In this document: one piece after another, positions 1 to 55,157 of the stretch | Layout of the letters: the number at the start of each line of letters is the position of its first letter | Position numbering within the stretch: position 1 is the stretch's first letter | Translations under genes and position numbers: made by a program | NCBI GenBank assembly: GCA_964603255.1 | Contig: CAZRVA010000004.1 | Location: 3,532-58,688 of the forward strand | Origin: an uncultured Chitinophaga sp. | GTDB lineage: Bacteria; Bacteroidota; Bacteroidia; UKL13-3 | Direction of reading: 5' to 3' | DNA length: 55,157 nucleotides | The notes under the pieces: generated by a model | The model's input: only the letters and a program-made list of their open reading frames with translations | Told to the model about the DNA's origin: nothing | The model's database searches: none

Positions 1-1120
1 ACTCACGCATTTTATCAAAAAAGTTTTTATCATTTTTACCCGGATGCGGTTTAAAGTTATCTGCATTACGCAACTTTTCTAATACCTCACGTTCTTCTGA
101 AGTAAGCTTCTGTGGTGTCCAAATATTGATATGCACCAACTGATCTCCACGATGATGAGAATTTAATTCAGGTAAACCTTTTCCGCGTAAACGTAATATT
201 TTGCCTGCTTGTGTTCCGGCATCAATTTTTAGCTTTACTTTGCCGTCAACCGTTGGTACTTCTACGTTTGTCCCCAATGCGGCATCAGCAAAAGATACAT
301 ACAAATCAAACATAATGTTATTGCCATCACGTTTTAAAACCGGATCTTCAATCTCCTCAATCACTATAATCAAGTCGCCTGCAGGTCCGCCATTTGGTCC
401 CATGTTACCTTTACCGCTCATGCTTAATTGCATGCCATCAGCAACTCCGGTTGGTATATTAATGGTGACAATTTCTTCTTTACCTACCAATCCATCGGCA
501 CCAACACCACTAGGGCGTTTATCAACCGTTTTACCGGCACCGTTACAAGTTGGGCAAGTGCTTGTGGTAGCCATTTGACCCAAAAAGGTTTGTGTAACCC
601 TGCGCACCTGACCTGCACCGTTACAAGTAGTACACGTTTTAAAAGTTAAACCATCGGCAGTAACCATTCGGTTGTACTTTACTTTTTTCTCAACGCCTTC
701 GGCAATTTCTTTTAAAGTAAGTTTAACTTTTATGCGAACGTTGTTGCCTCTAACACCACCACTACGTCTGCCACCACTGCCTCCTCCACCAAAAAAAGAT
801 TCGAAAGGATTACCACCATCGCCAAATACATCACCAAACTGACTGAATATATCGTCCATATTCATGCCACCGCCACCATATCCGCCACCAGCCGCACTTG
901 CACCTTGGTGTCCAAATCGGTCGTAGTTTGCCCTTTTGTTTTGGTCACTTAACACCTCATATGCCTCAGCTGCTTCTTTAAATTTATCTTCTGCAGCTTT
1001 ATCGCCCGGATTTTTATCAGGGTGATACTTGATAGCCATTTGGCGGTAAGCTTTTTTTATCTCGTCAACACTTGCGTTGCGGTTTAATCCTAATATTTCG
1101 TAATAATCTCTTTTTGCCAT
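1..1120 (-). CDS. dnaJ: Molecular chaperone DnaJ (3' end truncated by window edge; alternative in-frame ATG at 1132)
   Basis: Manual translation of the minus strand: [41 protein letters not shown] (J-domain with HPD motif), then a G/F-rich region, CxxCxGxG zinc-finger repeats and a C-terminal ...[13 protein letters not shown]. Missing from the ORF track because the stop codon lies outside the window. Directly downstream of grpE. Confidence 0.97.
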
Positions 1121-1194
1121 TGTCTTTTTCATATTGCCACAAACTTTTAAAACAGGATGCGTTCAATATTTTAGGGTTATGCTTTATAAATCTG

Positions 1195-1809
1195 TTATGC
1201 GCCTACAATTACTTTTGCGTATCTAATTACTTTTTCGCCAAGGTAGTAGCCTTTTTCTACCTCATCAATTACCTTATCCTTCATATCCTCTGTTGGAGCC
1301 GGAATATTGGTAATAGCTTCATGCAAATCAGCGTTAAAGGGCTGACCAACACTTTCCATTGGCTTTAAACCTTTAGAAACTAACGTGTTTTTAAACTTAT
1401 GGCTTACCAATTCAATACCTTCTTTTACTGAACTTATATCTGTTGCGGTTTCCATTGCTTTTAATGCACGCTCAAAGTCATCCAAAACAGGAATCATAGC
1501 CAACATAATTTCTTGGCCTGCGGTTTTAAATAACTCTATACGCTCGGCCGATGTTCTGCGTTTGTAGTTTTCAAACTCGGCATATAGGCGTAAATATTTA
1601 TCGTCTTTTTCTTTTAATTCAGCCTCAAAATCGCGTACTGCCTCATTTGCAGATGTTGTGTTATTTTCCTGACTTTCGGCTGACGTATTTTCACCTTCCA
1701 CATTTAACTGCTCTTGGTTATTATTCAATTCTTCATTGTTGCTCATAGCGGTTTCGTTGGTATGTTCCTGATTCATGCCTTTAAAAAAGTTTTTAATTTT
1801 AGTTTTCAT
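1195..1809 (-). CDS. grpE: Nucleotide exchange factor GrpE (start uncertain: ATG at 1809, 1776 or 1746)
   Basis: Motifs YLRLYAEFENYKRRT, LDDFERA, GQPFNADLHEAI and EVEKGYYLGEKVIRYAKVIVG; adjacent to dnaJ. Confidence 0.97.
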   Translation of the reverse strand: MKTKIKNFFKGMNQEHTNETAMSNNEELNNNQEQLNVEGENTSAESQENNTTSANEAVRDFEAELKEKDDKYLRLYAEFENYKRRTSAERIELFKTAGQEIMLAMIPVLDDFERALKAMETATDISSVKEGIELVSHKFKNTLVSKGLKPMESVGQPFNADLHEAITNIPAPTEDMKDKVIDEVEKGYYLGEKVIRYAKVIVGA

Positions 1810-1819
1810 GTGCAATTGG

Positions 1820-1834
1820 GCAAATACGTTGCCA
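1820..1834 (-). promoter_or_regulatory. sigma54-like -24/-12 promoter of grpE-dnaJ
   Basis: Minus strand reads TGGCAACGTATTTGC = GG-N10-GC, matching the RpoN consensus TGGCA-N6-TTGC. Confidence 0.55.
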
Positions 1835-1847
1835 TGCGGTTGTAAAA

Positions 1848-1860
1848 TGTCAATTTGACA
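1848..1860. promoter_or_regulatory. Perfect palindrome TGTCAA-T-TTGACA upstream of the grpE promoter (candidate regulator site)
   Basis: 6-bp perfect inverted repeat 14 nt upstream of the -24 GG; overlaps the stop codon of the upstream gene. Confidence 0.35.
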
Positions 1861-2377
1861 AGGTTGTGTTGAGCTTGATATTGCTAAGCGTATTGCGTAA
1901 TTGGTTGATGTCGGGGTCTACTACAATTACTTTTTTGCTTTTATCAACTATAAGTAATGTTGGTATTTTGGTAATACCTAAAGCGTTTAACACACTCGAC
2001 TCCCAACCTTTGTAATCAACCAAATGTTGCTCCCAAGGCCAATCTTCTCGTTTAACTGTAATGCGGTGTATATCGGGTTTGGTATCAATGCTAATATCAA
2101 CAACATCAATAAACATTTGCTTTACGCCTCTTCTGGTTGGGTTGATGATGGGATAATGTTGTTTTATTTCATCTAATAACTCAAGCGAAGGGGCATTCCA
2201 CGATGCCCAAAAAATATAAATGGTTGGATGTTGCAAAGCACTATCGTTACTATAAGTTTCACCGGATAAGGTTTGCATTTGAAATACCGGAAAAGTATCG
2301 TGCAAAGCCAGGTTACGCTGCGCTGATACCTGAACATATATCAATAAACTTAATCCAATAATTACCCATTTGTACAT
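1850..2377 (-). CDS. Secreted TlpA/ResA-like thioredoxin-fold protein lacking the CxxC motif
   Basis: Signal peptide MYKWVIIGLSLLIYVQVSAQ. AhpC/TSA-type core (FQMQTLSGETYS, IFWASW, VVDISID, LGITKIPTLLIVDK), but the active-site position reads NAPS. ORF track starts at 2413. Confidence 0.8.
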   Translation of the reverse strand: MYKWVIIGLSLLIYVQVSAQRNLALHDTFPVFQMQTLSGETYSNDSALQHPTIYIFWASWNAPSLELLDEIKQHYPIINPTRRGVKQMFIDVVDISIDTKPDIHRITVKREDWPWEQHLVDYKGWESSVLNALGITKIPTLLIVDKSKKVIVVDPDINQLRNTLSNIKLNTTLSN

Positions 2378-2430
2378 GGGCGCTAAGTTAAACTTATTGC
2401 CGATATTATTCATCTACTTAGTGATATCAT

Positions 2431-2470
2431 AAAAAATGCGCAGCTCCGGATGTTACCAAAACTGCGCATT
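2431..2470 (-). terminator. Probable rho-independent terminator of murA
   Basis: AATGCGCAG...CTGCGCATT 9-bp stem with an 18-nt loop, followed by a T-run on the minus strand. Confidence 0.5.
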
Positions 2471-2487
2471 AAAGTGTGTTTGTTTAA

Positions 2488-3795
2488 TTAATCAATGCGT
2501 GTAATATCAGCGCCAATAGCCTGTAAACGCTTATCTATAAACTGATATCCTCGGTCTATTTGTTCTATATTATTAATTGTACTTGTTCCGTTGGCAGCTA
2601 AAGCTGCAATTAGCATGGCCACACCAGCTCTGATATCTGGCGAGCTCATGGTAATACCGCGTAATTTAGTTTCGCGATTGCTACCAATTACAACTGCTCG
2701 ATGTGGATCGCAAAGTATAATTTTGGCACCCATATCAATCAGGTTGTCGACAAAAAACAAGCGACTTTCAAACATCCATTGGTGAATTAATACGCTGCCT
2801 TTAGCTTGTGTTGCTGTAACCAATGCAATAGATATTAAATCAGGTGTGAAGGCCGGCCAAATGCCATCTTTAATGGTTAAAATACTACCATCAATAAGCG
2901 ATTGTATTTTGTAGCTTTCTTGTGATGGAACAAAAATATCATCACCCCTAAACTCTAACTCAATACCCATTTTACGGAAAACACTTGGAATAACGCCCAA
3001 GTTAGGTATAGAACAATCTTTAATTAACAACTCAGATTGTGTGGCTGCTGCCAAACCAATAAACGATCCAATCTCAATCATATCGGGCAACATGCGGTGT
3101 GTACAACCACCTAATGAATCAACACCTTCAATGGTAAGTAAATTAGAACCAATGCCACTAATTTTACCACCCATGCTATTAATCATTTTACACAATTGCT
3201 GCAAGTAAGGTTCGCAGGCGGCATTGTATATTTGGGTAGTTCCTTTAGCCAAAGCTGCAGCCATGGCAATGTTTGCAGTACCTGTAACAGATGCTTCATC
3301 AAGCATCATGTAAGTACCTTGTAAGTTTTTACCATTAATTTTATAGAAACGTTCGTCACGTAAATGTTCAAACGTAGCACCTAAATTTTCGAATCCACGT
3401 AAGTGTGTATCAACTGGTCTGCGACCAATTTTATCGCCACCCGGTTCAGGTATATAGGCCATTCCAAATCTTGCCAACAAAGGCCCAATGATCATAATGG
3501 AGCCACGTAATGCTGCACCTTTTTTCTTAAAATCATCGCTACGTAAGTATTCTAGGTTTACATCTTTGGCTTCAAAAGTGTAAGTATCATCTGATAGTTT
3601 TTCAACCTTAACACCTAAATCGCCAAGTAACTCTATCAATTTTAAAACATCACGTATTTGAGGTATATTTTGTATGGTAACTTTTTCGGCTGTTAAAAGC
3701 ACTGCCGAAATAATCTGTAAGGCCTCGTTTTTAGCGCCTTGAGGAATTATTTCACCTTTAAGTTTATTACCACCTTTTACTTTAAATGAGCTCAT
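2488..3795 (-). CDS. murA: UDP-N-acetylglucosamine 1-carboxyvinyltransferase (Asp at the catalytic Cys position)
   Basis: Motifs QGAKNEAL, LRGSIM, PGGDKIGRRPVDTH, ASVTGTAN, MFESRL, SPDIRAG, IDRGY. Confidence 0.97.
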   Translation of the reverse strand: MSSFKVKGGNKLKGEIIPQGAKNEALQIISAVLLTAEKVTIQNIPQIRDVLKLIELLGDLGVKVEKLSDDTYTFEAKDVNLEYLRSDDFKKKGAALRGSIMIIGPLLARFGMAYIPEPGGDKIGRRPVDTHLRGFENLGATFEHLRDERFYKINGKNLQGTYMMLDEASVTGTANIAMAAALAKGTTQIYNAACEPYLQQLCKMINSMGGKISGIGSNLLTIEGVDSLGGCTHRMLPDMIEIGSFIGLAAATQSELLIKDCSIPNLGVIPSVFRKMGIELEFRGDDIFVPSQESYKIQSLIDGSILTIKDGIWPAFTPDLISIALVTATQAKGSVLIHQWMFESRLFFVDNLIDMGAKIILCDPHRAVVIGSNRETKLRGITMSSPDIRAGVAMLIAALAANGTSTINNIEQIDRGYQFIDKRLQAIGADITRID

Positions 3796-4219
3796 GCTAA
3801 TGTGTAATTTGTACTTTACGAAGTAACAAGATTACTGTTAAGCCTTGGTGTAGTGATGCTAGTTCTTTTACACCTGTTGATGTTAATTGTCGGGAAAAAG
3901 ATAATAGCAACCTACGGAAATGGTTTAATGTTGTGATTTAGTTAAACGAAATACGCACAATTGAAGGTGTTGTCTATTTTGTGTTTACAACTCAAGAGGA
4001 AGTTACTCTTTTTGTGCATCGTATTTATACCATTGAATCAGTTGTAAAGTTTTGGGAATGACGAAATATTACACGTTATTCGAATAAAACAAGATACAAG
4101 ATTTTGATGTGTATTTGTGTGGTAGAGGGTGTTAAGCAAAATGCATCATAAACCTTCTTTTTATAAATTGACAAGATATTTCTAATACCCGAACAATACC
4201 AAACCATTAATTTATTAAT

Positions 4220-7200
4220 ATGAAGAAACTTTTTTTATTGCTGCTCAGTACTATTTTGATTTCTGGTGTAAATTCTCAAAACCTTAAATTAGATAAACTT
4301 TGGTGGCAACCCAACGGACCTATTAATGCCATTGTTAAAGATACTGCAAAAAATATTGTTTACGTTGGGGGGGCTTTCAGGAGTATAGGTCCTATTGAAC
4401 CTTTTGGTGCGCAAATAGATACCACAACAGGACAGCCAGATTTCGCATTTGCCAACCCTAATGGAACAGTAAATGCTTCAGAGCCTGATGGAAATGGGGG
4501 CTGGTATGTAGGTGGTGAGTTTACCATGGTTGGTGATAGTGTTCGTAACCGAATTGCTCACATAACAAGCAAAGGAGAAGTCAGTTCTCTATTTGGTGCG
4601 GCCGGATTTGATGGTTCTGTTGCATCATTAAAAATAAATGATTCCATATTGTATGCAGGAGGAAATTTCACGGGTGTAGGTCAATTCAAAAGATATGGTG
4701 CCGCTCTCAACACAGCAGATGAAAAGGTTTTTGGTGAATTTCCTGAACCTAATGGAGGTATTAATGTTGCTACACCAGACGGAACCGGTGGTTGGTATAT
4801 AGGTGGTGCTTTTACCATGGTTGGTGATAGTGCTCGCAGATACATGGCCCACATTAATAACCTTGGAAAGGTAACCGATTGGAATCCAAGCCCAAACAAT
4901 ATGGTTCACGCAATTGCAATTTCAGGCAAAACTATTTATGCAGGGGGAATTTTTAGCTCAATTGGAGGGCAAGACAGAGGTAGAATTGCGGCTTTAGATG
5001 CCACAACAGGACTTGCAACCACATGGAATAAACATGTAACTGGTGCTGCTGTTTATTCAATTGCTATTTCTGGAGATATTGTGTATGTTGGTGGTGATTT
5101 TACTTATTTTGGAGGGCAAGCAAGAAATAGGATTGCATCTTTTGATGCTAAAACAGGACTTGTAACTTTATGGAATCCAAATGCAAACAACAGGGTTCAC
5201 TCAATTGTAGTTTCAGGTGATACAGTTTATGCAGGTGGTCTTTTCACATCAATTGGTGGACAAAGCCGGAATTACATAGCTGCAATAGGAGCTTCTACTG
5301 GCTTTGCAACAACTTGGAATCCAATTGCAAATAGTGAGATTCGCTCAATTGCTGTTTCAGGTGCTACGGTTTATGCAGGAGGTGGATTCACTTCAATTGG
5401 AGGACAAACTAGGAATTACATTGCCGCTTTAGATGCTACAACAGGGCTTGCTACTAATTGGAATCCAAATGCAAATAATCCAGTTTACTCAATTGCCATG
5501 TCAGACACAACAGTATATGTAGGAGGTGCTTTCACTGCAATTGGTGGGCAATATAGGAATTACATTGCCGCTTTAGATACTATTTCAGGTCTTGTAACAT
5601 CATGGAAGACTCATGCAAATGGTACTGTGTACTCAATTGCTGTTGCAGGCGATACAGTCTATGTTGGTGGAGGTTTTACTTCAATTGGAGGGCAAACAAG
5701 AAATAAAATTGCCGCTTTAAATACTTCTACCGGTCTACCAACTGCTTGGAACCCAAATGCAAATAATACGGTTGTTTCAATTGCTATTTTAGGAACTACA
5801 GTCTACGCGGGAGGTTATTTCACATCAATTGGAGGGCAAACAAGAAATAGACTTGCGGCATTAGATGCAACTACTGGACTCACAACTAACTGGAATCCAA
5901 ACGCAAATGACAATGTTTACTCAATGACGATATCAGGAACTACAGTCTATGCGGGAGGTTATTTTACGTCAGTTGGTGGGCAAAACAGGAATTACATTGC
6001 CGCTTTAGATGCTACTACAGGATTTGCGACAAGTTGGAATCCCAATGCTAGTTCTAGGGTTATATCAATCGCAGTTTCAGGAAATACTGTATATGCCGGA
6101 GGAAATTTCTCTACTATTGGAGGCCAAACAAGAAAAAATATCGCAGCTTTAGATGCAACAACAGGTCTTGCAACTGCTTGGGATCCATATGCAGATAATT
6201 GGGTTCACCAAATTGTAGCTTCAGGAAATAGAGTATATGTTGGGGGTGATTTCGCATTAATTGGAGGACAACCTAGAAATAACATTGCTGCACTAGATGC
6301 CACAACTGGACTTGCCACAACGTGGAATCCAGTTGTAAGCTCTCAGGTTTTATCAATTGCTATTTCAGGCACTAAATTATATGTTGGAGGTAAATTTACT
6401 TCAATTGGTGGACAAACTAGAAATAGAATTGCAGCATTAGATGCTACAACTGGGCTTCCAACTAATTGGGATCCAAATGCAAGTTATGACGTTACATCAA
6501 TTGCTATTTCAGGCGATACAGTATATGTTGGTGGAGCTTTTACATCAATTGGAGGGCAAACAAGAAATAGAATTGCTGCATTAGATGCCACAACCGGGCT
6601 CGCTACTTCTTGGAACCCAAATGTAAGTGGGACTGTTGGTCCAATTGTTGTTTCTGGTGCTACTGTTTATGTTGGGGGGGCATTCGCATCAATTGGAGGG
6701 CAAATCCGAAATAAAATTGCAGCTTTAGATGTAACAACAGGACTTGCTACTAACTGGAATCCTAATGCAAATGGTAATGTTGGCTCAATTGCTGTTTCAG
6801 GTACTACAGTTTATGTAGGCGGAAGTTTTACTTCAATTGGCGGGCAACCTAGAAATAGAATTGCAGCATTAGACGCTACAACTGGGTTTGCAAATTCTTG
6901 GAATCCAAATGCAAACGGTTCAACTAGTTCAATTGTTGTTTCAGGTACAACTGTTTATGTAGGCGGAGGTTTTACTTCAATTGGCGGGCAATCAAGAAAT
7001 AACATTGCTGCATTAGATGCTACAACTGGGTTTGCAAATTCATGGAATCCAAATGCAAACGGTTCTATTGGTTCAATTGCTATTTCAGGCACTACAGTTT
7101 ATGCTGGAGGTGGGTTTACTTCAATTGGCGGGCAATCAAGAAACAACATTGCTGCATTAGATGCCACAACAGGATTTGCAACTACTTGGAATCCGAAGCA

Positions 7201-8098
7201 AAAAACTACTGCCATTTACCCTGTTGCGGTTTCAGAAGATACAGTATATGCCGGTGGGAGTATTACAATTGATGCGGAATTCAGAGCAAGTTTTAATGTT
7301 TGGATACCCTGCCATTCAAACGCTGGTTCTGCAAGTGTAACCGCGTGTGATTCGTACACTTGGTCTGCGAACAATACAAACTACAAAACAAGCGGAGTTT
7401 ATACCGCAAAACTCACAAATATTGAAGGTTGTGATTCAATAGCAACATTAAATTTAACTATTAACACAGTAGATACCTCTTATGCAAGTGTAACTGCTTG
7501 TGATTCGTATACATGGTCTGCGGACAACACAAACTACAAATCAAGTGGAATTTACACCGCAAAACTCACAAATGTTGAAGGTTGTGATTCGGTAGTAACA
7601 TTAAATTTAACCATTAACACAGTAGATACCTCTGTGACAAAATCTAATAATACCTTAACTGCCAGTGCAAATCAAGCCAGTTATCAATGGGTAAATTGCA
7701 ATAATGCTTATTCCAAAATTCCGGGAGAAACATCTCAATCATTTGTACCCTCATCAAATGGTAGTTATGCTGTAATAGTTACGAAAAATGGCTGTACAGA
7801 CACATCAAGCTGTTACAACATTACCAGTGTAGGTAATACTGAAGTAGCCGAGGTTGATTTAGGTATAAGTATTTTTCCAAACCCAACTGAAGGATTATTT
7901 ACGATAGCGCTTTTATCTAAAATAGATGTTATAATTTCAAACGTTGAAATTTTTAACATCCTAGGAGAAAAGGTATACACCAACACGCTAAAAGATGAAA
8001 AAACAACAATTGATTTAAGTAAACTAACAAAAGGAATTTATTTAATCCAAATAAAATCAGTTAATAAAGCCATAAATAAAAAAATTGTAATTCAATAG
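4220..8098 (+). CDS. T9SS type A sorting domain protein with tandem 48-aa beta-propeller-like repeats
   Basis: Signal peptide MKKLFLLLL...; 16 tandem WNPNAN..V.SIAVSG.TVY.GG.FTSIGGQ.RN.IAALDATTG repeats; two CDSYTW...GCDS repeats; C-terminal IFPNPT...GIYLIQI...KKIVIQ (T9SS CTD). Confidence 0.9.
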   Translation: MKKLFLLLLSTILISGVNSQNLKLDKLWWQPNGPINAIVKDTAKNIVYVGGAFRSIGPIEPFGAQIDTTTGQPDFAFANPNGTVNASEPDGNGGWYVGGEFTMVGDSVRNRIAHITSKGEVSSLFGAAGFDGSVASLKINDSILYAGGNFTGVGQFKRYGAALNTADEKVFGEFPEPNGGINVATPDGTGGWYIGGAFTMVGDSARRYMAHINNLGKVTDWNPSPNNMVHAIAISGKTIYAGGIFSSIGGQDRGRIAALDATTGLATTWNKHVTGAAVYSIAISGDIVYVGGDFTYFGGQARNRIASFDAKTGLVTLWNPNANNRVHSIVVSGDTVYAGGLFTSIGGQSRNYIAAIGASTGFATTWNPIANSEIRSIAVSGATVYAGGGFTSIGGQTRNYIAALDATTGLATNWNPNANNPVYSIAMSDTTVYVGGAFTAIGGQYRNYIAALDTISGLVTSWKTHANGTVYSIAVAGDTVYVGGGFTSIGGQTRNKIAALNTSTGLPTAWNPNANNTVVSIAILGTTVYAGGYFTSIGGQTRNRLAALDATTGLTTNWNPNANDNVYSMTISGTTVYAGGYFTSVGGQNRNYIAALDATTGFATSWNPNASSRVISIAVSGNTVYAGGNFSTIGGQTRKNIAALDATTGLATAWDPYADNWVHQIVASGNRVYVGGDFALIGGQPRNNIAALDATTGLATTWNPVVSSQVLSIAISGTKLYVGGKFTSIGGQTRNRIAALDATTGLPTNWDPNASYDVTSIAISGDTVYVGGAFTSIGGQTRNRIAALDATTGLATSWNPNVSGTVGPIVVSGATVYVGGAFASIGGQIRNKIAALDVTTGLATNWNPNANGNVGSIAVSGTTVYVGGSFTSIGGQPRNRIAALDATTGFANSWNPNANGSTSSIVVSGTTVYVGGGFTSIGGQSRNNIAALDATTGFANSWNPNANGSIGSIAISGTTVYAGGGFTSIGGQSRNNIAALDATTGFATTWNPKQKTTAIYPVAVSEDTVYAGGSITIDAEFRASFNVWIPCHSNAGSASVTACDSYTWSANNTNYKTSGVYTAKLTNIEGCDSIATLNLTINTVDTSYASVTACDSYTWSADNTNYKSSGIYTAKLTNVEGCDSVVTLNLTINTVDTSVTKSNNTLTASANQASYQWVNCNNAYSKIPGETSQSFVPSSNGSYAVIVTKNGCTDTSSCYNITSVGNTEVAEVDLGISIFPNPTEGLFTIALLSKIDVIISNVEIFNILGEKVYTNTLKDEKTTIDLSKLTKGIYLIQIKSVNKAINKKIVIQ
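4880..7186 (+). repeat. 16 tandem intragenic 144-bp repeats (one is 147 bp)
   Basis: Trp codons starting the repeats were located at 4880 ... 6899, 7043, 7187; 7187-4880 = 16x144+3. Confidence 0.92.
7331..7633 (+). repeat. Two near-identical 150-bp direct repeats (7331-7480, 7484-7633)
   Basis: Both encode ASVTACDSYTWSA.NTNYK.SG.YTAKLTN.EGCDS..TLNLTINTVDTS. Confidence 0.9.
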
Positions 8099-8119
8099 AC
8101 AAACAAGGCTCCAAACATT

Positions 8120-8159
8120 AAACAAGGCGAATGGTTTAACAATACAGTTCGCCTTGTTT
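8120..8159. terminator. Inverted repeat, probable terminator after the T9SS cargo gene
   Basis: AAACAAGGCGAA-N16-TTCGCCTTGTTT, a 12-bp perfect stem between convergent genes. Confidence 0.6.
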
Positions 8160-8254
8160 GGGTTAAAATGAAAAGGACTTATTTGAAGGCAAAATATGTT
8201 CGCCTAAATGAAACTAGAATCAGGTATTTATTTCGACCAAATATGAACTCAGTG

Positions 8255-8274
8255 GTCGAGGATTATTCCTCGAC
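8255..8274. other. Hairpin immediately after the LMW-PTP stop codon
   Basis: GTCGAGGA-TTAT-TCCTCGAC perfect 8-bp stem, with no clear U-tract. Confidence 0.4.
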
Positions 8275-8754
8275 TTATTTTGGCTGATTCAACTCATCCA
8301 TTAAATGGCCGAGCATCACATCGCAACTGCGATCAAGTATATCATAAACATGCTCAAAATCTTTCATGTCACCATAATACGGATCAGGCACTTCACCGTC
8401 TTTTGCCATCATATCAAAATGCCGCATCAATAATACTTTCGATTCAGTTTCATCCGGCATTAAACGTTTAATATTGTTCAGGTTGTTTTTATCCATTGCT
8501 ACGATGTAATGAAACGAATTAAAATCGGTTTCAGAAAACGCACGTGCTTTGTGGGTAAGTTCAAACCCGTTTTTTGCTGCTACTTCCCTGCTCCTTTTAT
8601 CGGGCAAAGCGCCAACGTGGTATGATGCAGTGCCGGCAGAATCAACATAAAAAAGATGATTTACACCTTGATCGATGGTTTTTTGCCTAAAAATTCCCTC
8701 TGCTAGTGGAGATCTGCATATGTTTCCTAAACAAACGAATAAAACTTTAATCAT
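8275..8754 (-). CDS. Low molecular weight protein-tyrosine phosphatase
   Basis: P-loop VLFVCLGNICRSPLAEG, DSAGT, and DPYYG general-acid motif. Confidence 0.95.
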   Translation of the reverse strand: MIKVLFVCLGNICRSPLAEGIFRQKTIDQGVNHLFYVDSAGTASYHVGALPDKRSREVAAKNGFELTHKARAFSETDFNSFHYIVAMDKNNLNNIKRLMPDETESKVLLMRHFDMMAKDGEVPDPYYGDMKDFEHVYDILDRSCDVMLGHLMDELNQPK

Positions 8755-8855
8755 ACCGCAAAGTACATTTTATTTAGTTTTTTAATAACACACAATCACA
8801 TGTATTTTAGGTAATGTTTGTGGGCTTTACATTTAAAATTAACTATTTTAGCCCC

Positions 8856-9599
8856 GTGAAGAAAATACCCCACATTGTATTGCTTTTAATATTAATTACT
8901 GCTTGCTCTTACGACAAGTACCGCTATAGTTTTTTTGAAGGTAATTGGGTTTTAATTAATTATTTGGATACCGTTGAAAAATACAGATCTGTTGCAATGG
9001 CAAAGCACTTACAAATGCAGGAAATTATTTTGAAACGTCACCTCGATACCATTACGTTTTTGCATGATAACACAGAAAGTGAACGTTTCCCGTTTATTCA
9101 TAAAACATCAAACCAAATAGTAATTGACAATTACATTAACCAGAAACCACTTAGTATTTACATAAACGAACAGGCTTATTACCTGAGTTATAAAATAGAT
9201 AGCGTACAATATGTTTTTGTAAAACCTGATGATCGGTTAATTGATAGTTCTGCTCAAGGTTTACCGCCCTATTCAACCCAACGTGTAATTAACTCTTTGG
9301 TATTGGGAGGTATTTATAAGCAAGAAAACAACAATATTCCGGTGCAGTTTTATACCAACGGAAACATAAGTGGACTGAAAGATTTTACATACTACCAAAC
9401 CTGTATTGGTGGCGATTGCCGCACTTTTTATGATGGTGATGTGGTGCAAATGAGCGGCCCAAATGGCCCACAATACTACACCTGGGAATGGAAAGGCAAC
9501 AACTTGGATATTTTTGAGTTGATTAAAACAACCCTACCCGATGAAAAGCCTCACTATCGTAAAGGTAAAAGCATTTTAGCTTTGCATAAAATTAAATAA
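8856..9599 (+). CDS. Hypothetical lipoprotein
   Basis: GTG start gives MKKIPHIVLLLILITAC-S (lipobox). 247-codon open frame; ORF track starts at 8814. Confidence 0.7.
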   Translation: MKKIPHIVLLLILITACSYDKYRYSFFEGNWVLINYLDTVEKYRSVAMAKHLQMQEIILKRHLDTITFLHDNTESERFPFIHKTSNQIVIDNYINQKPLSIYINEQAYYLSYKIDSVQYVFVKPDDRLIDSSAQGLPPYSTQRVINSLVLGGIYKQENNNIPVQFYTNGNISGLKDFTYYQTCIGGDCRTFYDGDVVQMSGPNGPQYYTWEWKGNNLDIFELIKTTLPDEKPHYRKGKSILALHKIK

Positions 9600-9616
9600 C
9601 ACAAATAAGCATTACT

Positions 9617-12073
9617 TTGAGCGAACAACTGGCCACATTTGTAGAAATTATTTTGCCGTTGCCCCTGCAAAAGTTATACACTTACAGGGTACCAACAGAA
9701 ATGATGGATGATGTTGCCGTAGGCAAAAGGGTAATTGTTCAGTTTGGTAAAAAAAAGTTTTACAGTGCCATCATTCATCAAATAACGCATACTCCACCAC
9801 AAGAGTACGAAGCCAAATATATTCATGCTATTTTAGATGAAACACCAATAGTTAGTGAACATCAATTTAGATTTTGGCATTGGATAAGCAGTTATTATTT
9901 GTGTACGTTGGGTGATGTGATGAATGCCGCTTTACCTGCACCATTTAAGCTAGAAAGCGAAACTTTGGTAATGCTTAACCCCGATGCTGAAATTGATAGC
10001 ATTGAACTTACCGATAAAGAGTTTTTAATTACTGAGGCACTTACCGTTGCACCTCATTTAAGCATAAGCGACATTAGTGCTATATTGGATGTAAAAAATG
10101 TATTTGGCGTGCTTAAAGGTTTGTACACCAAAGGTGTAATTGTTTACACCGAGGATATTAAAGAAAAGTACAAACCCAAAACCATAACATGTATTGCTTT
10201 ACACCAAACTTACACCAACGAAACCGAATTGGGTAAGGCATTTACTCTATTGGAAAAAACACCTAAACAGTTGGATGTATTAATGGCTTTGGTGCATTTA
10301 AAGCATCAAAACGAACATGTTAGCAAAAAGCAATTGTTAGCGTTTGGTGATTTTAGCGATAGTGCACTAAAAACCCTGGTTAAGAAACAAATTTTAGTTG
10401 AATATAAACATGCCATCGATAGGTTAGTTATAAATGTTGAAGCGGCCGAAACTTTTACTTTAAACCAAGAGCAAGAACAGGCTTACAATAGCATAAACCA
10501 ACAATTTAAAGATAAAGATGCGGTTTTATTGCATGGTATTACATCAAGTGGTAAAACACATGTGTATGTAAAACTTATTGAGGAGCAGTTAGAGCAAGGT
10601 AAACAGGTTTTGTTTTTGCTGCCCGAAATTGCACTTACCTCTCAAATAGTACAGCGTATTCGCAAATATTTTGGCGATAAGGCCTATTCTTTCCACTCAA
10701 AATTTAGCCAAAATGAGCGGGTTGAAATTTGGCAAAAAGTAAATACGGGTCAGCCATTGGTGGTAATTGGTGCGCGTTCATCCATCTTTTTACCTTTTAA
10801 AAATTTAGGGTTAATTATTGTTGATGAAGAGCACGAAACATCATACAAACAACAAGACCCTGCCCCTCGCTACCACGCGCGTGATGCTGCTATTTTTTTA
10901 GCTTACACTTGGCAAGCTAAAACGTTGTTGGGTTCTGCAACACCAAGTTTTGAAAGTTACCACAATGCACGCAGCGGCAAGTTTGGTTTGGTGGAGCTTA
11001 AAAACAGGTTTGGTTTAGTGCAGTTACCCGAAATGATAATTGGTAACATTAGCGAAGATACCCGAACCAAAAGCATGCACGGTTACCTTACAAAGGTGCT
11101 TTACCAGGCAATAGAGCATGCACTAAATGCAAACGAACAAATTATTTTGTTTCAAAATCGCAGGGGATACGCACCTATTATGGAGTGCCAAACATGTAAC
11201 TGGATTCCTCGTTGTGTAAACTGCGATATAAACCTCACCTACCATAAGTACAACGACAGTATGAAATGTCACTACTGTGGTTACAGCACCAAACCACCAT
11301 CTAATTGTTTGGCTTGCGGCTCTCATCAAGTTACGCTTAAAGGTTTTGGTACCGAAAAAATTGAAGATGAAATCAAAATTCAGTTTCCTAATGCACGTGT
11401 GCTCAGGCTTGATTTAGAGGCAAGCCGCACTAAAAATGGCCACGAGCAAATTATAAGAAGTTTTGAGTTGCATGAAGCCGATATTTTAATAGGTACACAA
11501 ATGATTAGCAAAGGTCTTGACTTTGGTAATGTTAGTTTAGTGGGTGTAATTAATGCCGATCAATTGTTGTACTTCCCCGATTTTAGGGCGCACGAAAGGG
11601 CATATCAGTTATTAACACAAGTTGGTGGCCGGGCAGGACGAAAAGCACAACAAGGTAAAGTTATTATACAATCGAACACCCCAAACCACCACGTTTTATT
11701 GGAAGTATTAGCACAGCGCTATCAAAATTTATACGCCAGTGAAATACTCGACAGGGAAAAGTTTGGTTATCCGCCACACACTCGCTTAATTAAACTAACT
11801 ATTAAACACCGCGATTACGCCACTTGCGAGCAAGCTGCGTTTGGATTACAAAAGTTACTATTTAAACGTTTGGGCACCAAAGTAATAGGTCCGGAAAGCC
11901 CTTATGTGAGCCGAGCCAGAAACATGTTTATTAAGGAAATTTTAGTAAAAATTGACAAATCGTCTCCGTATCTTGGACAAGTAAAACAATTTATAAACAC
12001 TTGTACACAATTGATAATTAATACAAAAGAGTTTAAAGCATGTGTTATATACGCTGATGTGGACCCTTATTAA
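9617..12073 (+). CDS. priA: Primosomal protein N' (replication restart helicase)
   Basis: LLHGITSSGKT (Walker A), IIVDEEHE, GSATPS, two CxxC zinc pairs, GFGTEKIE, GTQMISKGLDF. Confidence 0.96.
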   Translation: MSEQLATFVEIILPLPLQKLYTYRVPTEMMDDVAVGKRVIVQFGKKKFYSAIIHQITHTPPQEYEAKYIHAILDETPIVSEHQFRFWHWISSYYLCTLGDVMNAALPAPFKLESETLVMLNPDAEIDSIELTDKEFLITEALTVAPHLSISDISAILDVKNVFGVLKGLYTKGVIVYTEDIKEKYKPKTITCIALHQTYTNETELGKAFTLLEKTPKQLDVLMALVHLKHQNEHVSKKQLLAFGDFSDSALKTLVKKQILVEYKHAIDRLVINVEAAETFTLNQEQEQAYNSINQQFKDKDAVLLHGITSSGKTHVYVKLIEEQLEQGKQVLFLLPEIALTSQIVQRIRKYFGDKAYSFHSKFSQNERVEIWQKVNTGQPLVVIGARSSIFLPFKNLGLIIVDEEHETSYKQQDPAPRYHARDAAIFLAYTWQAKTLLGSATPSFESYHNARSGKFGLVELKNRFGLVQLPEMIIGNISEDTRTKSMHGYLTKVLYQAIEHALNANEQIILFQNRRGYAPIMECQTCNWIPRCVNCDINLTYHKYNDSMKCHYCGYSTKPPSNCLACGSHQVTLKGFGTEKIEDEIKIQFPNARVLRLDLEASRTKNGHEQIIRSFELHEADILIGTQMISKGLDFGNVSLVGVINADQLLYFPDFRAHERAYQLLTQVGGRAGRKAQQGKVIIQSNTPNHHVLLEVLAQRYQNLYASEILDREKFGYPPHTRLIKLTIKHRDYATCEQAAFGLQKLLFKRLGTKVIGPESPYVSRARNMFIKEILVKIDKSSPYLGQVKQFINTCTQLIINTKEFKACVIYADVDPY

Positions 12074-12132
12074 TTATTAATTTTACAACAAAATACTAAA
12101 CAGCCCTTAAAAACTTATTTATAATCAACCCT

Positions 12133-13551
12133 ATGCTATCTGCCAAAACCCAAGACTCCATGCTCAAATCCATCATCGATTCAATGACAGAAAAGGTTTG
12201 TATTTTAGATACAACTTTAAAAGCAACTTATTTTAATCAGGGATTTGCCGATTTAATACATGCTGTGCACGGATTTTGGCCTGAAATTAATGATAGTATA
12301 TACGATAAGACGGATAAGAGTTATTACAAAGTATGGTATCCACGCCTAACTGCTGCGTTACTTGGCGAGCAGTTTGAAGAAGTAGTTAGTGCAACAGCAT
12401 CAGATGAGCCACTACATTACAAGATAACTTTAACACCATTGTATCATAACGAAGAAATAAAAGGTATTTTACTTAAGGTTGTTGATGTTACCAAAGAAAA
12501 ACTAAATGAAATTGACCTAAAGGCCTTTAGATTATTGGCTGAAAACCTGCCAAATACAGATGTTGTTTTTTGCGACACCAATCTAGATATTTTGATTGCA
12601 GGTGGCGGTGAGATGAAAAAGTACGGAGCCGATGCAAGCTATTTCATGGGAAAAAACCTATTAGATTTGGCACGTGAATTAAATTTAGAAATACTCATAC
12701 CTGTATACATACAAACTTTAAAAGGAACACCTGGAAACCTTGAATACGAATACGGAAAAGATCACTATTGGTTAGAAACCTACCCAATTTTTGAAAACAA
12801 CAAGCTTAAAAACATTATTGTGATAACTCGAAATATTAGTGAGTTAAAACGCATGAATTTGAAGCTGCAACAACTTAACGAAACTAAGGATAACATTCTG
12901 GGAATTGTTGCACATGATTTACGCAACCCTATAACGGCAATTTTAGGCTTAACTGATTTGCTGCGTGCTAAACCTGATCAGGGGGATCAATACATTAACT
13001 TAATAAACCGCTCGTGCAACAATGCATTAAGTATTATTGTTGATTTATTAGACATTACCGAACTGGGCAATGATGCTTATAAACTAGATACTGAAACTGT
13101 TGAACTTAACTCGCTAATAAAAGACTTATTGGTAATAGAAAACCATAATGCCACCAATAAAAGTATTACCATAAAACTAGAAAGTAACCGAGAAGATATA
13201 TTTGTGAGGGCAAACGTAGATAAATTTTCGAGGGTAATTTCAAACCTTATTAGTAACGCAGTTAAATTTAGCCATAACAACAGTTCTATTTTAATAAATA
13301 CTCAGTACCAAAATGGTATTGTATTGATTAAAGTTGCAGATACTGGTATAGGCATTCCTAAGCAAATGCAAGAAGTTATTTTCGATAAATTTACAAAAGC
13401 AGGAAGAAAAGGAACTGCTGGCGAAAAGTCATTTGGTTTGGGAATGAGCATTGTTAAACAAATTGTAGAACTACACGGTGGTAAAATTTGGTTAGAAAGC
13501 GAAGAAAATAAAGGCACTACCGTTTTTGTGGAGTTGAAATCTGCAATATAA
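12133..13551 (+). CDS. PAS-domain sensor histidine kinase (cytoplasmic, no adjacent response regulator)
   Basis: H-box VAHDLRNP, N-box NLISNAVKF, G1 VADTGIGIP, F-box FDKF, G2 GLGMSI; two N-terminal PAS-like segments. Confidence 0.9.
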   Translation: MLSAKTQDSMLKSIIDSMTEKVCILDTTLKATYFNQGFADLIHAVHGFWPEINDSIYDKTDKSYYKVWYPRLTAALLGEQFEEVVSATASDEPLHYKITLTPLYHNEEIKGILLKVVDVTKEKLNEIDLKAFRLLAENLPNTDVVFCDTNLDILIAGGGEMKKYGADASYFMGKNLLDLARELNLEILIPVYIQTLKGTPGNLEYEYGKDHYWLETYPIFENNKLKNIIVITRNISELKRMNLKLQQLNETKDNILGIVAHDLRNPITAILGLTDLLRAKPDQGDQYINLINRSCNNALSIIVDLLDITELGNDAYKLDTETVELNSLIKDLLVIENHNATNKSITIKLESNREDIFVRANVDKFSRVISNLISNAVKFSHNNSSILINTQYQNGIVLIKVADTGIGIPKQMQEVIFDKFTKAGRKGTAGEKSFGLGMSIVKQIVELHGGKIWLESEENKGTTVFVELKSAI

Positions 13552-13553
13552 AC

Positions 13554-14087
13554 TCACCTATTCAAAGCCCTATTTGCTTGTTGTATATGTCTTTCGTTGT
13601 GTGCAACAATAAATAGCAACACGTCACCCAATTTTAATCTTATTAAACCGGTTATTGATATTGGCAATCGCTGGTTTAAATCCGTATTTTCCATTTGTTT
13701 TAAATAAGCCAAAAGCCGCTCCTGGTCATCAATAAAAGTGGCCACTTCTTTGTATGGATTTACACTATCGGGCGGTGTATGATTTTTAAACGCGCTGTAC
13801 TTGCGCCTTAGGTTGTTCATCATACTTGTAAAATAGCTACCTGCCCAACCAGAGCTAAATTTCGCCTCGGTAACTTTATTGCCTATTGCTTTTTGTATTA
13901 AAGGAAAATAAAATCGGGCATAACTATTTATATGCCACAAACATTGCGCAGCGCTCCAGCTATTGCTTGCAGGCTGTTTTGCTAACGTTTCTTCGTTGGT
14001 ATTTTGGTAAACAGCAATAGCTAATTGCAGGTGGTTTTCCACCTGCAATGCCAATGTGTTTATCACATCTATATTACTTTGTTTCAT
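13554..14087 (-). CDS. DinB family protein
   Basis: WSAAQCLWHIN near the N-terminus and HNERHIQQA at the C-terminus (DinB His pattern). Confidence 0.85.
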   Translation of the reverse strand: MKQSNIDVINTLALQVENHLQLAIAVYQNTNEETLAKQPASNSWSAAQCLWHINSYARFYFPLIQKAIGNKVTEAKFSSGWAGSYFTSMMNNLRRKYSAFKNHTPPDSVNPYKEVATFIDDQERLLAYLKQMENTDLNQRLPISITGLIRLKLGDVLLFIVAHNERHIQQANRALNR

Positions 14088-14481
14088 AGTTAGGCCTACT
14101 TATAATAAACAATACAACAGCTATAACAAATAACACCAACTCTGTTACAATCCATTGCGAACCAAAGCTCCCCAGAGGGCCTTCAACCAAGATGGTGATG
14201 CCACGCGATAAGGCATAAAATCCCCAAAGCAAAGCCAATAAACCTAATCCTTGTTTTACGTTTTTTACCATTAAATAAATTAGGCTGATAAACAAGGTTA
14301 GTCCTACCCCGCCATAAACCCCACGAATAGAGCTAAACGCATCGGTATTATTTAATTTTACTTGTACCAAATCCATTACCGATTGCGGATTAAAAAAAGC
14401 CATTACACTCACCGATAATAAACTTAATGCCGAAAAGCCAATAAAGATACGGGCTATGTTATTTACAGTTTTTGTTTTCAT
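14074..14481 (-). CDS. Small four-TM membrane protein (DUF4345-like)
   Basis: Four hydrophobic segments and SSIRGVYGGVG motif; overlaps the dinB start (coupled). Confidence 0.7.
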   Translation of the reverse strand: MKTKTVNNIARIFIGFSALSLLSVSVMAFFNPQSVMDLVQVKLNNTDAFSSIRGVYGGVGLTLFISLIYLMVKNVKQGLGLLALLWGFYALSRGITILVEGPLGSFGSQWIVTELVLFVIAVVLFIISRPNYETK

Positions 14482-14531
14482 TTTGTATTGATTTAACGGT
14501 ACAAAGGTGCTGCCACTTAAAACAATAATTG

Positions 14532-14545
14532 TTGGTATTTGCCAA
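14532..14545. promoter_or_regulatory. Palindrome TTGG-N6-CCAA, candidate operator for the adjacent Crp/Fnr regulator
   Basis: TTGGTATTTGCCAA lies between the regulator gene and the DUF4345-dinB operon, just upstream of the putative promoter. Confidence 0.35.
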
Positions 14546-14580
14546 GATTTATAACAAACACCTTTTAAACAACAAGCTGA

Positions 14581-15189
14581 TTAATCAATCCTGATTTTAT
14601 TCATCAGTTTACTAAAATTGGTGGCATCCATGCCCAGGTAATTAGCTAAATATTTATGGGGTACCAATTGCAAAATATGCGGACTACGTTTTAATAAACT
14701 TCTGTATCGATCTTCGGCATTGTAACATTGTAACTCTACCAGCCTGCTCAAAACACCTGATGTTGCAGCGGTTAATCCTTTTCTAACCATCACTTCAATA
14801 TCGCGGTGAATTTCCATTAGTTGCAAAAGTTGCGCAATGGGTGCGCGTAATAAGTTTGATGGAGTTAATGTTTCGTAGAAATATGATGAAGGTTGTTGTA
14901 GCAATAAAGCATCGAGCACACCACCAAACGATGGCGCATAAGTAAAAACAAGTGTGGCTTCCCTATTTAAATCATCTAAATAATATACGCGCTGCACGCC
15001 ATCTAGCACAAAGTACAAATACCTTTCGGGTTCACCTGCAACGGTTAGTAACTCTTTCCTTTTAATGGTGATGGGCTGCCAAATACCGGTAAAATCCTCA
15101 GCAGCTTGGGTTGTTATCTCGCTAACTTGTTGGGTAAACTGCAATAGTGTATTTGCTTGTGTTGCGTTTATTTTCATAATTAAGGTCAA
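14581..15189 (-). CDS. Crp/Fnr family transcriptional regulator
   Basis: cNMP-binding domain (LYFVLDGVQRVYY) and C-terminal AEDRY..LL.RSPHILQLVPHKYLANYLGMDATNFSKL HTH typical of Bacteroidota Crp-like proteins. Likely ATG at 15177. Confidence 0.9.
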   Translation of the reverse strand: MTLIMKINATQANTLLQFTQQVSEITTQAAEDFTGIWQPITIKRKELLTVAGEPERYLYFVLDGVQRVYYLDDLNREATLVFTYAPSFGGVLDALLLQQPSSYFYETLTPSNLLRAPIAQLLQLMEIHRDIEVMVRKGLTAATSGVLSRLVELQCYNAEDRYRSLLKRSPHILQLVPHKYLANYLGMDATNFSKLMNKIRID

Positions 15190-15213
15190 GCAAATTACAC
15201 CATATTTTACGTT

Positions 15214-15579
15214 TTACAAGGCACTTAACAACCTTTGCAAAAGCATTTGTATAACACGTTTATTCAATTCGGATTGATGATGTTTGTAAAACGCCAATTC
15301 CTCATGGGTAAATAATCCAACCACAAAACCAAGGTATATGTTGCGTAGGGCCACATCTTTATTAAAGTTATTTTGTAACACAGCAGCACGCTCTTGTACA
15401 TTGGCTGGCAATAGTTGGTAAGCTGAATGACTTTTAAAATAATCAACCAACAACTCATGCTGAAATTTTAGAATAGGTCGCAAAACATTGTTCTGAAAAC
15501 TTTCAATTGCTAACGATGCCCTATCTGTATCTATAATAACTTCGGGGCGTAGTGATATGATTTGATGATTTCTATTCAT
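15214..15579 (-). CDS. Conserved Bacteroidota hypothetical protein
   Basis: Clean ORF with the pattern ESFQNNVLRPILKFQHELL...G.VVGLFT.EE..FY, which I recognise from Bacteroidota hypotheticals. Confidence 0.7.
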   Translation of the reverse strand: MNRNHQIISLRPEVIIDTDRASLAIESFQNNVLRPILKFQHELLVDYFKSHSAYQLLPANVQERAAVLQNNFNKDVALRNIYLGFVVGLFTHEELAFYKHHQSELNKRVIQMLLQRLLSAL

Positions 15580-15704
15580 GAAGAGTTTACTTTCTACAGT
15601 TGTTAAAGCCTATTAACGTTGAGTTTGTTTTAAATAAAAAATAAAAAGGTTGCATATCAATAATATAGGCGTACCTTGCAGCCTCATTTATTAATACAAT
15701 TACA

Positions 15705-15899
15705 ATGCAAGAAGGCACAGTAAAGTTTTTCAACGAAACGAAAGGCTTTGGATTCATCACACCAAGTACCGGTAACGGACAAGACGTATTTGTTCACGTT
15801 TCAGGTTTACAAAGTGAGATTCGCGAAAACGACAAGGTTACATTTGAAACGCAAAGCGGCCCTAGAGGCTTAAGTGCGGTTAACGTTAAAGTTATATAA
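15705..15899 (+). CDS. cspA: Cold-shock protein
   Basis: GTVKFFNETKGFGFI (RNP1) and VFVHVSG (RNP2); 64 aa. Confidence 0.95.
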   Translation: MQEGTVKFFNETKGFGFITPSTGNGQDVFVHVSGLQSEIRENDKVTFETQSGPRGLSAVNVKVI

Positions 15900-15921
15900 T
15901 TACAACATTGTTATCGTTTAC

Positions 15922-15950
15922 AAAACATGCCTTAGGGCATGTTTTTTTTT
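15922..15950 (+). terminator. Rho-independent terminator of cspA
   Basis: AAAACATGCC-TTAG-GGCATGTTTT followed by a T-run. Confidence 0.8.
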
Positions 15951-15966
15951 GCCCTAAGTTTTGTAT

Positions 15967-15974
15967 TACTTTTG
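15967..15974 (+). promoter_or_regulatory. Bacteroidota -7 box (TACTTTTG) for the FUSC gene
   Basis: Exact TAnnTTTG match 9 nt before the ATG at 15984. Confidence 0.5.
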
Positions 15975-15983
15975 AAGCATTAC

Positions 15984-18137
15984 ATGAATCCGGTAGCCGA
16001 ATCTATTCAACACAATATTGCCGCATCTGGCAAAACACTGAAGCGCTTTTTATTTAGCCAGTATTTTAGTGATGGCATTCGTACCACATTCGGGCTACTT
16101 CTTCCTTCCGTTTTATTTTATCAGTTGGGTGATATTACATTGGGTATTGCCGTTTCGTTAGGTGCTTTATGTGTGAGCATACCTGATAATCCCGGCCCAT
16201 ATGAGCACCGCAGAAATGCCATGCTTGTTACCATTGGGTTAATATTCGCTATGGCATTTTTGACGGCCATGTTTGCATACTCTGTAGTGCTGCTTACTTT
16301 ATTTATTGGTGCAAGTTGTTTTTTGTTTAGCATGTTGCATGTGTTTGGCGCACGTGCCGCAGCTATGGGTATATCAGCCTTGGCTGTTATGATTTTGGGT
16401 ATTGATCAACAATTAAGTTTAGCTGATGCTCTAAAATATGCATCGTTGGTTGCTGCAGGTGGCATTTGGTATTTTTTATTGAGTTTGTTTAGTCAAAAAT
16501 TAATGCCTTACCGCGCTGCCGAGCAAATTTTGGGGGAGTGTATTTTTGAAGTAGCCAAATTTATTGAGTTAAAAGCGGGCTTTTACAACAACAAAATTGA
16601 TGTTAATGAGCAGTACAAAAAAATAATCGACCAACAAGCTGTAGTAAACGAATACCAGGAACATGTGCGTGAAATATTGTTTAAAACACGTAAAATCCTG
16701 GTTGATTCAACTCCTGCCGGACGCACGCTGTTGCTTACTTTTATTGATTTGGTTGATTTGTATGAACAAAGTATGGCTACTCATTATAACTATGTTGATA
16801 TTCAAAAAGCATACGGGCATACCGGTATTTTAAACCACTTTGAGCATGTAATTAAAGAGATGGCTGATGAAATTGTGCGCATTGGCAACAACCTTCACAA
16901 CCAAGAAAATGAAAGCACTTCTAAAAACTTTATACCTACTTTAAATATACTTAAAAGTAAGGTTGATGAGTTAGAACAACAAGGTTTAAAAGTACACGTA
17001 CTAAAACGTATTTTAATAAACCTGCGTAACATCAGCATTCGTATAGAACGTATACACGACTACCGTATTCAAACCCAACAACTACCAACTGAACGCAGAT
17101 CCGAGTTAAGCAAATTTGTTCAGCCACAAACCATAGATTGGAACTTATTTAAAGCCAACCTTACCAAAGAATCAAACCATTTTAGGCATGCAGCACGTAT
17201 GGCTATTATTTGTATGATTGGTTTTGTATTTGCCCGAACTATATACAATGCCGAATACAGCTATTGGATTTTACTATCCATAATTGTAATTCTAAAACCC
17301 GGATTTAGTCTTACCAAAAAACGTAATTATGAGCGTGTTATTGGAACCATAGTTGGTGGTGCTGTAGGTTTACTCATTTTAAAATTTTTCCCCGGAATTG
17401 AAACCCGATTTGCGTTTTTAACTACTTTTATGGTATTGGCCTTTAGTTTTATGCGCATCAATTACGTGGTAAGTGTTTTGTTTATGACACCTTATGTATT
17501 AATTGTGTTCAGTTTTACCGATACAACTAGTCAGTTTATTGTAGCATGGGAACGCATTTTAGATACTTTAATTGGTGCAGCATTGGCGCTTGGTGCAAGT
17601 TATTTTATACTTCCAAACTGGGAATCGTATCAACTAAATATTATGATGCAAAAGGTAATTGAAGCTAACATGCAGTACTTGAAATCAATTGCAGAGCGTA
17701 CCGAAACACAACTGTCGCAATCAGCCTATCGTCTTGCCCGCAAAGAGTTATACGTGCAGAGTAGTTACCTTACCACAGCTTTGCAACGTATGTTATCTGA
17801 ACCAAAAAGCAAACAAAAAAACGCCAACCACGTGTTTCAAATTTCGGTTTTAAATAACCAGTTGGCCTCCTACTTTGCCACGTTATCTTATCAATTAAAA
17901 CCAGGCGAACAATTATCAGATGAAGAAGTAAGAGCAATCAGATCGGTGTACTTTGTTTTATACGAAACAGCAGAACATATCAATGAAAATAAAAACTCCG
18001 AAGCACCTTTGGATGAAATTAAATTTGTTCGCAACAACCATACACAAGCTACTATTCAACCCGATTTATTTTTAGCAATGCAACAAACAGCCGGGAATTT
18101 AAAGAAGGAAATATTTCAACTTAATTTTAAAGAATAA
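15984..18137 (+). CDS. FUSC family (YccS/YhfK-like) membrane protein
   Basis: N-terminal TM bundle; FRHAARMA, YWILLSIIVILKPGFSLTKKRNYERVIGT and ERILDTLIG motifs. ATG at 15984; the ORF-track start at 15939 lies inside the terminator. Confidence 0.9.
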   Translation: MNPVAESIQHNIAASGKTLKRFLFSQYFSDGIRTTFGLLLPSVLFYQLGDITLGIAVSLGALCVSIPDNPGPYEHRRNAMLVTIGLIFAMAFLTAMFAYSVVLLTLFIGASCFLFSMLHVFGARAAAMGISALAVMILGIDQQLSLADALKYASLVAAGGIWYFLLSLFSQKLMPYRAAEQILGECIFEVAKFIELKAGFYNNKIDVNEQYKKIIDQQAVVNEYQEHVREILFKTRKILVDSTPAGRTLLLTFIDLVDLYEQSMATHYNYVDIQKAYGHTGILNHFEHVIKEMADEIVRIGNNLHNQENESTSKNFIPTLNILKSKVDELEQQGLKVHVLKRILINLRNISIRIERIHDYRIQTQQLPTERRSELSKFVQPQTIDWNLFKANLTKESNHFRHAARMAIICMIGFVFARTIYNAEYSYWILLSIIVILKPGFSLTKKRNYERVIGTIVGGAVGLLILKFFPGIETRFAFLTTFMVLAFSFMRINYVVSVLFMTPYVLIVFSFTDTTSQFIVAWERILDTLIGAALALGASYFILPNWESYQLNIMMQKVIEANMQYLKSIAERTETQLSQSAYRLARKELYVQSSYLTTALQRMLSEPKSKQKNANHVFQISVLNNQLASYFATLSYQLKPGEQLSDEEVRAIRSVYFVLYETAEHINENKNSEAPLDEIKFVRNNHTQATIQPDLFLAMQQTAGNLKKEIFQLNFKE

Positions 18138-18173
18138 TTTTTCTGCTCATCAACCCAAAACTAATTTAGCCTG

Positions 18174-18701
18174 ATGATAAACATAAAAGAAATACTTACC
18201 AAAGAACACAGCAAACGCACTACCAACCTTGTAGTTGAAAAAGTGGGACACAACCCAAAGCAGTTTGATGAGTTATTGTTATTACTTTTTGGCAAGGATA
18301 AACTTTTGGCACAACGCGCATCTTGGCCTCTGGGTTATATTATTGAACAGCATCCTGAAATAGCCGAACCACACTGGGATTTATTGATTGATAAATTAAG
18401 TGTTAGTCCGCATGTAGCTTATACACGAGCTATTTACCGCGGGTTAAGTACTGTTAAAAATTTACCAAACGAAATTCATGGTAAAGTTGTTGACTTGTGT
18501 ATGAATTGTATTATAAGTATCAACCAGCCAACAGCAGCAAGGGTTTACGCTATGTACGCTATGCTAAATATGGTTAATATTTACCCCGACTTAAAAGATG
18601 AATTATGGTTACGAGTTGAACCGCTGTTGCAACATGAACTGCCATCTATAAAAGCCGGTGCAAAAAAGGTATTAAAACAATTAAGAAAAATTAAAGCATA
18701 A
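18174..18701 (+). CDS. Conserved hypothetical helical-repeat protein
   Basis: Clean 175-aa ORF with HEAT-like helical pattern (AQRASWPL, AARVYAM). Confidence 0.7.
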   Translation: MINIKEILTKEHSKRTTNLVVEKVGHNPKQFDELLLLLFGKDKLLAQRASWPLGYIIEQHPEIAEPHWDLLIDKLSVSPHVAYTRAIYRGLSTVKNLPNEIHGKVVDLCMNCIISINQPTAARVYAMYAMLNMVNIYPDLKDELWLRVEPLLQHELPSIKAGAKKVLKQLRKIKA

Positions 18702-18720
18702 CTTTATTACTTTTACAAAA

Positions 18721-19275
18721 ATGAAAAAGAAAGTATTTATTGGTATTGGTGTGTTTGTTGTGCTCCTAACCGGAGTACTTTTTTACATGCGATCTGCTAC
18801 AAAAAAGCACAGCCCAGCAGCTATTGCATCATACACTCAAAATGGATTTAACATCAACATCAATTATTGTCAGCCATTTAAAAAAGGCCGTTTAATATTT
18901 GGTCCTGCCGAAACAGGTGCATTGCAGCCTTACGGACAATATTGGCGGATGGGTGCAAACGAGGCCACTACTTTTAGCACCAACACCGACTTAGTTATAG
19001 GTGATAAAACATTACCTTCGGGAAAATACGCCATGTATGCTATACCACAACAAAATGTATGGACAATTGCATTTAACACCGAGAATGACAGATGGGGAGC
19101 AACTGCACCCGAACAAGAAAACGATGTATTGCGCGTTGATGTTCCTGTGACTGAAACTAATATTGTTACCGAACAATTTACTATAACTTTTGAAAACGAC
19201 AGCACTGCGCTAAATGCAGTAATGGCCTGGGATAACGCACTAGTTAAACTTCCCATAACATTGAGTAAAAAATAA
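18721..19275 (+). CDS. DUF2911 domain protein
   Basis: YCQPFKKGRLIFG, YGQYWRMGANEATT, GKYAMYAIP, EQFTITF, AWDN. Confidence 0.9.
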   Translation: MKKKVFIGIGVFVVLLTGVLFYMRSATKKHSPAAIASYTQNGFNININYCQPFKKGRLIFGPAETGALQPYGQYWRMGANEATTFSTNTDLVIGDKTLPSGKYAMYAIPQQNVWTIAFNTENDRWGATAPEQENDVLRVDVPVTETNIVTEQFTITFENDSTALNAVMAWDNALVKLPITLSKK

Positions 19276-19337
19276 AAGGGAAGATCTTGCGATCCTCCCC
19301 TTTACAATAGCCTATGAAGAAACCTTTTTGGTTTAAT
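19267..19337 (-). ncRNA. Candidate stand-alone small RNA (~70 nt) with anti-start-codon core GUUUCUUCAUAGG
   Basis: Minus-strand -7 box TATATTTG at 19342-19349. Terminator 19274-19303 is fully paired only on the minus strand (two G-U pairs versus two A-C mismatches on plus), has a GCAA tetraloop and a U-tract. No minus-strand CDS feeds it. 5' end is estimated. Confidence 0.65.
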
Positions 19338-19395
19338 AATTCAAATATAAACTTAATTTTAATTAAAAAAACTAAATTTTAACTTTTTTTAAGCC

Positions 19396-20934
19396 GTGAT
19401 AAAAAAAACAAGATTATCCACTCTAATCATCACTACATTATTAAGTACAAGCTACTTAACCGCCCAAAACACTTACGAGATTAAAAACCTTGGCGAATCG
19501 GTAAACTCAGAACATGCTGAGCTTAATCCTGTAATTAGTGCCGATGGTAAAAAATTGTACTTTGTGCGTTCAAACCATCCGCAGAACCAAAATCCAACAG
19601 ATGGGCAAGACATTTGGATGAGCGAAAAAGACGAAAATGGCAATTGGAAACCAGCCATTAATCTTGGCAAAACATTTAATAAACAACAGTTTAATACATT
19701 GTTTAATATTAGTCCTTCGGGCAATCGCATGCTTATTGGTGGCTCCTACAAAGATGGTGTGTATTGGGGTGTAGGTTTTAGTTTTATTGAGAAACGTGAT
19801 GGCATTTGGCGCGAACCTTATGAATTGGATATTAAAAAACTAGATAAGTTAAACAATGGTGTTTACTCATCGGCATTTTTATTACCCGATAATAAAACCT
19901 TGTTGTTAAGCTTTAGCGAGGAAGAAGAAGGTAAATTAAACGACTTATACGTTTCTAAATTGGGCAAAAACGGCCGCTGGAGCGAACCTGTTTCTTTGGG
20001 CGCTAAAGTTAATACAACCTATGATGAGTCTACCCCATTTATGGCTGCCGATGGAGTTACCTTATATTTTAGTAGCAATCGCCAAGGTGGTTACGGGCAA
20101 AACGATATTTACTTAACCCGTAGGTTAGATGATACATGGCAAAACTGGAGCGAACCGGTAAATTTAGGTCCGCAAATTAATACCGAGCAATGGGACGGTT
20201 ACTATACCATACCTGCAAGTGGCGATGTAGCCTACATGGTTTCTTACAAAAATACTTTGGGTAAAGCTGATATTGTTCAAATAAAACTAAACAACAAAGC
20301 CAAGCCTGAACCAGTTGTTTTAATAAATGGAGAAGTATTAAGTGCCGATACCAAAGAACATGTAGAAGTGCAAGTAATTTATGAGGAATTACCTTCAGGT
20401 AACGAGGCAGGTAAAACTAGTTTTTGGAGCAAAAGTGGCGACTTTAAAATCATTCTTCCATACGGAAAAAATTACGGTATTTCGGCACGTGCAGCCGGTT
20501 ATATTCCGGTTTCTGTAAATATAGATTTAACCAAGCCGGGCGAGTATCGCGAAATCAATCAAAACTTAACTTTAGTTCCAATTAAAACTGGTCAGGTGGT
20601 ACGTTTAAATAATATTTTCTTTGATGAGTACAGCGATGTTTTAAAAGAAGAATCTAAGCCTGAACTAAATCGTTTAGTAAGCTTAATGAAAGACAATAAC
20701 GGTATGAGTATTGAAATATCGGGCCACACGGATGCTGTAGGTAGCGATCAAGAAAACCAATTACTTAGTGAAAAACGTGCTAATGCGGTAAAAAAATACT
20801 TGGTTGAAAAAGGCATTAAAGAAAATAGGTTATTTAGTATTGGTTATGGTGAAACACAACCTGTAGCTGATAATAACAATGATATTGACAGGCAATTAAA
20901 CCGTAGGGTTGAGTTTAAGATTTTGAAGAAGTAA
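19396..20934 (+). CDS. OmpA family protein with PD40 (TolB-like) repeats
   Basis: Signal peptide; PD40-type repeats (NPVISADGKKLYF, TPFMAADGVTLYFSSNR); C-terminal OmpA domain (IEISGHTD, NQLLSEKRA, GYGETQP, NRRVEF). Confidence 0.92.
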   Translation: MIKKTRLSTLIITTLLSTSYLTAQNTYEIKNLGESVNSEHAELNPVISADGKKLYFVRSNHPQNQNPTDGQDIWMSEKDENGNWKPAINLGKTFNKQQFNTLFNISPSGNRMLIGGSYKDGVYWGVGFSFIEKRDGIWREPYELDIKKLDKLNNGVYSSAFLLPDNKTLLLSFSEEEEGKLNDLYVSKLGKNGRWSEPVSLGAKVNTTYDESTPFMAADGVTLYFSSNRQGGYGQNDIYLTRRLDDTWQNWSEPVNLGPQINTEQWDGYYTIPASGDVAYMVSYKNTLGKADIVQIKLNNKAKPEPVVLINGEVLSADTKEHVEVQVIYEELPSGNEAGKTSFWSKSGDFKIILPYGKNYGISARAAGYIPVSVNIDLTKPGEYREINQNLTLVPIKTGQVVRLNNIFFDEYSDVLKEESKPELNRLVSLMKDNNGMSIEISGHTDAVGSDQENQLLSEKRANAVKKYLVEKGIKENRLFSIGYGETQPVADNNNDIDRQLNRRVEFKILKK

Positions 20935-20944
20935 AGAAAGTCTA

Positions 20945-21467
20945 AACCATGATTATAATGATTTGATGAATACTATGATTTCCTAGTTGTTAGATCATAT
21001 TTGAATAGCCTATTAAATAATTTCTATGATAAACGAAAAATACCCGGAGAGCGAACTTACAGCCAAAATTATTGGTTGTGCAATGGAAGTTCACCGTGTT
21101 CTTGGAAATGGGTTTCAAGAAGTGATTTATCAACGTGCGTTAGCTATAGAATTAACCAATAATGGCATAGAATTTAGCAGAGAGCATGAAATGGAAATAA
21201 ACTACAAAGGCCAATTTATTGGTTTGCGAAGGGTTGATTTTTTTGTAGAAGGCAGAGTGATGGTTGAATTGAAAGCAGTTATTCAATTAGAAGACGTTCA
21301 CCTTGCCCAAGCTATTAATTATCTTGAAGCCTATGGCTTGCCAATTGGATTACTTATCAATTTTGGAAGTACTAGTTTACAGTTTAAACGTTTGATGAAA
21401 TCGAAATTCATCAAAAAAACATAAACCCACAATCATAGTCCATCACAAAATCATAAAAATCATAGTT
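20945..21467. mobile_element. GxxExxY cassette 1 bounded by imperfect inverted repeats (20945-20980 / 21431-21467)
   Basis: About 30 of 36 left-arm positions match the reverse complement of the right arm; arms are built of ATGATT subrepeats. Mobility is inferred, not shown. Confidence 0.5.
21026..21424 (+). CDS. GxxExxY protein (PD-(D/E)XK-like)
   Basis: LGNGFQEVIY, RRVDFFVE, VELKA, AQAINYL, GLLINFG. Confidence 0.95.
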   Translation: MINEKYPESELTAKIIGCAMEVHRVLGNGFQEVIYQRALAIELTNNGIEFSREHEMEINYKGQFIGLRRVDFFVEGRVMVELKAVIQLEDVHLAQAINYLEAYGLPIGLLINFGSTSLQFKRLMKSKFIKKT

Positions 21468-21475
21468 AAAGACAA

Positions 21476-22345
21476 CTACACTTCAAACTCTAGCGAGTAA
21501 CTTGTTTTAAAACATTCATGAGAGGGCAGCGAAAGCATGCCTTCTTTTTTTGTGATATCATCGTGTCCTTCTACGTAATCTGAATGACCAAACCAAGGCT
21601 CTAAACACACAAAACGTTGGGTTCCTTTTTTAGCCCAAATACCAAAATGAGGGAAACCATCAAAACACATTTTAACTTTATAGTTGCTGTTTTTGTGTAC
21701 CAAACTCACTTCGTTTGATTGCAAATTTTTAAACACTACAGCATCCAAATCAAACAACGCTACACTTAGCGGAAGAACTTGCTCATTGTTTAAAACAGGT
21801 TGCGTTTGGTGGTTAAATAAGCCATTTTCCAACAAGTGTCGCACTGCCAGTTCGGGTTTATTAAACCTCAATTCACATCCAGAAAAATCAGCATTAGGTA
21901 TCAAAAATCCGGGATGTGCACCAATGCTAAATGGCATAGTTTCCACTCCCAAATTATACACTTCATAACCGCAAATCAACTTATCGCCTAACCACTCGTA
22001 AGTGAGTAGTAATTTAAAATCGAAAGGAAATTTTTGCAGGGTTTCATCACTATACAATAACTGATAAACTACCTTATTTTCGGTTTGGGTTTGGATAGAA
22101 AACTTTTTATCGCGGGCAAAACCATGCTGCGAAATGGCAAAAGTTTTATCCTTTACACGCAGTTTATCGTTTTTAACTTTACCTACAATTGGAAACAAAA
22201 CCGGGGCGGTACGCGGCCAAATATCTGCATCTGCCTGCCACATAAACTCTGTTCCGTTACTGTGTTTAACACTCTTTAGCTCAGCACCATTGTTTGATAT
22301 TACAGCAGTAAAGTTTATTCCTTTAATAGTAGTTAGTTGTTCCAT
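21476..22345 (-). CDS. Aldose 1-epimerase family protein (LacX-like)
   Basis: WPRTAPVLFPIVG, QHGFARD, FSIGAHPGF, FVCLEPW. Confidence 0.92.
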   Translation of the reverse strand: MEQLTTIKGINFTAVISNNGAELKSVKHSNGTEFMWQADADIWPRTAPVLFPIVGKVKNDKLRVKDKTFAISQHGFARDKKFSIQTQTENKVVYQLLYSDETLQKFPFDFKLLLTYEWLGDKLICGYEVYNLGVETMPFSIGAHPGFLIPNADFSGCELRFNKPELAVRHLLENGLFNHQTQPVLNNEQVLPLSVALFDLDAVVFKNLQSNEVSLVHKNSNYKVKMCFDGFPHFGIWAKKGTQRFVCLEPWFGHSDYVEGHDDITKKEGMLSLPSHECFKTSYSLEFEV

Positions 22346-22355
22346 AATTTTCTAA

Positions 22356-24383
22356 TTATCGCAAGAGGCGCAATAATGCAATCTCGGCAAAAAGAAACAA
22401 TAATGCTATGATTATGAACAAACGCCACAATTGTTTACCGCTTAACTCGCTGCTTATTTGTGCGCCTAAAACCTGCGCATCATTGGCATTAATCATCACA
22501 TTACTAAACAATTGACTTTGTTCAGCCAATTCATTTTCGCTTAAAAAACGCATAGCACTCTCGTTGCGGTTATGATTAAACGCTAAAATAGCAATTGGTG
22601 CTTTACTGCCCTTTTCGGTTACAGTAAACCAGCCTGGAGAGTTAATAGCCTCGATTTGTATCACTTTTTGGCCTTGATACATACTCGCCTCGGTAATCAA
22701 CTCTTGTTGGGTACTTTTTACCTCAATTAATTTTTGTGTGATGTTGTTTTCAGTAGGTAAAAACGCTTGTTTGTTTTGTTTGATGACATAATAAACCGGC
22801 TTATTTTTTTGAACTCCCATGGCCAAGTTTAACATCATAGGAACAAATAAACTGTGCTGTTGCAGGTTGCTATATTTTTCGTTTAGTGGCACAGAGAGTT
22901 GATATACATTACCTTTACTTACATTAGTTTGCCACAATAAATCGTTACCGTTGTTTAAAGTTATTACTGCCTTTCCTCGCGTGTTACTTTGTTTTACTAG
23001 GGCAAAATGATTGCTCACTACCGGAAAATCAGTGTTGCCCACACGTTGTTTAAATACGTCTTTAAACAACACATGTTGGGTGTTTACCTCACTAACTTTA
23101 AGACTTTGGCTGATGGCATTACCAATTGCTGGTAAGCCGTTTGAACCACCAAAACTATTGATGGCAGAGGGATTTTCAGCCGATGGAATTAATAATATTT
23201 GTCCGCCTTGGTTTAAGTAGTTATTCAACTCATTACTCAAACCTGTCGACCAATCTGTGGGTTCATCTATAATTATGAGTTGGTATTTACTAAACTCTTG
23301 ATAGTTGATATTACCAAATGTATTTTTAACCAAACTGTAATTAGCATCATTAGCATAAACGGCATCAATAAACTTATTTTGATTTTTGCCAATATATAAA
23401 ATTTGGTGTTGGCCTGTTGGTTTTAAAGCAAAATACAATTTGTCGTCAAATGTAATCGGATAATCGGTTATGCTAATCTCGCCCTGTTGCCAATTGTTGT
23501 CGGATATGGTAACCAAAGCTTCGGCTAGTACTGACTCTCCCGCTCCTATGTTTACATTTAACAGAGCTTTTTGAACCTGATTTAAAGTAACTTTCACCAC
23601 AAAACCTTCAACGGCTTCGTTACCGTGGTTGGTTATTTTAATTTGAAGTGCAGTTGGTTCGTTAGATTTGATAAAAGGTGAATTCACATAAACAGAGTCG
23701 ACACTGATGTTTTGAGCCGATTTATTTTCAACCGGAATAAAATTATACCTGATGGCGCTGTCTGGTTTTAAGTTGTTAGCTTTAAACTGAGAAGTTTGAA
23801 AATCACTAATTACATAAGCATGATAAAAGCCGGTACCTTCTGTTAAAAATGTAGCTCTTTGTTTGTTATAAATATCATTTAAAAAAGCGCTAGCCGTTGT
23901 TGGTTCAATGTTATCAATACGGGCTAAAGCTTCTGTTTTACTTAATACACGCTGTTCGCTACCACTTAAATTATTGGTTAAAACCTGAAATTTATCGTGG
24001 TTATCGTACGCATTTACAATGGCACGTGCTTTATTTTTTGCCATTTCAAACAAAGCACCATCGCTACCTTTCGCATTCATGCTAAAGCTGTTATCAACAA
24101 ACACACTTACCACATTGCCACCACCGGTTTTACTGTTTTGACCAAGGGGAATAAAAGGTTGCGCAAAAGCCATCACCATTGCCGATACCGCTATAATACG
24201 ACACAACAACACCAATAAATCTTTCAGTTTTTGTTTCGATTTATTTTGCTCTTGTAATTGCTGCAAAAAACGAATGTCGCTAAACACTATTTTTTTATAG
24301 CGCCTAAAATGAAATAAATGTATGATAATGGGAATGCTTATGGCAGCCAGTCCCCATAAAAAACCAGGATATACAAATTGCAT
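22356..24383 (-). CDS. BatA-domain (N-terminal double-TM) / vWA-like membrane protein
   Basis: MQFVYPGFLWGLAAISIPIIIHLF...FSDIRFL (BatA N-terminus), VDNSFSM (MIDAS-like), ITDYPITFDD, C-terminal LWRLF TM. Confidence 0.88.
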   Translation of the reverse strand: MQFVYPGFLWGLAAISIPIIIHLFHFRRYKKIVFSDIRFLQQLQEQNKSKQKLKDLLVLLCRIIAVSAMVMAFAQPFIPLGQNSKTGGGNVVSVFVDNSFSMNAKGSDGALFEMAKNKARAIVNAYDNHDKFQVLTNNLSGSEQRVLSKTEALARIDNIEPTTASAFLNDIYNKQRATFLTEGTGFYHAYVISDFQTSQFKANNLKPDSAIRYNFIPVENKSAQNISVDSVYVNSPFIKSNEPTALQIKITNHGNEAVEGFVVKVTLNQVQKALLNVNIGAGESVLAEALVTISDNNWQQGEISITDYPITFDDKLYFALKPTGQHQILYIGKNQNKFIDAVYANDANYSLVKNTFGNINYQEFSKYQLIIIDEPTDWSTGLSNELNNYLNQGGQILLIPSAENPSAINSFGGSNGLPAIGNAISQSLKVSEVNTQHVLFKDVFKQRVGNTDFPVVSNHFALVKQSNTRGKAVITLNNGNDLLWQTNVSKGNVYQLSVPLNEKYSNLQQHSLFVPMMLNLAMGVQKNKPVYYVIKQNKQAFLPTENNITQKLIEVKSTQQELITEASMYQGQKVIQIEAINSPGWFTVTEKGSKAPIAILAFNHNRNESAMRFLSENELAEQSQLFSNVMINANDAQVLGAQISSELSGKQLWRLFIIIALLFLFAEIALLRLLR

Positions 24384-24442
24384 GCGGTGTAAATATATGT
24401 AGTTTGGCTAACATAAACATTAACCTATTACTAAACCTGTAT

Positions 24443-24748
24443 TTAAAACGTAAGTTCTAAATCGGTAAGTATATGGTTATTCTGAACATGCTGTTCAACA
24501 ATACGTTCAACATCGTTTAAAGTAACGTGTCCGTAGTAAGTACCTTCAGGATAAATAACCAAAGCAGGTCCGTTGCTACAAGCATCAATACAACCCGAAC
24601 GTTGTGCACGAACTTTACCCTGTAAACCTTTATCGCGCAATACCTCTTTAAATTTATTAACCAATTCCATCCCTCTGGCTTCACCACAACAAGCCTTTCC
24701 CTCGGCTTTTTGGTTGGTGCAAATAAAAATATGTTTGTCGTATCTCAT
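24443..24748 (-). CDS. Thioredoxin-like (2Fe-2S) ferredoxin
   Basis: HIFICTNQ...CC...SGCIDACSNGPALVIYPEGTYY. Confidence 0.92.
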   Translation of the reverse strand: MRYDKHIFICTNQKAEGKACCGEARGMELVNKFKEVLRDKGLQGKVRAQRSGCIDACSNGPALVIYPEGTYYGHVTLNDVERIVEQHVQNNHILTDLELTF

Positions 24749-24776
24749 GTGCCACAAATGTGGGCATTTTTTTTAA

Positions 24777-24784
24777 TATATTTG
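24777..24784 (+). promoter_or_regulatory. Bacteroidota -7 box (TATATTTG) for terC
   Basis: Exact TAnnTTTG match 11 nt before the ATG at 24796. Confidence 0.5.
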
Positions 24785-24795
24785 CAGCCACAATT

Positions 24796-25545
24796 ATGGA
24801 CTTAATCACTCTTTTTTCGAGACCAGAAGCTTGGCTTTCGTTAATTACGCTATCGGTAATGGAAATTGTTCTAGGAATCGATAACGTTATTTTCATTTCG
24901 CTTGTTACAGGTAAACTTCCACCCGAAAATCAGAACAAGGCCAGACGATTAGGTTTATTTTTAGCACTCTTTATCCGTTTGATATTATTATCATTTATCA
25001 GCTACATTGTTAAAGAAATGGTTGATCCTATTATCACCGTTTTCGATCAAGGCTTTAGCTGGAGAGACATAATTTTATTAGCTGGTGGCTTGTTTTTATT
25101 GTACAAGAGTACTTTAGAAATTTACGAATTATTAGAGGCCGATCCGGAAGAACAAAGCAAAAAAGTAAATCCTACTTTTTGGAATGTGGTTCTGCAAGTT
25201 ATCATTATCGATATTGTATTTTCATTCGACTCGATAATTACTGCAGTAGGTTTAGCTCAAGACTTACCAATTATGATTGCAGCCGTAGTTATTTCTATGA
25301 TAATCATGTTATTTTTCTCTGCGGCAATCAGTAAGTTTATTGATAAACATCCAAGTATTAAACTTTTGGCATTAGCATTTTTGTTAACCATCGGTTTGTT
25401 ATTGGTTGCAGAAAGTTTCGGACAACATGTTTCAAAAGGTTATGTATACTTTGCAATGGCCTTCTCTATTTTGGTTGAATTGCTAAATATGCGAATGCGC
25501 AAAAAATCGAGCAAACCTGTTGAGCTTAAAGACATTTACAAATAA
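24796..25545 (+). CDS. terC: TerC family membrane protein
   Basis: MEIVLGIDNVIFI, GGLFLLYKST, DIVFSFDSIITAVG, HPSIKLLALAFL, KGYVYFAMAFS. Confidence 0.93.
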   Translation: MDLITLFSRPEAWLSLITLSVMEIVLGIDNVIFISLVTGKLPPENQNKARRLGLFLALFIRLILLSFISYIVKEMVDPIITVFDQGFSWRDIILLAGGLFLLYKSTLEIYELLEADPEEQSKKVNPTFWNVVLQVIIIDIVFSFDSIITAVGLAQDLPIMIAAVVISMIIMLFFSAAISKFIDKHPSIKLLALAFLLTIGLLLVAESFGQHVSKGYVYFAMAFSILVELLNMRMRKKSSKPVELKDIYK

Positions 25546-25552
25546 CAACAAC

Positions 25553-25586
25553 AAGGGAGTAAAGCATTTTACTCCCTTCATTTTTT
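25553..25586 (+). terminator. Terminator-like hairpin between terC and lipB
   Basis: AAGGGAGTAAA-GCAT-TTTACTCCCTT, an 11-bp stem followed by CATTTTTT. Confidence 0.6.
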
Positions 25587-25590
25587 ATAC

Positions 25591-26292
25591 ATGACAGCGG
25601 TAACTTTTATTGATTGGGGTAACATTGCTTACCAAGAAGCTTGGGATAAACAAGAGGTATTGTTTAAGGAAAAGGTTGATCGTAAGTTTTTAAACCGAAG
25701 CTTACCCGAAAACGAACAAGTATTGCCTCAAAATCATTTAATTTTTTGTGAGCACCCGCATGTATATACACTTGGCAAAAGTGGTAGTGAAAATAACCTG
25801 TTAATTAATGAAGCGTTTTTACAAAAAATTGGTGCTACGTATGTTCCTATTAATCGTGGTGGCGATATTACTTACCATGGCCCGGGGCAAGTGGTGGGCT
25901 ATCCTATTTTAGATTTAGAACAATTTTTTACCGATATACATAAATACCTGCGTTTTTTAGAAGAAGCCATCATTTTAACCATGGCCGAATACGGTTTAAA
26001 AGGTGAGCGATACGAGGGTTATACAGGTGTTTGGCTTGATGCTGATGACCCTAAAAAAGCTCGTAAAATTTGCGCTATGGGTGTGCGTTGCAGCCGTTGG
26101 GTTACCATGCATGGTTTTGCATTTAATGTAAATACCAATCTTGATTATTTTAATCACATTGTACCTTGTGGTATTGATGATAAACAAGTAACCTCTTTAC
26201 AAAAAGAATTAGGTTGTGAGGTTGATGTGGAAGAAGTTAAAACCAAACTAAAAAAACACATTGCAACCTTGTTTGACATGCAATTGCAGTAA
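25591..26292 (+). CDS. lipB: Lipoyl(octanoyl) transferase
   Basis: CEHPHVYTLGKSG, NRGGDITYHGPGQ, KICAMG, MHGFAFN, IVPCGI. Confidence 0.97.
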   Translation: MTAVTFIDWGNIAYQEAWDKQEVLFKEKVDRKFLNRSLPENEQVLPQNHLIFCEHPHVYTLGKSGSENNLLINEAFLQKIGATYVPINRGGDITYHGPGQVVGYPILDLEQFFTDIHKYLRFLEEAIILTMAEYGLKGERYEGYTGVWLDADDPKKARKICAMGVRCSRWVTMHGFAFNVNTNLDYFNHIVPCGIDDKQVTSLQKELGCEVDVEEVKTKLKKHIATLFDMQLQ

Positions 26293-26297
26293 TTCAA

Positions 26298-27233
26298 TTA
26301 AAGGTTAAAATACTTCTCGTTAAACAACTTTTCCTGAGCATTTAAACCCGCTACAAACTTTTGATGCGCTATTGTGCCTTCATGCATAATACGATGCTTT
26401 TTCATTGCGCCAAGTGCTTTTGCATCCAACACAAATTGTTGGGTAACCTCATCAAAACAACTATTTACCAATTTTTGCCAAACGTAATTTACAGCTTGCT
26501 TGTTGGGATGAATTAAATCGCTATCGTAAAAACGATAATCACGTAACTCGTCAATTACTATTTCGTAAGCAGGAAAATAATAGGCGTTGGGTTGATGGTT
26601 ACTTAACTCATAAACGGCCAGCAATAAAATGCCTTTACTAACATTATTTTCAAATAAACCATCTTTGGTATGCCTTACCGGACTTACAGTAAATACAAAC
26701 TGAACGTGAGGTAAACTGCTGATAACTTCTTTCCATGCATCAACTATTTCAGTTACACTCAATAGTCTTTTATTAAAATGTTGTTGCGGATATTTATGGC
26801 AGTTGGCTACTATAAAACCAGGTTTATCTTTTAACTCATACACATATGCAGAACCCAATGTTACATAAACAATAACCTGGGGTTGATGAATAAATTGGTG
26901 TGCTTGTTTTAGTGTAGCATTGATGTGTTGCAGAGCATCGCTTTTATTGGTTGAATTAAACGAAGAATGATGAAGCCAGGTATGGTATAATTCATTGTAC
27001 AAGTGCAAATCATTTTCATTGTATGGTATGCCCTCGCCTATTTGCTTTATATGTTGTGCAATACTAATGGGATTATAAACAACACCATTGGGTTGAGAAA
27101 AAACATTAAACTGATGTTCGGTAAGTAAATCACCAATATTATCAGCAAAACAAGAGCCTGTTAGCAACATAGGTTGTTTGTAGTTAAACCTTTGGTTAGG
27201 TGATTTAGGTGTAAACTTTATTGTAAAATCCAT
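26298..27233 (-). CDS. GSCFA domain protein
   Basis: GSCFADNIG, TLGSAYVY, TVSPVRH, YFPAYEI..DELRDYRFY..D..HP. Confidence 0.92.
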   Translation of the reverse strand: MDFTIKFTPKSPNQRFNYKQPMLLTGSCFADNIGDLLTEHQFNVFSQPNGVVYNPISIAQHIKQIGEGIPYNENDLHLYNELYHTWLHHSSFNSTNKSDALQHINATLKQAHQFIHQPQVIVYVTLGSAYVYELKDKPGFIVANCHKYPQQHFNKRLLSVTEIVDAWKEVISSLPHVQFVFTVSPVRHTKDGLFENNVSKGILLLAVYELSNHQPNAYYFPAYEIVIDELRDYRFYDSDLIHPNKQAVNYVWQKLVNSCFDEVTQQFVLDAKALGAMKKHRIMHEGTIAHQKFVAGLNAQEKLFNEKYFNL

Positions 27234-27293
27234 CGCCTGCAAGTTAACTATTTGCAACAATCAAAAAATACGGTTTCGTGTTGATGGCACATT

Positions 27294-27728
27294 CAACCCT
27301 TTCAGGGTTGGTCACTGTCATTCATCATTATTGCCCACGAATTGTATTCGTGGCTATTCACATTCAACCCATTTAGGGTTGCTTTGTCCTTGTTCTCCTT
27401 ATTCATCCACGAATTGCATTCGTGGCTATTCACGTTAAACCCTTTCAGGGTTGGTTCATCGTCTTCCATCATCATCCACGAATTGCATTCGCGGCTATTC
27501 ACGTTCAACCCTTTTAGGGTTGGTTCATCGTCTTCTATCATCATCCACGAATTGCATTCGCGGCTGTTTACATTCAATCCTTTTAAGGTTGGTTCATCGT
27601 CCTCCATCATCATCCACGAATTACATTCGCGGCTATTCATGTTCAACCCTTTTAGGGTTGGTACATTGTCTTTCACCATTTACCACGAATTACATTCGCG
27701 GATATTCACGTTCAACCCTTTCAGGTTG
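27294..27728. repeat. Tandem array of a 47-bp two-hairpin REP-like unit (7 A hairpins, 6 B hairpins, period 69-72 bp)
   Basis: Hairpin A CAACCCTTTCAGGGTTG starts at 27294, 27365, 27437, 27506, 27575, 27644, 27713; hairpin B is CCACGAATTGCATTCG(C/T)GG; linker CTATTCACGTT; 22-25 bp variable segments. Confidence 0.9.
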
Positions 27729-27790
27729 TCACAATCAACCCTCCCAATACAAAAAGCATTCTATAGTAAGAATATCTAAATCCCAAAGTA

Positions 27791-27869
27791 AAACCATAAA
27801 CCATAAACCATAAACATTGAACCACAAGCCCCAAACAAATCAACCCATCAACCAATAACTAATAACCAT
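27791..27869 (+). repeat. Low-complexity A/C tract with (AAACCAT)3 and degenerate copies
   Basis: AAACCAT x3 at 27791-27811, then degenerate AACCA/CAACC units. Confidence 0.6.
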
Positions 27870-27982
27870 GTACATATCATGTTTACAACTATTACAAACA
27901 AGAAACACTGCCTTTACAATTAATTTCGTTAATTGAAATATCATTAATCAACTACATCTCTTAACCTTCAATTACAACAGCC

Positions 27983-29317
27983 ATGGCCAGAAAAGTTTCA
28001 GACAAAAAAATCTTCGTTTTAGATACCTCAGTTATTTTATACGACCATAAATGCATCAACAATTTTCAAGAGCATGATGTAGCAATTCCTATAACGGTGC
28101 TTGAAGAATTGGATAATTTTAAAAAAGGAAACGACACCATAAACTACGAGGCTCGTGAGTTTATTCGCTACCTGGATAAGTTGTCTGGTGAATACACCTT
28201 AACCGAATGGATTCCGATTAACGGCAGAGGGCGCGGAAAATTACGTGTTCAGTTTAAAGAGAAAGCAAGTGTAGATGCGATGGTAGTTTTTGGCGACCGA
28301 AAAGCTGATCACAAAATACTAAATGCAGCCATGGCCATTAGCGAAGAGTACCCTTCGCGAAAAGTGGTTATGGTTACAAAAGATGTTAACCTCAGGCTCA
28401 AAGCAAAATCGTTAAACATTACTGCCGAGGATTACGAAACCGGTAAAATTAAAAACCTGGATACCCTTCATACCGGTATTTCAACCATAGATGGTGTTAA
28501 ACAATCTGTTATTGATTTGATATATGCAGATGGTTTTGTTAGCTACGATTTGTTGTTTAAAAAGAAACCTGCGGCCAACCATTACTTCGTTTTAAAAAAT
28601 AACAAAACAAGCGTGTTGTGTTACTACAACCATCAAAACGAAAGTATTGAGCGTATTGACAAACGCACTGCACACGGCATTAAACCACGTAATGCAGAAC
28701 AAACATTTGCTATGCATGCGGTACTTAATCCTAATGTGTCTTTAGTAAGTATACAAGGTGTGGCCGGTACCGGTAAAACACTTTTGGCACTTGCAGCTGC
28801 GCTTGAACAACGCCACAATTACCGCCAAATTTATTTAGCCAGACCAATAGTTCCGCTGGGCAATAAAGACATTGGTTATTTACCGGGTGATATTAAAAGT
28901 AAAATTAACCCATACATGGAACCACTCTGGGACAACTTAAAGTTGATTCAAAACCAATGGAAAGAAACCGATAAAGAATACCAGAAAATAACAGAGATGG
29001 TAAATCAAGAAAAGTTAGTGGTTTCTCCTTTGGCTTATATCAGAGGACGTAGCTTATCTAATATTTTATTCATTATTGATGAAGCGCAAAACCTCACCCC
29101 GCTTGAAGTTAAAACCATTATTACAAGAGCAGGCGAAGGCAGCAAAATTGTATTTACGGGTGATGTTTTTCAGATAGATACACCCTATTTGGATGCACAA
29201 TCTAATGGACTAAGTTATTTGATAGACCGCATTAGAGACAACCCAATTTATGCGCATATTACTCTTGAAAAAGGCGAAAGAAGTGAACTGGCCAATGTAG
29301 CCAACTTATTATTGTAA
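27983..29317 (+). CDS. PIN-PhoH (PhoH2/YlaK-like) protein
   Basis: N-terminal PIN domain (FVLDTSVIL, VLEELD, TKDVNLRLKA); PhoH ATPase (GVAGTGKT, YIRGRSL, IIDEAQN, GDVFQID). Confidence 0.95.
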   Translation: MARKVSDKKIFVLDTSVILYDHKCINNFQEHDVAIPITVLEELDNFKKGNDTINYEAREFIRYLDKLSGEYTLTEWIPINGRGRGKLRVQFKEKASVDAMVVFGDRKADHKILNAAMAISEEYPSRKVVMVTKDVNLRLKAKSLNITAEDYETGKIKNLDTLHTGISTIDGVKQSVIDLIYADGFVSYDLLFKKKPAANHYFVLKNNKTSVLCYYNHQNESIERIDKRTAHGIKPRNAEQTFAMHAVLNPNVSLVSIQGVAGTGKTLLALAAALEQRHNYRQIYLARPIVPLGNKDIGYLPGDIKSKINPYMEPLWDNLKLIQNQWKETDKEYQKITEMVNQEKLVVSPLAYIRGRSLSNILFIIDEAQNLTPLEVKTIITRAGEGSKIVFTGDVFQIDTPYLDAQSNGLSYLIDRIRDNPIYAHITLEKGERSELANVANLLL

Positions 29318-29323
29318 ATTTGT

Positions 29324-29354
29324 AAAACGAGGTAACCAAAAGTTACCTCGTTTT
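29324..29354 (+). terminator. Rho-independent terminator after PIN-PhoH
   Basis: AAAACGAGGTAAC-N5-GTTACCTCGTTTT. Confidence 0.75.
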
Positions 29355-29380
29355 AATTTACTGTTTACCCGTTATTATTT

Positions 29381-31849
29381 ATGCTCGGATTAAGCCACGA
29401 AGAAGCTGAAATACTTTTAAAGAAGTTTGGTTACAACGAACTACCAAGCGCCAAACCCAAGAATGTTCTGCGAATAGCACAAGAGGTTATTAAAGAACCT
29501 ATGTTTCTGCTTTTACTTGCATGTGCTACAATTTATGTTTTAGTGGGCGATCACTCGGAAGGTATAATTATGTTTTCTTCCATTGTATTGATTATTTCCA
29601 TTACTTTCTATCAGTACCGCAAAACAGAAAAAGCCCTTGATGCACTTAAAAAATTATCATCACCAAGGGTATTGGTAAGAAGAAATGGTGAAGAAATAAG
29701 AATTGCCGGACGTGATATTGTGCCGGGCGATTTAATGTTGGTAAACGAAGGTGATCGTATTGCAGCTGATGCTATTTTAATTGAAAGTGTAAACTTAAAA
29801 GTGGATGAATCGATACTTACAGGCGAATCGATAGCGATTGAAAAAGACCCGCACACCGAACAACTTGAACTGTACAGTGGCACTTTAGTTGTACAAGGAA
29901 AGGGTGTGGCTAAAGTTACGCAAACTGGCACAAATGCTAAGCTTGGCTCCATTGCGACTTCATTAAAAAACATAGAAGACAGCGAACCTAAATTGCAACA
30001 AGAGATGAAAATCTTAATCCGTAATTTAGGCATTGGAGGAATTGTTATAAGTGTAGCGGTTGTTGTTTTATTTTATTTTACCCGTGGCAATTTTGTTCAA
30101 TCGTTGCTTACAGGCTTATCATCAGCTATGGCTATTTTGCCAGAAGAGTTTCCGGTGGTGTTAACCATATTTATGGCATTAGGTGCATGGCGTATGTCTA
30201 AGAAAAATGTACTTACTCGCAAACCTGCTGTTATAGAATCTTTAGGTTCGGCAACCATTTTATGCAGTGATAAAACAGGTACCATCACCCAAAACAAAAT
30301 GGAAGTTTCGGCACTTTGTGTGCAGGGCAATATCATCAAAAAAGATGCTTTTAATAACTTGTCGCAATCTGCATTAAGCATTATTGCTACTGCAAATAAC
30401 GCCACTCCACCAGACAGTATCGACCCGATGGAAAAAGCCATCATCAGCCTTCATCATCATCACCAAAAAAGTAGTGAACAAAACCTTATAAGAGAATATC
30501 CTTTAACCAAAAAGTTACTGGCCATGACAAGGGTAATTGATTCAGGCAACGAAATATTGGTATCAACAAAAGGTGCTCCCGAAGCTATTTTTAGTTTGTG
30601 TGGTTTAAGTCATGATGAAGTTCAAAAAGAACTAACTCATGTTAACGAAATGGCTCAACTTGGATACCGGGTTTTAGGTGTTGCTCAAACCAAATACAAC
30701 AAACCTGTTTTACCTGAAGCACAACACGATTTTGAATTAACGTATTTGGGGTTGATTGCATTTGAAGACCCAATACGTCCTGAGGTTCCGCAAGCTGTAG
30801 CAGCATGTAAACAAGCAGGCATAAAGGTGATGATGATAACCGGAGATTACCCTGCAACAGCTAAAACCATTGCACAGCAAGCAGGATTAGAAGTAAGTGG
30901 ATTGATAACCGGTAAAGAAATAAACGAGTTGAATGATGTTGATTTACAAACGAGACTTGCTCGTGTTACCGTTGTTGCCCGTGCCGTTCCCGAACAAAAG
31001 CTACGCATTATTAAAGCACTTCAAAACAGTGGTGAAATAGTTGCTATGACAGGTGATGGGGTAAACGATGCACCGGCTTTAAAGGCTGCAAACATTGGCA
31101 TAGCCATGGGCAATAAAGGTACTGATGTGGCACGCGAAGCATCAGCAATTGTATTGTTAGACGATAATTTTGCCTCTATTGTATCGGGTGTTAAACTAGG
31201 TAGACGTATTTATGATAACTTACAAAAGGCCATGTCGTACATTATGGCGATACACATGCCGATTATTGGAATGGTTTTACTCCCAGCTGTATTTCCAAAG
31301 CTACCAATTTTGTTGCTACCGCTACACATTATTTTTATGGAGTTAATTATTGATCCGGTTTGTTCTGTTGCGTTTGAATCAGAACAAGATGAAGTTGATA
31401 TTATGACCCGACCACCACACAATGTTAATGAAAGTTTTTTTGGCTTTAAACAAATCCTTAGAAGCTCGCTGCGTGGTTTTATTTTGTTGGCTATGATTAT
31501 TGTGGTGTATGATATATCAGCCACAATGCACTACACCGAAAACGAATTACGTGCGATAACATTTACTGCCTTAATTTTAGGTAACGTAGTTTTAATCTTA
31601 TCAAACCTATCTAAAACAAGAAATTTTGTAGCGGTAATTTTAGAGAACAACATAGCTACAAGCATCATGGTTTCGGCAGCATTGTTAATTACAGGAATGA
31701 TACTTTTTGTGCCTGCACTTCAAGTGTTATTTAAGGTTCAACCTCCCGACTTTAGAGGATTTGTAGCACCTTTAGCAGGCGCTTTATTATTACTTGTTTT
31801 GTTTGAGTCTGTAAAATACATTACCAAAACAAAACAAGTTAAACGTTAA
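29381..31849 (+). CDS. Cation-translocating P-type ATPase (type II-like, TM4 motif PEEFP)
   Basis: TGES, DKTGT (phosphorylation site), KGAPE, DPIRPE, MITGD, TGDGVNDAPALK. Confidence 0.95.
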   Translation: MLGLSHEEAEILLKKFGYNELPSAKPKNVLRIAQEVIKEPMFLLLLACATIYVLVGDHSEGIIMFSSIVLIISITFYQYRKTEKALDALKKLSSPRVLVRRNGEEIRIAGRDIVPGDLMLVNEGDRIAADAILIESVNLKVDESILTGESIAIEKDPHTEQLELYSGTLVVQGKGVAKVTQTGTNAKLGSIATSLKNIEDSEPKLQQEMKILIRNLGIGGIVISVAVVVLFYFTRGNFVQSLLTGLSSAMAILPEEFPVVLTIFMALGAWRMSKKNVLTRKPAVIESLGSATILCSDKTGTITQNKMEVSALCVQGNIIKKDAFNNLSQSALSIIATANNATPPDSIDPMEKAIISLHHHHQKSSEQNLIREYPLTKKLLAMTRVIDSGNEILVSTKGAPEAIFSLCGLSHDEVQKELTHVNEMAQLGYRVLGVAQTKYNKPVLPEAQHDFELTYLGLIAFEDPIRPEVPQAVAACKQAGIKVMMITGDYPATAKTIAQQAGLEVSGLITGKEINELNDVDLQTRLARVTVVARAVPEQKLRIIKALQNSGEIVAMTGDGVNDAPALKAANIGIAMGNKGTDVAREASAIVLLDDNFASIVSGVKLGRRIYDNLQKAMSYIMAIHMPIIGMVLLPAVFPKLPILLLPLHIIFMELIIDPVCSVAFESEQDEVDIMTRPPHNVNESFFGFKQILRSSLRGFILLAMIIVVYDISATMHYTENELRAITFTALILGNVVLILSNLSKTRNFVAVILENNIATSIMVSAALLITGMILFVPALQVLFKVQPPDFRGFVAPLAGALLLLVLFESVKYITKTKQVKR

Positions 31850-31863
31850 TAAAATATAAAAAT

Positions 31864-32712
31864 CTAAGGTCTGAATTTGAACACAATGGTAATGGTACCA
31901 AATTGTTCTTCGGGTGCATTTGGATTTGCAGAGAAACGAGTATCCAAAGCAGCTTGTTTTGCCTTTGCAAGCAATATTGGGCTTAATGTGGTTGTACCTC
32001 TTTGATTAGGCATTGCTTTAGTTACTTTACCTGTTCTATCCACCACAATACTCACCACTACTTTTCCTATTTCTTTTGAGTTATCTTCAATATTTGGTCT
32101 GCGTGCTAAACTACGACCTTTTAATTCATAAGTTAATCCATCTCCACTACCTGGCCCGGTGCCGCTTCCTGTGCCTGTTCCGCTACCATTGCCACCGTTT
32201 CCATAACCATTTCCGTTCGGGTCGCCATTTGGATCACCATCAGGTGCACCTTGGTTTCCGGGAGCATCGCCATCACCATGACCACTTGCATCAGCATTAT
32301 TGGTTCGTTTTTTAAATAAACTTTTTTCGTCTGGTCTGCGTGGTTGTTCAATAGGTTTCTCTATTGGTTTTTCAACCGGCTTTTTAATTTCTGTTTTCTT
32401 TACCTCTTTAGGTGCAACTACCGCAGGTGCTTCTTCCACATCTTGTGTTGCAACAGGTTGCTCTGTTTCTTCAACTGGTGGGGTTGGCTCTGGCACACTA
32501 GGATCTGTAACCGGCACATCACTCGGGCCTCCCATATTTTCTTCACCTAAAGCCATGGTTAAGCCCATACCTCCGTATTCCAAAGGCGGGTCTGGTGGCG
32601 ATAAAACCAACCACCATAGCAACAATAATAACAGTGCATGTATGAGTGTAGTACCCACATATCCAACAATTTTATTGCGTTGTTCCTGATTATTTAATGA
32701 TGCGTCCGACAT
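31864..32712 (-). CDS. tonB: Energy transducer TonB family protein
   Basis: N-terminal TM with HALLLLL, Pro/Glu/Lys-rich linker, Gly-rich segment, C-terminal GKVVVSIVVDRTGKV...GTITIVF; downstream of exbB-exbD. Confidence 0.88.
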   Translation of the reverse strand: MSDASLNNQEQRNKIVGYVGTTLIHALLLLLLWWLVLSPPDPPLEYGGMGLTMALGEENMGGPSDVPVTDPSVPEPTPPVEETEQPVATQDVEEAPAVVAPKEVKKTEIKKPVEKPIEKPIEQPRRPDEKSLFKKRTNNADASGHGDGDAPGNQGAPDGDPNGDPNGNGYGNGGNGSGTGTGSGTGPGSGDGLTYELKGRSLARRPNIEDNSKEIGKVVVSIVVDRTGKVTKAMPNQRGTTTLSPILLAKAKQAALDTRFSANPNAPEEQFGTITIVFKFRP

Positions 32713-32720
32713 AATTTTGA

Positions 32721-33119
32721 TTACTCCGGTTGTGTAGCTAAAACGGCTTTAGCCTTTAATTTATTGCACACTTTCATGATATGAACCAAATTTTCAACGG
32801 CCACACTTTTATCACAATTAATTGAAACAACAGCATCATCTGCATTTACTGCCTGAAGTTGATTACCCAATTCTGTTTCCAATGCTTCTTGCGAAGTTTG
32901 TGTACCATTTACATACCATAACAAATCGGCAGTTACACTTACCGATATTGCCTTAGGAGTGGTAACCTGGTTATTTGCTTTAGGCAAGCTCACTTTAATG
33001 GCATTAGGACTTACCAATGTTGATGTGATCATAAAAAATATGAGCAACAAAAACACCAAGTCGGTCATAGATGCCATACTAAAATCCGGCTTAACCTTTG
33101 TTCGTCTTTTAAATGCCAT
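32721..33119 (-). CDS. exbD: Biopolymer transporter ExbD
   Basis: SMTDLVFLLLIFFMITST; D.SVAVENLVHIM. Confidence 0.93.
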   Translation of the reverse strand: MAFKRRTKVKPDFSMASMTDLVFLLLIFFMITSTLVSPNAIKVSLPKANNQVTTPKAISVSVTADLLWYVNGTQTSQEALETELGNQLQAVNADDAVVSINCDKSVAVENLVHIMKVCNKLKAKAVLATQPE

Positions 33120-33121
33120 AA

Positions 33122-33787
33122 CTAAGCAGGTTCTTGTAATAAGTCTATAAACTCAACAGCACTTGCTTCCATGCGGTGAATAATTTTCTCAATCATTGAA
33201 GTTAATTGGTTGTATGCGATGTAGGCAAATATACCAATTATTAAACCAGCTACTGTTGTAACCAATGCCTCATAAATACCACCGGCCAATAAACCAACTG
33301 TAAGGTTTGCACCAGCACTACTCATTTTGTGAAACGCAGAAACCATACCGGTTACCGTGCCCAAGAAACCCAACATTGGCGCTGCACCACTAATGGTTGC
33401 TAGTGTTGGCATACCGGTTTCTAGTTTGTTGATTTCGATGTTACCAACATTATGAATAGAAGTATCAATATCTTGCAAAGGTTTACCAATACGTGTAACA
33501 CCCTTTTCAATCATGCGTGCTACAGGTGAGTTGGTGCGCTCACAAAGCGCTTTAGCTCCTTTAATGTTTCCGTTTAACACCAAATCTTTAATGTTTGCCA
33601 TAAAATTAGCTTCAAGCTTTGAGGCTTTTTTAAGTGTTAAATAACGTTCGATAGTTAAATAAACAGCTATGATGCTAAGTATGGCCAAAGGAATCATAAC
33701 CGGACCACCTTTCATGGTAAGGTCAATTAAATTGATTGATTCGCTTGCAGGAGCTGCTTCGGTAATTTGCAATAATGTATGATTCAT
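33122..33787 (-). CDS. exbB: MotA/TolQ/ExbB proton channel protein
   Basis: LATISGAAPMLGFLGTVTGMV, GGIYEALVTTVAGL. Confidence 0.93.
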   Translation of the reverse strand: MNHTLLQITEAAPASESINLIDLTMKGGPVMIPLAILSIIAVYLTIERYLTLKKASKLEANFMANIKDLVLNGNIKGAKALCERTNSPVARMIEKGVTRIGKPLQDIDTSIHNVGNIEINKLETGMPTLATISGAAPMLGFLGTVTGMVSAFHKMSSAGANLTVGLLAGGIYEALVTTVAGLIIGIFAYIAYNQLTSMIEKIIHRMEASAVEFIDLLQEPA

Positions 33788-33946
33788 ATTGGTTAAAATG
33801 CGGTTTTAATTACTTTACTAAATAAGTGTATTACTATGGCAACATCACCCCGCACTTAACAACATTTACACAACCATTTTATTGTATGTGTATAGTTTTT
33901 TATCGACAAAAAATTAGATTTTTCGCACCTATCATTAACCCAAATA

Positions 33947-34426
33947 TTAGGGTATAACTTGGTTAACCAACAGCTGCAGTTCTTCAAAGGTAAGCTCACC
34001 TTCTTTAAAGTGCCTATAGCCTATATCTCCCTTCACCATTAGCGTTGCGGGTATTGCGCCACTCCATTCTTCACTAACTTTATTAATCCATTTATCGGCA
34101 TTTACCTCGTTTATAAATACAACTTGTTGGGTTAGTTTTTTAGCTTTTATAAAATCGGTAACACGTGTTGCAATATCTTTGCGCATATCTGTTGTCACCA
34201 AAAATATTTTCACTTTTTTGTTGGCACAACTATCGGCTAGTTGTTCAAAGTAAGGTAACTCTTCTACACATGGCTTGCACCAAGTTGCCCAAAAATTTAC
34301 TACGTATAAAGTATCGCCTTTTGATGCGTTGATTTCATCAATCCACTGAGGTGTTACTGTTTTTATTTGTTGAGCTTGTGCCTTCCACATCAAACCAAAC
34401 ATGATGATAAACAATAGATTTTTCAT
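33947..34426 (-). CDS. TlpA-like thiol-disulfide oxidoreductase
   Basis: Signal peptide, VVNFWATWCKPCVEELP, WSGAIPAT. Confidence 0.92.
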   Translation of the reverse strand: MKNLLFIIMFGLMWKAQAQQIKTVTPQWIDEINASKGDTLYVVNFWATWCKPCVEELPYFEQLADSCANKKVKIFLVTTDMRKDIATRVTDFIKAKKLTQQVVFINEVNADKWINKVSEEWSGAIPATLMVKGDIGYRHFKEGELTFEELQLLVNQVIP

Positions 34427-34430
34427 ATTC

Positions 34431-34438
34431 CAAATGTA
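34431..34438 (-). promoter_or_regulatory. Bacteroidota -7 box (TACATTTG), 4 nt before the TlpA start codon
   Basis: Minus strand reads TACATTTG-GAAT-ATG. Confidence 0.5.
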
Positions 34439-34496
34439 ATATTTAAGTGTTGATGTGGCTGTAGCTTTTGATATAAAACTAGTTTTAAAGAAATAT

Positions 34497-35498
34497 TTAA
34501 GCTTCCTCGTTTTGTTCTTTACGTAACACCACTACCCTGTTTGCCTTAATGGTTTTGTATGATTTAATTTCTTCAACCGCTTTATCTATGGCAATATTTA
34601 ACTCGTAACCCAACAACAAAATATAAGTATTAATATAAATGAGCAACATAATTACGATAAGCACACCAATTGATCCATATACTTTGTTGTAAGTATTAAA
34701 TTCGTTGATGTAAGCAGAAAAACCAAGTGTTGTAATTAATATGGAAACGCAAGAGAATACAGCACCGGGAGAAATAAATTTCCATTGTTTGTTGTGATTT
34801 GGTGCCATGTAAAATATCATGCTGATAAAAAATAACACCAAAACAGCCACAATTCCTATATTTAGCATCACCAATAACACAGGGGTTATTTTTGATGGGA
34901 AATAGGCCAGCTTATCCAAATACTTAATAGAGAAATTACCCACGGTTAATAAGCCAACTGCTATTAATAATGAAACGGAAACAATAACAGCTAGTATGAT
35001 GGCCACAATTCTTTTTTTCCAAAACGAACGCGTTTCTTTTTGTTTGCCGTATTTATTTAATGCATTCATTAACGATACAAATCCATTGGTACTAAAATAC
35101 ATGGCTGTTAAGAAACCTAACGACAATAAGCCTCCACGTTGGTTATTTAAAATGTCAACCAAAGTAGTTTGAGCCGCTTTGTATGCACTAGTTGGTAGCA
35201 ATTTTTCAAAAAACAACAATATGCTTTGGTGACTGTTACTGATGGGTATGTATGCTATTAACGTAAATATAAAAATGATGGAAGGAAACAATGCCAAAAA
35301 GAAGGTAAACGACAACGAAGTTGCTCTCAACTGCAAATCTCTTCTATCAACCCAACGGATAAAAAACTCAAGTACACTATACCAACTTATGCCTGCATAA
35401 CCCGGAAATTGTTTGCTTTGTGCAAATGCAATAAAACGCTTGGCCACTGAAGTACTTAGCAACTTGCGGGTTATTTTATTTGCTTTGGGTTGACGCAT
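34497..35498 (-). CDS. YihY/virulence factor BrkB family membrane protein
   Basis: ATSLSFTFFLALFP, FSTNGFVSLMNALN, YNKVYGSIGVLIVIMLLIY. Confidence 0.92.
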   Translation of the reverse strand: MRQPKANKITRKLLSTSVAKRFIAFAQSKQFPGYAGISWYSVLEFFIRWVDRRDLQLRATSLSFTFFLALFPSIIFIFTLIAYIPISNSHQSILLFFEKLLPTSAYKAAQTTLVDILNNQRGGLLSLGFLTAMYFSTNGFVSLMNALNKYGKQKETRSFWKKRIVAIILAVIVSVSLLIAVGLLTVGNFSIKYLDKLAYFPSKITPVLLVMLNIGIVAVLVLFFISMIFYMAPNHNKQWKFISPGAVFSCVSILITTLGFSAYINEFNTYNKVYGSIGVLIVIMLLIYINTYILLLGYELNIAIDKAVEEIKSYKTIKANRVVVLRKEQNEEA

Positions 35499-35560
35499 TG
35501 GTTGTTGGTTGATTGGTTGATTGGTTGATTGGTTGATTGGTTGATTGGTTGATTGGTTTA
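35498..35560. repeat. Octamer simple sequence repeat (TTGGTTGA)6 plus two partial units
   Basis: Six perfect copies at 35505-35552, flanked by TTGGTTG and TTGGTTTA; directly upstream of the yihY ATG. Confidence 0.92.
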
Positions 35561-35582
35561 AAAGCTTTCCAACTTCCAGCCT

Positions 35583-35999
35583 CTAACTTCCAGCATCAAA
35601 AAACGGTGCAAACTTATCTATCAATATTTGGGGACAACGGGTTACTTTGTTGGTTTTCATATCAACAAAAACCAGAGTGGTTTGGCCGGTACAAAGCAAT
35701 TCGTTGCCTTCGTTGTACACTTCATAATCGATGATGGTTTTAACTGTAGGCATGGTTTTAAATATGGCCTTTATGGTTAATAAATCATCATACTTAGCCG
35801 ATTTTTTGTAGTTCATGGTTAGGTTTACCACCGGCATCATGATACCGTTTTCTTCCAAACTGCGGTATGTAACATCAATTTGACGTAATGCTTCGGTACG
35901 CGCAATTTCAAAATACAATGCATAATTACCATGATACACCACGCCCATTTGATCGGTTTCGCCATAACGAACGCGTATTTGTGTTTGTGCTGTAAACAT
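35583..35999 (-). CDS. Acyl-CoA thioesterase (YbgC/FadM family)
   Basis: RVRYGETDQMGVVYHGNYALYFEIARTE. Confidence 0.93.
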   Translation of the reverse strand: MFTAQTQIRVRYGETDQMGVVYHGNYALYFEIARTEALRQIDVTYRSLEENGIMMPVVNLTMNYKKSAKYDDLLTIKAIFKTMPTVKTIIDYEVYNEGNELLCTGQTTLVFVDMKTNKVTRCPQILIDKFAPFFDAGS

Positions 36000-36000
36000 A

Positions 36001-37200
36001 TTAATGCTGTTGTTTTACAGCCAATGCGGCTATGGTTTTACCAATACTTAATGATGAAGTTGCAGCAGGCGATGGTGCATTTAACACATGTATGGCATTG
36101 GCTCTTTCAATAATTTTAAAATCATCTAACAAACCACCTGTGCGGTCGCAGGCTTGTGCGCGCACACCCGCTTCTGCAGGAATCAAATCATCCTCTTGCA
36201 CTTCTGGAATTAATCGTTGCAATGCTTTTGTAAATGCAGCTTTACTAAACGAACGGTAAAACTCACCCATACCTGTTTTCCAATATTTAGCTGCTACTTT
36301 TTGGAATCCCGGCCAAGCTAATGATTCAAACATTTCTTCCAAATCAACATCGCTTTTGTGGTAACCTTCGCGTTTAAAAGCAAACACAGCATTGGGTCCC
36401 GCCTCTACATCACCATGAATCATACGTGTAAAATGAACGCCCAAAAAAGGAAAATTAGGATCAGGGACAGGATAAATTAAGTTCTTTACCAAATGTCTTT
36501 TTTCTGGTTTAAGCATGTAATACTCACCTCTAAAAGGAATAATTTTAGTATCTGTTTCTTCGCCTGCAAGTTCAGCTACTTTGTCGCAATACAAACCTGC
36601 GCAGTTTACCAACATACTTGTGGCAAATGTTTTTAATGGTGTAATTACTTGGGTATAATCAGTTTCTACATGAATATCTTCTGCTTTGTGGTTTAGGTAT
36701 ATTTCTCCACCCATTTGTATAACCAACTCTGCCAACTTTTCACAAACTTCAGTATAATCTATAATACCTGTGTAAGGTACGTGTATGGCTTTTACTCCAT
36801 TTAAATGTGGCTCGTAATCGGCAATTTGTTCTTTGTTTAAGTAGGTAATTTTGGTTAAACCGTTTTCATGTCCACGTTTGTAAAGCTTTTCCAATTCGGG
36901 TAATTCACTGTCATCTACCGCAACAATTAGTTTACCACATAAGTCGAATTTTATTCCGTGCTCTTTACAAAAATCAACCATCATATTGTAGCCATCAATA
37001 CAATTTTTGGCTTTTAAACTGCCCGGTTTATAATAAATTCCTGAATGTATTACACCACTGTTATGTCCGGTTTGATGGGCCGCTACAGCAGATTCCTTCT
37101 CTAAAACAGCCAACTTTGCACTTGGCTGTAATTTTAATATGTGGTATGCAGAAGCCAGTCCTACTATGCCACCGCCAACAATTACGTAATCGTATTTCAT
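36001..37200 (-). CDS. lhgO: L-2-hydroxyglutarate oxidase
   Basis: VGGGIVG FAD site, HQTGHNSGVIHSGIYY, PFRGEYY, PFLGVHFT, NAPSPAATS. Confidence 0.94.
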   Translation of the reverse strand: MKYDYVIVGGGIVGLASAYHILKLQPSAKLAVLEKESAVAAHQTGHNSGVIHSGIYYKPGSLKAKNCIDGYNMMVDFCKEHGIKFDLCGKLIVAVDDSELPELEKLYKRGHENGLTKITYLNKEQIADYEPHLNGVKAIHVPYTGIIDYTEVCEKLAELVIQMGGEIYLNHKAEDIHVETDYTQVITPLKTFATSMLVNCAGLYCDKVAELAGEETDTKIIPFRGEYYMLKPEKRHLVKNLIYPVPDPNFPFLGVHFTRMIHGDVEAGPNAVFAFKREGYHKSDVDLEEMFESLAWPGFQKVAAKYWKTGMGEFYRSFSKAAFTKALQRLIPEVQEDDLIPAEAGVRAQACDRTGGLLDDFKIIERANAIHVLNAPSPAATSSLSIGKTIAALAVKQQH

Positions 37201-37393
37201 GATGTGCAAAGATTACACAATGTGGGTTTAAAACAAACCCATTAATAGGTAGATGGGTGTTGATTGTATGTAGAAGTGTGCATTAACCTGAACTGTTCAG
37301 TATTTTAAAATTATTAAATCTTGTTTATGCATGATCAAGATTTTATTATCTTTATTGATAATACCCAAAAGCACAATTCGTTGAACAAAACAA

Positions 37394-38029
37394 ATGAAAC
37401 TAAATCTATTAATATTAGTGGTACTTGGATTGACACTTTTCTCAAACCATTATCTTGATAATTCTTACCAAAACAACCACTATTCAATTGATTTATTGGG
37501 ACAATATACCCAAAATGAATTTTACACCCAAAGCCCCTTTAAACCAGATTTAAAATTGGTATACCTACAAATTGAGCAACTAAAAACAGAACAAATCCAA
37601 ATTAAAACTAAACTGTATTATCTTGAATTTTTGAATATCGGCCTAATCATCGTTCTACTTGTTGCAATATTTTACTTCACGTTTAACCGTAAACTTTCGG
37701 CATATGATGGAATCTTGGTGAGTTTATTTCCTCTAATATGTGCCACTTTCATTTTAATGATTTTAAGCTACCTTAATCATCATTTTATGGAGGGAGAAAG
37801 AGCTAACGACCAATTAATTAAAAGTGCCTATAATTTTCTTTTTGTATCAAACCCAATTTTCAGCTATTTAGGTTTCCGCTTAAATAGCATTGAGTTCAAA
37901 CTAAACCTTCATCAACAAACATGGATCAATTATTTGTGTTTAGGATTTTTCATTGTTTCAACAGTTGTAGTCATCTTTACTATGTTTGGATTACTTTTGA
38001 TACCTGACATCAGCAATTTTAAAAACTAG
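37394..38029 (+). CDS. Hypothetical membrane protein (first gene of accessory operon)
   Basis: Signal-like N-terminus plus about 4 hydrophobic segments. Confidence 0.65.
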   Translation: MKLNLLILVVLGLTLFSNHYLDNSYQNNHYSIDLLGQYTQNEFYTQSPFKPDLKLVYLQIEQLKTEQIQIKTKLYYLEFLNIGLIIVLLVAIFYFTFNRKLSAYDGILVSLFPLICATFILMILSYLNHHFMEGERANDQLIKSAYNFLFVSNPIFSYLGFRLNSIEFKLNLHQQTWINYLCLGFFIVSTVVVIFTMFGLLLIPDISNFKN

Positions 38030-38043
38030 TTTTCAGCTATTTA

Positions 38044-40707
38044 ATGCGAATAATTTTATTCCTCATATTGTTTAACTGTATTTCTGTAAACGCTCAACAT
38101 TGCAGTTACGACCACACAGCACTTATTGGTGTGCGTACTTTGGATAAAAATAAACAATTTATAAAAGGTCTTCGAATAATCATGCTAAATGAAAATGGCA
38201 AACCTTTATTGGTTAATAAGCACGTATACAAAAACAATAAATACATCAGCAGTTACGAGGATACTGCTGAATTTTGGCAAAACCCAAGTCCAACAAAAAC
38301 AAATCATCTAAAGATAAGAGAAGAAGACAAAAGGCATTTTATTCAGGCCGGACAAGACTACATTTTATTAACCGGATATAAAGGGAGGGCTGAAAAAGGC
38401 CGATACATCATCATTGAAGACACAGACGGAGATGCTAATGGAGGCAAATTCAACACCAAAATTGTTTATGTAAAGCCTGAGCACATCCAGGGTTTATGTG
38501 GTTACCCTGATGATAAGCAATTTATTGCACAGTATCTTCCTTTGGTTATTGAACTTGATCCATTTGTTGACCGAAGCAAATTTGTAACCATTAAAAAAAT
38601 GAGTGGATACACATTTATTTACGATAAGTCGCCACTTGCTCCATGCCCTGAGTGTAAAGGCTGTTATTGCGAATCGTTAATTGTTTTAGGTCATGATAGC
38701 GCCATATTATTTAATCGGGTGTTTACTTTTAACAGTTATGAAGACAATCATAATCAGTCGAATATTATTGAAGTTGAAGATTACAATTTTGATGGTTCAC
38801 CTGATTTTAGGTTTACACAAGCAGATGGGCAAAAGGCAAATTATTTTGTATTTAATACAAAACGAAATTCATTTATTGAAGACCCCTTGTTAAACAGCTT
38901 CGATAAAATTGAATTTAATTTTAAAAGTAAATATTTTATAGGAGATAAACTTGCATTTTATCCAACAGACAGCGTGCTCAAGAACATCAACAAGACCAAC
39001 GAAAACCTTGACTATCAATCACGCTATTATGTAAGCGGAACAGCTACCAAATATGTAAAAGAATTCTACAGAAAGTACCTACACACTAAAGATGGATTAA
39101 GAGCTGAAGACAAAACAAATTATTACAAATACGAAAACTATACGCTCACTCCTATTTCTGAAATGGCCTATGAGCAATATGAAAAAACGCTAGTTAACAA
39201 TGAAGTGATTTACCATGTTACGCCATTTAAATTTGTTTTAGAGAAGAACTGTAAAGGAGTTGTATTGCCGGCAGAAAAAGGCTACTATGCAAATAAAATT
39301 AGCATTTACCAAGCCAATTCAACAAAGCAAATATTTAGCATGGTGGCTGTTGGTAATAAACTAAAGGAGATGAGTGGTTGCTCAGATTCTCTGCAAATTG
39401 CCGACTACAATTTTGATGGTTATCCTGATTTTAGGGTATGCAACAACAGTATTTCGGGAAAACACACCTACTACATTTACCATAAAAAACGCAATACATT
39501 TATTGTTGAAAAAACGCTTTCTGAATTGTTTGGACTAACCTTTGATTTCGCAAAAAAAATTGCCAAAGGCAACACCGAAAGAAAAGAGTATATGGGTTAT
39601 CCATGGGACAGTCCATACCAATATTACATGGAAACGCTGCAATTTGAAGGTGAGGCGTTAGAAAATTTAATTGTTACAACCACTACTTACGGAGGTGGCA
39701 CTGTTGTTACTGCTCAAGCCAAATACATCAATCAAAAAAGAATATACAAAGGCGATACTTTGGCTGTAAAAATTCAGAAAAACAACTTACTCTTTAAAAC
39801 CGTTGGTCCTTTTAGGTTTGAAGTAGAGTTTAATCCCGAGGATTATAAACCCAGTGGCGAAAAGGGTTCTTATGTAAAAATCTTAAACATTTACCAAAAA
39901 GAACGAAGGGTTGGACACTTTGAAATGCATGGTAATTATTTAAAAGAAGTACCACATTGGTTAGATAGTTTAGAAATTGCAGATTATAATTTTGATGGTT
40001 ACCCGGATATCAGAATGTATAATAGTAATATTGCCAATGGCAGTTATTCGTATCTGTTATTTAATCCCGAAAAAGAGGTACAACAATTTTATGAGGATGG
40101 CTTATTCTCATCTTCTACTGAAACCGAATTCATACCCAATCAAAAAATATGGAAAGGAAAAATTGTGGAATCTAACCTCACCAGATACTTGTTTTTGAGA
40201 AATGACACCCTAACCATCACCATTCAAGATAAAGACCTATCAAAACCACCTTTTATTGAGGAGAGCACATATAAAAATGGGAATAGAAAAGGGATACGAA
40301 GCGCTTATGGAAAATTAGAACCTGAAGTAAAAAAAGAATTTGGCGATTACAATTTTGATGGCCACGAAGACTTCAGGCAACAAAGCCCAAAAAGCCCTTA
40401 CTATTGGGATGTGTTTATTTATAATCCCAAAAAGGAATCGTTTGAAAAAGATACCTTATTGAGCAAATTTGAGGTTTTCAACTTTAACAAACATGAACGT
40501 AAACTTGACGGTTATTACCGTTTAAAGGTTGATGAACTTACCTGGAAAACATATTATTACCAGTGGAGTTTTACAGAAAAGAAAATGATATTGTATCAAG
40601 AACAAACCTGTTATTCAAAATACCCAATGTCAGAAAGTCAACGCTGTATAATTCGTAAATTGATTGATGGCAAATGGATAGAAACAGAAACGTTTGGAGC
40701 TGAGTAA
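38044..40707 (+). CDS. Secreted protein with four DYNFDGxxD (XAC2610-like) modules
   Basis: Signal peptide MRIILFLILFNCISVNA-Q; motifs DYNFDGSPD, DYNFDGYPD, DYNFDGYPD, DYNFDGHED, each followed by a Y..F...K..F segment. Confidence 0.8.
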   Translation: MRIILFLILFNCISVNAQHCSYDHTALIGVRTLDKNKQFIKGLRIIMLNENGKPLLVNKHVYKNNKYISSYEDTAEFWQNPSPTKTNHLKIREEDKRHFIQAGQDYILLTGYKGRAEKGRYIIIEDTDGDANGGKFNTKIVYVKPEHIQGLCGYPDDKQFIAQYLPLVIELDPFVDRSKFVTIKKMSGYTFIYDKSPLAPCPECKGCYCESLIVLGHDSAILFNRVFTFNSYEDNHNQSNIIEVEDYNFDGSPDFRFTQADGQKANYFVFNTKRNSFIEDPLLNSFDKIEFNFKSKYFIGDKLAFYPTDSVLKNINKTNENLDYQSRYYVSGTATKYVKEFYRKYLHTKDGLRAEDKTNYYKYENYTLTPISEMAYEQYEKTLVNNEVIYHVTPFKFVLEKNCKGVVLPAEKGYYANKISIYQANSTKQIFSMVAVGNKLKEMSGCSDSLQIADYNFDGYPDFRVCNNSISGKHTYYIYHKKRNTFIVEKTLSELFGLTFDFAKKIAKGNTERKEYMGYPWDSPYQYYMETLQFEGEALENLIVTTTTYGGGTVVTAQAKYINQKRIYKGDTLAVKIQKNNLLFKTVGPFRFEVEFNPEDYKPSGEKGSYVKILNIYQKERRVGHFEMHGNYLKEVPHWLDSLEIADYNFDGYPDIRMYNSNIANGSYSYLLFNPEKEVQQFYEDGLFSSSTETEFIPNQKIWKGKIVESNLTRYLFLRNDTLTITIQDKDLSKPPFIEESTYKNGNRKGIRSAYGKLEPEVKKEFGDYNFDGHEDFRQQSPKSPYYWDVFIYNPKKESFEKDTLLSKFEVFNFNKHERKLDGYYRLKVDELTWKTYYYQWSFTEKKMILYQEQTCYSKYPMSESQRCIIRKLIDGKWIETETFGAE

Positions 40708-40708
40708 T

Positions 40709-41173
40709 ATGAAAAACAACATGATTAAACTTTTCAGGACAGTACTACCGTTAACCATTCTTTTTATGTTTATCATAACAAAGTGGTGGTATACTTTACC
40801 TGTTGATGGGCCTGATAAATTGTATTGGGGTTTTCCGTTCGCTTTTATGGGCGAAGGCTTTCACACTTCCATGTCGTTACAGTTTTTTGCCTTAGAGTTT
40901 TTGGCTGATTTTATGGTTTATTTCAGCATAATCTTATTGTTGGTTTTAGCCTTTACAAAATGGTTTTCTACTTTTCAAATCTCTAAAATATTTACCAAAA
41001 CCGTTTGGTTATTAAACCTTGTTTTATTGATTGGATTTGGCTTTATTCTAACAACATCAAACCCGATTTTTAAAATAAAACGAAATTACGATTGGAAAGT
41101 ATTGCAAACTGGCAGTGTTTATTTTTGGCAAAAAACACCAAGACCAGATATTAATCAATATCAAAACAAATAA
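40709..41173 (+). CDS. Hypothetical membrane protein
   Basis: Three hydrophobic segments and a WGFPF motif; starts 1 nt after the upstream stop. Confidence 0.65.
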   Translation: MKNNMIKLFRTVLPLTILFMFIITKWWYTLPVDGPDKLYWGFPFAFMGEGFHTSMSLQFFALEFLADFMVYFSIILLLVLAFTKWFSTFQISKIFTKTVWLLNLVLLIGFGFILTTSNPIFKIKRNYDWKVLQTGSVYFWQKTPRPDINQYQNK

Positions 41174-41181
41174 ACAACTTT

Positions 41182-42150
41182 ATGTGCTGGATAAAAGCAT
41201 TAACAATCACCACTCTCCTATTTACGCTATCTTTTGTAGGATGTAAAACCACTAAACAAAAAGAACAACCCAAATATGAGGACAGTTTTATTAAAATCAC
41301 ATCAAAAAAGAATGGTGTTCCTACCTCATACATTACAGGAAATGTAAAGTCGTTAAACGATGGACAACCAATAGCATTTGCTATTGTTACACTATATTCA
41401 AAAACTAAGCAATTGAGTACGCAAACTGATGAGCAAGGTAATTTCACTATTAAAGATATTGCTATAGATTCCTACAGACTAACAATTCGTGCGGTAGATT
41501 ATGATAATGAAGATATAGCTTTTGGTATGGAGGAGCATACAATATTTGTTGTAGAAGCTAGACTAAAGGAAATTAGATTACACACAGAAAAACCTGTTAT
41601 TTACATCTACCCAACTCAACAACAACATGTTAATGTTAAACTGAATTATGCAGGTAATTTAACCCACACATATCCAAAATACCCCGAAAAAGGCTGGAAT
41701 GTAATAGCCGAACCTAACGGTACTTTATGGGATGAAGACGAAATGGAATATTATGCGCTATTTTGGGAGGGCACCCCTCATAAACCTTTAACTGCAAAAG
41801 ATGGATTTGTAATAGCCGGAAAAGAAACTGCAAAATTCTTAGAGGAAAAACTGGCTTACCTTGGTCTTAACAGACGCGAAGCCAACGAGTTTATGATGTA
41901 CTGGCTGCCAAGGATGGAAAATAATGCCTATAACCTGATTCACTTTTCTGGTGAAGATTATGAATCATTAGCAGAACTAAAAATTACACCTCAACCTGAA
42001 ACGTTTATCAGGGTGATGATGCTCACGCGACCTTTAACAAATAAAATAGATGTTCCGTTGCAAGATTTAAAACCATTACACAAAACCAGAAAAGGATTTA
42101 CCGTTGTTGAATGGGGAGGTAGTGTAATTCATCATTCAGATATTCAGTAA
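41182..42150 (+). CDS. Lipoprotein: carboxypeptidase-regulatory-like domain plus conserved uncharacterised C-terminal domain
   Basis: Lipobox SFVG-C; beta-sandwich (ITGNV..LNDGQPIAFAIV...TDEQGNFTI); C-terminal EKPVIYIYP...YYALFWEG...EFMMYWLP...FTVVEWGG. Confidence 0.8.
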   Translation: MCWIKALTITTLLFTLSFVGCKTTKQKEQPKYEDSFIKITSKKNGVPTSYITGNVKSLNDGQPIAFAIVTLYSKTKQLSTQTDEQGNFTIKDIAIDSYRLTIRAVDYDNEDIAFGMEEHTIFVVEARLKEIRLHTEKPVIYIYPTQQQHVNVKLNYAGNLTHTYPKYPEKGWNVIAEPNGTLWDEDEMEYYALFWEGTPHKPLTAKDGFVIAGKETAKFLEEKLAYLGLNRREANEFMMYWLPRMENNAYNLIHFSGEDYESLAELKITPQPETFIRVMMLTRPLTNKIDVPLQDLKPLHKTRKGFTVVEWGGSVIHHSDIQ

Positions 42151-43316
42151 TGAAAAAAATTAAATTTATTATGCTTGTCATTGTGTTTGTCGTTTTGCAC
42201 AACCAAGCTTGGGCCAATTTAAAGTACCACCCGGTAAGTTTTGTTTTAAGTAAGGATAAGGATAGTTATTACGAGGGTGAAAAAATTACATTTAACATTA
42301 CCATAACCAATACCAGTAAAGAGAATACTTACCCCGTGCTGTTGCCTCATACCCAGAATGTGGGACAAAAATTGTTTTATTTAAACGCATACGACAAAGC
42401 AAACAACACCTTACTTTTAAGATACACCGAAAACAAAATGCTAAACATGATGGTACATGATACCGGTACTGTTAAAATTAAATATTTAAAGCCACAAGAG
42501 CAGGTTGTTGTTGCTATTTACCTGAATGATTTTGAAAACTATTACAATTACCACACACAAAATGCTTCTCATCATAGCTTTGGCGTTCCATTATTTGCAG
42601 GGCTTTACAAAGTAAACGTTACTTACAACCCACATGGAATGTTGTTAGGAGATAGTATTTATAACTATTATAACGACTTTGATAAAGATATTCCCATAAA
42701 TGGCAAATTAGCTATGCCTACCAATGGTCAAATTACCCAAATGATTGATTTAAAAATTAAACGAAGTAAAGACACCATAGTAACTATAGAACGCAAAACA
42801 TACTACATTAAAACAGATGGCTACAGGTACTTCTATCTATCAAAAAATTTACCGCAACTAACAACTGATACCACCTGCCATCATATTACAGATCTTCCAC
42901 CCGACAGTTTTTCGATTAAAAACGAATATTTCTACAGCCATTTTACCGATTTGTATGCCGAGTACATTACTCGTTTTGATGATGGAGATATAAGAGAATA
43001 CAGGAGGTTTACAGATTACTGTCCGGAATATTTGTATACCGAGAGGTATAACGCTTTCAAGCAAAAAACACATTTCGAAACTCAACTTTACGACAAGCGA
43101 TTTTACAGTATATCCTACCATCAACCCGGCAATAAAATACACCAAGAAACGTATTGCAGTGCTGATGGAACATTATGTAATGTTACCACCTATGTTTATG
43201 ACAAAAAAGGTGAATTTAAACGCAAAGAAATCACACAAACACAACCCTGTGTAGAGATAGAGATTGATGGTAAGAAAAGAAGCTATCACTTGGTTGAACA
43301 ACTGGAAGGACAATAA
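42150..43316 (+). CDS. Hypothetical secreted protein
   Basis: Signal peptide MKKIKFIMLVIVFVVLHNQAWA; TAATG overlap with the upstream stop; Tyr-rich, beta-rich C-terminal half. Confidence 0.7.
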   Translation: MKKIKFIMLVIVFVVLHNQAWANLKYHPVSFVLSKDKDSYYEGEKITFNITITNTSKENTYPVLLPHTQNVGQKLFYLNAYDKANNTLLLRYTENKMLNMMVHDTGTVKIKYLKPQEQVVVAIYLNDFENYYNYHTQNASHHSFGVPLFAGLYKVNVTYNPHGMLLGDSIYNYYNDFDKDIPINGKLAMPTNGQITQMIDLKIKRSKDTIVTIERKTYYIKTDGYRYFYLSKNLPQLTTDTTCHHITDLPPDSFSIKNEYFYSHFTDLYAEYITRFDDGDIREYRRFTDYCPEYLYTERYNAFKQKTHFETQLYDKRFYSISYHQPGNKIHQETYCSADGTLCNVTTYVYDKKGEFKRKEITQTQPCVEIEIDGKKRSYHLVEQLEGQ

Positions 43317-43319
43317 ACT

Positions 43320-44108
43320 TTATTTACTTTCCCCTCTTAAATAGCCAATAACTTTTTGGTTGAATATTACAGCTTGTTCTACATTAACCACATGGCCACA
43401 GTTTTGTATGATAAACAATTCAGAAGATTTTATGTGGTTAGCAACTACCTGTTTTACATAGGGTAAAAACATATAATCTTCCTCGCCCATTACATACAAA
43501 GTTGGTATGTTTAATTCGGTTTGACGGAACCATCGCAACACGGGATTAATTTCGGCTGTAAGTTTAAACCACTTAATAAACTCTTTTTGGTATAACTTTT
43601 TAGCCTCGTTAATAAACAACAAACGCGATTGTTTGTGGTTCTTTTTGGGCATGATTACGAATGCAAAAAACTTGTAAAGAACCAAATATGGCAATACGTA
43701 TTTAAATAGGTTACCCACGCGCATTAATATTTGCGAACGGAAATTCATTTTTAAAATTGCACCTCCTAAAATCATGCTTTTTACACGTGCAGGATGCATT
43801 TCTGCCAATTGCCTGATAACAATTGTACCCAACGAAATTCCAATAAAATGAGAGGTTTCAATCTTTAAATGATCAATTACTTCCAACACATCTTCTGCAA
43901 TGGTTTTAAATGCGTAAGGTTTATTAAGTTTGGGTTGATGCTGTTCTTTCGAGCTTCCGTGCCCACGTAAATCCAACAAAAGCACGTTAAAATGCTTACT
44001 AAAATCCTTTATTTGTTTGAACCAAACGTTTGAGCTACCTCCTGCACCATGAACAAAAGTTACCCAATCTTTGGCGTTTTGGTTTTTATATATGGTGTAA
44101 GCGATCAA
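43320..44108 (-). CDS. Alpha/beta fold hydrolase
   Basis: FVHGAGG, DLRGHG, GISLG nucleophile elbow, GEEDYMF, CGHVVN. Confidence 0.92.
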   Translation of the reverse strand: MIAYTIYKNQNAKDWVTFVHGAGGSSNVWFKQIKDFSKHFNVLLLDLRGHGSSKEQHQPKLNKPYAFKTIAEDVLEVIDHLKIETSHFIGISLGTIVIRQLAEMHPARVKSMILGGAILKMNFRSQILMRVGNLFKYVLPYLVLYKFFAFVIMPKKNHKQSRLLFINEAKKLYQKEFIKWFKLTAEINPVLRWFRQTELNIPTLYVMGEEDYMFLPYVKQVVANHIKSSELFIIQNCGHVVNVEQAVIFNQKVIGYLRGESK

Positions 44109-44195
44109 TTTTTAATATTTTGCCGAATGTACTGCTTTTTCAATAAACCAAAATCAATTTGTATTGTTGTAAAACATCAAAAATAAAATTAGCAC

Positions 44196-44702
44196 ATGCA
44201 CATAGATAACCTAAGAATATTAGAAACCATTGCAGTTATCGTTCTGTACATCGTATTGTTTTTTATCACCAAAACCCTCATCAACACTGCTTTAAAAAAC
44301 GCTCAACTTCAGCGTACCCGTAGAAAAATTATCATTAAAGCGGTGCATTTGTTTACCACCTTAGCTGCTTTAACCTTAATTGCGGGTATATGGGGGTTGA
44401 AACAAAATGAGATTGCTCTTTTTGCAAGTACCATTTTTACGGCTTTAGGCATAGCATTTTTCGCGCAATGGTCGTTGCTTTCTAATATTACCTCAAGCAT
44501 TATTTTATTTTTTAATCACCCACTAAAATTAGGCGATACCATTAAAGTATTGGATAAAGATTATCCGTTTGAAGGTGAGATAACCGAGTTGTCGTATTTC
44601 TTTATTCACCTAAAAACCAAAACCGGAGAAATCATCACCATTCCAAATTCTTTGGTTTTACAAAAATCTATTTCGGTGGTGGTTAAACGAGAAAATGAAT
44701 GA
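44196..44702 (+). CDS. Small mechanosensitive channel (MscS) domain protein
   Basis: ALGIAFFAQWSLLSNITS..ILFFNHPLKLGDTI, TIPNSL. Confidence 0.88.
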   Translation: MHIDNLRILETIAVIVLYIVLFFITKTLINTALKNAQLQRTRRKIIIKAVHLFTTLAALTLIAGIWGLKQNEIALFASTIFTALGIAFFAQWSLLSNITSSIILFFNHPLKLGDTIKVLDKDYPFEGEITELSYFFIHLKTKTGEIITIPNSLVLQKSISVVVKRENE

Positions 44703-44758
44703 AAAACTATTACAAGCCCAATCTAGCAAAACCCTCTTTTAGCTTCGCTGAACTAAGT

Positions 44759-44791
44759 TTCGATACATGCCGAATACTCGGCACACTCGAA
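44759..44791. repeat. Isolated REP-like imperfect hairpin
   Basis: TTCGATACATGCCGA-ATAC-TCGGCACACTCGAA nested inverted repeat. Confidence 0.45.
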
Positions 44792-44846
44792 CAGGCTTTA
44801 ACTTAAAATATAAACTTAACTAACCAAAGAACTTAACAACTATTGA

Positions 44847-44917
44847 ACGAAACCACAAACTATAAACCCCAAACTAAAAACCAATAACTATTCAACCAAT
44901 CAACCATACCAACAAGC
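44847..44917 (+). repeat. Low-complexity A/C tract (AAACCAC/AAACTAT/CAACCAAT units)
   Basis: Degenerate 7-8-mer units running up to the PIG-L start codon. Confidence 0.5.
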
Positions 44918-47389
44918 ATGACTAAAAAAACAATAGCCCTATTTTTTGTATCCTTTTTGTTTGTGGCAACCACCTTTGCCCAAGCTCCTCGCTCCTACAC
45001 CAGCAGCGAAATTTTATTGCAACTTAAAAAGTTAAACACCGTTGGTTCGGTGCTATACGTTGCGGCTCACCCCGATGATGAAAACACCCGACTAATAGCC
45101 TATTTGGCCAACGAAAAATGTTTGCGTACCGGTTATTTAAGTTTAACCCGTGGCGATGGCGGTCAAAACTTAATTGGCCCTGAGCAAGGTGTGGAGTTAG
45201 GTGTGATACGCACGCAAGAGTTATTGGCTGCGCGCAGAATTGATGGTGGCGAACAGTTTTTTACCCGCGCTTACGATTTTGGTTTCAGCAAATCGCCTGA
45301 AGAAACTTTACAAAAATGGAACAAGGATTCTATTTTAAGTGATATGGTTTGGGTGATACGCAACTTTAGACCCGATATTATTATTACCCGTTTTGCAACC
45401 GATGGCAGCGGTGGACACGGACATCACACCACATCAGCTATATTAGCCGAAGAAGCTTTTGATGCCGCAGGCGACCCTACCCGATTCCCAGAGCAATTGC
45501 AGCATGTAGAGGTTTGGAAACCACGCAGGTTATTTTGGAATGTTAGCACACGTTTCCAAAATCCAAATGCGGATATGAGCCCTTATATTAAGTTGGATGT
45601 GGGTGGATACAACCCATTGTTGGGCAAAAGTTATGGTGAGATTGCAGCCGAAAGCCGCAGCATGCACAAAAGCCAAGGCTTTGGCAGTGCCAAACAACGT
45701 GGCGAATACTTTGAGTACTTTAAACCCATTAAAGGCGATACCGTAGGATTGAAAGACATTTTTGAGGGGATTGATTTTAGTTGGAAAAGAGTGAAAGGTG
45801 GTGCGTTAATCAGCAGTTTAATCAATGATTGTGTGAGAAGGTTCAGCTTTCAGAACCCTAATTTAATTTCAAAGGATTTGTTTCAAGTAACAGGAGCAAT
45901 CATGAAAAGTCCTGACTACAAAAATTATTATCATTGGTATAAAAAAGCTGAACAAATTTTACTTGCTTGTGAAGGGGTATTTATTGAGAACACCAGCTCT
46001 AAATACAATTATAGTATTGGCGAAAACGTAATTATTGACAGAACAACTATCAAACGAAGCAGAACAGTTAGTGGTTCATTAGTTAAAGACTCATTTAACT
46101 ATCAACCCAAAAGTATCACCAATTTATACTGGTTAGCAACACCAATATCTAATAATCTTTTTAATGTGCCAATAAAACAAAACTTGCTGGAAAACGATAT
46201 GCCTCCATTCAGCTTTCTTGCAACAACAAAAATTAAAATCGACCAAATGAACTTTAGTACCTGGCATTCGCAGTTTTACAAATGGGTCGACCCGGAAAAA
46301 GGTGAATTATACCGCCCGGTGGTAATTACGCCTCCTGTAATGATTAATCCACAAAGTAAATTGGTTACATTTACAGATAGTAAAGTTAAAGAACTTCGTG
46401 TAAGCCTGAAAGCCGGAAGAGATAGCGTACGTGGCTTGATTCAAATTGCCTTACCCAAAGGTTGGAAAGGAAGTAAGTTTAACAATCAACTCAAAGCACC
46501 AACAGAGAGTGCCTTCACATTTAGTTTAGCTAAAAAAGGCGATGTTGAGGATGTTGTTTTAGAAATAAATCCATACGAAGGTGCTCAAGACACCACAATC
46601 AGCATTACTGCCTTAGTTGATGGCCAAACCTACACCAAAGGCATCAAAGAAATCAAATACGATCATATTCCTATTCAAACCTTATTCCCAGAGGCAGAAG
46701 TAAAATTGGTGAAGTTAGATGTGGTGAAAAAGAGCAAACGTATTGGCTACATTCCCGGTGCAGGCGATGAAGTACAAGCGTGTTTAAGTCAGCTTGGTTA
46801 TGAAGTAACAACGTTAACCGATGATAAATTAGCGAGTGAAAATTTGAGTGTGTATGATGCAATTATTACCGGAGTGCGTGCTTACAACACCAATCCAAAG
46901 CTGTTGTCCTTCAAACAAAAACTCATGGATTATGTGGCTGCAGGAGGTAACTTAATTGTGCAGTACAACACCAACAGTTGGGCTGGTCCGTTAAGCAGCG
47001 ATATTGGTCCGTATAAGTTTAAAATTACCCGCAACCGCATTACCGATGAAGAAGCAAAAGTGAATTTCTTGTTGCCAAATCATCCGGTATTTAACTCACC
47101 CAATAAAATTACCGAGAAAGATTTTGAAGGTTGGATTCAGGAGCGAAGCATTTACCATGCAGGCGATTGGGATAGCAATTATGTGGCACCTATCAGCATG
47201 ACCGACCCATACGAGATGACTGTTGGTGGCGTATCGCCCAAAGGTAAACCCGATAATGGCGCATTAATTATTGCAAAACATGGCAAAGGAAATTTTGTGT
47301 ATACAGGTTTAGTTTTCTTCCGCCAACTCCCTGCAGGAGTTCCGGGTGCTTACAGGTTTTTAGTGAATTTGATTGAACTTGGAAAGTAA
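44918..47389 (+). CDS. PIG-L/LmbE family deacetylase with C-terminal accessory domains
   Basis: AAHPDDEN, SLTRGDGGQN, GHGHH, SRSMHKSQGFG; C-terminal IGYIPGAGD...GGNLIVQY...FFRQLPAGVPGAYR. Confidence 0.93.
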   Translation: MTKKTIALFFVSFLFVATTFAQAPRSYTSSEILLQLKKLNTVGSVLYVAAHPDDENTRLIAYLANEKCLRTGYLSLTRGDGGQNLIGPEQGVELGVIRTQELLAARRIDGGEQFFTRAYDFGFSKSPEETLQKWNKDSILSDMVWVIRNFRPDIIITRFATDGSGGHGHHTTSAILAEEAFDAAGDPTRFPEQLQHVEVWKPRRLFWNVSTRFQNPNADMSPYIKLDVGGYNPLLGKSYGEIAAESRSMHKSQGFGSAKQRGEYFEYFKPIKGDTVGLKDIFEGIDFSWKRVKGGALISSLINDCVRRFSFQNPNLISKDLFQVTGAIMKSPDYKNYYHWYKKAEQILLACEGVFIENTSSKYNYSIGENVIIDRTTIKRSRTVSGSLVKDSFNYQPKSITNLYWLATPISNNLFNVPIKQNLLENDMPPFSFLATTKIKIDQMNFSTWHSQFYKWVDPEKGELYRPVVITPPVMINPQSKLVTFTDSKVKELRVSLKAGRDSVRGLIQIALPKGWKGSKFNNQLKAPTESAFTFSLAKKGDVEDVVLEINPYEGAQDTTISITALVDGQTYTKGIKEIKYDHIPIQTLFPEAEVKLVKLDVVKKSKRIGYIPGAGDEVQACLSQLGYEVTTLTDDKLASENLSVYDAIITGVRAYNTNPKLLSFKQKLMDYVAAGGNLIVQYNTNSWAGPLSSDIGPYKFKITRNRITDEEAKVNFLLPNHPVFNSPNKITEKDFEGWIQERSIYHAGDWDSNYVAPISMTDPYEMTVGGVSPKGKPDNGALIIAKHGKGNFVYTGLVFFRQLPAGVPGAYRFLVNLIELGK

Positions 47390-47395
47390 AAGGAA

Positions 47396-47944
47396 TTAAC
47401 CATAAAGGGAATCTAACCACGAGGGCCACTAAGAAAGCACTAGGTTCACCAGGCTGGAATAAAATAGTTGACAACCATTAAGATCTCTATGAACACGAAT
47501 AATTATACAGAAAATGAGTTATCGAAAATAGTTTTTGATGCCTCGCTTAAGGTGCACAAGGCTCTTGGACCCGGATTACTCGAGTCTGCATACCAAGAAT
47601 GCCTTTACCACGAATTGAAAAAGACGGAATTGTTTATTCAAAAAGAAAAGCCACTTCCTTTAATTTATGAAACAGTAAAACTAGATTGCGGATACAGACT
47701 AGATTTAATTATTGAAGACAAACTCATCATTGAAGTAAAATCAGTTGAAACATTAACAGACATTCATTTGGCGCAAGTACTCACCTATTTAAAGTTATCA
47801 AATTGCAAGTTAGGCCTGCTAATTAACTTTAATGTTCTTTTGTTGAAAGACGGATTCCGGAGGGTTATAAACGGTAATTTAAAATAGTGTACTTAGTGAA
47901 AACCTTTGTGCCCCTTGTGGTAAAAATCATGTCGCTGTGGTTAA
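47396..47944. mobile_element. GxxExxY cassette 2 bounded by imperfect inverted repeats (47396-47442 / 47885-47944)
   Basis: Nested complementary blocks TTAACCA/TGGTTAA, ACCACGAGGGCCAC/GTGCCCCTTGTGGT, CACTAAG/CTTAGTG, CACTA/TAGTG. Mobility is inferred. Confidence 0.5.
47489..47887 (+). CDS. GxxExxY protein (PD-(D/E)XK-like)
   Basis: LGPGLLESAY, YRLDLIIED, IEVKSV, AQVLTYL, GLLINFN. Confidence 0.95.
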   Translation: MNTNNYTENELSKIVFDASLKVHKALGPGLLESAYQECLYHELKKTELFIQKEKPLPLIYETVKLDCGYRLDLIIEDKLIIEVKSVETLTDIHLAQVLTYLKLSNCKLGLLINFNVLLLKDGFRRVINGNLK

Positions 47945-47954
47945 ATATAAATTT

Positions 47955-48053
47955 ATGAAAGAAGAAAAATTTAATACTTGGTACATCACCGTTATTGGTG
48001 CTTTGGTTGTGGAGATATTATTGTTTTATTTGTTTACGCAATATTTCTCATGA
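47955..48053 (+). CDS. 32-aa single-TM small protein coupled to the sodium:solute symporter
   Basis: Manual translation MKEEKFNTWYITVIGALVVEILLFYLFTQYFS*; its TGA overlaps the symporter ATG (ATGA). Below the ORF-track length cutoff. Confidence 0.75.
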   Translation: MKEEKFNTWYITVIGALVVEILLFYLFTQYFS

Positions 48054-49768
48054 GCAGCATAGATTGGATTGTACTAATAGCAACGCTTTTTGCCGTGATA
48101 GCTTACGGAGTTTATAAAAGCACGCACGAAAAAAACTTAGACAGTTATTTTAAAGGCAACAACTCCATGAGTTGGTTTTTAATTTTGCTATCCATTATGG
48201 GCACGCAAGCAAGTGCCATTACTTTTCTTTCTGCACCTGGTCAGGCTTACACAGATGGAATGCGTTTTGTGCAATATTACTTTGGTTTACCATTAGCTAT
48301 GGTAGTGCTTTGTATCACGTTTGTACCTATTTATCACAAACTAAAAGTATATACTGCATACGAGTATTTGGAACAACGTTTTGATTTAAGAACGCGCACA
48401 CTTACTTCTATTTTATTCCTCGTATCCCGCGGACTTTCAACCGGAATAAGTATTTACGCACCATCTATTATTTTATCCTCGTTAATGGGTTGGAACATTT
48501 ATGTAACCAACCTGGTAATGGGTGGTTTGTTGATTATTTACACCATTACAGGTGGCGCAAAAGCAGTGGCTTACACCCAAATGCAACAGTTGTTTATTGT
48601 GTTTATCGGGATGTTTTTAGCCGGATATATGGTGGTTCATTTATTACCTGATGGCGTTGGCTTTACTGATGCTTTACAAGTTGCCGGTAAAATGGGAAAA
48701 CTAAATATCATCGAGACAAAAATTGATGTTACAGATGGTGCTTGGTGGAAAGATAAATACAATATTTGGAGCGGTATAATTGGCGGTTTCTTTTTAGCCC
48801 TCTCCTATTTTGGCACCGATCAAAGTCAGGTGGGGCGCTACCTTACCGCAAAAGACATTAAAGAAAGTAGATTAGGTTTGTTGATGAATGGCTTGGTTAA
48901 AGTACCCATGCAATTTTTAATTTTATTGATTGGTGCATTGGTATTTTCGTTTTACATGTTTTACGATTCGCCTGTATTTTTTAATCAGGCACAACTAAAA
49001 AAAGCATCGGCAAAAACAGAATTCACCTTGCCAATTAAACAGCATCAAGCCAAACACGACTCATTAAATAAAATCTCTCAATATCAAACCCAACAATTGG
49101 TTGATGCCATTCATACCAATAATGCAGAACAAACAGCAAACGTTCAACAAGCATTGCAGGAAACCATCAAGCAAAAGCAAGAAACGCGTAGCGAAACTTT
49201 AAAGCTAATTAAAGAAGCCGATAAAACAGCCGATATAAACGATACCAACTACATCTTTTTATATTTTGTTACCCAAAATCTACCAAAAGGTTTAATTGGT
49301 TTATTGATTGCCGTGATATTTTTAGCCGCTTGGGGAAGTATTGCTGCTGCATTAAATTCATTGGCTTCATCAACAGTAATTGATGTGTACAAACGTTTGT
49401 GGTGCCCCAATAAAAGCAATGAACATTATTACCATGCCTCGCGCTGGATTACTTTATTTTGGGGGTTGTTTTGTATTGCCACTGCCATGTTTGCTTCTCA
49501 ATTAGGCAGTTTAATTGAAGCCGTAAATATTTTAGGTAGCTTATTTTATGGCACCATGTTGGGCATTTTTGTGGTGGCATTTTACATGAAAAAAATTGGA
49601 GCTAAAGCTGTTTTTTATGCAGCTATTGTTGCTGAGTTTGGTGTAATAGCAGTTTATGTTGCCGATGTGGTTTCGTTCTTATGGCTAAATGTAATTGGCT
49701 GTTTATTGGTGATGATGATTGCACAAGCCATGAGTTGGATGAAAATAGATGCTAAAAGTAAATTGTAA
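48050..49768 (+). CDS. Sodium:solute symporter (SSS family)
   Basis: SIMGTQASAITFLSAPGQ, TAYEYLEQRFD, YFGTDQSQVGRY, AALNSLAS. ATG at 48050. Confidence 0.94.
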   Translation: MSSIDWIVLIATLFAVIAYGVYKSTHEKNLDSYFKGNNSMSWFLILLSIMGTQASAITFLSAPGQAYTDGMRFVQYYFGLPLAMVVLCITFVPIYHKLKVYTAYEYLEQRFDLRTRTLTSILFLVSRGLSTGISIYAPSIILSSLMGWNIYVTNLVMGGLLIIYTITGGAKAVAYTQMQQLFIVFIGMFLAGYMVVHLLPDGVGFTDALQVAGKMGKLNIIETKIDVTDGAWWKDKYNIWSGIIGGFFLALSYFGTDQSQVGRYLTAKDIKESRLGLLMNGLVKVPMQFLILLIGALVFSFYMFYDSPVFFNQAQLKKASAKTEFTLPIKQHQAKHDSLNKISQYQTQQLVDAIHTNNAEQTANVQQALQETIKQKQETRSETLKLIKEADKTADINDTNYIFLYFVTQNLPKGLIGLLIAVIFLAAWGSIAAALNSLASSTVIDVYKRLWCPNKSNEHYYHASRWITLFWGLFCIATAMFASQLGSLIEAVNILGSLFYGTMLGIFVVAFYMKKIGAKAVFYAAIVAEFGVIAVYVADVVSFLWLNVIGCLLVMMIAQAMSWMKIDAKSKL

Positions 49769-49809
49769 CCAATATTTTACATTTAGTTTTCATTTATAAC
49801 ATTAGCGGC

Positions 49810-49817
49810 TATATTTG
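49810..49817 (+). promoter_or_regulatory. Bacteroidota -7 box (TATATTTG)
   Basis: Exact TAnnTTTG match 21 nt before the ATG at 49839. Confidence 0.45.
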
Positions 49818-49838
49818 TTTAAAACTCAAATACACGTT

Positions 49839-50651
49839 ATGAAGAAAATAGTTACTTATACTTTTGCTGGAGCGCTTGCTTTTGTGGTGTTGGGCTCGTT
49901 TACCGGAGTTAAATTTGGTAAGCGTGATGGAACAGAACCAGGCTACACAGGCTCTCCCGGAGATAGCTTAAAAAATTGCACGGTTTGTCATGGTGGCACT
50001 GCGGTTGATGTAGACGGATGGATTACTTCTACTGTTCCTCAAACAGGTTTTGTGGCCGGACAACGTTATACCATTAAAGCAACCAACACCGAAATTGGGG
50101 CAACACGTTTTGGATTTTCTGTTTCGCCACAAGCTTTAAACGGAGATTTATTAGGTACTTTATTAATTACAGATACCACCAAAACCAAATTAGTAGGTAA
50201 TGATAAATACGTAACTTACCGTGCTGATGGCGTTCAAGGGGTTGATTCGTTAAGTTGGACATTTGATTGGATTGCTCCGGCAAATGTTAATGAGGTAATT
50301 TTCTATGGTGCATTTAACTCAAACCATGAAGGACATAAAGATGGTGATAAGACCTATTTATCGCGTTTACGTTTATACAAACAAGGTTTTGTGGGTTTAA
50401 CTGAAAATATTAAGAATGACTTCTTATCGGTTTATCCAAATCCTGCAGTTGATGAAGTACGCGTAAATACGGCACACAATTTACAATCGGGAGTGGTTAC
50501 GGTGTATGATATCAATGGGAAATTGGTATTGAAACAAACTGTGAATGGCAACAACACCATAAATGTACAAAGCCTTACCAAAGGTATTTACCACATTATG
50601 CTAAGTCTTGATAATGGTAACAGCTACGCCACCAAAATGGTTAAGTTGTAA
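49839..50651 (+). CDS. T9SS type A sorting domain protein with CxxCH-containing Reeler-like (choice-of-anchor V-like) domain
   Basis: Signal peptide; TGSPGD..NCTVCHGG; RFGFS; WTFDWIAP; C-terminal VYPNPA...KGIYHIM...KMVKL. Confidence 0.85.
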   Translation: MKKIVTYTFAGALAFVVLGSFTGVKFGKRDGTEPGYTGSPGDSLKNCTVCHGGTAVDVDGWITSTVPQTGFVAGQRYTIKATNTEIGATRFGFSVSPQALNGDLLGTLLITDTTKTKLVGNDKYVTYRADGVQGVDSLSWTFDWIAPANVNEVIFYGAFNSNHEGHKDGDKTYLSRLRLYKQGFVGLTENIKNDFLSVYPNPAVDEVRVNTAHNLQSGVVTVYDINGKLVLKQTVNGNNTINVQSLTKGIYHIMLSLDNGNSYATKMVKL

Positions 50652-50669
50652 TACCTAAAATACTTTTAT

Positions 50670-50710
50670 AAAATGAGGTTAATCTGCAAGGGTTAACCTC
50701 ATTTTTTTTT
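50670..50710 (+). terminator. Rho-independent terminator
   Basis: AAAATGAGGTTAA-N10-TTAACCTCATTTT followed by a T-run. Confidence 0.8.
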
Positions 50711-50727
50711 ATTGAATTGAATTAAAA

Positions 50728-50767
50728 ATAAAAAAGGCCGGTGATAATAAATACCACCAAGCCCTTT
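50728..50767 (-). terminator. Rho-independent terminator of hsp20
   Basis: Minus strand AAAGGGCTTGGTGGTA-TTTAT-TATCACCGGCCTTTTTT (stem with G-U pairs) plus U-tract. Confidence 0.7.
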
Positions 50768-50793
50768 CTAACCCTAACCTATGAAACGAGATT

Positions 50794-51246
50794 TTATTTA
50801 ATCTTTACTACGTTTTTAGTTTCTTTTATTTCTACTTTTGGTAACACTACATTCAGCATACCATCAGTAAATTCTGCTTCTATACCACTTTTGTTAATGT
50901 TTTCGGGTAAGGTAAATGTGCGAGAAAACTTACCGTAAAAATTCTCAACCATGTGGTGTTTTTCGCCTTCTTTAGTTTCTACTAATTTACGTTCACCGCT
51001 TATGGTTAATTTATCGCCATCTACTTCAATGTTAATTTCATCTTTTTTGATGCCCGGTAAAGCCAGGTGAACCTCAAAGCTGTTTGCCTTTTCTAATACA
51101 TCAACTCGAGGTGTGAAAAATACATTGCGTTCAAATTTTGCTGCTGTTTCGTTAAACATGTTGTCGAATAAACTCATCATGTTTGAAGGAATCATTGCGT
51201 CTCTAAAAAAGTCTCTGCTGCTTGGTTTAAATTTTACTAGTGTCAT
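50794..51246 (-). CDS. Hsp20/alpha-crystallin small heat-shock protein
   Basis: PRVDVLE, LALPGIKKDEI, LTISGER, YGKFSRTFTLP, GMLNVVLPK. Confidence 0.95.
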   Translation of the reverse strand: MTLVKFKPSSRDFFRDAMIPSNMMSLFDNMFNETAAKFERNVFFTPRVDVLEKANSFEVHLALPGIKKDEINIEVDGDKLTISGERKLVETKEGEKHHMVENFYGKFSRTFTLPENINKSGIEAEFTDGMLNVVLPKVEIKETKNVVKIK

Positions 51247-51303
51247 AATTTTATGCTTTAATTTTTTGTTTTCTGTTTGATTAATTTGTTTGATTGGATT
51301 TTT

Positions 51304-51319
51304 TCAAATGGTGTACCAA
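51304..51319 (-). promoter_or_regulatory. sigma54-like -24/-12 promoter of hsp20
   Basis: Minus strand TTGGTACACCATTTGA = GG-N10-GA, 58 nt upstream of the ATG. Confidence 0.45.
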
Positions 51320-51578
51320 CGCATTTTTAAAGACAAAAAGTCTTAACTCAATAAAATTAGCCTAAGCAAAAAAGACATAATTTCCGATTTCATCAAAATC
51401 AAACCCCAAAAGGAGGAATAAACGGCATGGAGTGTTCAAGGAAATAGAGGGATGGTTCTCCCAAAATTTACGAAACAACACAGAAGGTAATGTGCAAAAT
51501 ATCTCTTACAGCATCCACGGAAAACCACAGAAAAAAATACTCAATAACAAGCTTGATAAAAGAAATCAGAGCAACATT

Positions 51579-51791
51579 CAACCCTTTCAGGGTTGCTTAT
51601 TGGTCTTTCAACACATCATCTCCGAATTACATTCGGAGCTATTCACATTTAACCTTTTCAGGTTTAATAACCAACAAAATATTTAGAACAACAAAAAAGT
51701 CCGTAGGACTTGAATATGAATAGCCTCGGGTGTAACCCGTGGCTGAAATAAGTTGAATAAATTAAAAACAACTCTGAAGGAGTTTAATGTG
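51579..51791. repeat. Back-to-back pair of the same two-hairpin REP-like element as at 27.3 kb
   Basis: A(51579-95)-spacer-B(51620-38)-linker-A(51650-66); 29-bp gap; inverted copy A(51696-712)-linker-B(51724-42)-spacer-A(51769-85). Confidence 0.85.
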
Positions 51792-51989
51792 TTTCTAAAC
51801 AGTATATTAAAATCACATTTGTAATATTCTTTTGTGGATTTTGGGTTTGAGAAAGCGATAGCTCCAGCATTTGAAGGAAACTAACTCGAAGAAGTACTGA
51901 TGATTTAAAAAAACAAATCTAAAGATCGTTCATCAAACAACAAATACCCCGAGCATTCTGGGCTGTGTACTGCACCTGCGGCCATTGCC

Positions 51990-53354
51990 CTACTTCAACT
52001 TAGGCTGCACCAAATTAACCGCTCTGGTATTGGCTTCATTAAAGGCTTGATGCAACAAATCGTTTACAGAAAGTAAACTTTTACGTGGGTTGGTAAACAT
52101 ATCGCGCCACTCTTTGCTTACTTGTGGCAAGTAGTTACCATCAGGTAAATTCGGGTACAAATTATTGGCGTTACCACTAAACTTAGCTGCATGTAACTCG
52201 TCTTTTTTAAAAACATTAATGGCTTCATGCAACAACACCTCTCCGTTACTCACCTGAATTAATGATACCTTTAAAACCATTTGTACTTGTTGTCCTTCAG
52301 TATTATCAGTGTAGTTTACTTTTTTAAACTTACTAATACTGGAGTAAGTTTTGGTGTAAGGATTTAAAATACTTTCTGTAAAAGCCTCGTAACCCTCACG
52401 CTCAACGGTTTGTTTAGGTTGTTTGGTATACACAAAACTATCAAGCTGTAACAACACCACATAACCTAAGTTTAAACTTTTACCAGCCTCTGTAGCTTGA
52501 TTTACATTTTTAAACGAGCTAAATCCACGGTTATCTAAATCGCGGTGTAAGGCCTGCACATTGGCTATTTTAACATAACCACTTTGTTGCTGGCCAAGCA
52601 AATCGGCAATAGCATCAGCAATGTTGGGCAAGTTGTAAGGTATTTTGGTATTAACTTGCAAAGGCAAAACCCCAACCACTGCAGTTGCTTGTTGTAAAGC
52701 TGCTGTGCGCATTTTTAGAGCATCTTTATACTGCTCATCTATTTGTGCAATTTTATTAAACGAGTAATAAGCGTCTTTAAATTGTTTGTTGTTGTATTGC
52801 TCTGTTGCTTTTGTATACAAAGGCTCAAGCACCGTATTTAAACGCAATACCGAAACATCTTTATAACTGCTATCATACAAAGCAATCCTATCAAACACTT
52901 TTTCTGCGGCCTCGTATTTGCGGTTTTGTATTAATCCAACAGCAATATCATACTGTGTTTGTGTGTATTCGGCTTTAATATCATTATATACTTCATCATA
53001 CTCATGCGGCCACTCCAACACCACACCAACCTTTGCCGAGTTTTGTGTGTATTGTTGCGCAAATTTGTAAGTCTTGAGCGCTTCTTCTATCCTATCCTCA
53101 ATTACCAACTTACTAAACTTGGCAAACTTGTCGGCCACAACTTTTTGTCCATTGTTTTTAAGCTCAGCACGCGCTTCTTTGTTTTTTACATCATTTAATA
53201 AAATGTTGTAATACAAATTAGCAGCATCTTCGTACATGCCGTTATTGCTCTGTATACGCGCTTGTTTTAATAGTTTGGTTTGAGGATTACAAGCTGTAAT
53301 CAACCCAAACAAAACCGCTACCAGTACAAATGATATAAATTTTTGAATACCCAA
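51990..53354 (-). CDS. Hypothetical TPR-like lipoprotein
   Basis: Lipobox LITA-C; helical repeats (YEAAEKVFDRI, FKDAYYSFNKIAQIDEQYKDA); C-terminal alpha/beta region. TTG start; downstream of argS. Confidence 0.75.
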   Translation of the reverse strand: MGIQKFISFVLVAVLFGLITACNPQTKLLKQARIQSNNGMYEDAANLYYNILLNDVKNKEARAELKNNGQKVVADKFAKFSKLVIEDRIEEALKTYKFAQQYTQNSAKVGVVLEWPHEYDEVYNDIKAEYTQTQYDIAVGLIQNRKYEAAEKVFDRIALYDSSYKDVSVLRLNTVLEPLYTKATEQYNNKQFKDAYYSFNKIAQIDEQYKDALKMRTAALQQATAVVGVLPLQVNTKIPYNLPNIADAIADLLGQQQSGYVKIANVQALHRDLDNRGFSSFKNVNQATEAGKSLNLGYVVLLQLDSFVYTKQPKQTVEREGYEAFTESILNPYTKTYSSISKFKKVNYTDNTEGQQVQMVLKVSLIQVSNGEVLLHEAINVFKKDELHAAKFSGNANNLYPNLPDGNYLPQVSKEWRDMFTNPRKSLLSVNDLLHQAFNEANTRAVNLVQPKLK

Positions 53355-53364
53355 ATAAGTAGTT

Positions 53365-55149
53365 TTACATGCGCTCAGGTACTTGAATACCCAATAAGCT
53401 AAACGATGAACGAATGATATCGGCTGTTAGTGTACAAAGTTGTAAACGTAAGGCTTGTTGGTGTAAGTTAGTTTCTTTTAACACCGAATGCTCATGGTAA
53501 AAGTGGCTGTATATTTTGGCCAAATCATACACGTAATTGCATAACACACCCGGACTAAAAGATTTACCGGCCTCAGCCAATACCTCAGGGTATTTGTACA
53601 TAGTAACCAATAATTCCTTCTCTACTTTACTCAATGTTATTTCTGCTGCATCAAACTGCATACTTAAATTAGCCGCTTGTGCGTTGCGCAATACGCTTTT
53701 AATACGTGCGTGTGTATATTGAATAAACGGACCTGTATTTCCTTGAAAATCGATGGACTCTTTAGGATTAAACAACATTTTCTTTTTAGGATCAACCTTT
53801 AAAATGAAATATTTTAAAGCACCCAATCCAATCATGTTGTACAAGTTATTCAACTCCTCTTCACCCAATCCATCTGTTTTTCCCAGTTCTTTGGTGGTTT
53901 CGGCAGCCTGTTCAATCATGGCTTCCATTAAGTCATCAGCATCAACTACAGTTCCTTCGCGGCTTTTCATTTTACCTTCTGGTAACTCAACCATACCGTA
54001 GCTTAAATGGTAAACACCATCAGCATATGGTCGGCCTAATTTTTTAAGGATAAGCTGCAATACTTTAAAGTGATAATCTTGCTCGTTACCTACCACATAA
54101 ATAGATTGATTGCATCCAAAGTCGGTGTATTTTAAATCGGCAGTACCCATGTCTTGTGTTATGTAAACACTAGTTCCATCGGCACGTAACACCAACTTAT
54201 TATCCAATCCATCAGCAGTTAAATCAATCCAAACACTGCCATCATCCTTTTTATAAAACACGCCTTTTTGTAGGCCTTCTTCTACAATTTCTTTACCCAA
54301 CAAATAGGTATTGCTTTCGTAATAAAACTTATCAAAGCTTATGCCCAATGTTTTGTACGATACATCAAAACCCTCGTAAACCCAACCATTCATGGTTTTC
54401 CAAATGTTTACGGTTTCTTCATCTCCGGCTTCCCACTTGCGCAATAACTCTTGTGCAGCCAAAATACTTGGCGCTTGTTTTTCGGCTTGCTCTTCGGTTA
54501 AACCTTTAGCCACCAATGCTTTTTGTTCTGCTTTGTATTGTTTATCAAACAATACATAATATTTACCTACCAAATGATCGCCTTTTAAGCCACTGCTTGC
54601 CGGAGTTTCACCGTTGCCTTGCTGCATCCAAGCCAACATACTTTTACAAATATGTATACCTCTATCGTTAACCAAATTGCAAGTATAAACCTCGTGTGCA
54701 TTGGCTTTTAAAATTTGCGACACCGCATAACCTAATAGGTTGTTACGAATATGGCCCAAGTGTAACGGTTTATTGGTATTGGGTGATGAGTACTCAACCA
54801 ATATTTTTTGGTTGGTAGGATGCGTTGCAAAACCAAAATTATTGGTGCTGTAGTTTTTGCTCAAAAAGTTTACCCAATAATTTTGCGCCACCACTAAGTT
54901 TAAAAATCCTTTTATTACGTTGTATGATGCAACTTCTTCAACCTGCTCTAATAAATAAGCGCCAAGTTCTTGTGCGGTTTGCTCAGTACCTTTTTTACTT
55001 TGTTTTAAATAAGGAAAAACCACAAAAGTAAAGTCGCCCTCAAAATCGGGTTTGGTTTGTTCTAATGCTATTTGCTCATCTTTTACCTCAACCTGATACA
55101 AGCTTTGCAAGGCTTGAGCTATTTGATGTTTTAATATGTCTGCTATCAT
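53365..55149 (-). CDS. argS: Arginine--tRNA ligase
   Basis: VEYSSPNTNKPLHLGHIRN (HIGH), GTSVYITQD, GKMKSREG, GNTGPFIQYTHARI. Confidence 0.98.
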   Translation of the reverse strand: MIADILKHQIAQALQSLYQVEVKDEQIALEQTKPDFEGDFTFVVFPYLKQSKKGTEQTAQELGAYLLEQVEEVASYNVIKGFLNLVVAQNYWVNFLSKNYSTNNFGFATHPTNQKILVEYSSPNTNKPLHLGHIRNNLLGYAVSQILKANAHEVYTCNLVNDRGIHICKSMLAWMQQGNGETPASSGLKGDHLVGKYYVLFDKQYKAEQKALVAKGLTEEQAEKQAPSILAAQELLRKWEAGDEETVNIWKTMNGWVYEGFDVSYKTLGISFDKFYYESNTYLLGKEIVEEGLQKGVFYKKDDGSVWIDLTADGLDNKLVLRADGTSVYITQDMGTADLKYTDFGCNQSIYVVGNEQDYHFKVLQLILKKLGRPYADGVYHLSYGMVELPEGKMKSREGTVVDADDLMEAMIEQAAETTKELGKTDGLGEEELNNLYNMIGLGALKYFILKVDPKKKMLFNPKESIDFQGNTGPFIQYTHARIKSVLRNAQAANLSMQFDAAEITLSKVEKELLVTMYKYPEVLAEAGKSFSPGVLCNYVYDLAKIYSHFYHEHSVLKETNLHQQALRLQLCTLTADIIRSSFSLLGIQVPERM

Positions 55150-55157
55150 GTAAATAC

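Follow-up and report, generated by a model that had tools for sequence, protein, structure and literature searches.

The 120-nt spacer between a DUF2911 gene and an OmpA/PD40 gene, both on the plus strand, probably encodes an independently transcribed small RNA (sRNA) of ~72 nt that is read from the minus strand and acts in trans by pairing across the start codons of its targets. Both genes lie in a 55,157-nt stretch of DNA from an uncultured Chitinophaga sp., all of which was analyzed and which is referred to below as the window. The sRNA gene is conserved, its functional strand is the minus strand, it is delimited by a promoter and a terminator, and it lacks coding potential; we infer that it is expressed, acts in trans, and represses its targets. 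According to this reading, the sRNA would be transcribed from its own Bacteroidota-type promoter, which has TAnnTTTG at −7 and faces away from the OmpA/PD40 gene. Transcription would end at an intrinsic terminator, with a U-tract that runs over the stop codon of DUF2911. The RNA would consist of three parts: a weak 5′ hairpin, the unpaired segment CUUCAUAGGCUAUU with a CAU triplet in it, and the terminator. The start regions of putative targets would be complementary to the sRNA stretch CUUCAUAGGCUAUUGU, and a duplex formed over the start codon of an mRNA would block initiation, as GibS and FopS do in Bacteroides.

The features of the locus are collected in Table 1. Along the minus strand, the spacer contains the TATATTTG box followed by AAUUAUUAAACCAAAAAGGUUUCUUCAUAGGCUAUUGU, a hairpin with a GCAA loop, and the tract UUUUAUUUUUU. 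The transcription start site was placed from the spacing characteristic of the sigma-ABfr −7 motif. The nearest upstream minus-strand gene ends at position 21476, with two plus-strand genes intervening. The −7 box, the transcript sequence, a terminator present on the minus strand only, and the absence of a minus-strand coding sequence in need of that terminator had all been pointed out in the original prediction made from this DNA, and each was found as described. The U-tract comes from the last codons of the DUF2911 gene, two for lysine and then the stop. The corresponding ...KK* end (AAAAAATAA) is seen only in genomes that contain the sRNA or its relic.

Table 1. Coordinates of the sRNA gene, its neighbors, and the originally proposed target site (positions in the window).
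Feature	Position	Strand	Comment
DUF2911 gene	18721-19275	+	Pfam E = 1.6e-44
OmpA/PD40 gene	19396-20934	+	
Predicted sRNA transcript, ~72 nt	19267..19338	−	5′ end deduced from the −7 box; 3′ end where the U-tract stops
−7 promoter box TATATTTG (Bacteroidota TAnnTTTG consensus)	19342..19349	−	
Possible −33 element TTTAG	19372..19376	−	22 nt upstream of the −7 box; weak, inferred
Weak 5′ hairpin AAACC-AAAAA-GGUUU	19320..19334	−	putative
Invariant unpaired segment CUUCAUAGGCUAUU, presumed seed	19306..19319	−	identical in 8/8 homologs
Anti-start-codon CAU within CUUCAUAGGCUAUU	19314-19316	−	
Intrinsic terminator stem-loop, GNRA loop GCAA	19272..19305	−	terminator scan and covariation
U-tract UUUUAUUUUUU	19265..19277	−	overlaps the last two Lys codons and the stop (19273-19275) of the plus-strand DUF2911 gene
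Candidate target site of the original prediction, start of a T9SS cargo gene	4219..4235	+	possible strain-specific pairing, not conserved

To collect relatives of the locus, we scanned for OmpA/PD40 proteins, keeping one genome per species, which yielded 80 loci; further loci were added by an exact scan of metagenomes for a 20-nt core of the element and from contigs encoding DUF2911 homologs. Loci are designated L with a number. Eight distinct intact copies of the element were obtained: those of the window, L001, L081, L086, L002, L088, L011 (identical to L082), and L010 (identical to L083). All eight sit in the same DUF2911-OmpA spacer, so that the prediction that the core would be kept beside these two genes holds in seven other distinct lineages at the same syntenic site. 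The sources are uncultured, mostly freshwater Bacteroidota metagenome-assembled genomes; sRNA-bearing contigs include DITN01000026.1, FWPV01000127.1, JBFYQC010000239.1, JALONK010000012.1, and JBKDBG010000043.1. Three syntenic loci came out of the exact 20-nt scan, along with an unrelated contig poor in genes (L084), which is not syntenic and was taken as a chance match rather than a homolog. Within the window, the 22-nt core occurs once, with 0 matches expected at up to three mismatches. Pattern and covariance-model searches of the 55-kb window and ~750 kb of related loci revealed no paralogs.

The core of the element, ~40 nt from AAACC to GGAGG, reads AAACC-(loop)-GGUUUCUUCAUAGGCUAUUGUAA(A/G)GGG(G/A)AGG in all eight copies and varies only in the loop of the first hairpin and at two stem positions. 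The conserved block is bounded exactly by the −7 box on one side and by the U-tract on the other. As a measure of background divergence, we used 4-fold degenerate sites of the adjacent OmpA gene. The numbers of sites matching the window are 61 of 160 in L001, 71 of 157 in L002, 36 of 110 in L010, and 32 of 109 in L011, that is, 29 to 45% identity, compared to 67% in L086, the closest relative; in the four former loci these sites are essentially at saturation. In L010 and L011, the DNA that separates the element from the OmpA start cannot be aligned at all. Since the core is invariant while the OmpA 4-fold sites have diverged, the conservation of the element is more than chance.

Other relatives have lost the element. 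In seven loci (L003-L007, L089, and L090; an example is contig JAIXWD010000007.1), a decayed copy lies in the same place: the TAnnTTTG box is absent, the core is lost, the hairpin is weak, and the minimum free energy is −4 to −12 kcal/mol. Covariance-model scores are 79 to 106 bits for the intact copies of the eight lineages versus 21 to 37 bits for these relics. Judged from their sequences, the relic lineages are a natural loss control for the sRNA gene. In L008, L009, L012, and L091-L093, the spacer is only 30 to 60 nt long and does not contain the element.

The promoter is conserved together with the core. For the primary sigma factor of Bacteroidota, TAnnTTTG has been published as the −7 consensus (PMC7366714). 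The window, L001, L081, L010, and L011 all have an exact match at an identical offset, and the box can also be read in L086 (TACATTTG) and L088 (TATTTTTG). Thus, it is kept at a fixed offset on the minus strand in seven copies, the exception being L002, whose box is imperfect. The variants found among the copies are TATATTTG, TACATTTG, TATGTTTG, TAAGTTTG, and TATTTTTG, with TA, CA, TG, AG, or TT at the free positions of the motif. A TTTAG or TTTTG is located 18 to 22 nt upstream of the box in the homologs. TAnnTTTG is also kept in five orthologs of a protein gene of this lineage, ~21 nt ahead of the gene.

A consensus terminator scan of the spacer identified a 15-pair stem on the minus strand (19305 to 19272) that is closed by a GCAA loop and followed by TTTTTAC, and no terminator in the plus orientation. 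The minus strand folds with −24.6 kcal/mol (z = −5.6), and none of 200 shuffled sequences folded as well; the corresponding values for the plus strand are −15.8 kcal/mol and z = −2.55. Across the eight sequences, 99.4% of the cells in the terminator stem alignment are paired, and none of the registers slid by 1 to 3 columns came near the true one. Compensatory changes on both sides of the stem are found at five pairs (n = 8), and the GNRA tetraloop is retained in six of the eight homologs. G-U pairs occupy three stem positions in seven to eight of the sequences and occasionally three more; on the plus strand, they would become A·C mismatches.

These data bear on whether the conserved block could instead belong to the plus strand, as a leader or spacer of the OmpA/PD40 gene containing, for example, a short upstream open reading frame (ORF) that begins MKKP..., with the hairpin serving as the DUF2911 terminator. 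The sequence ATGAAGAAACC is indeed conserved, MKKP is encoded in 8/8 homologs, and the AAACC/GGUUU hairpin can form on both strands. However, the ORF beginning at ATGAAGAAACC, with its ATG at 19314, varies in length between 7 and 22 codons and is disrupted by frame-shifting indels, with the DNA beyond them still conserved, and the 17 nt upstream of the ATG are just as invariant. The A·C mismatches that would replace conserved G-U pairs, the much weaker plus-strand fold, which is not followed by a U-tract, and the conserved minus-strand −7 box, for which a plus-strand element offers no explanation, further make this alternative very unlikely. Its small-peptide version is ruled out by the frame-shifting indels among homologs. 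Since the terminator covaries and contains G-U pairs, the −7 box is conserved, and the plus-strand ORF is broken, function is carried by the minus strand as an RNA gene, with a promoter, a terminator, and covariation, and with no peptide. Together with an invariant unpaired core that includes CAU, the covarying strand-specific terminator, the conserved −7 box, and the lack of a conserved plus-strand ORF support the stand-alone minus-strand sRNA gene that had been proposed. As with intergenic sRNA genes in general, it has its own promoter and terminator, is conserved as a unit, and is noncoding.

A single-copy, highly conserved intergenic block could also act at the DNA level, as a dif-like recombination site or an operator shared by divergent promoters. 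The block contains a short ATAG-N-CTAT inverted repeat and may loosely resemble dif arms. That repeat is merely a 4-nt palindrome, not two 11-nt arms around a 6-nt spacer, and there is no GC-skew switch at 19.3 kb. The covarying stem with its G-U pairs indicates that selection acts on RNA, and in the sister lineage the block has decayed with no replacement there. We consider a DNA-level site extremely unlikely, and a dif/Xer site or operator was rejected because of the missing arm architecture, the absence of a skew switch, and the RNA-type covariation.

Upstream of the terminator, the arms of the 5′ hairpin stem, AAACC and GGUUU, are invariant in 8/8 copies, and the loop varies (AAAAA, AAAA, AUAAA, and AUAA). 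This putative hairpin alone is worth −2.6 kcal/mol, and there is no covariation in it among the eight homologs. The segment that follows, CUUCAUAGGCUAUU, has a predicted probability of being unpaired of ~0.7 to 0.9 in seven of the eight homologs; the exception is L010, where pairing is predicted for the four bases at its beginning (CUUC). The invariance takes in the GU and AA flanking this segment as well. The complement of the unpaired stretch is ...ACAAUAGCCU-AUG-AAG..., which resembles a translation-initiation region.

The ~40 invariant nucleotides exceed what a simple seed needs, and additional constraints are therefore possible, for example from a protein that binds the RNA, from tertiary structure, or from pairing with more than one target. 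The sRNA might even act mainly through a protein, for instance as a ligand or sponge of an RRM-type RbpB-like protein, with the invariant stretch as the binding site. An invariance extending far past a typical seed would fit such a role, and in Bacteroides thetaiotaomicron, RbpB binds the 5′ parts of FopS and GibS (PMC11697453). On the other hand, CAU is placed centrally in a sequence that resembles a start region, as would be expected if the RNA paired where translation initiates, and protein binding and base pairing are compatible with each other; an action mainly through protein appears quite unlikely to us.

Another way in which the RNA could act is in cis, by pairing with a DUF2911-to-OmpA/PD40 read-through transcript or with the DUF2911 mRNA at its 3′ end, thereby setting the ratio or stability of the messages. 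Read-through is plausible, since A·C mismatches interrupt the plus-strand hairpin and nothing but UUUACAAU comes after it; the stop codon of DUF2911 lies within the sRNA gene, and the two-gene arrangement is fixed in 8/8 lineages. The overlap with the DUF2911 reading frame is limited to the last 9 nt (two Lys codons and the stop), rather than the substantial overlap with an opposite-strand gene typical of cis-antisense RNAs. An antisense RNA is complementary to its partner whatever its sequence, which leaves 40 invariant nucleotides against saturated divergence unexplained, and the OmpA gene appears to have a promoter-like box of its own near its start. Cis-antisense control is thus unlikely as the main function of the sRNA and possible as a side role.

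For the preferred reading, an sRNA that pairs across start codons in trans, candidate targets were sought in the window. Two had been named, at the starts of genes that encode a type IX secretion system (T9SS) tail, and the claimed complementarities proved exact. Positions 19313-19329 (TATGAAGAAACCTTTTT) and 4219-4235 (TATGAAGAAACTTTTTT) agree at 16 of 17 positions, the remaining difference being a G-U pair, and the match of the sRNA core to 49838-49847 is 10 nt long. The start at 4220 forms the best duplex among the 48 start regions of the window (−22.4 kcal/mol). The best duplexes of shuffled sRNAs average −16.8 ± 2.1 kcal/mol, and 1.6% of them reach the value for 4220, in a shuffle null that is generous because the sRNA complement itself looks like a start region. 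At 4220, the sRNA bases engaged are those of the 5′ hairpin, loop included, rather than those of the invariant unpaired segment that precedes CAU.

Neither target withstood a comparison of orthologs. The product of the 4220 gene consists of DUF5122 delta-60 repeats and a T9SS tail, and no close ortholog of it was found among 5.8 billion proteins; the best matches were 37 to 59% identical, and the search was dominated by delta-60 repeat proteins. As a control, the same collection yielded a 97%-identical homolog of the DUF2911 protein of the window. Without a close ortholog, the 4220 gene was rejected as a conserved target and cannot explain the conservation of the sRNA across lineages; pairing there may be a side activity limited to this strain. 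For the 49839 gene, the orthologs form a graded series, and all five that were fetched begin with ATGAAAAAA, including one (L094) from the same assembly as the sRNA-bearing L002. They use AAA, not AAG, as the second codon, the former being unpairable by the sRNA; their duplex energies with it are −6 to −7.5 kcal/mol, and the match in the window was judged to be due to chance.

The proposal that MKK starts are regulated as a class also lacks support, since the window contains four MKK starts, of which only two have ATGAAGAAA and the other two have AAA as the second codon. The only two genes of the window with a Por_Secre_tail (T9SS) domain are also the only two that start with ATGAAGAAA. This coincidence was discarded as a signal because it is not conserved in orthologs. 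Short start-region matches to ATGAAGAAA that are persuasive in one genome can thus be gone once orthologs are compared, which calls for caution.

Other candidates close to the sRNA gene were rejected as well. The start of the DUF2911 gene shares UUUACAA...AUGAA with the complement of the seed in the close group and the relic lineage only, and L010 and L011 do not have it. Ahead of the PDDEXK_3 gene, AATAGCCTAT (21004-21013) provides a match of 10 nt, no more than expected by chance, and this gene is missing from most sRNA-bearing relatives. No complementarity to the sRNA is conserved in the start regions of neighboring genes, there is no susC-like gene within the 55-kb window, and no conserved target was found within the ~55 kb searched.

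Almost all knowledge of regulatory RNA in Bacteroidota comes from gut Bacteroides. The locus described here would add a well-delimited sRNA gene with an exposed predicted seed in an uncultured, widespread freshwater lineage, with a relic sister lineage available for comparison, and would extend riboregulation in the phylum past gut Bacteroides. Should targets be found, they would reveal whether AU-rich extended seeds mask start codons throughout this phylum, in which translation does not depend on Shine-Dalgarno sites, and whether regulation once more falls on envelope proteins.

A search of Rfam 15 with the whole window gave no match at the gathering score. Searches at E ≤ 10 with 401 nt and then 84 nt around the element returned no match other than sub-threshold hits to terminators; whether the library includes FopS and GibS models is unconfirmed. 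Among this noise were BTnc060 (RF04184) and BTnc231 (RF04180), with 17 and 11.7 bits versus gathering scores of 229 and 80, and with a likeness confined to the terminator hairpin and U-tract. Their appearance indicates that Bacteroides sRNA families are present in the library. As far as Rfam shows, the gene appears not to have been catalogued before, and we file it as a putative new sRNA family.

The closest known counterparts are GibS and FopS of B. thetaiotaomicron, for which AU-rich, extended single-stranded 5′ seeds and a terminator have been demonstrated experimentally (PMC7366714, PMC11697453). More generally, sRNAs of 65 to 70 nt composed of a seed and a terminator are made from sigma-ABfr promoters and pair through AU-rich extended single-stranded seeds across start codons; the FopS RNAs, which have this length and a canonical promoter, pair at start regions and repress susC-type mRNAs, and both FopS and GibS are bound by RbpB through their 5′ sequence (PMC7366714, PMC11697453). 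The element described here is likewise intergenic and AU-rich, with the TAnnTTTG promoter seen in FopS, and it has the same architecture: a canonical sigma-ABfr promoter, a predicted single-stranded seed, and a Rho-independent terminator in an RNA of a predicted ~72 nt versus 65 to 70 nt. In FopS and GibS, a seed containing CAU pairs at or next to the start codons of mRNAs for outer-membrane and secreted proteins; here, CAU is present and the pairing is predicted. There are also differences. The R1 seed of FopS and GibS, GUGUUUUUCAUAGUAUUAG, lies at the extreme 5′ end, whereas the seed here is internal, after a small hairpin. B. thetaiotaomicron has 14 FopS paralogs, compared to the one copy found here across the window (55 kb) and related loci totaling ~750 kb. 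The host is an uncultured freshwater lineage, unlike the gut Bacteroides.

The seeds were compared using the 5′ ends of FopS-10 and GibS (GTGTTTTTCATAGTATTAG...) taken from published oligonucleotides, from which the 5′ 35 nt and 3′ 24 nt were recovered. In a local alignment that needed two gaps, GUUUCUUCAUAGGCUAUU of the sRNA matched GUUU-UUCAUAG--UAUU of GibS and FopS-10, with shuffle p values of 0.016 for GibS and 0.07 for FopS-10. This likeness is only marginally significant and suggestive, and it may reflect either deep homology or convergence on similar start regions. The link to FopS drawn in the original prediction thus stands as a good functional analogy; as homology it does not, given no Rfam match, a single copy, and a seed likeness that is only suggestive. 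That GUUUCUUCAUAGGCUAUU and the R1 seed GUUUUUCAUAGUAUU of GibS and FopS derive from an ancient, Bacteroidota-wide family of start-masking sRNAs by common descent is improbable in our estimate. Were it so, such RNAs would provide general control of envelope proteins in a phylum where Shine-Dalgarno pairing is not used, and the freshwater lineage would be the first with a member outside Bacteroidaceae.

A parallel exists farther away. MicF of Enterobacteria is transcribed divergently from an outer-membrane protein gene (ompC-micF), ends at an intrinsic terminator, and is thought to block initiation on an envelope-protein mRNA by pairing over its start region. MicF depends on Hfq and covers the Shine-Dalgarno site, neither of which is expected in Bacteroidota. 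The sRNA described here belongs to another phylum and has no sequence relation to MicF; the two are alike in being placed divergently from the gene of an outer-membrane protein.

The 3′ end of the sRNA gene, a predicted minus-strand gene lying between the DUF2911 and OmpA/PD40 genes, overlaps the end of DUF2911. Only where a genome contains the sRNA, or a relic of it, does DUF2911 terminate in Lys-Lys-stop (AAAAAATAA). Since these codons double as the U-tract of the sRNA terminator, the end of the DUF2911 protein and the 3′ end of the sRNA appear to be coupled. In a sister lineage (L003 to L007, L089, and L090), the syntenic position is occupied by the relic, a decayed copy of the sRNA gene; the −7 box, the core, and a stable hairpin are all missing from these copies, while the flanking OmpA protein is still ~90% identical. 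This lineage provides a natural loss-of-function group for comparison with sRNA-bearing genomes.

On the other side of the sRNA gene, OmpA/PD40 starts with GTG in most relatives, and TAAA(A)TTT(T)AA is conserved as a box 15 to 20 nt 5′ of this start. The box overlaps, on the opposite strand, a possible −33 element of the sRNA, and the two promoters may therefore be arranged back to back and co-regulated.

The leader of the 4220 gene, a proposed target, carries in addition ACAATACC, a match to ACAATAGCC in the complement of the seed, ~27 nt 5′ of the ATG, so that the predicted duplex would consist of two helices flanking a large loop; this could be due to chance or reflect a strain-specific target. 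All 22 nt of the core (ATACAATAGCCTATGAAGAAAC) recur without a mismatch on an unrelated, gene-poor contig (L084, Ga0209780_1013974; 43.5% GC). Neither a promoter nor a hairpin was detected around this copy, which, given the very large size of the collection, probably arose by chance.

Table. Coordinates of the features considered (window positions unless a locus is named).
Feature	Position	Remark
DUF2911 Lys-Lys-stop codons	19267-19275; same place in homologs	double as U-tract of sRNA terminator
sRNA relic	L003 3874-3948 (example)	spacer following DUF2911 stop
TAAA(A)TTT(T)AA box	19373-19396 (with OmpA/PD40 start)	
4220-gene leader	4180-4235	
Core copy	L084 1241-1262	
TATATTTG box and ATG, 49839 gene	49810-49839	
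TAnnTTTG, 49839-gene orthologs	L094-L098, around 370-401	
PDDEXK_3 gene	20990-21424	downstream of OmpA
PDDEXK_3 paralog	47468-47887	
PDDEXK_3 region compared	L086 4214-4340	

The PDDEXK_3 gene has a paralog in the window and is absent from the position after OmpA in L001, L002, L010, L011, and L089. Across the ~135 nt compared (~90 nt 5′ of the gene and its first ~35 nt), the window and L086 are 100% identical; in contrast, identity at OmpA fourfold sites is only 67%. The gene and its upstream stretch look like a recently moved cassette.

The listed TTG start of the 49839 gene, at 49815, falls within the TATATTTG box; the true start is the ATG at 49839. TAnnTTTG is retained ~21 nt 5′ of the ATG in five orthologs amid variable flanks, which provides independent support for TAnnTTTG as the working −7 motif in this lineage.

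Follow-up and report, generated by a model that had tools for sequence, protein, structure and literature searches.

Between a GSCFA-family gene and a PIN-PhoH gene lies a regular array of hairpins, which raises the question of whether the locus is a CRISPR array, a set of structured RNAs or an amplified DNA repeat. We addressed this question in the window, that is, the whole stretch of 55,157 nucleotides that was analyzed. A preliminary description made from its sequence had counted seven hairpin A and six hairpin B copies with a period of 69-72 bp, and both counts were reproduced on the forward strand at 27288-27731. Tandem Repeats Finder returned a single array (27288-27725, period 69, 6.3 copies, 82% matches, score 535), and repeat and pattern searches resolved six units with a hairpin A at both ends, the last hairpin A being degenerate. 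The 25-nt segments that carry hairpin A were located by repeat search and folded as hairpins in single-stranded DNA; the first copy is 27288-27312 (H1-type, TTCAACCC-TTTCA-GGGTTGG). The other six copies lie at 27359-27383, 27431-27455, 27500-27524, 27569-27593, 27638-27662 and 27707-27731 (+), which gives spacings of 71, 72, 69, 69, 69 and 69 bp along the array. Hairpin B (CCACGAATTNCATTCGYGG) is of the H2 type, with CCACGAAT-TGT-ATTCGTGG in the first copy (27335-27353, followed by the linker CTATTCA); copies 2 to 6 occupy 27407-27425, 27476-27494, 27545-27563, 27614-27632 and 27683-27701 (+), and copies 3 to 6 contain an A.C mismatch (ATTCGCGG). The hairpin-B pattern matched 12 times when both strands were searched, compared to 0.05 matches in shuffled sequence. 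Folded as single-stranded DNA, the array formed 13 hairpins with an energy of -63.1 kcal/mol (z = -8.4 versus shuffles).

The variable segments of units 3, 4 and 5 (27456-27475, 27525-27544 and 27594-27613 [+]; GTTCATCGTCTTCCATCATCAT, GTTCATCGTCTTCTATCATCAT and GTTCATCGTCCTCCATCATCAT) were near-identical, while those of units 1, 2 and 6 differed, as the preliminary description had noted. Repeats of 138 nt within the array shared 92% and 88% identity. Judged by the sequence, the near-identical segments of units 3 to 5 are the mark of a recent local duplication. The flanking genes lie outside the element: a GSCFA-family gene on the left (26298-27260 [-]; Pfam PF08885, E = 2e-82) and the PIN-PhoH gene on the right (27983-29317 [+]; PF13638 and PF02562). 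T9SS, BatA and GSCFA domains (Pfam) assign the host to Bacteroidota. Open reading frames that run through the array were rejected as spurious, having no Pfam match above threshold and being absent from strains that lack the array; they stay open since both period lengths, 69 and 72, are divisible by 3.

The regular alternation of structured repeats and ~24-nt variable segments gives the locus the appearance of a repeat-spacer array, and 47-bp repeats do occur in some Bacteroidota type II-C CRISPR arrays. The reading as a degenerate or orphan CRISPR locus (repeats of 47 bp, spacers of 22-25 bp) was, however, effectively refuted, in line with the earlier non-CRISPR classification; the likeness is one of appearance only. 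Three of the six "spacers" are near-identical, single and inverted-doublet copies of the unit are dispersed across genomes, and the best CRISPR repeat model reached only E = 8.8. Phage-matching spacers would have favored CRISPR, and none that was convincing turned up among 2.9 million viral contigs: the three unique spacers had no match, and a low-complexity spacer had one, which falls at the boundary of a gene in a viral contig and has unrelated flanking sequence. The repeat unit itself was absent from the viral contigs. The preliminary description had also listed neither cas nor tnpA genes in the window; consistent with this, we found no cas gene within ~5 kb on either side of the array and, by tblastn and motif scan, no Y1 transposase gene in the 55 kb.

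We then compared the site among ten contigs that encode exactly the PIN-PhoH protein of the window. In six of them, the spacer between the flanking genes measured 311 bp and contained one degenerate hairpin A. In L121, a spacer of 718 bp held three units plus an inverted variant unit, and in L122, a spacer of 809 bp held at least four units plus the inverted one; the window, with 722 bp, has six. Zero, three, four or more, and six units are thus found at the same site, and together with the near-identical central units, these strain differences support the local tandem amplification that had been proposed. The full and collapsed alleles differed by a whole number of A-to-A periods, with breakpoints inside hairpin A. 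Since the unit number differs among strains with an identical PIN-PhoH protein, the array is dispensable and recent, and its adjacency to PIN-PhoH, already suspected of being coincidental, is indeed so. Neither of the flanking genes, GSCFA or PIN-PhoH, requires the array. The search gave no clean pair of an empty and a filled site whose ends were defined, and the "empty" allele retains a hairpin-A remnant; plain recombination therefore explains the collapse as well as enzyme action does. Two further contigs, L119 and L125, encode the identical PIN-PhoH protein and carry hemerythrin/ScdA and globin genes upstream in place of GSCFA-LplA-TerC. Their divergence begins ~90 bp 5′ of the PIN-PhoH start (~27890 of the window), so that the spacer that hosts the array is also a breakpoint of rearrangement between strains.

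To follow the repeat beyond this site, species-representative genomes were scanned with a pattern of 22 specified bases taken from hairpin B (H2) and the linker. The pattern retrieved at least 117 stretches in dozens of Bacteroidota/FCB assemblies, so that the further copies anticipated outside the window do exist. Among the matches listed, single assemblies contained up to 8 loci, and the carriers were Bacteroidales, Saprospiraceae, Chitinophagales, Cytophagales (Emticicia), Prolixibacteraceae, Marinilabiliaceae, Kapaibacterium, Balneolaceae and one Neomarinimicrobiota MAG; 115 of 131 copies were intergenic. Many matches sat at contig ends, as expected because the repeat breaks assemblies. 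The window array thus belongs to a dispersed, intergenic repeat family of Bacteroidota/FCB genomes.

H1 was absent from the search pattern, yet it was present ~24 nt upstream in about 90% of the matches listed, and the pattern-matched loci contained a second A-like hairpin (H3) after the linker. The unit therefore comprises ~100 nt and three hairpins: H1 (7 bp, preceded by TTCAAC), ~24 variable nucleotides of constrained length, H2 (8 bp; consensus CCCCGAAT-TTC-ATTCGGGG with a conserved T-N-C loop), CTATTCA, two free bases, TT, and the H1-like H3. The period of 69-72 bp in the array results from the H3 of each unit doubling as the H1 of the next. Few positions were fixed in sequence: the T-N-C loop of H2, its closing T-A pair, the TT that precedes H3, and a TATT that adjoins H2 on its 3′ side (T 100%, A 100%, T 94%, T 89%) and corresponds to AATA at the 5′ foot of the hairpin when the opposite strand is read. 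At the hairpins of the repeat units, the canonical REP foot GT[AG]G was absent.

A covariance model of the unit (R1), which the preliminary description had proposed as a check, was built and recovered units both in the window and in other genomes. Within the array, it matched 27280-27384, 27423-27525, 27561-27663 and 27664-27729, and the nhmmer profile gave the pattern "++++++". Elsewhere in the 55 kb, R1 matched only at 51.6 kb, which makes two repeat loci in the window and bears out a copy that had been reported 24 kb away. A full unit with H1, variable segment, H2, linker and H3 lies at 51565-51669 (+) (83.6 bits); its H2 (CTCCGAAT..ATTCGGAG) differs by two compensatory base pairs from the array copies. 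An inverted partner with the variant H2 CCACGGGT..ACCCGAGG follows tail to tail at 51693-51799 (-) (67.8 bits), and the two form a doublet. No clean empty site was found for this doublet: five of five contigs with an identical Hsp20 carry it or end there.

R1 and the nhmmer profile were also used to determine how units are organized in 138 clusters among the matches listed. Head-to-head doublets made up 49 of the 138, tail-to-tail doublets (including the 51.6-kb pair) 10, and single units 68; the commonest arrangement of units was a ~200-bp inverted doublet with two H1 hairpins at its center. This refines the two-hairpin unit originally described: a complete unit consists of three hairpins and is mostly found in inverted doublets. 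Arrays of at least four units were limited to L103, L107 and the window, which is atypical as the sole such array in this sample lacking an adjacent Y1 gene (see below). In a further locus, L144, eight complete units are arranged head to tail at 1660-2497 with a 105-bp period, directly upstream of a Y1 gene. H3 and H1 are separate there and not shared, so that arrays exist in two registers, one of ~70 bp with a shared hairpin and one of ~105 bp with whole units.

Neither insertion marks nor known families were recognized around or within the units. The outer flanks beyond H3 of 104 copies displayed no target-site duplication or conserved motif and only a mild T enrichment. Solo H-type hairpins outside units were found 19 times, compared to ~15 in shuffles. 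This is chance level; a solo H hairpin as a preexisting insertion target was therefore rejected, and H1 belongs to the unit. Rfam yielded no relevant match in the window at gathering or permissive thresholds (best subthreshold value on the array, E = 0.036), and on 15 consensus-like loci its matches were limited to a group II intron and a tRNA that is unrelated. The literature search retrieved no paper with the unit sequence. In L032, group II intron domains D1-D4 (RF02012, 62 bits) lie at 2018-2148, ~300 bp from a hairpin doublet; this single case may be a coincidence. Six Saprospiraceae MAG loci (L018, L026, L030, L074, L109 and L117) share ~20 nt (TTTAGAGTGCCAAAGTAGAA) after H3, which suggests either that the unit is part of a larger composite repeat or that insertion in this lineage favors such a context.

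The preliminary description had further suggested that the array may be transcribed from the divergent intergenic region as a structured RNA connected to PIN-PhoH. On such a reading, the units would be genes or processed modules of a noncoding RNA, or a cis-regulatory leader of PIN-PhoH. Several features would fit such RNAs: the three hairpins covary strongly, the array fold has the low z score given above, about half of the H3 copies are followed by a terminator-like T-rich sequence, and the array points in the same direction as PIN-PhoH. In 82 nonredundant units, 91% of the cells paired, with 182 double changes versus 64 in shuffles, and sliding the partner by one column halved the pairing. 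Since the H2 core was fixed by the search pattern, covariation was recounted on 83 units picked via a neighboring Y1 protein. In this independent set, 94.3% of the cells paired (~50% when the partner was slid by one column), and compensatory changes were observed in 21 of 22 pairs, including seven of the eight H2 pairs. G-U pairs, however, made up only ~1% of the cells, and A-C cells, which correspond to G-U on the other strand, were no rarer (45 versus 30), so that neither strand is favored. The copies also lacked orientation bias relative to genes (upstream gene on the same or opposite strand, 48/42 among the matches listed). The scarcity of G-U pairs, the lack of strand preference and orientation bias and the intergenic location therefore speak for hairpins whose function lies at the DNA level, on either strand, more than at the RNA level. 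The inverted doublet as the usual form, the array-less strains with an identical PIN-PhoH protein and the lack of a matching Rfam family likewise speak against an RNA function. Assembled metatranscriptome contigs add a weak argument in the same direction: at this contig level, none spans the array, while PIN-PhoH is covered from 27967 on. Thus, we consider a role as RNA very unlikely, and the link to PIN-PhoH was not borne out. Most likely, the repeat acts as DNA, with hairpins extruded from single-stranded DNA. One metatranscriptome contig (run X25) matches 27967-28395 of the window exactly and begins 16 nt 5′ of the PIN-PhoH start codon, so that the 5′ leader may be short and the promoter may lie 3′ of the array.

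If the repeat acts as DNA, an enzyme that handles such hairpins might be encoded near its copies. A REP/BIME-like family maintained in trans by an HUH transposase had been put forward from the window alone, and a dispersed repeat that brackets a Y1 gene (PF01797) was indeed found in other genomes; the enzyme, however, is of subclass 1.2 and not a classical RAYT. A strict RAYT motif scan of the loci (HUH...YxxNP) gave no match, and a looser scan revealed the subclass-1.2 genes. It identified 148-aa open reading frames in L103 and L107 with the motifs DH[IL]H ... WQ ... YVKNQEAHH, both of which match Pfam Y1_Tnp (PF01797; E = 1e-20 and 7e-21). Each of the two genes has unit arrays on its flanks, with a 65-74-bp period and the architecture of the window array; the units in L107 have the opposite orientation to the usual gene-centered layout. 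Partial Y1 genes adjoining units were detected by tblastn in L041 and L063. An open reading frame between two doublets in L034 turned out to encode an unrelated outer-membrane-type protein.

The combination of DH[IL]H and Y---Q--HH is the signature of TnpA-Y1 subclass 1.2 (Quentin et al. 2018, PMC6006769). With an HUH motif DH[IL]H and a tyrosine motif YVKNQE-HH, the candidate partner is classified as an IS200-like Y1/HUH enzyme of subclass 1.2, not as a class-2 RAYT (YxxxNP). The protein family comprised more than 3,000 matches and was strongly conserved, with 70-82% identity across orders and with HUH histidines and a tyrosine that were invariant or nearly so; given these retained residues, the proteins are predicted to be catalytically intact. 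A profile search of the PDB returned ISDra2 and IS608 TnpA as the nearest structures, and the E. coli RAYT (4ER8) was unmatched at E ≤ 0.01. No TnpB partner was seen.

As an independent test, metagenome contigs were scanned with an alignment of the Y1 protein, and the resulting 80 loci were searched with R1. Where the Y1 protein shared 60% or more identity with the query, a (+) unit followed the stop codon in 18 of 18 loci, starting -5 to +69 bp from it, and a (-) unit preceded the start codon in 16 of 20, ending at most 124 bp from it; 15 of 20 had both. An HUH gene flanked by the same unit, which the preliminary description had named as something to look for, therefore exists, in other genomes. 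At 50-60% identity, a (+) unit after the stop codon was present in 16 of 20 loci and a (-) unit before the start codon in 11 of 20 (both in 10). Below 44% identity, the respective numbers were 6 and 3 of 30 (both in 2). In L133 and L138, the gene is packed between two H1 hairpins, with ~5-15 nt separating these from the start and stop codons, and the gene-less ~200-bp inverted doublets share the layout of the gene-carrying ones.

The Y1 relatives with ~40% identity were mostly missed by R1; on their flanks they carried inverted copies of another hairpin repeat, CGCTCC-GTA-GGAGCG with ..TGTTTATAG after it. The enzyme branches and the repeat families therefore appear to have diverged together, as in REP-RAYT. 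The loci concerned (L173-L207) look like a sister repeat-enzyme pair; examples are L174 (2417-2492 and 2955-3029) and L187 (83-217 and 756-827). Some of the sister-repeat loci also have conserved neighbor genes in common.

On this evidence, we consider it probable that the array represents BIME-like tandem amplification of a REP-type DNA repeat whose partner is the 148-aa subclass-1.2 Y1/HUH transposase. By analogy to IS608 and ISDra2 TnpA and to E. coli TnpA-REP, the enzyme would bind H2 and the TATT/AATA foot on single-stranded DNA and then cut and rejoin it, and such reactions could spread or maintain units in trans. H1 and H3, being near-identical direct repeats 69-72 bp apart, might in turn recombine, undergo slippage or be joined head to tail by the enzyme, and any of these events would add or remove whole 69-72-bp periods. 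Gain and loss of whole periods could then have led to the six-unit array described here and, in other strains, to a site reduced to one hairpin-A remnant.

Alternatively, the repeat could be an inert satellite, or a MITE moved by another enzyme, on which the Y1 protein does not act; the association would then reflect an insertion preference, or a Y1 gene that landed inside doublets. The catalytic action of the candidate enzyme is indeed proposed by analogy, the window array has no Y1 gene within 55 kb, and recombination between hairpin-A copies alone can explain the changes in unit number. However, the units abut the start and stop codons in fixed orientation at most loci, different branches of the Y1 protein are accompanied by different flanking repeats, and clustering of open reading frames from the 117 loci listed revealed no other recurrent gene near the units. 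Nor does an inert or otherwise mobilized repeat fit well with the lack of a target-site duplication or conserved outer flank and with solo H-type hairpins at chance level. We therefore regard an inert repeat as unlikely and the Y1 partnership as the better account of the family.

Hairpin repeats with a Y1 enzyme are already known as a kind of system. REP/REPIN-RAYT is the best-studied repeat family that persists over long times with a single-copy, host-maintained transposase, and it is known mainly from Proteobacteria, with class-2 RAYT enzymes. The family described here resembles these REPtrons (E. coli YafM, PDB 4ER8; Pseudomonas; PMC6006769, PMC3733652) in its dispersed, multicopy extragenic hairpins, its frequent inverted pairs and occasional tandem arrays (BIME-2-like) and its conserved tetranucleotide at the hairpin foot. 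It also shares with them a small Y1/HUH gene that lies between inverted copies of the repeat belonging to it (here in other genomes), a separate repeat family for each enzyme branch and nonautonomous copies that far outnumber the gene. In contrast to REPtrons, however, the enzyme is of the IS200-like subclass 1.2 (Y---Q--HH), TATT (AATA when the opposite strand is read) takes the place of GT[AG]G at the foot, and the unit is a three-hairpin composite of ~100 nt instead of one 20-40-nt palindrome. Moreover, the gene usually lies inside a single doublet, abutting two H1 hairpins, whereas the REPtron gene lies between separate REPINs. This enzyme subclass with a repeat, the composite unit, the non-GTAG foot and the gene-in-doublet layout were not found in PMC6006769 or in the literature searched.

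The IS200/IS605 elements (IS608, ISDra2 and their miniature derivatives) share the Y1/HUH fold family, hairpin-bearing ends and gene-less derivatives more numerous than the gene; their ends, however, are asymmetric hairpins on one strand, whereas inverted copies of a 100-nt unit are found here. A further likeness is to the BOX elements of Streptococcus pneumoniae, which have the structure boxA-(boxB)n-boxC and an internal module that is amplified variably between strains. Both are modular intergenic repeats with strain-variable tandem amplification of one internal module; they have no sequence relation, and a candidate enzyme is identified for the Bacteroidota repeat, whereas no cognate enzyme is known for BOX.

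A wider reading, which we put forward tentatively and hold to be slightly less than an even chance, is that the subclass-1.2 Y1 protein is the enzyme of a second, independently arisen and phylum-spanning REPIN-RAYT-like system, with the gene-less doublets and arrays as its nonautonomous offspring and with branches that codiversified. This reading would cover hundreds of ~200-bp gene-less doublets as well as the 69-72-bp arrays in Bacteroidota/FCB. In a published survey, subclass 1.2 was reported without REP sequences and without IS ends, as low-copy genes with divergent intragenomic copies (PMC6006769); the present data assign a cognate repeat to this subclass, and a specific candidate enzyme to a phylum-wide Bacteroidota repeat that is absent from Rfam and from the literature searched. 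A covariance model and a defined candidate DNA substrate (H2 and the TATT foot) are now at hand. Because the units break metagenome assemblies and mimic CRISPR arrays and small-RNA genes, recognizing them prevents misannotation, and the differences in unit number between strains at one site make the array a potential strain marker.

Other tandem repeats were observed in the window. Short A/C-rich heptamer or octamer repeats (units AAACCAT ×3.6, ATTGGTTG ×7.9 and AACCAATC ×3.6) are located at 27791-27868, just 3′ of the array, and at 35497-35558 and 44850-44906. Such repeats were also found upstream of PIN-PhoH in the array-less alleles, and they may be a repeat family of their own or may belong to a promoter or leader. 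Finally, a long coding tandem repeat with periods of 144, 288 and 432 bp (Tandem Repeats Finder scores up to 1742) is located at 4958-7271 within a large gene and is unrelated to the array.

Follow-up and report, generated by a model that had tools for sequence, protein, structure and literature searches.

A GxxExxY nuclease gene enclosed by inverted heptamer arrays in a PIG-L/symporter operon: a candidate mobile cassette

A GxxExxY gene flanked by inverted heptamer arrays was found at positions 47396-47944 of the window (the whole 55,157-nt stretch of DNA analysed), between the genes for a PIG-L family deacetylase and a sodium/solute symporter. We consider it probable, though well short of certain, that this unit, cassette 2, is a resident representative of a promoter-less cassette type that moves horizontally, has family-specific arms and is expressed by read-through. 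The family of promoter-less GxxExxY cassettes to which it belongs is very large and apparently undescribed.

In the explanation that we favor, the unit would be a RecB/Cas4-like PD-(D/E)XK nuclease gene that occupies the loop of a palindromic repeat, with its expression predicted to come by read-through from the host operon promoter. The arms would be cis-elements of the element itself, a reading adopted because they accompany the ORF in other contexts, are conserved in sequence and are clade-specific. In the read-through transcript, the arms, being inverted repeats, would zip into an interrupted stem of ~36 bp, and the stem would loop out the ORF and bring the stop codon of PIG-L to within ~16 nt of the following start codon, as in a 23S rRNA intervening sequence. 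Spread or maintenance of the element may come from its nuclease working on cognate hairpins, probably in the form of folded DNA, and RNase III may cut the RNA stem. A hydrolytic nuclease of ~130 aa cannot perform strand transfer alone, which counts against this explanation.

The GxxExxY and 23S_rRNA_IVP ("four helix bundle protein") families fill Bacteroidota, cyanobacterial and other genomes, and to our knowledge both are very large orphan families of unexplained role. We likewise know of no explanation, in more than 30 years, for how 23S rRNA intervening sequences arose and how they move. The occurrence of both genes in the same spacer and in the same hairpin-nested sense design, together with the arm families specific to each nuclease clade, turns these orphans into a testable class of elements. 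Systems in cultured hosts can be named, for example radA-GxxExxY in Bacteroides finegoldii and BatD-BatE in apparent Flavobacterium-type hosts, and the cognate hairpins are the predicted nuclease substrates. For annotation, operon spacers that bear a cassette should not be taken as operon boundaries.

Layout, protein and predicted stem of cassette 2

The features of the locus are as follows.

44918..47389, + strand: PIG-L family deacetylase of 823 aa, the upstream host gene (PF02585, E=1e-15; orthologues in 79 loci)
47396..47404, + strand: outer 5' block TTAACCATA (partner 47936-47944; pair probabilities 0.68-1.00)
47414..47453, + strand: 5' arm, a TAACC terminus and then CACGAGG gc CACTAAG aaag CACTAGG tt CACCAGG (by unit parsing)
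47454..47488, + strand: A-rich leader from the 5' arm to the ATG, without a promoter-like site
47489..47887, + strand: GxxExxY gene of 132 aa, PD-(D/E)XK nuclease (TIGR04256, PF13366; motifs intact)
47885..47921, + strand: 3' arm, TAGTG ta CTTAGTG aaaac CTTTGTG cc CCTTGTG gt (the 5' units in reverse complement)
47936..47944, + strand: outer 3' block TGTGGTTAA (partner of 47396-47404)
47955..48053, + strand: conserved hydrophobic ORF of 32 aa (tblastn, 53-97% identity in L001, L007-L011 and L019)
48050..49768, + strand: sodium/solute symporter, the downstream host gene (TIGR00813, E=2e-64; PF00474)

Cassette 2 extends from TTAACC, which begins at 47396, to GGTTAA, which finishes at 47944. It begins 6 nt downstream of the PIG-L stop codon (TAA, 47387-47389) and ends 10 nt before the ATG (47955) of the 32-aa ORF, the stop of which overlaps the symporter start (ATGA). 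The 5' units are CACGAGG (47418-24), CACTAAG (47427-33), CACTAGG (47438-44) and CACCAGG (47447-53), spaced 9, 11 and 9 nt apart, and the 3' units are TAGTG (47885-89), CTTAGTG (47892-98), CTTTGTG (47904-10) and CCTTGTG (47913-19). The GxxExxY stop codon, TAG, falls within the innermost 3' block. The earlier note had described complementary blocks enclosing an intact GxxExxY ORF, with the innermost including its stop, and had given the distances to the two neighboring genes; its coordinates proved exact and both distances were borne out. The outer 5' block (47396-47404) is probably a relic of an outer or earlier terminus, a reading taken because the related locus L002 clearly nests one arm type within another. 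The sequence TCGCTGTGGTTAAA in the outer 3' block resembles the arm unit of two other loci, L001 and L048.

The cassette 2 protein matched TIGR04256 (E=1e-41, 141.6 bits against a cut-off of 35) and PF13366 (PDDEXK_3; E=2e-40, 138.2 bits against a cut-off of 22). Its motifs, G29xxE32xxY35, D72, E82xK84 and Q96xxxY100, are all intact, and G29, E32, Y35, D72, E82, K84, Q96 and Y100 are invariant across 27 sequences. An AlphaFold2 model had a mean pLDDT of 85.8, and the top Foldseek matches in the PDB were lambda exonuclease and Cas4 SSO0001, weak PD-(D/E)XK matches that are not significant (E>0.04). The E, D, ExK and QxxxY motifs together with these weak structural matches point to a putative DNA-end or single-stranded DNA nuclease. 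A sequence search of the PDB with the protein gave no match, and PADLOC and PHROGs gave no significant match. The family curators reportedly recorded large paralogous expansions. Our search of the literature on GxxExxY and PF13366 yielded incidental mentions only, with no description of the cassette architecture.

The predicted duplex between the two arms has an energy of -46 kcal/mol, against -22.9 +/- 4.0 for shuffled sequences, and 0 of 500 shuffles were as good. When all 576 nt are folded, both the minimum free energy structure and the centroid retain the stem, with 36 pairs, 3 of them G:U, at probabilities of 0.63-1.00, most of them at least 0.93. The stem is discontinuous, consisting of helices of 7-10 bp with internal loops, and the C:A of the fourth unit stays unpaired in the prediction. 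Scored as an inverted repeat in the DNA, cassette 2 is weak, at 21; part of its strength as a stem comes from G:U pairs. When flanking inverted repeats were ranked over all ORFs of 80-250 aa in the window, the two GxxExxY ORFs took ranks 1 and 2. If the arms were chance complementarity in an AT-rich spacer, a weak DNA score would be no surprise, and that of cassette 2 is just at the ~95th percentile of shuffles. Chance is refuted, its probability practically nil, by the duplex shuffles, by the clusters of CRCNARG units, which are confined to the arms in the window (5 seen against 0.14 expected), and by the recurrence of the arms in dozens of loci.

No relevant Rfam match was found at gathering thresholds over the whole window, or at E<=1 for the cassette and the hairpins of locus L115. 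A group I or group II intron was rejected, as a ribozyme core had no Rfam match even at E<=1. An intrinsic terminator was also rejected: there is no GC-rich hairpin with a T-run at the arms, and an A-run comes after the arms.

Arm families, nuclease clades and selection on pairing

Each arm of cassette 2 comprises a TTAACC terminus and, behind it, four copies of the CRCNARG heptamer. Arms of this family border relatives of the cassette 2 gene in ~45 unrelated metagenome loci and occur as ORF-less hairpins too, and the consensus TTTAACC-CRCAAAG-NN-CRCAAAG-(A)TTTT-CRCAAAG-NN-CRCAAAG is common to most armed GxxExxY genes. The arms in the window follow the family plan of unit-2-unit-(4-5)-unit-2-unit, with TTAACC/GGTTAA termini bracketing the ORF. 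Flanking inverted repeats exceeded the 99th percentile of shuffles in 58% of 77 GxxExxY genes. The distance from forward to reverse array was bimodal, with one class of 23 ORF-less hairpins at 6-78 nt and another of 40 cases at 374-548 nt; every one of the long-distance pairs lies at the GxxExxY gene through which its locus was retrieved, as flagged by script for 34 and by protein-match coordinates for 6.

The second GxxExxY cassette of the window has the same architecture and arms of another family.

20940..21474, + strand: cassette 1 (5' arm 20940-20981, GxxExxY gene 21026-21424, 3' arm 21431-21474)

Its 5' arm consists of GTCTAAAC and (N)ATGATT units with a period of 9, and its 3' arm of AATCATA units and GTTAAAGAC. 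It takes up the whole interval from the stop codon of an OmpA-like gene to that of a convergent gene. The cassette 1 arm duplex has an energy of -27.9 kcal/mol (0 of 500 shuffles as good), and pairing of cassette 1 arms with cassette 2 arms is at chance level. The claim that one architecture occurs in two cassettes with differing arms thus holds, the stem being real in cassette 1 as well.

The cassette 1 arm family, GTCTGAAC plus TATGATT, recurs around clade-1 relatives (L160-L173) and was found on such relatives in all of four independent contexts. CRCAGAG units accompany ~50%-identical relatives of cassette 2, in B. finegoldii TSDC17.2-1.1 (L204, in the order radA-GxxExxY-FAD gene) and in L205; the L204 arms reach -57.8 kcal/mol, with 0 of 300 shuffles as good. 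L058, with a protein nearer to that of cassette 1 (45% against 31% identity), has CACAGAG-like units. Arm type does not follow nuclease clade perfectly: L001 and L048 have CACAGCGA units although their proteins are 65-71% identical to that of cassette 2. A search of viral contigs for cassette 1 gave one locus only. Plasmids gave five matches, and the two that were inspected were both of the same design.

The earlier note had taken the matched arms as a sign of selection on pairing rather than on sequence. An RNAduplex comparison of own and foreign arms was uninformative because units are common to arms of different loci, and its place was taken by alignment-based tests and unit parsing. The claim was not upheld, as both arm types are conserved sequence families in many unrelated genomes. 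Units within one arm are homogeneous in 43 of 46 arms, which pairing cannot account for; the 2-nt spacers between units are complementary at just 45% of positions; and across the family, on the sense strand, G:U pairs show no excess over A:C (31 against 38). Orthologous BatD-BatE cassettes, which are vertically inherited, gather uncompensated changes, and on the sense strand the L115 hairpins consistently show an A:C mismatch.

These results bear directly on the model of the earlier note, read as making cassette 2 a pure RNA-level intervening sequence, in which the arms would be selected only for pairing, their sequence would be irrelevant, and RNase III or other processing would limit polarity. 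We hold this to be rather unlikely. It is favored by the strong predicted stem with its 3 G:U pairs (the L204 stem is alike, with 2), by a strict bias toward sense orientation, by arms that adjoin the neighboring stop and start codons, and by 23S_rRNA_IVP cassettes of like design, which occur both at the PIG-L site and within operons elsewhere. It is also favored by complementarity at the variable unit positions, which is 0.80 within one cassette against 0.705+/-0.027 for arms of different loci. Excision by RNase III is known for such an element, having been shown experimentally for the 23S intervening sequence of Coxiella (PMC4990558). Against it stand the conservation of arm sequence across unrelated genomes, the homogenized units, the poorly complementary spacers, the G:U and A:C counts, the L115 mismatch and the uncompensated BatD-BatE changes. 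The far better conservation of the 3' arm of cassette 2 than of its 5' arm argues the same way. Of the proposal that cassette 2 is intron- or intervening-sequence-like, the likeness in anatomy to an intervening sequence is fair, given the stem and the 23S_rRNA_IVP cassettes in the same spacer; the likeness to an intron found no backing, with no sign of splicing and no ribozyme or Rfam match.

Occupancy of the PIG-L/symporter spacer and spread of the cassette

The order PIG-L, small ORF, symporter is conserved in relatives as a unit, into which cassette 2 is inserted in the sense orientation, confirming that it sits within the PIG-L/symporter operon. The occupant of the spacer varies. A GxxExxY gene is present in the window and in L001, L002, L048 and L184; L006 and L012 have a 23S_rRNA_IVP gene (PF05635) bordered by a 30-bp stem of heptamers, a layout matching that of the 23S intervening sequence studied experimentally in Coxiella (PMC4990558), and L005 has a pseudogene of this kind; and a gene for an IS200-like Y1 transposase (Y1_Tnp) is present in L004 only. 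Four spacers (L007, L009, L019 and L016) lack an ORF, and three of them (L009, L019 and L016) contain a hairpin alone. The comparison with relatives for empty alleles therefore gave a mixed outcome: spacers without the ORF exist, but they are not truly empty, as they retain a hairpin from the same repeat family, without the ORF.

All ten copies in the population and the orthologous cassettes of L001, L002 and L048 lie at the PIG-L site, and the window's copy of cassette 2 looks old and vertically inherited. The mobility of that copy was inferred from relatives. Between L116 and L125, 89% identity extends over 467 nt, exactly the arms plus the ORF, and the downstream flanks are unrelated. Flavobacterium GxxExxY proteins are ~76% identical to that of cassette 2, against 40-47% for PIG-L orthologues at the more distant end of the set, which suggests horizontal transfer of the cassette. 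No target-site duplication was detected, in that 58 elements had no direct repeat outside their termini; terminal inverted repeats, the other mark of a TIR transposon or MITE, are present.

The orientation of the cassettes is strongly biased. Cassettes with two co-oriented neighbors numbered 44, against 1 with two opposed neighbors (P=3e-12); the gene upstream shared the cassette's strand in 53 of 55; and in the window both neighbors of cassette 2 are on its own strand. A scan of the flanks for promoters and terminators found none, with a tool that models sigma-70-like sites only and to which Bacteroidota promoters are foreign.

Compared with L002, the cassette 2 ORF showed 87% amino acid identity, 75% nucleotide identity and 17 of 32 identical four-fold sites. 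Its 3' arm was identical to that of L002 at 38 of 40 nt (95%), against ~50% at four-fold sites (P=2e-8), and is unchanged in L184. As judged from these alignments, both the ORF and the 3' arm are under purifying selection. Such selection, with the stable position in the population and the strongly conserved 3' arm, is what would be expected if the gene were an ordinary, immobile host gene, a beneficial nuclease (for defense or repair, for example) whose repeats are mRNA stabilizers, attenuators or a protein operator. This reading is very improbable: the spacer of close relatives holds unrelated cassettes or none, arms and ORF occur together in unrelated contexts, PADLOC gave no notable match, and the flanks have no terminator features.

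The ORF-less hairpins, some of them tandem and varying in copy number between strains, raise the alternative of a domesticated system like REPIN/RAYT, in which a host-retained, vertically inherited nuclease copies or maintains ORF-less hairpins as the true replicators. The GxxExxY gene is bordered by inverted cognate repeats, the repeat family differs from one nuclease clade to the next, residence at the PIG-L and BatD-BatE sites has been long and vertical, and the L004 spacer holds an IS200/RAYT-like gene, all of which fits. We nevertheless find this alternative distinctly unlikely. The nuclease genes themselves are many and horizontally spread, with two in the 55-kb window and >8000 close relatives per clade. 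ORF-less hairpins are rare: beyond the two cassettes, the window has no copy of either arm family that lacks an ORF, and 0.7 Mb of PIG-L loci has few such hairpins outside the focal site. The enzyme is a hydrolytic PD-(D/E)XK nuclease and no HUH transposase.

Likeness to known elements

Cassette 2 resembles the 23S rRNA intervening sequences of Coxiella and Leptospira (PMC4990558) in its length class of ~430-550 nt, the small ORF in the loop, the inverted-repeat stem and the heptamers in the arms. The likeness extends to sense placement within a host RNA (read-through being predicted here), patchy horizontal spread and ORF-less versions. It differs in that it lies in an mRNA operon spacer rather than an rRNA helix, its stem is interrupted, and its ORF encodes a PD-(D/E)XK protein (PF13366) instead of the four-helix-bundle 23S_rRNA_IVP (S23p). 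No rRNA was found in the window, or in the 8 loci scanned, where GxxExxY genes have long flanks free of ORFs.

With the REPIN/RAYT system (Bertels and Rainey, PMC3116915), GxxExxY cassettes share a small nuclease-type gene amid inverted cognate repeats, ORF-less intergenic doublets, a repeat family per enzyme clade and long vertical residence. Unlike that system, they have no Y1 HUH transposase, the gene is multi-copy and horizontally spread, ORF-less copies are apparently scarce, and the arm is a heptamer array rather than a single REP palindrome. Integron attC cassettes are similar in being promoter-less single genes, read through (as predicted here), with imperfect palindromes that fold as hairpins; GxxExxY arms, in contrast, bracket the ORF rather than trail it, and the cassettes are solitary in operons, not arrayed by an integrase. 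An integron cassette was rejected: there is no R''/L''/L'/R' organization, and the termini fit RYYYAAC/GTTRRRY sporadically.

We tentatively raise the broader possibility, with more doubt than confidence, that GxxExxY genes and their cognate heptamer-array hairpins constitute a new class of prokaryotic mobile element. In such a class, a minimal RecB/Cas4-like nuclease would act on folded hairpin DNA and insert or copy a promoter-less gene into the loops of operon hairpins, and ORF-less hairpins would be non-autonomous. ORF-bearing 23S intervening sequences and part of the cyanobacterial and Bacteroidota heptamer repeats would then be special cases. In cyanobacteria, Beggiatoaceae and some Bacteroidetes, heptamer direct repeats (STRR, TAACTGA) have been described as direct arrays that lie upstream of genes (PMC4679880). 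Both they and the GxxExxY arms are intergenic 7-nt arrays in the same phyla, but GxxExxY units are inverted around a nuclease ORF and spaced 9 or 12 nt. The arms of the 23S_rRNA_IVP cassettes of L006 and L212 consist of TAACTAA/TAACTCA-like tandem heptamers.

Cassette 2 and its predicted long-range stem

Cassette 2, the GxxExxY gene with its flanking inverted arms in the PIG-L/symporter spacer, was compared with relatives in fetched metagenome and genome loci (L labels, with their own coordinates). By sequence check, the coordinates and layout proposed in the earlier note were exact to the base.

Features of the two GxxExxY loci in the window
20940-21474: cassette 1, occupying the whole interval from the stop of an OmpA-like gene (20934) to the stop of a convergent one (21476)
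21026-21424: GxxExxY gene of cassette 1, product 32% identical to the cassette 2 protein
44918-47389: PIG-L gene (PF02585), stop TAA at 47387-47389
47396-47944: cassette 2, starting with TTAACC at 47396, 6 nt past the PIG-L stop, and ending with GGTTAA, last base 47944
47489-47887: GxxExxY gene of cassette 2, 132 aa (TIGR04256, 1e-41; PF13366 PDDEXK_3, 2e-40)
47955-48053: hydrophobic 32-aa ORF, beginning 10 nt beyond cassette 2; its stop overlaps the symporter start (ATGA)
48050-49768: sodium/solute symporter gene (TIGR00813)

The 32-aa ORF was 53-97% identical across several relatives, and this conservation makes it likely to be genuine, encoding a small membrane partner of the transporter.

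The complementary blocks reported around the cassette 2 ORF were real. The flank duplex had a predicted energy of -46 kcal/mol, compared with -22.9 +/- 4.0 for shuffles (0/500 as good), and the two GxxExxY ORFs took the top two ranks among all window ORFs of 80-250 aa when scored for inverted repeats in their flanks. In a 576-nt fold, the long-range stem was present in both the MFE and the centroid structure, with 36 pairs in six helices, 3 G:U, and pair probabilities of 0.63-1.00, mostly >=0.93; scored as a DNA repeat, the cassette was weak (21). Each arm is an array of CRCNARG heptamers. The 5' arm contained four (CACGAGG gc CACTAAG aaag CACTAGG tt CACCAGG), and the 3' arm, as reverse complement, contained four units (CACAAGG gg CACAAAG gtttt CACTAAG ta CACTA), the arrays being preceded by TAACC/GGTA termini with the outer pair TTAACCATA/TGTGGTTAA. 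Heptamer-unit clusters were confined to these arms across the 55-kb window (5 observed, 0.14 expected). Cassette 2 has the look of a long-standing resident whose arms have decayed in part.

Arm families and constraint on arm sequence

We examined the arms of 80 metagenome loci whose encoded proteins were 62-75% identical to that of cassette 2, of which 77 genes were usable. Flank inverted repeats exceeded the 99th percentile of shuffles in 58% of these 77, and the common consensus of the aligned arms was TTTAACC-CRCAAAG-NN-CRCAAAG-(A)TTTT-CRCAAAG-NN-CRCAAAG, appearing as the reverse complement in 3' arms. The distance from forward to reverse array was bimodal, either 6-78 nt (23 ORF-less hairpins, part of them tandem) or 374-548 nt (40 cases), and all 40 of the longer pairs lay at the GxxExxY gene that had brought in the locus (34 flagged by script, 6 placed by protein-match coordinates). 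CRCAGAG units surrounded relatives of ~50% identity in Bacteroides finegoldii (L204; arms -57.8 kcal/mol, 0/300 shuffles as good) and Bernardetia (L205). L001 and L048 carried CACAGCGA units, and L058 carried CACAGAG-like units around a protein nearer to cassette 1 (45%) than to cassette 2 (31%).

The cassette 1 arms consisted of GTCTAAAC plus (N)ATGATT units of period 9 on one side and AATCATA units plus GTTAAAGAC on the other. Their duplex energy was -27.9 kcal/mol (0/500 shuffles as good), and in a duplex test they paired with the cassette 2 arms no better than chance. Relatives of the cassette 1 protein (clade-1) in four independent contexts had arms of the form GTCTGAAC-TATGATT...AATCATAGTTCAGAC, and these relatives often stood among tandem ORF-less hairpins, in numbers that differed among strains. 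In L169-L171 (~1050-2450), 3-5 tandem GTCTGAAC/TATGATT hairpins stood on either side of the gene, and hairpin copy number and upstream context varied by sample. In L161-L168, an HsdR-like gene was followed, within a type I restriction-modification operon, by a clade-1 gene whose minimal 5' arm overlapped its start region.

The arms of both window cassettes thus belong to conserved sequence families rather than being one-off stems, and arm type follows nuclease clade, imperfectly. This contradicts the earlier inference, drawn from the matched but different arms of the two cassettes, that only pairing is selected.

Complementarity between the two arms of a cassette exceeded that with arms of other loci, at variable unit positions (0.80, permuted 0.705 +/- 0.027), in the central spacer (0.705, permuted 0.445) and in the 2-nt spacers (0.45, permuted 0.28). 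Several features speak against RNA pairing as the only target of selection. The 2-nt spacers were for the most part non-complementary; the same A or G occupied position 2 of all three units in 43/46 arms (36% expected, P=3e-16), which pairing does not require; and the whole family showed no excess of sense-strand G:U (31) over A:C (38). All four tandem hairpins of L115 had one A:C mismatch in common on the sense (gene's) strand, and uncompensated changes built up in orthologous cassettes of the BatD/BatE-like spacer. In the window copy, the in-helix mismatches were all sense-strand G:U and the sole C:A, at the fourth unit, was unpaired, which at these very few sites is compatible with some RNA-level constraint.

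Purifying selection acts on the ORF and on one or both arms. The L002 ORF was 75% identical to that of cassette 2 in nucleotide sequence. Since 38/40 positions of the 3' arm (P=2e-8) and 31/43 of the 5' arm were identical, compared with 17/32 four-fold sites, the arms are constrained at the sequence level, asymmetrically between 3' and 5'.

Other arrangements were seen at single loci. The four L115 hairpins (3392-3781, period ~101 nt) lay directly 3' of a GxxExxY gene without a 5' arm, with no long ORF in ~2.5 kb upstream and no Rfam match. In L001 (6485-7590), the GxxExxY gene stood within very long arrays of CAGCGAT/ACAGCGACCAC-type units that extended ~420 nt on its 5' side and ~210 nt on its 3' side, with a predicted arm duplex of -221 kcal/mol. 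An abiF RNA motif (RF03085, 45 bits) occurred at 938-975 of L135, ~400 nt 3' of a GxxExxY cassette.

Operon sites, spread and orientation

The order PIG-L then symporter was kept in most of 79 genomes, and the spacer between them is a hot spot of variable content, in which cassette types and ORF-less hairpins alternate.

Content of the PIG-L/symporter spacer
GxxExxY cassette: window; L002 (88% aa); L048 (71%); L001 (65%, repeat arrays of ~400 and ~200 nt)
23S_rRNA_IVP gene between near-perfect heptamer arms of 30 bp: L006 and L012, and as a pseudogene L005
IS200-like Y1 transposase: L004
Only a hairpin of the cassette 2 repeat family: L009, L019, L016; remnant in L007

In L002, L006-type arms enclosed the CRCNARG arms. 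In a population variant with 98% aa identity (L184), a complete ORF-less hairpin lay 5' of the ORF and the 3' arm was unchanged, and ten further population copies were near-identical, all at the PIG-L/symporter site. In L004 (6512-7172), the transposase gene was preceded by a perfect 36-nt palindrome (CATCATAGCCCACGGTTTAAACCGTGGGCTATGATG), a REP/RAYT-like arrangement. A secreted YCII-domain gene separated the small ORF from the symporter gene in L008 (6766-7224), L010 (6749-7204), L011 (6691-7146) and L184 (1766-2215).

Arms and ORF occur jointly in another genomic context. L116 and L125 were 89% identical across 467 nt, exactly arms plus ORF, with unrelated downstream flanks, and L109 and L132 were 95% identical across 524 nt. 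Flavobacterium GxxExxY proteins were ~76% identical to the cassette 2 protein, whereas the more distant PIG-L orthologues of the set were 40-47% identical, which suggests that the GxxExxY gene spread horizontally.

Cassettes are fixed in sense orientation within operons: cassette and both neighbours were co-oriented in 44 cases and both neighbours opposed in 1 (P=3e-12), and the upstream neighbour was on the cassette's strand in 53/55. Spacers to the neighbours were short, usually 40-100 nt per side, and a scan of the cassette flanks found no promoter-like or terminator-like sites, Bacteroidota promoters being outside the tool's models. The BatD/BatE-like spacer is a second long-lived operon site. 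In L185-L203, from many samples, two different GxxExxY proteins (P0104, P0109) occupied this same place in the Bat operon, between BatD and the TPR/SH3 BatE-like gene.

The nuclease and known elements

Residues G29, E32, Y35, D72, E82, K84, Q96 and Y100 of the GxxExxY protein were invariant. The pattern E...D...ExK...QxxxY characterises nucleases of the RecB/Cas4/lambda-exonuclease type. The AlphaFold2 model of the window protein was confident (mean pLDDT 85.8); its best PDB matches, lambda exonuclease, Cas4 SSO0001 and tRNA-splicing endonucleases, were not significant (E>0.04), and a PDB sequence search found no solved relative.

Cassette 2 belongs to a huge family of cassettes that lack a promoter and have a nuclease gene in a palindromic-repeat loop. 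The gene would be expressed through read-through, and the arms may be cis-sites that their cognate nuclease recognises, most likely in the form of folded DNA, to spread or maintain the element. Once transcribed, the arms would fold into an IVS-like stem, a probable RNase III substrate; the Coxiella IVS, of equivalent architecture, was shown experimentally to be one (PMC4990558).

The observation in the earlier note stands, and its interpretation holds in part. Among known kinds, the ORF-bearing 23S rRNA IVS comes closest: it has the same anatomy, and its protein family occurs at the same site in relatives; however, cassette 2 lies outside rRNA and has a different ORF, and so is not a member. 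It resembles REPIN/RAYT in its cognate gene, cognate repeat and ORF-less hairpins, but differs in enzyme class and copy-number pattern. Judged by what defines each class, an integron cassette, an intron and a terminator were rejected. A classical TIR/TSD transposon is unlikely: terminal inverted repeats are present, but no direct repeat lay outside the termini in 58 elements. The searchable literature mentioned GxxExxY only incidentally and did not describe the hairpin-nested architecture. Cassette 2 is best called an IVS-like, hairpin-nested cassette with a nuclease and family-specific heptamer arms, a description that brings together two very large families of orphan genes, the heptamer repeats and the IVSs of rRNA as a single testable element class.

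Cassettes with a 23S_rRNA_IVP gene at other sites had the same design as the GxxExxY cassettes. In L206-L211 (1164-1580), the gene lay within the fadB-fadA operon, with spacers of just 37 and 31 nt and an 18-bp stem, and in L212-L215 (1552-1815) it followed a Wzy gene and preceded a long ATTCAAC/ATTTAAC heptamer array.
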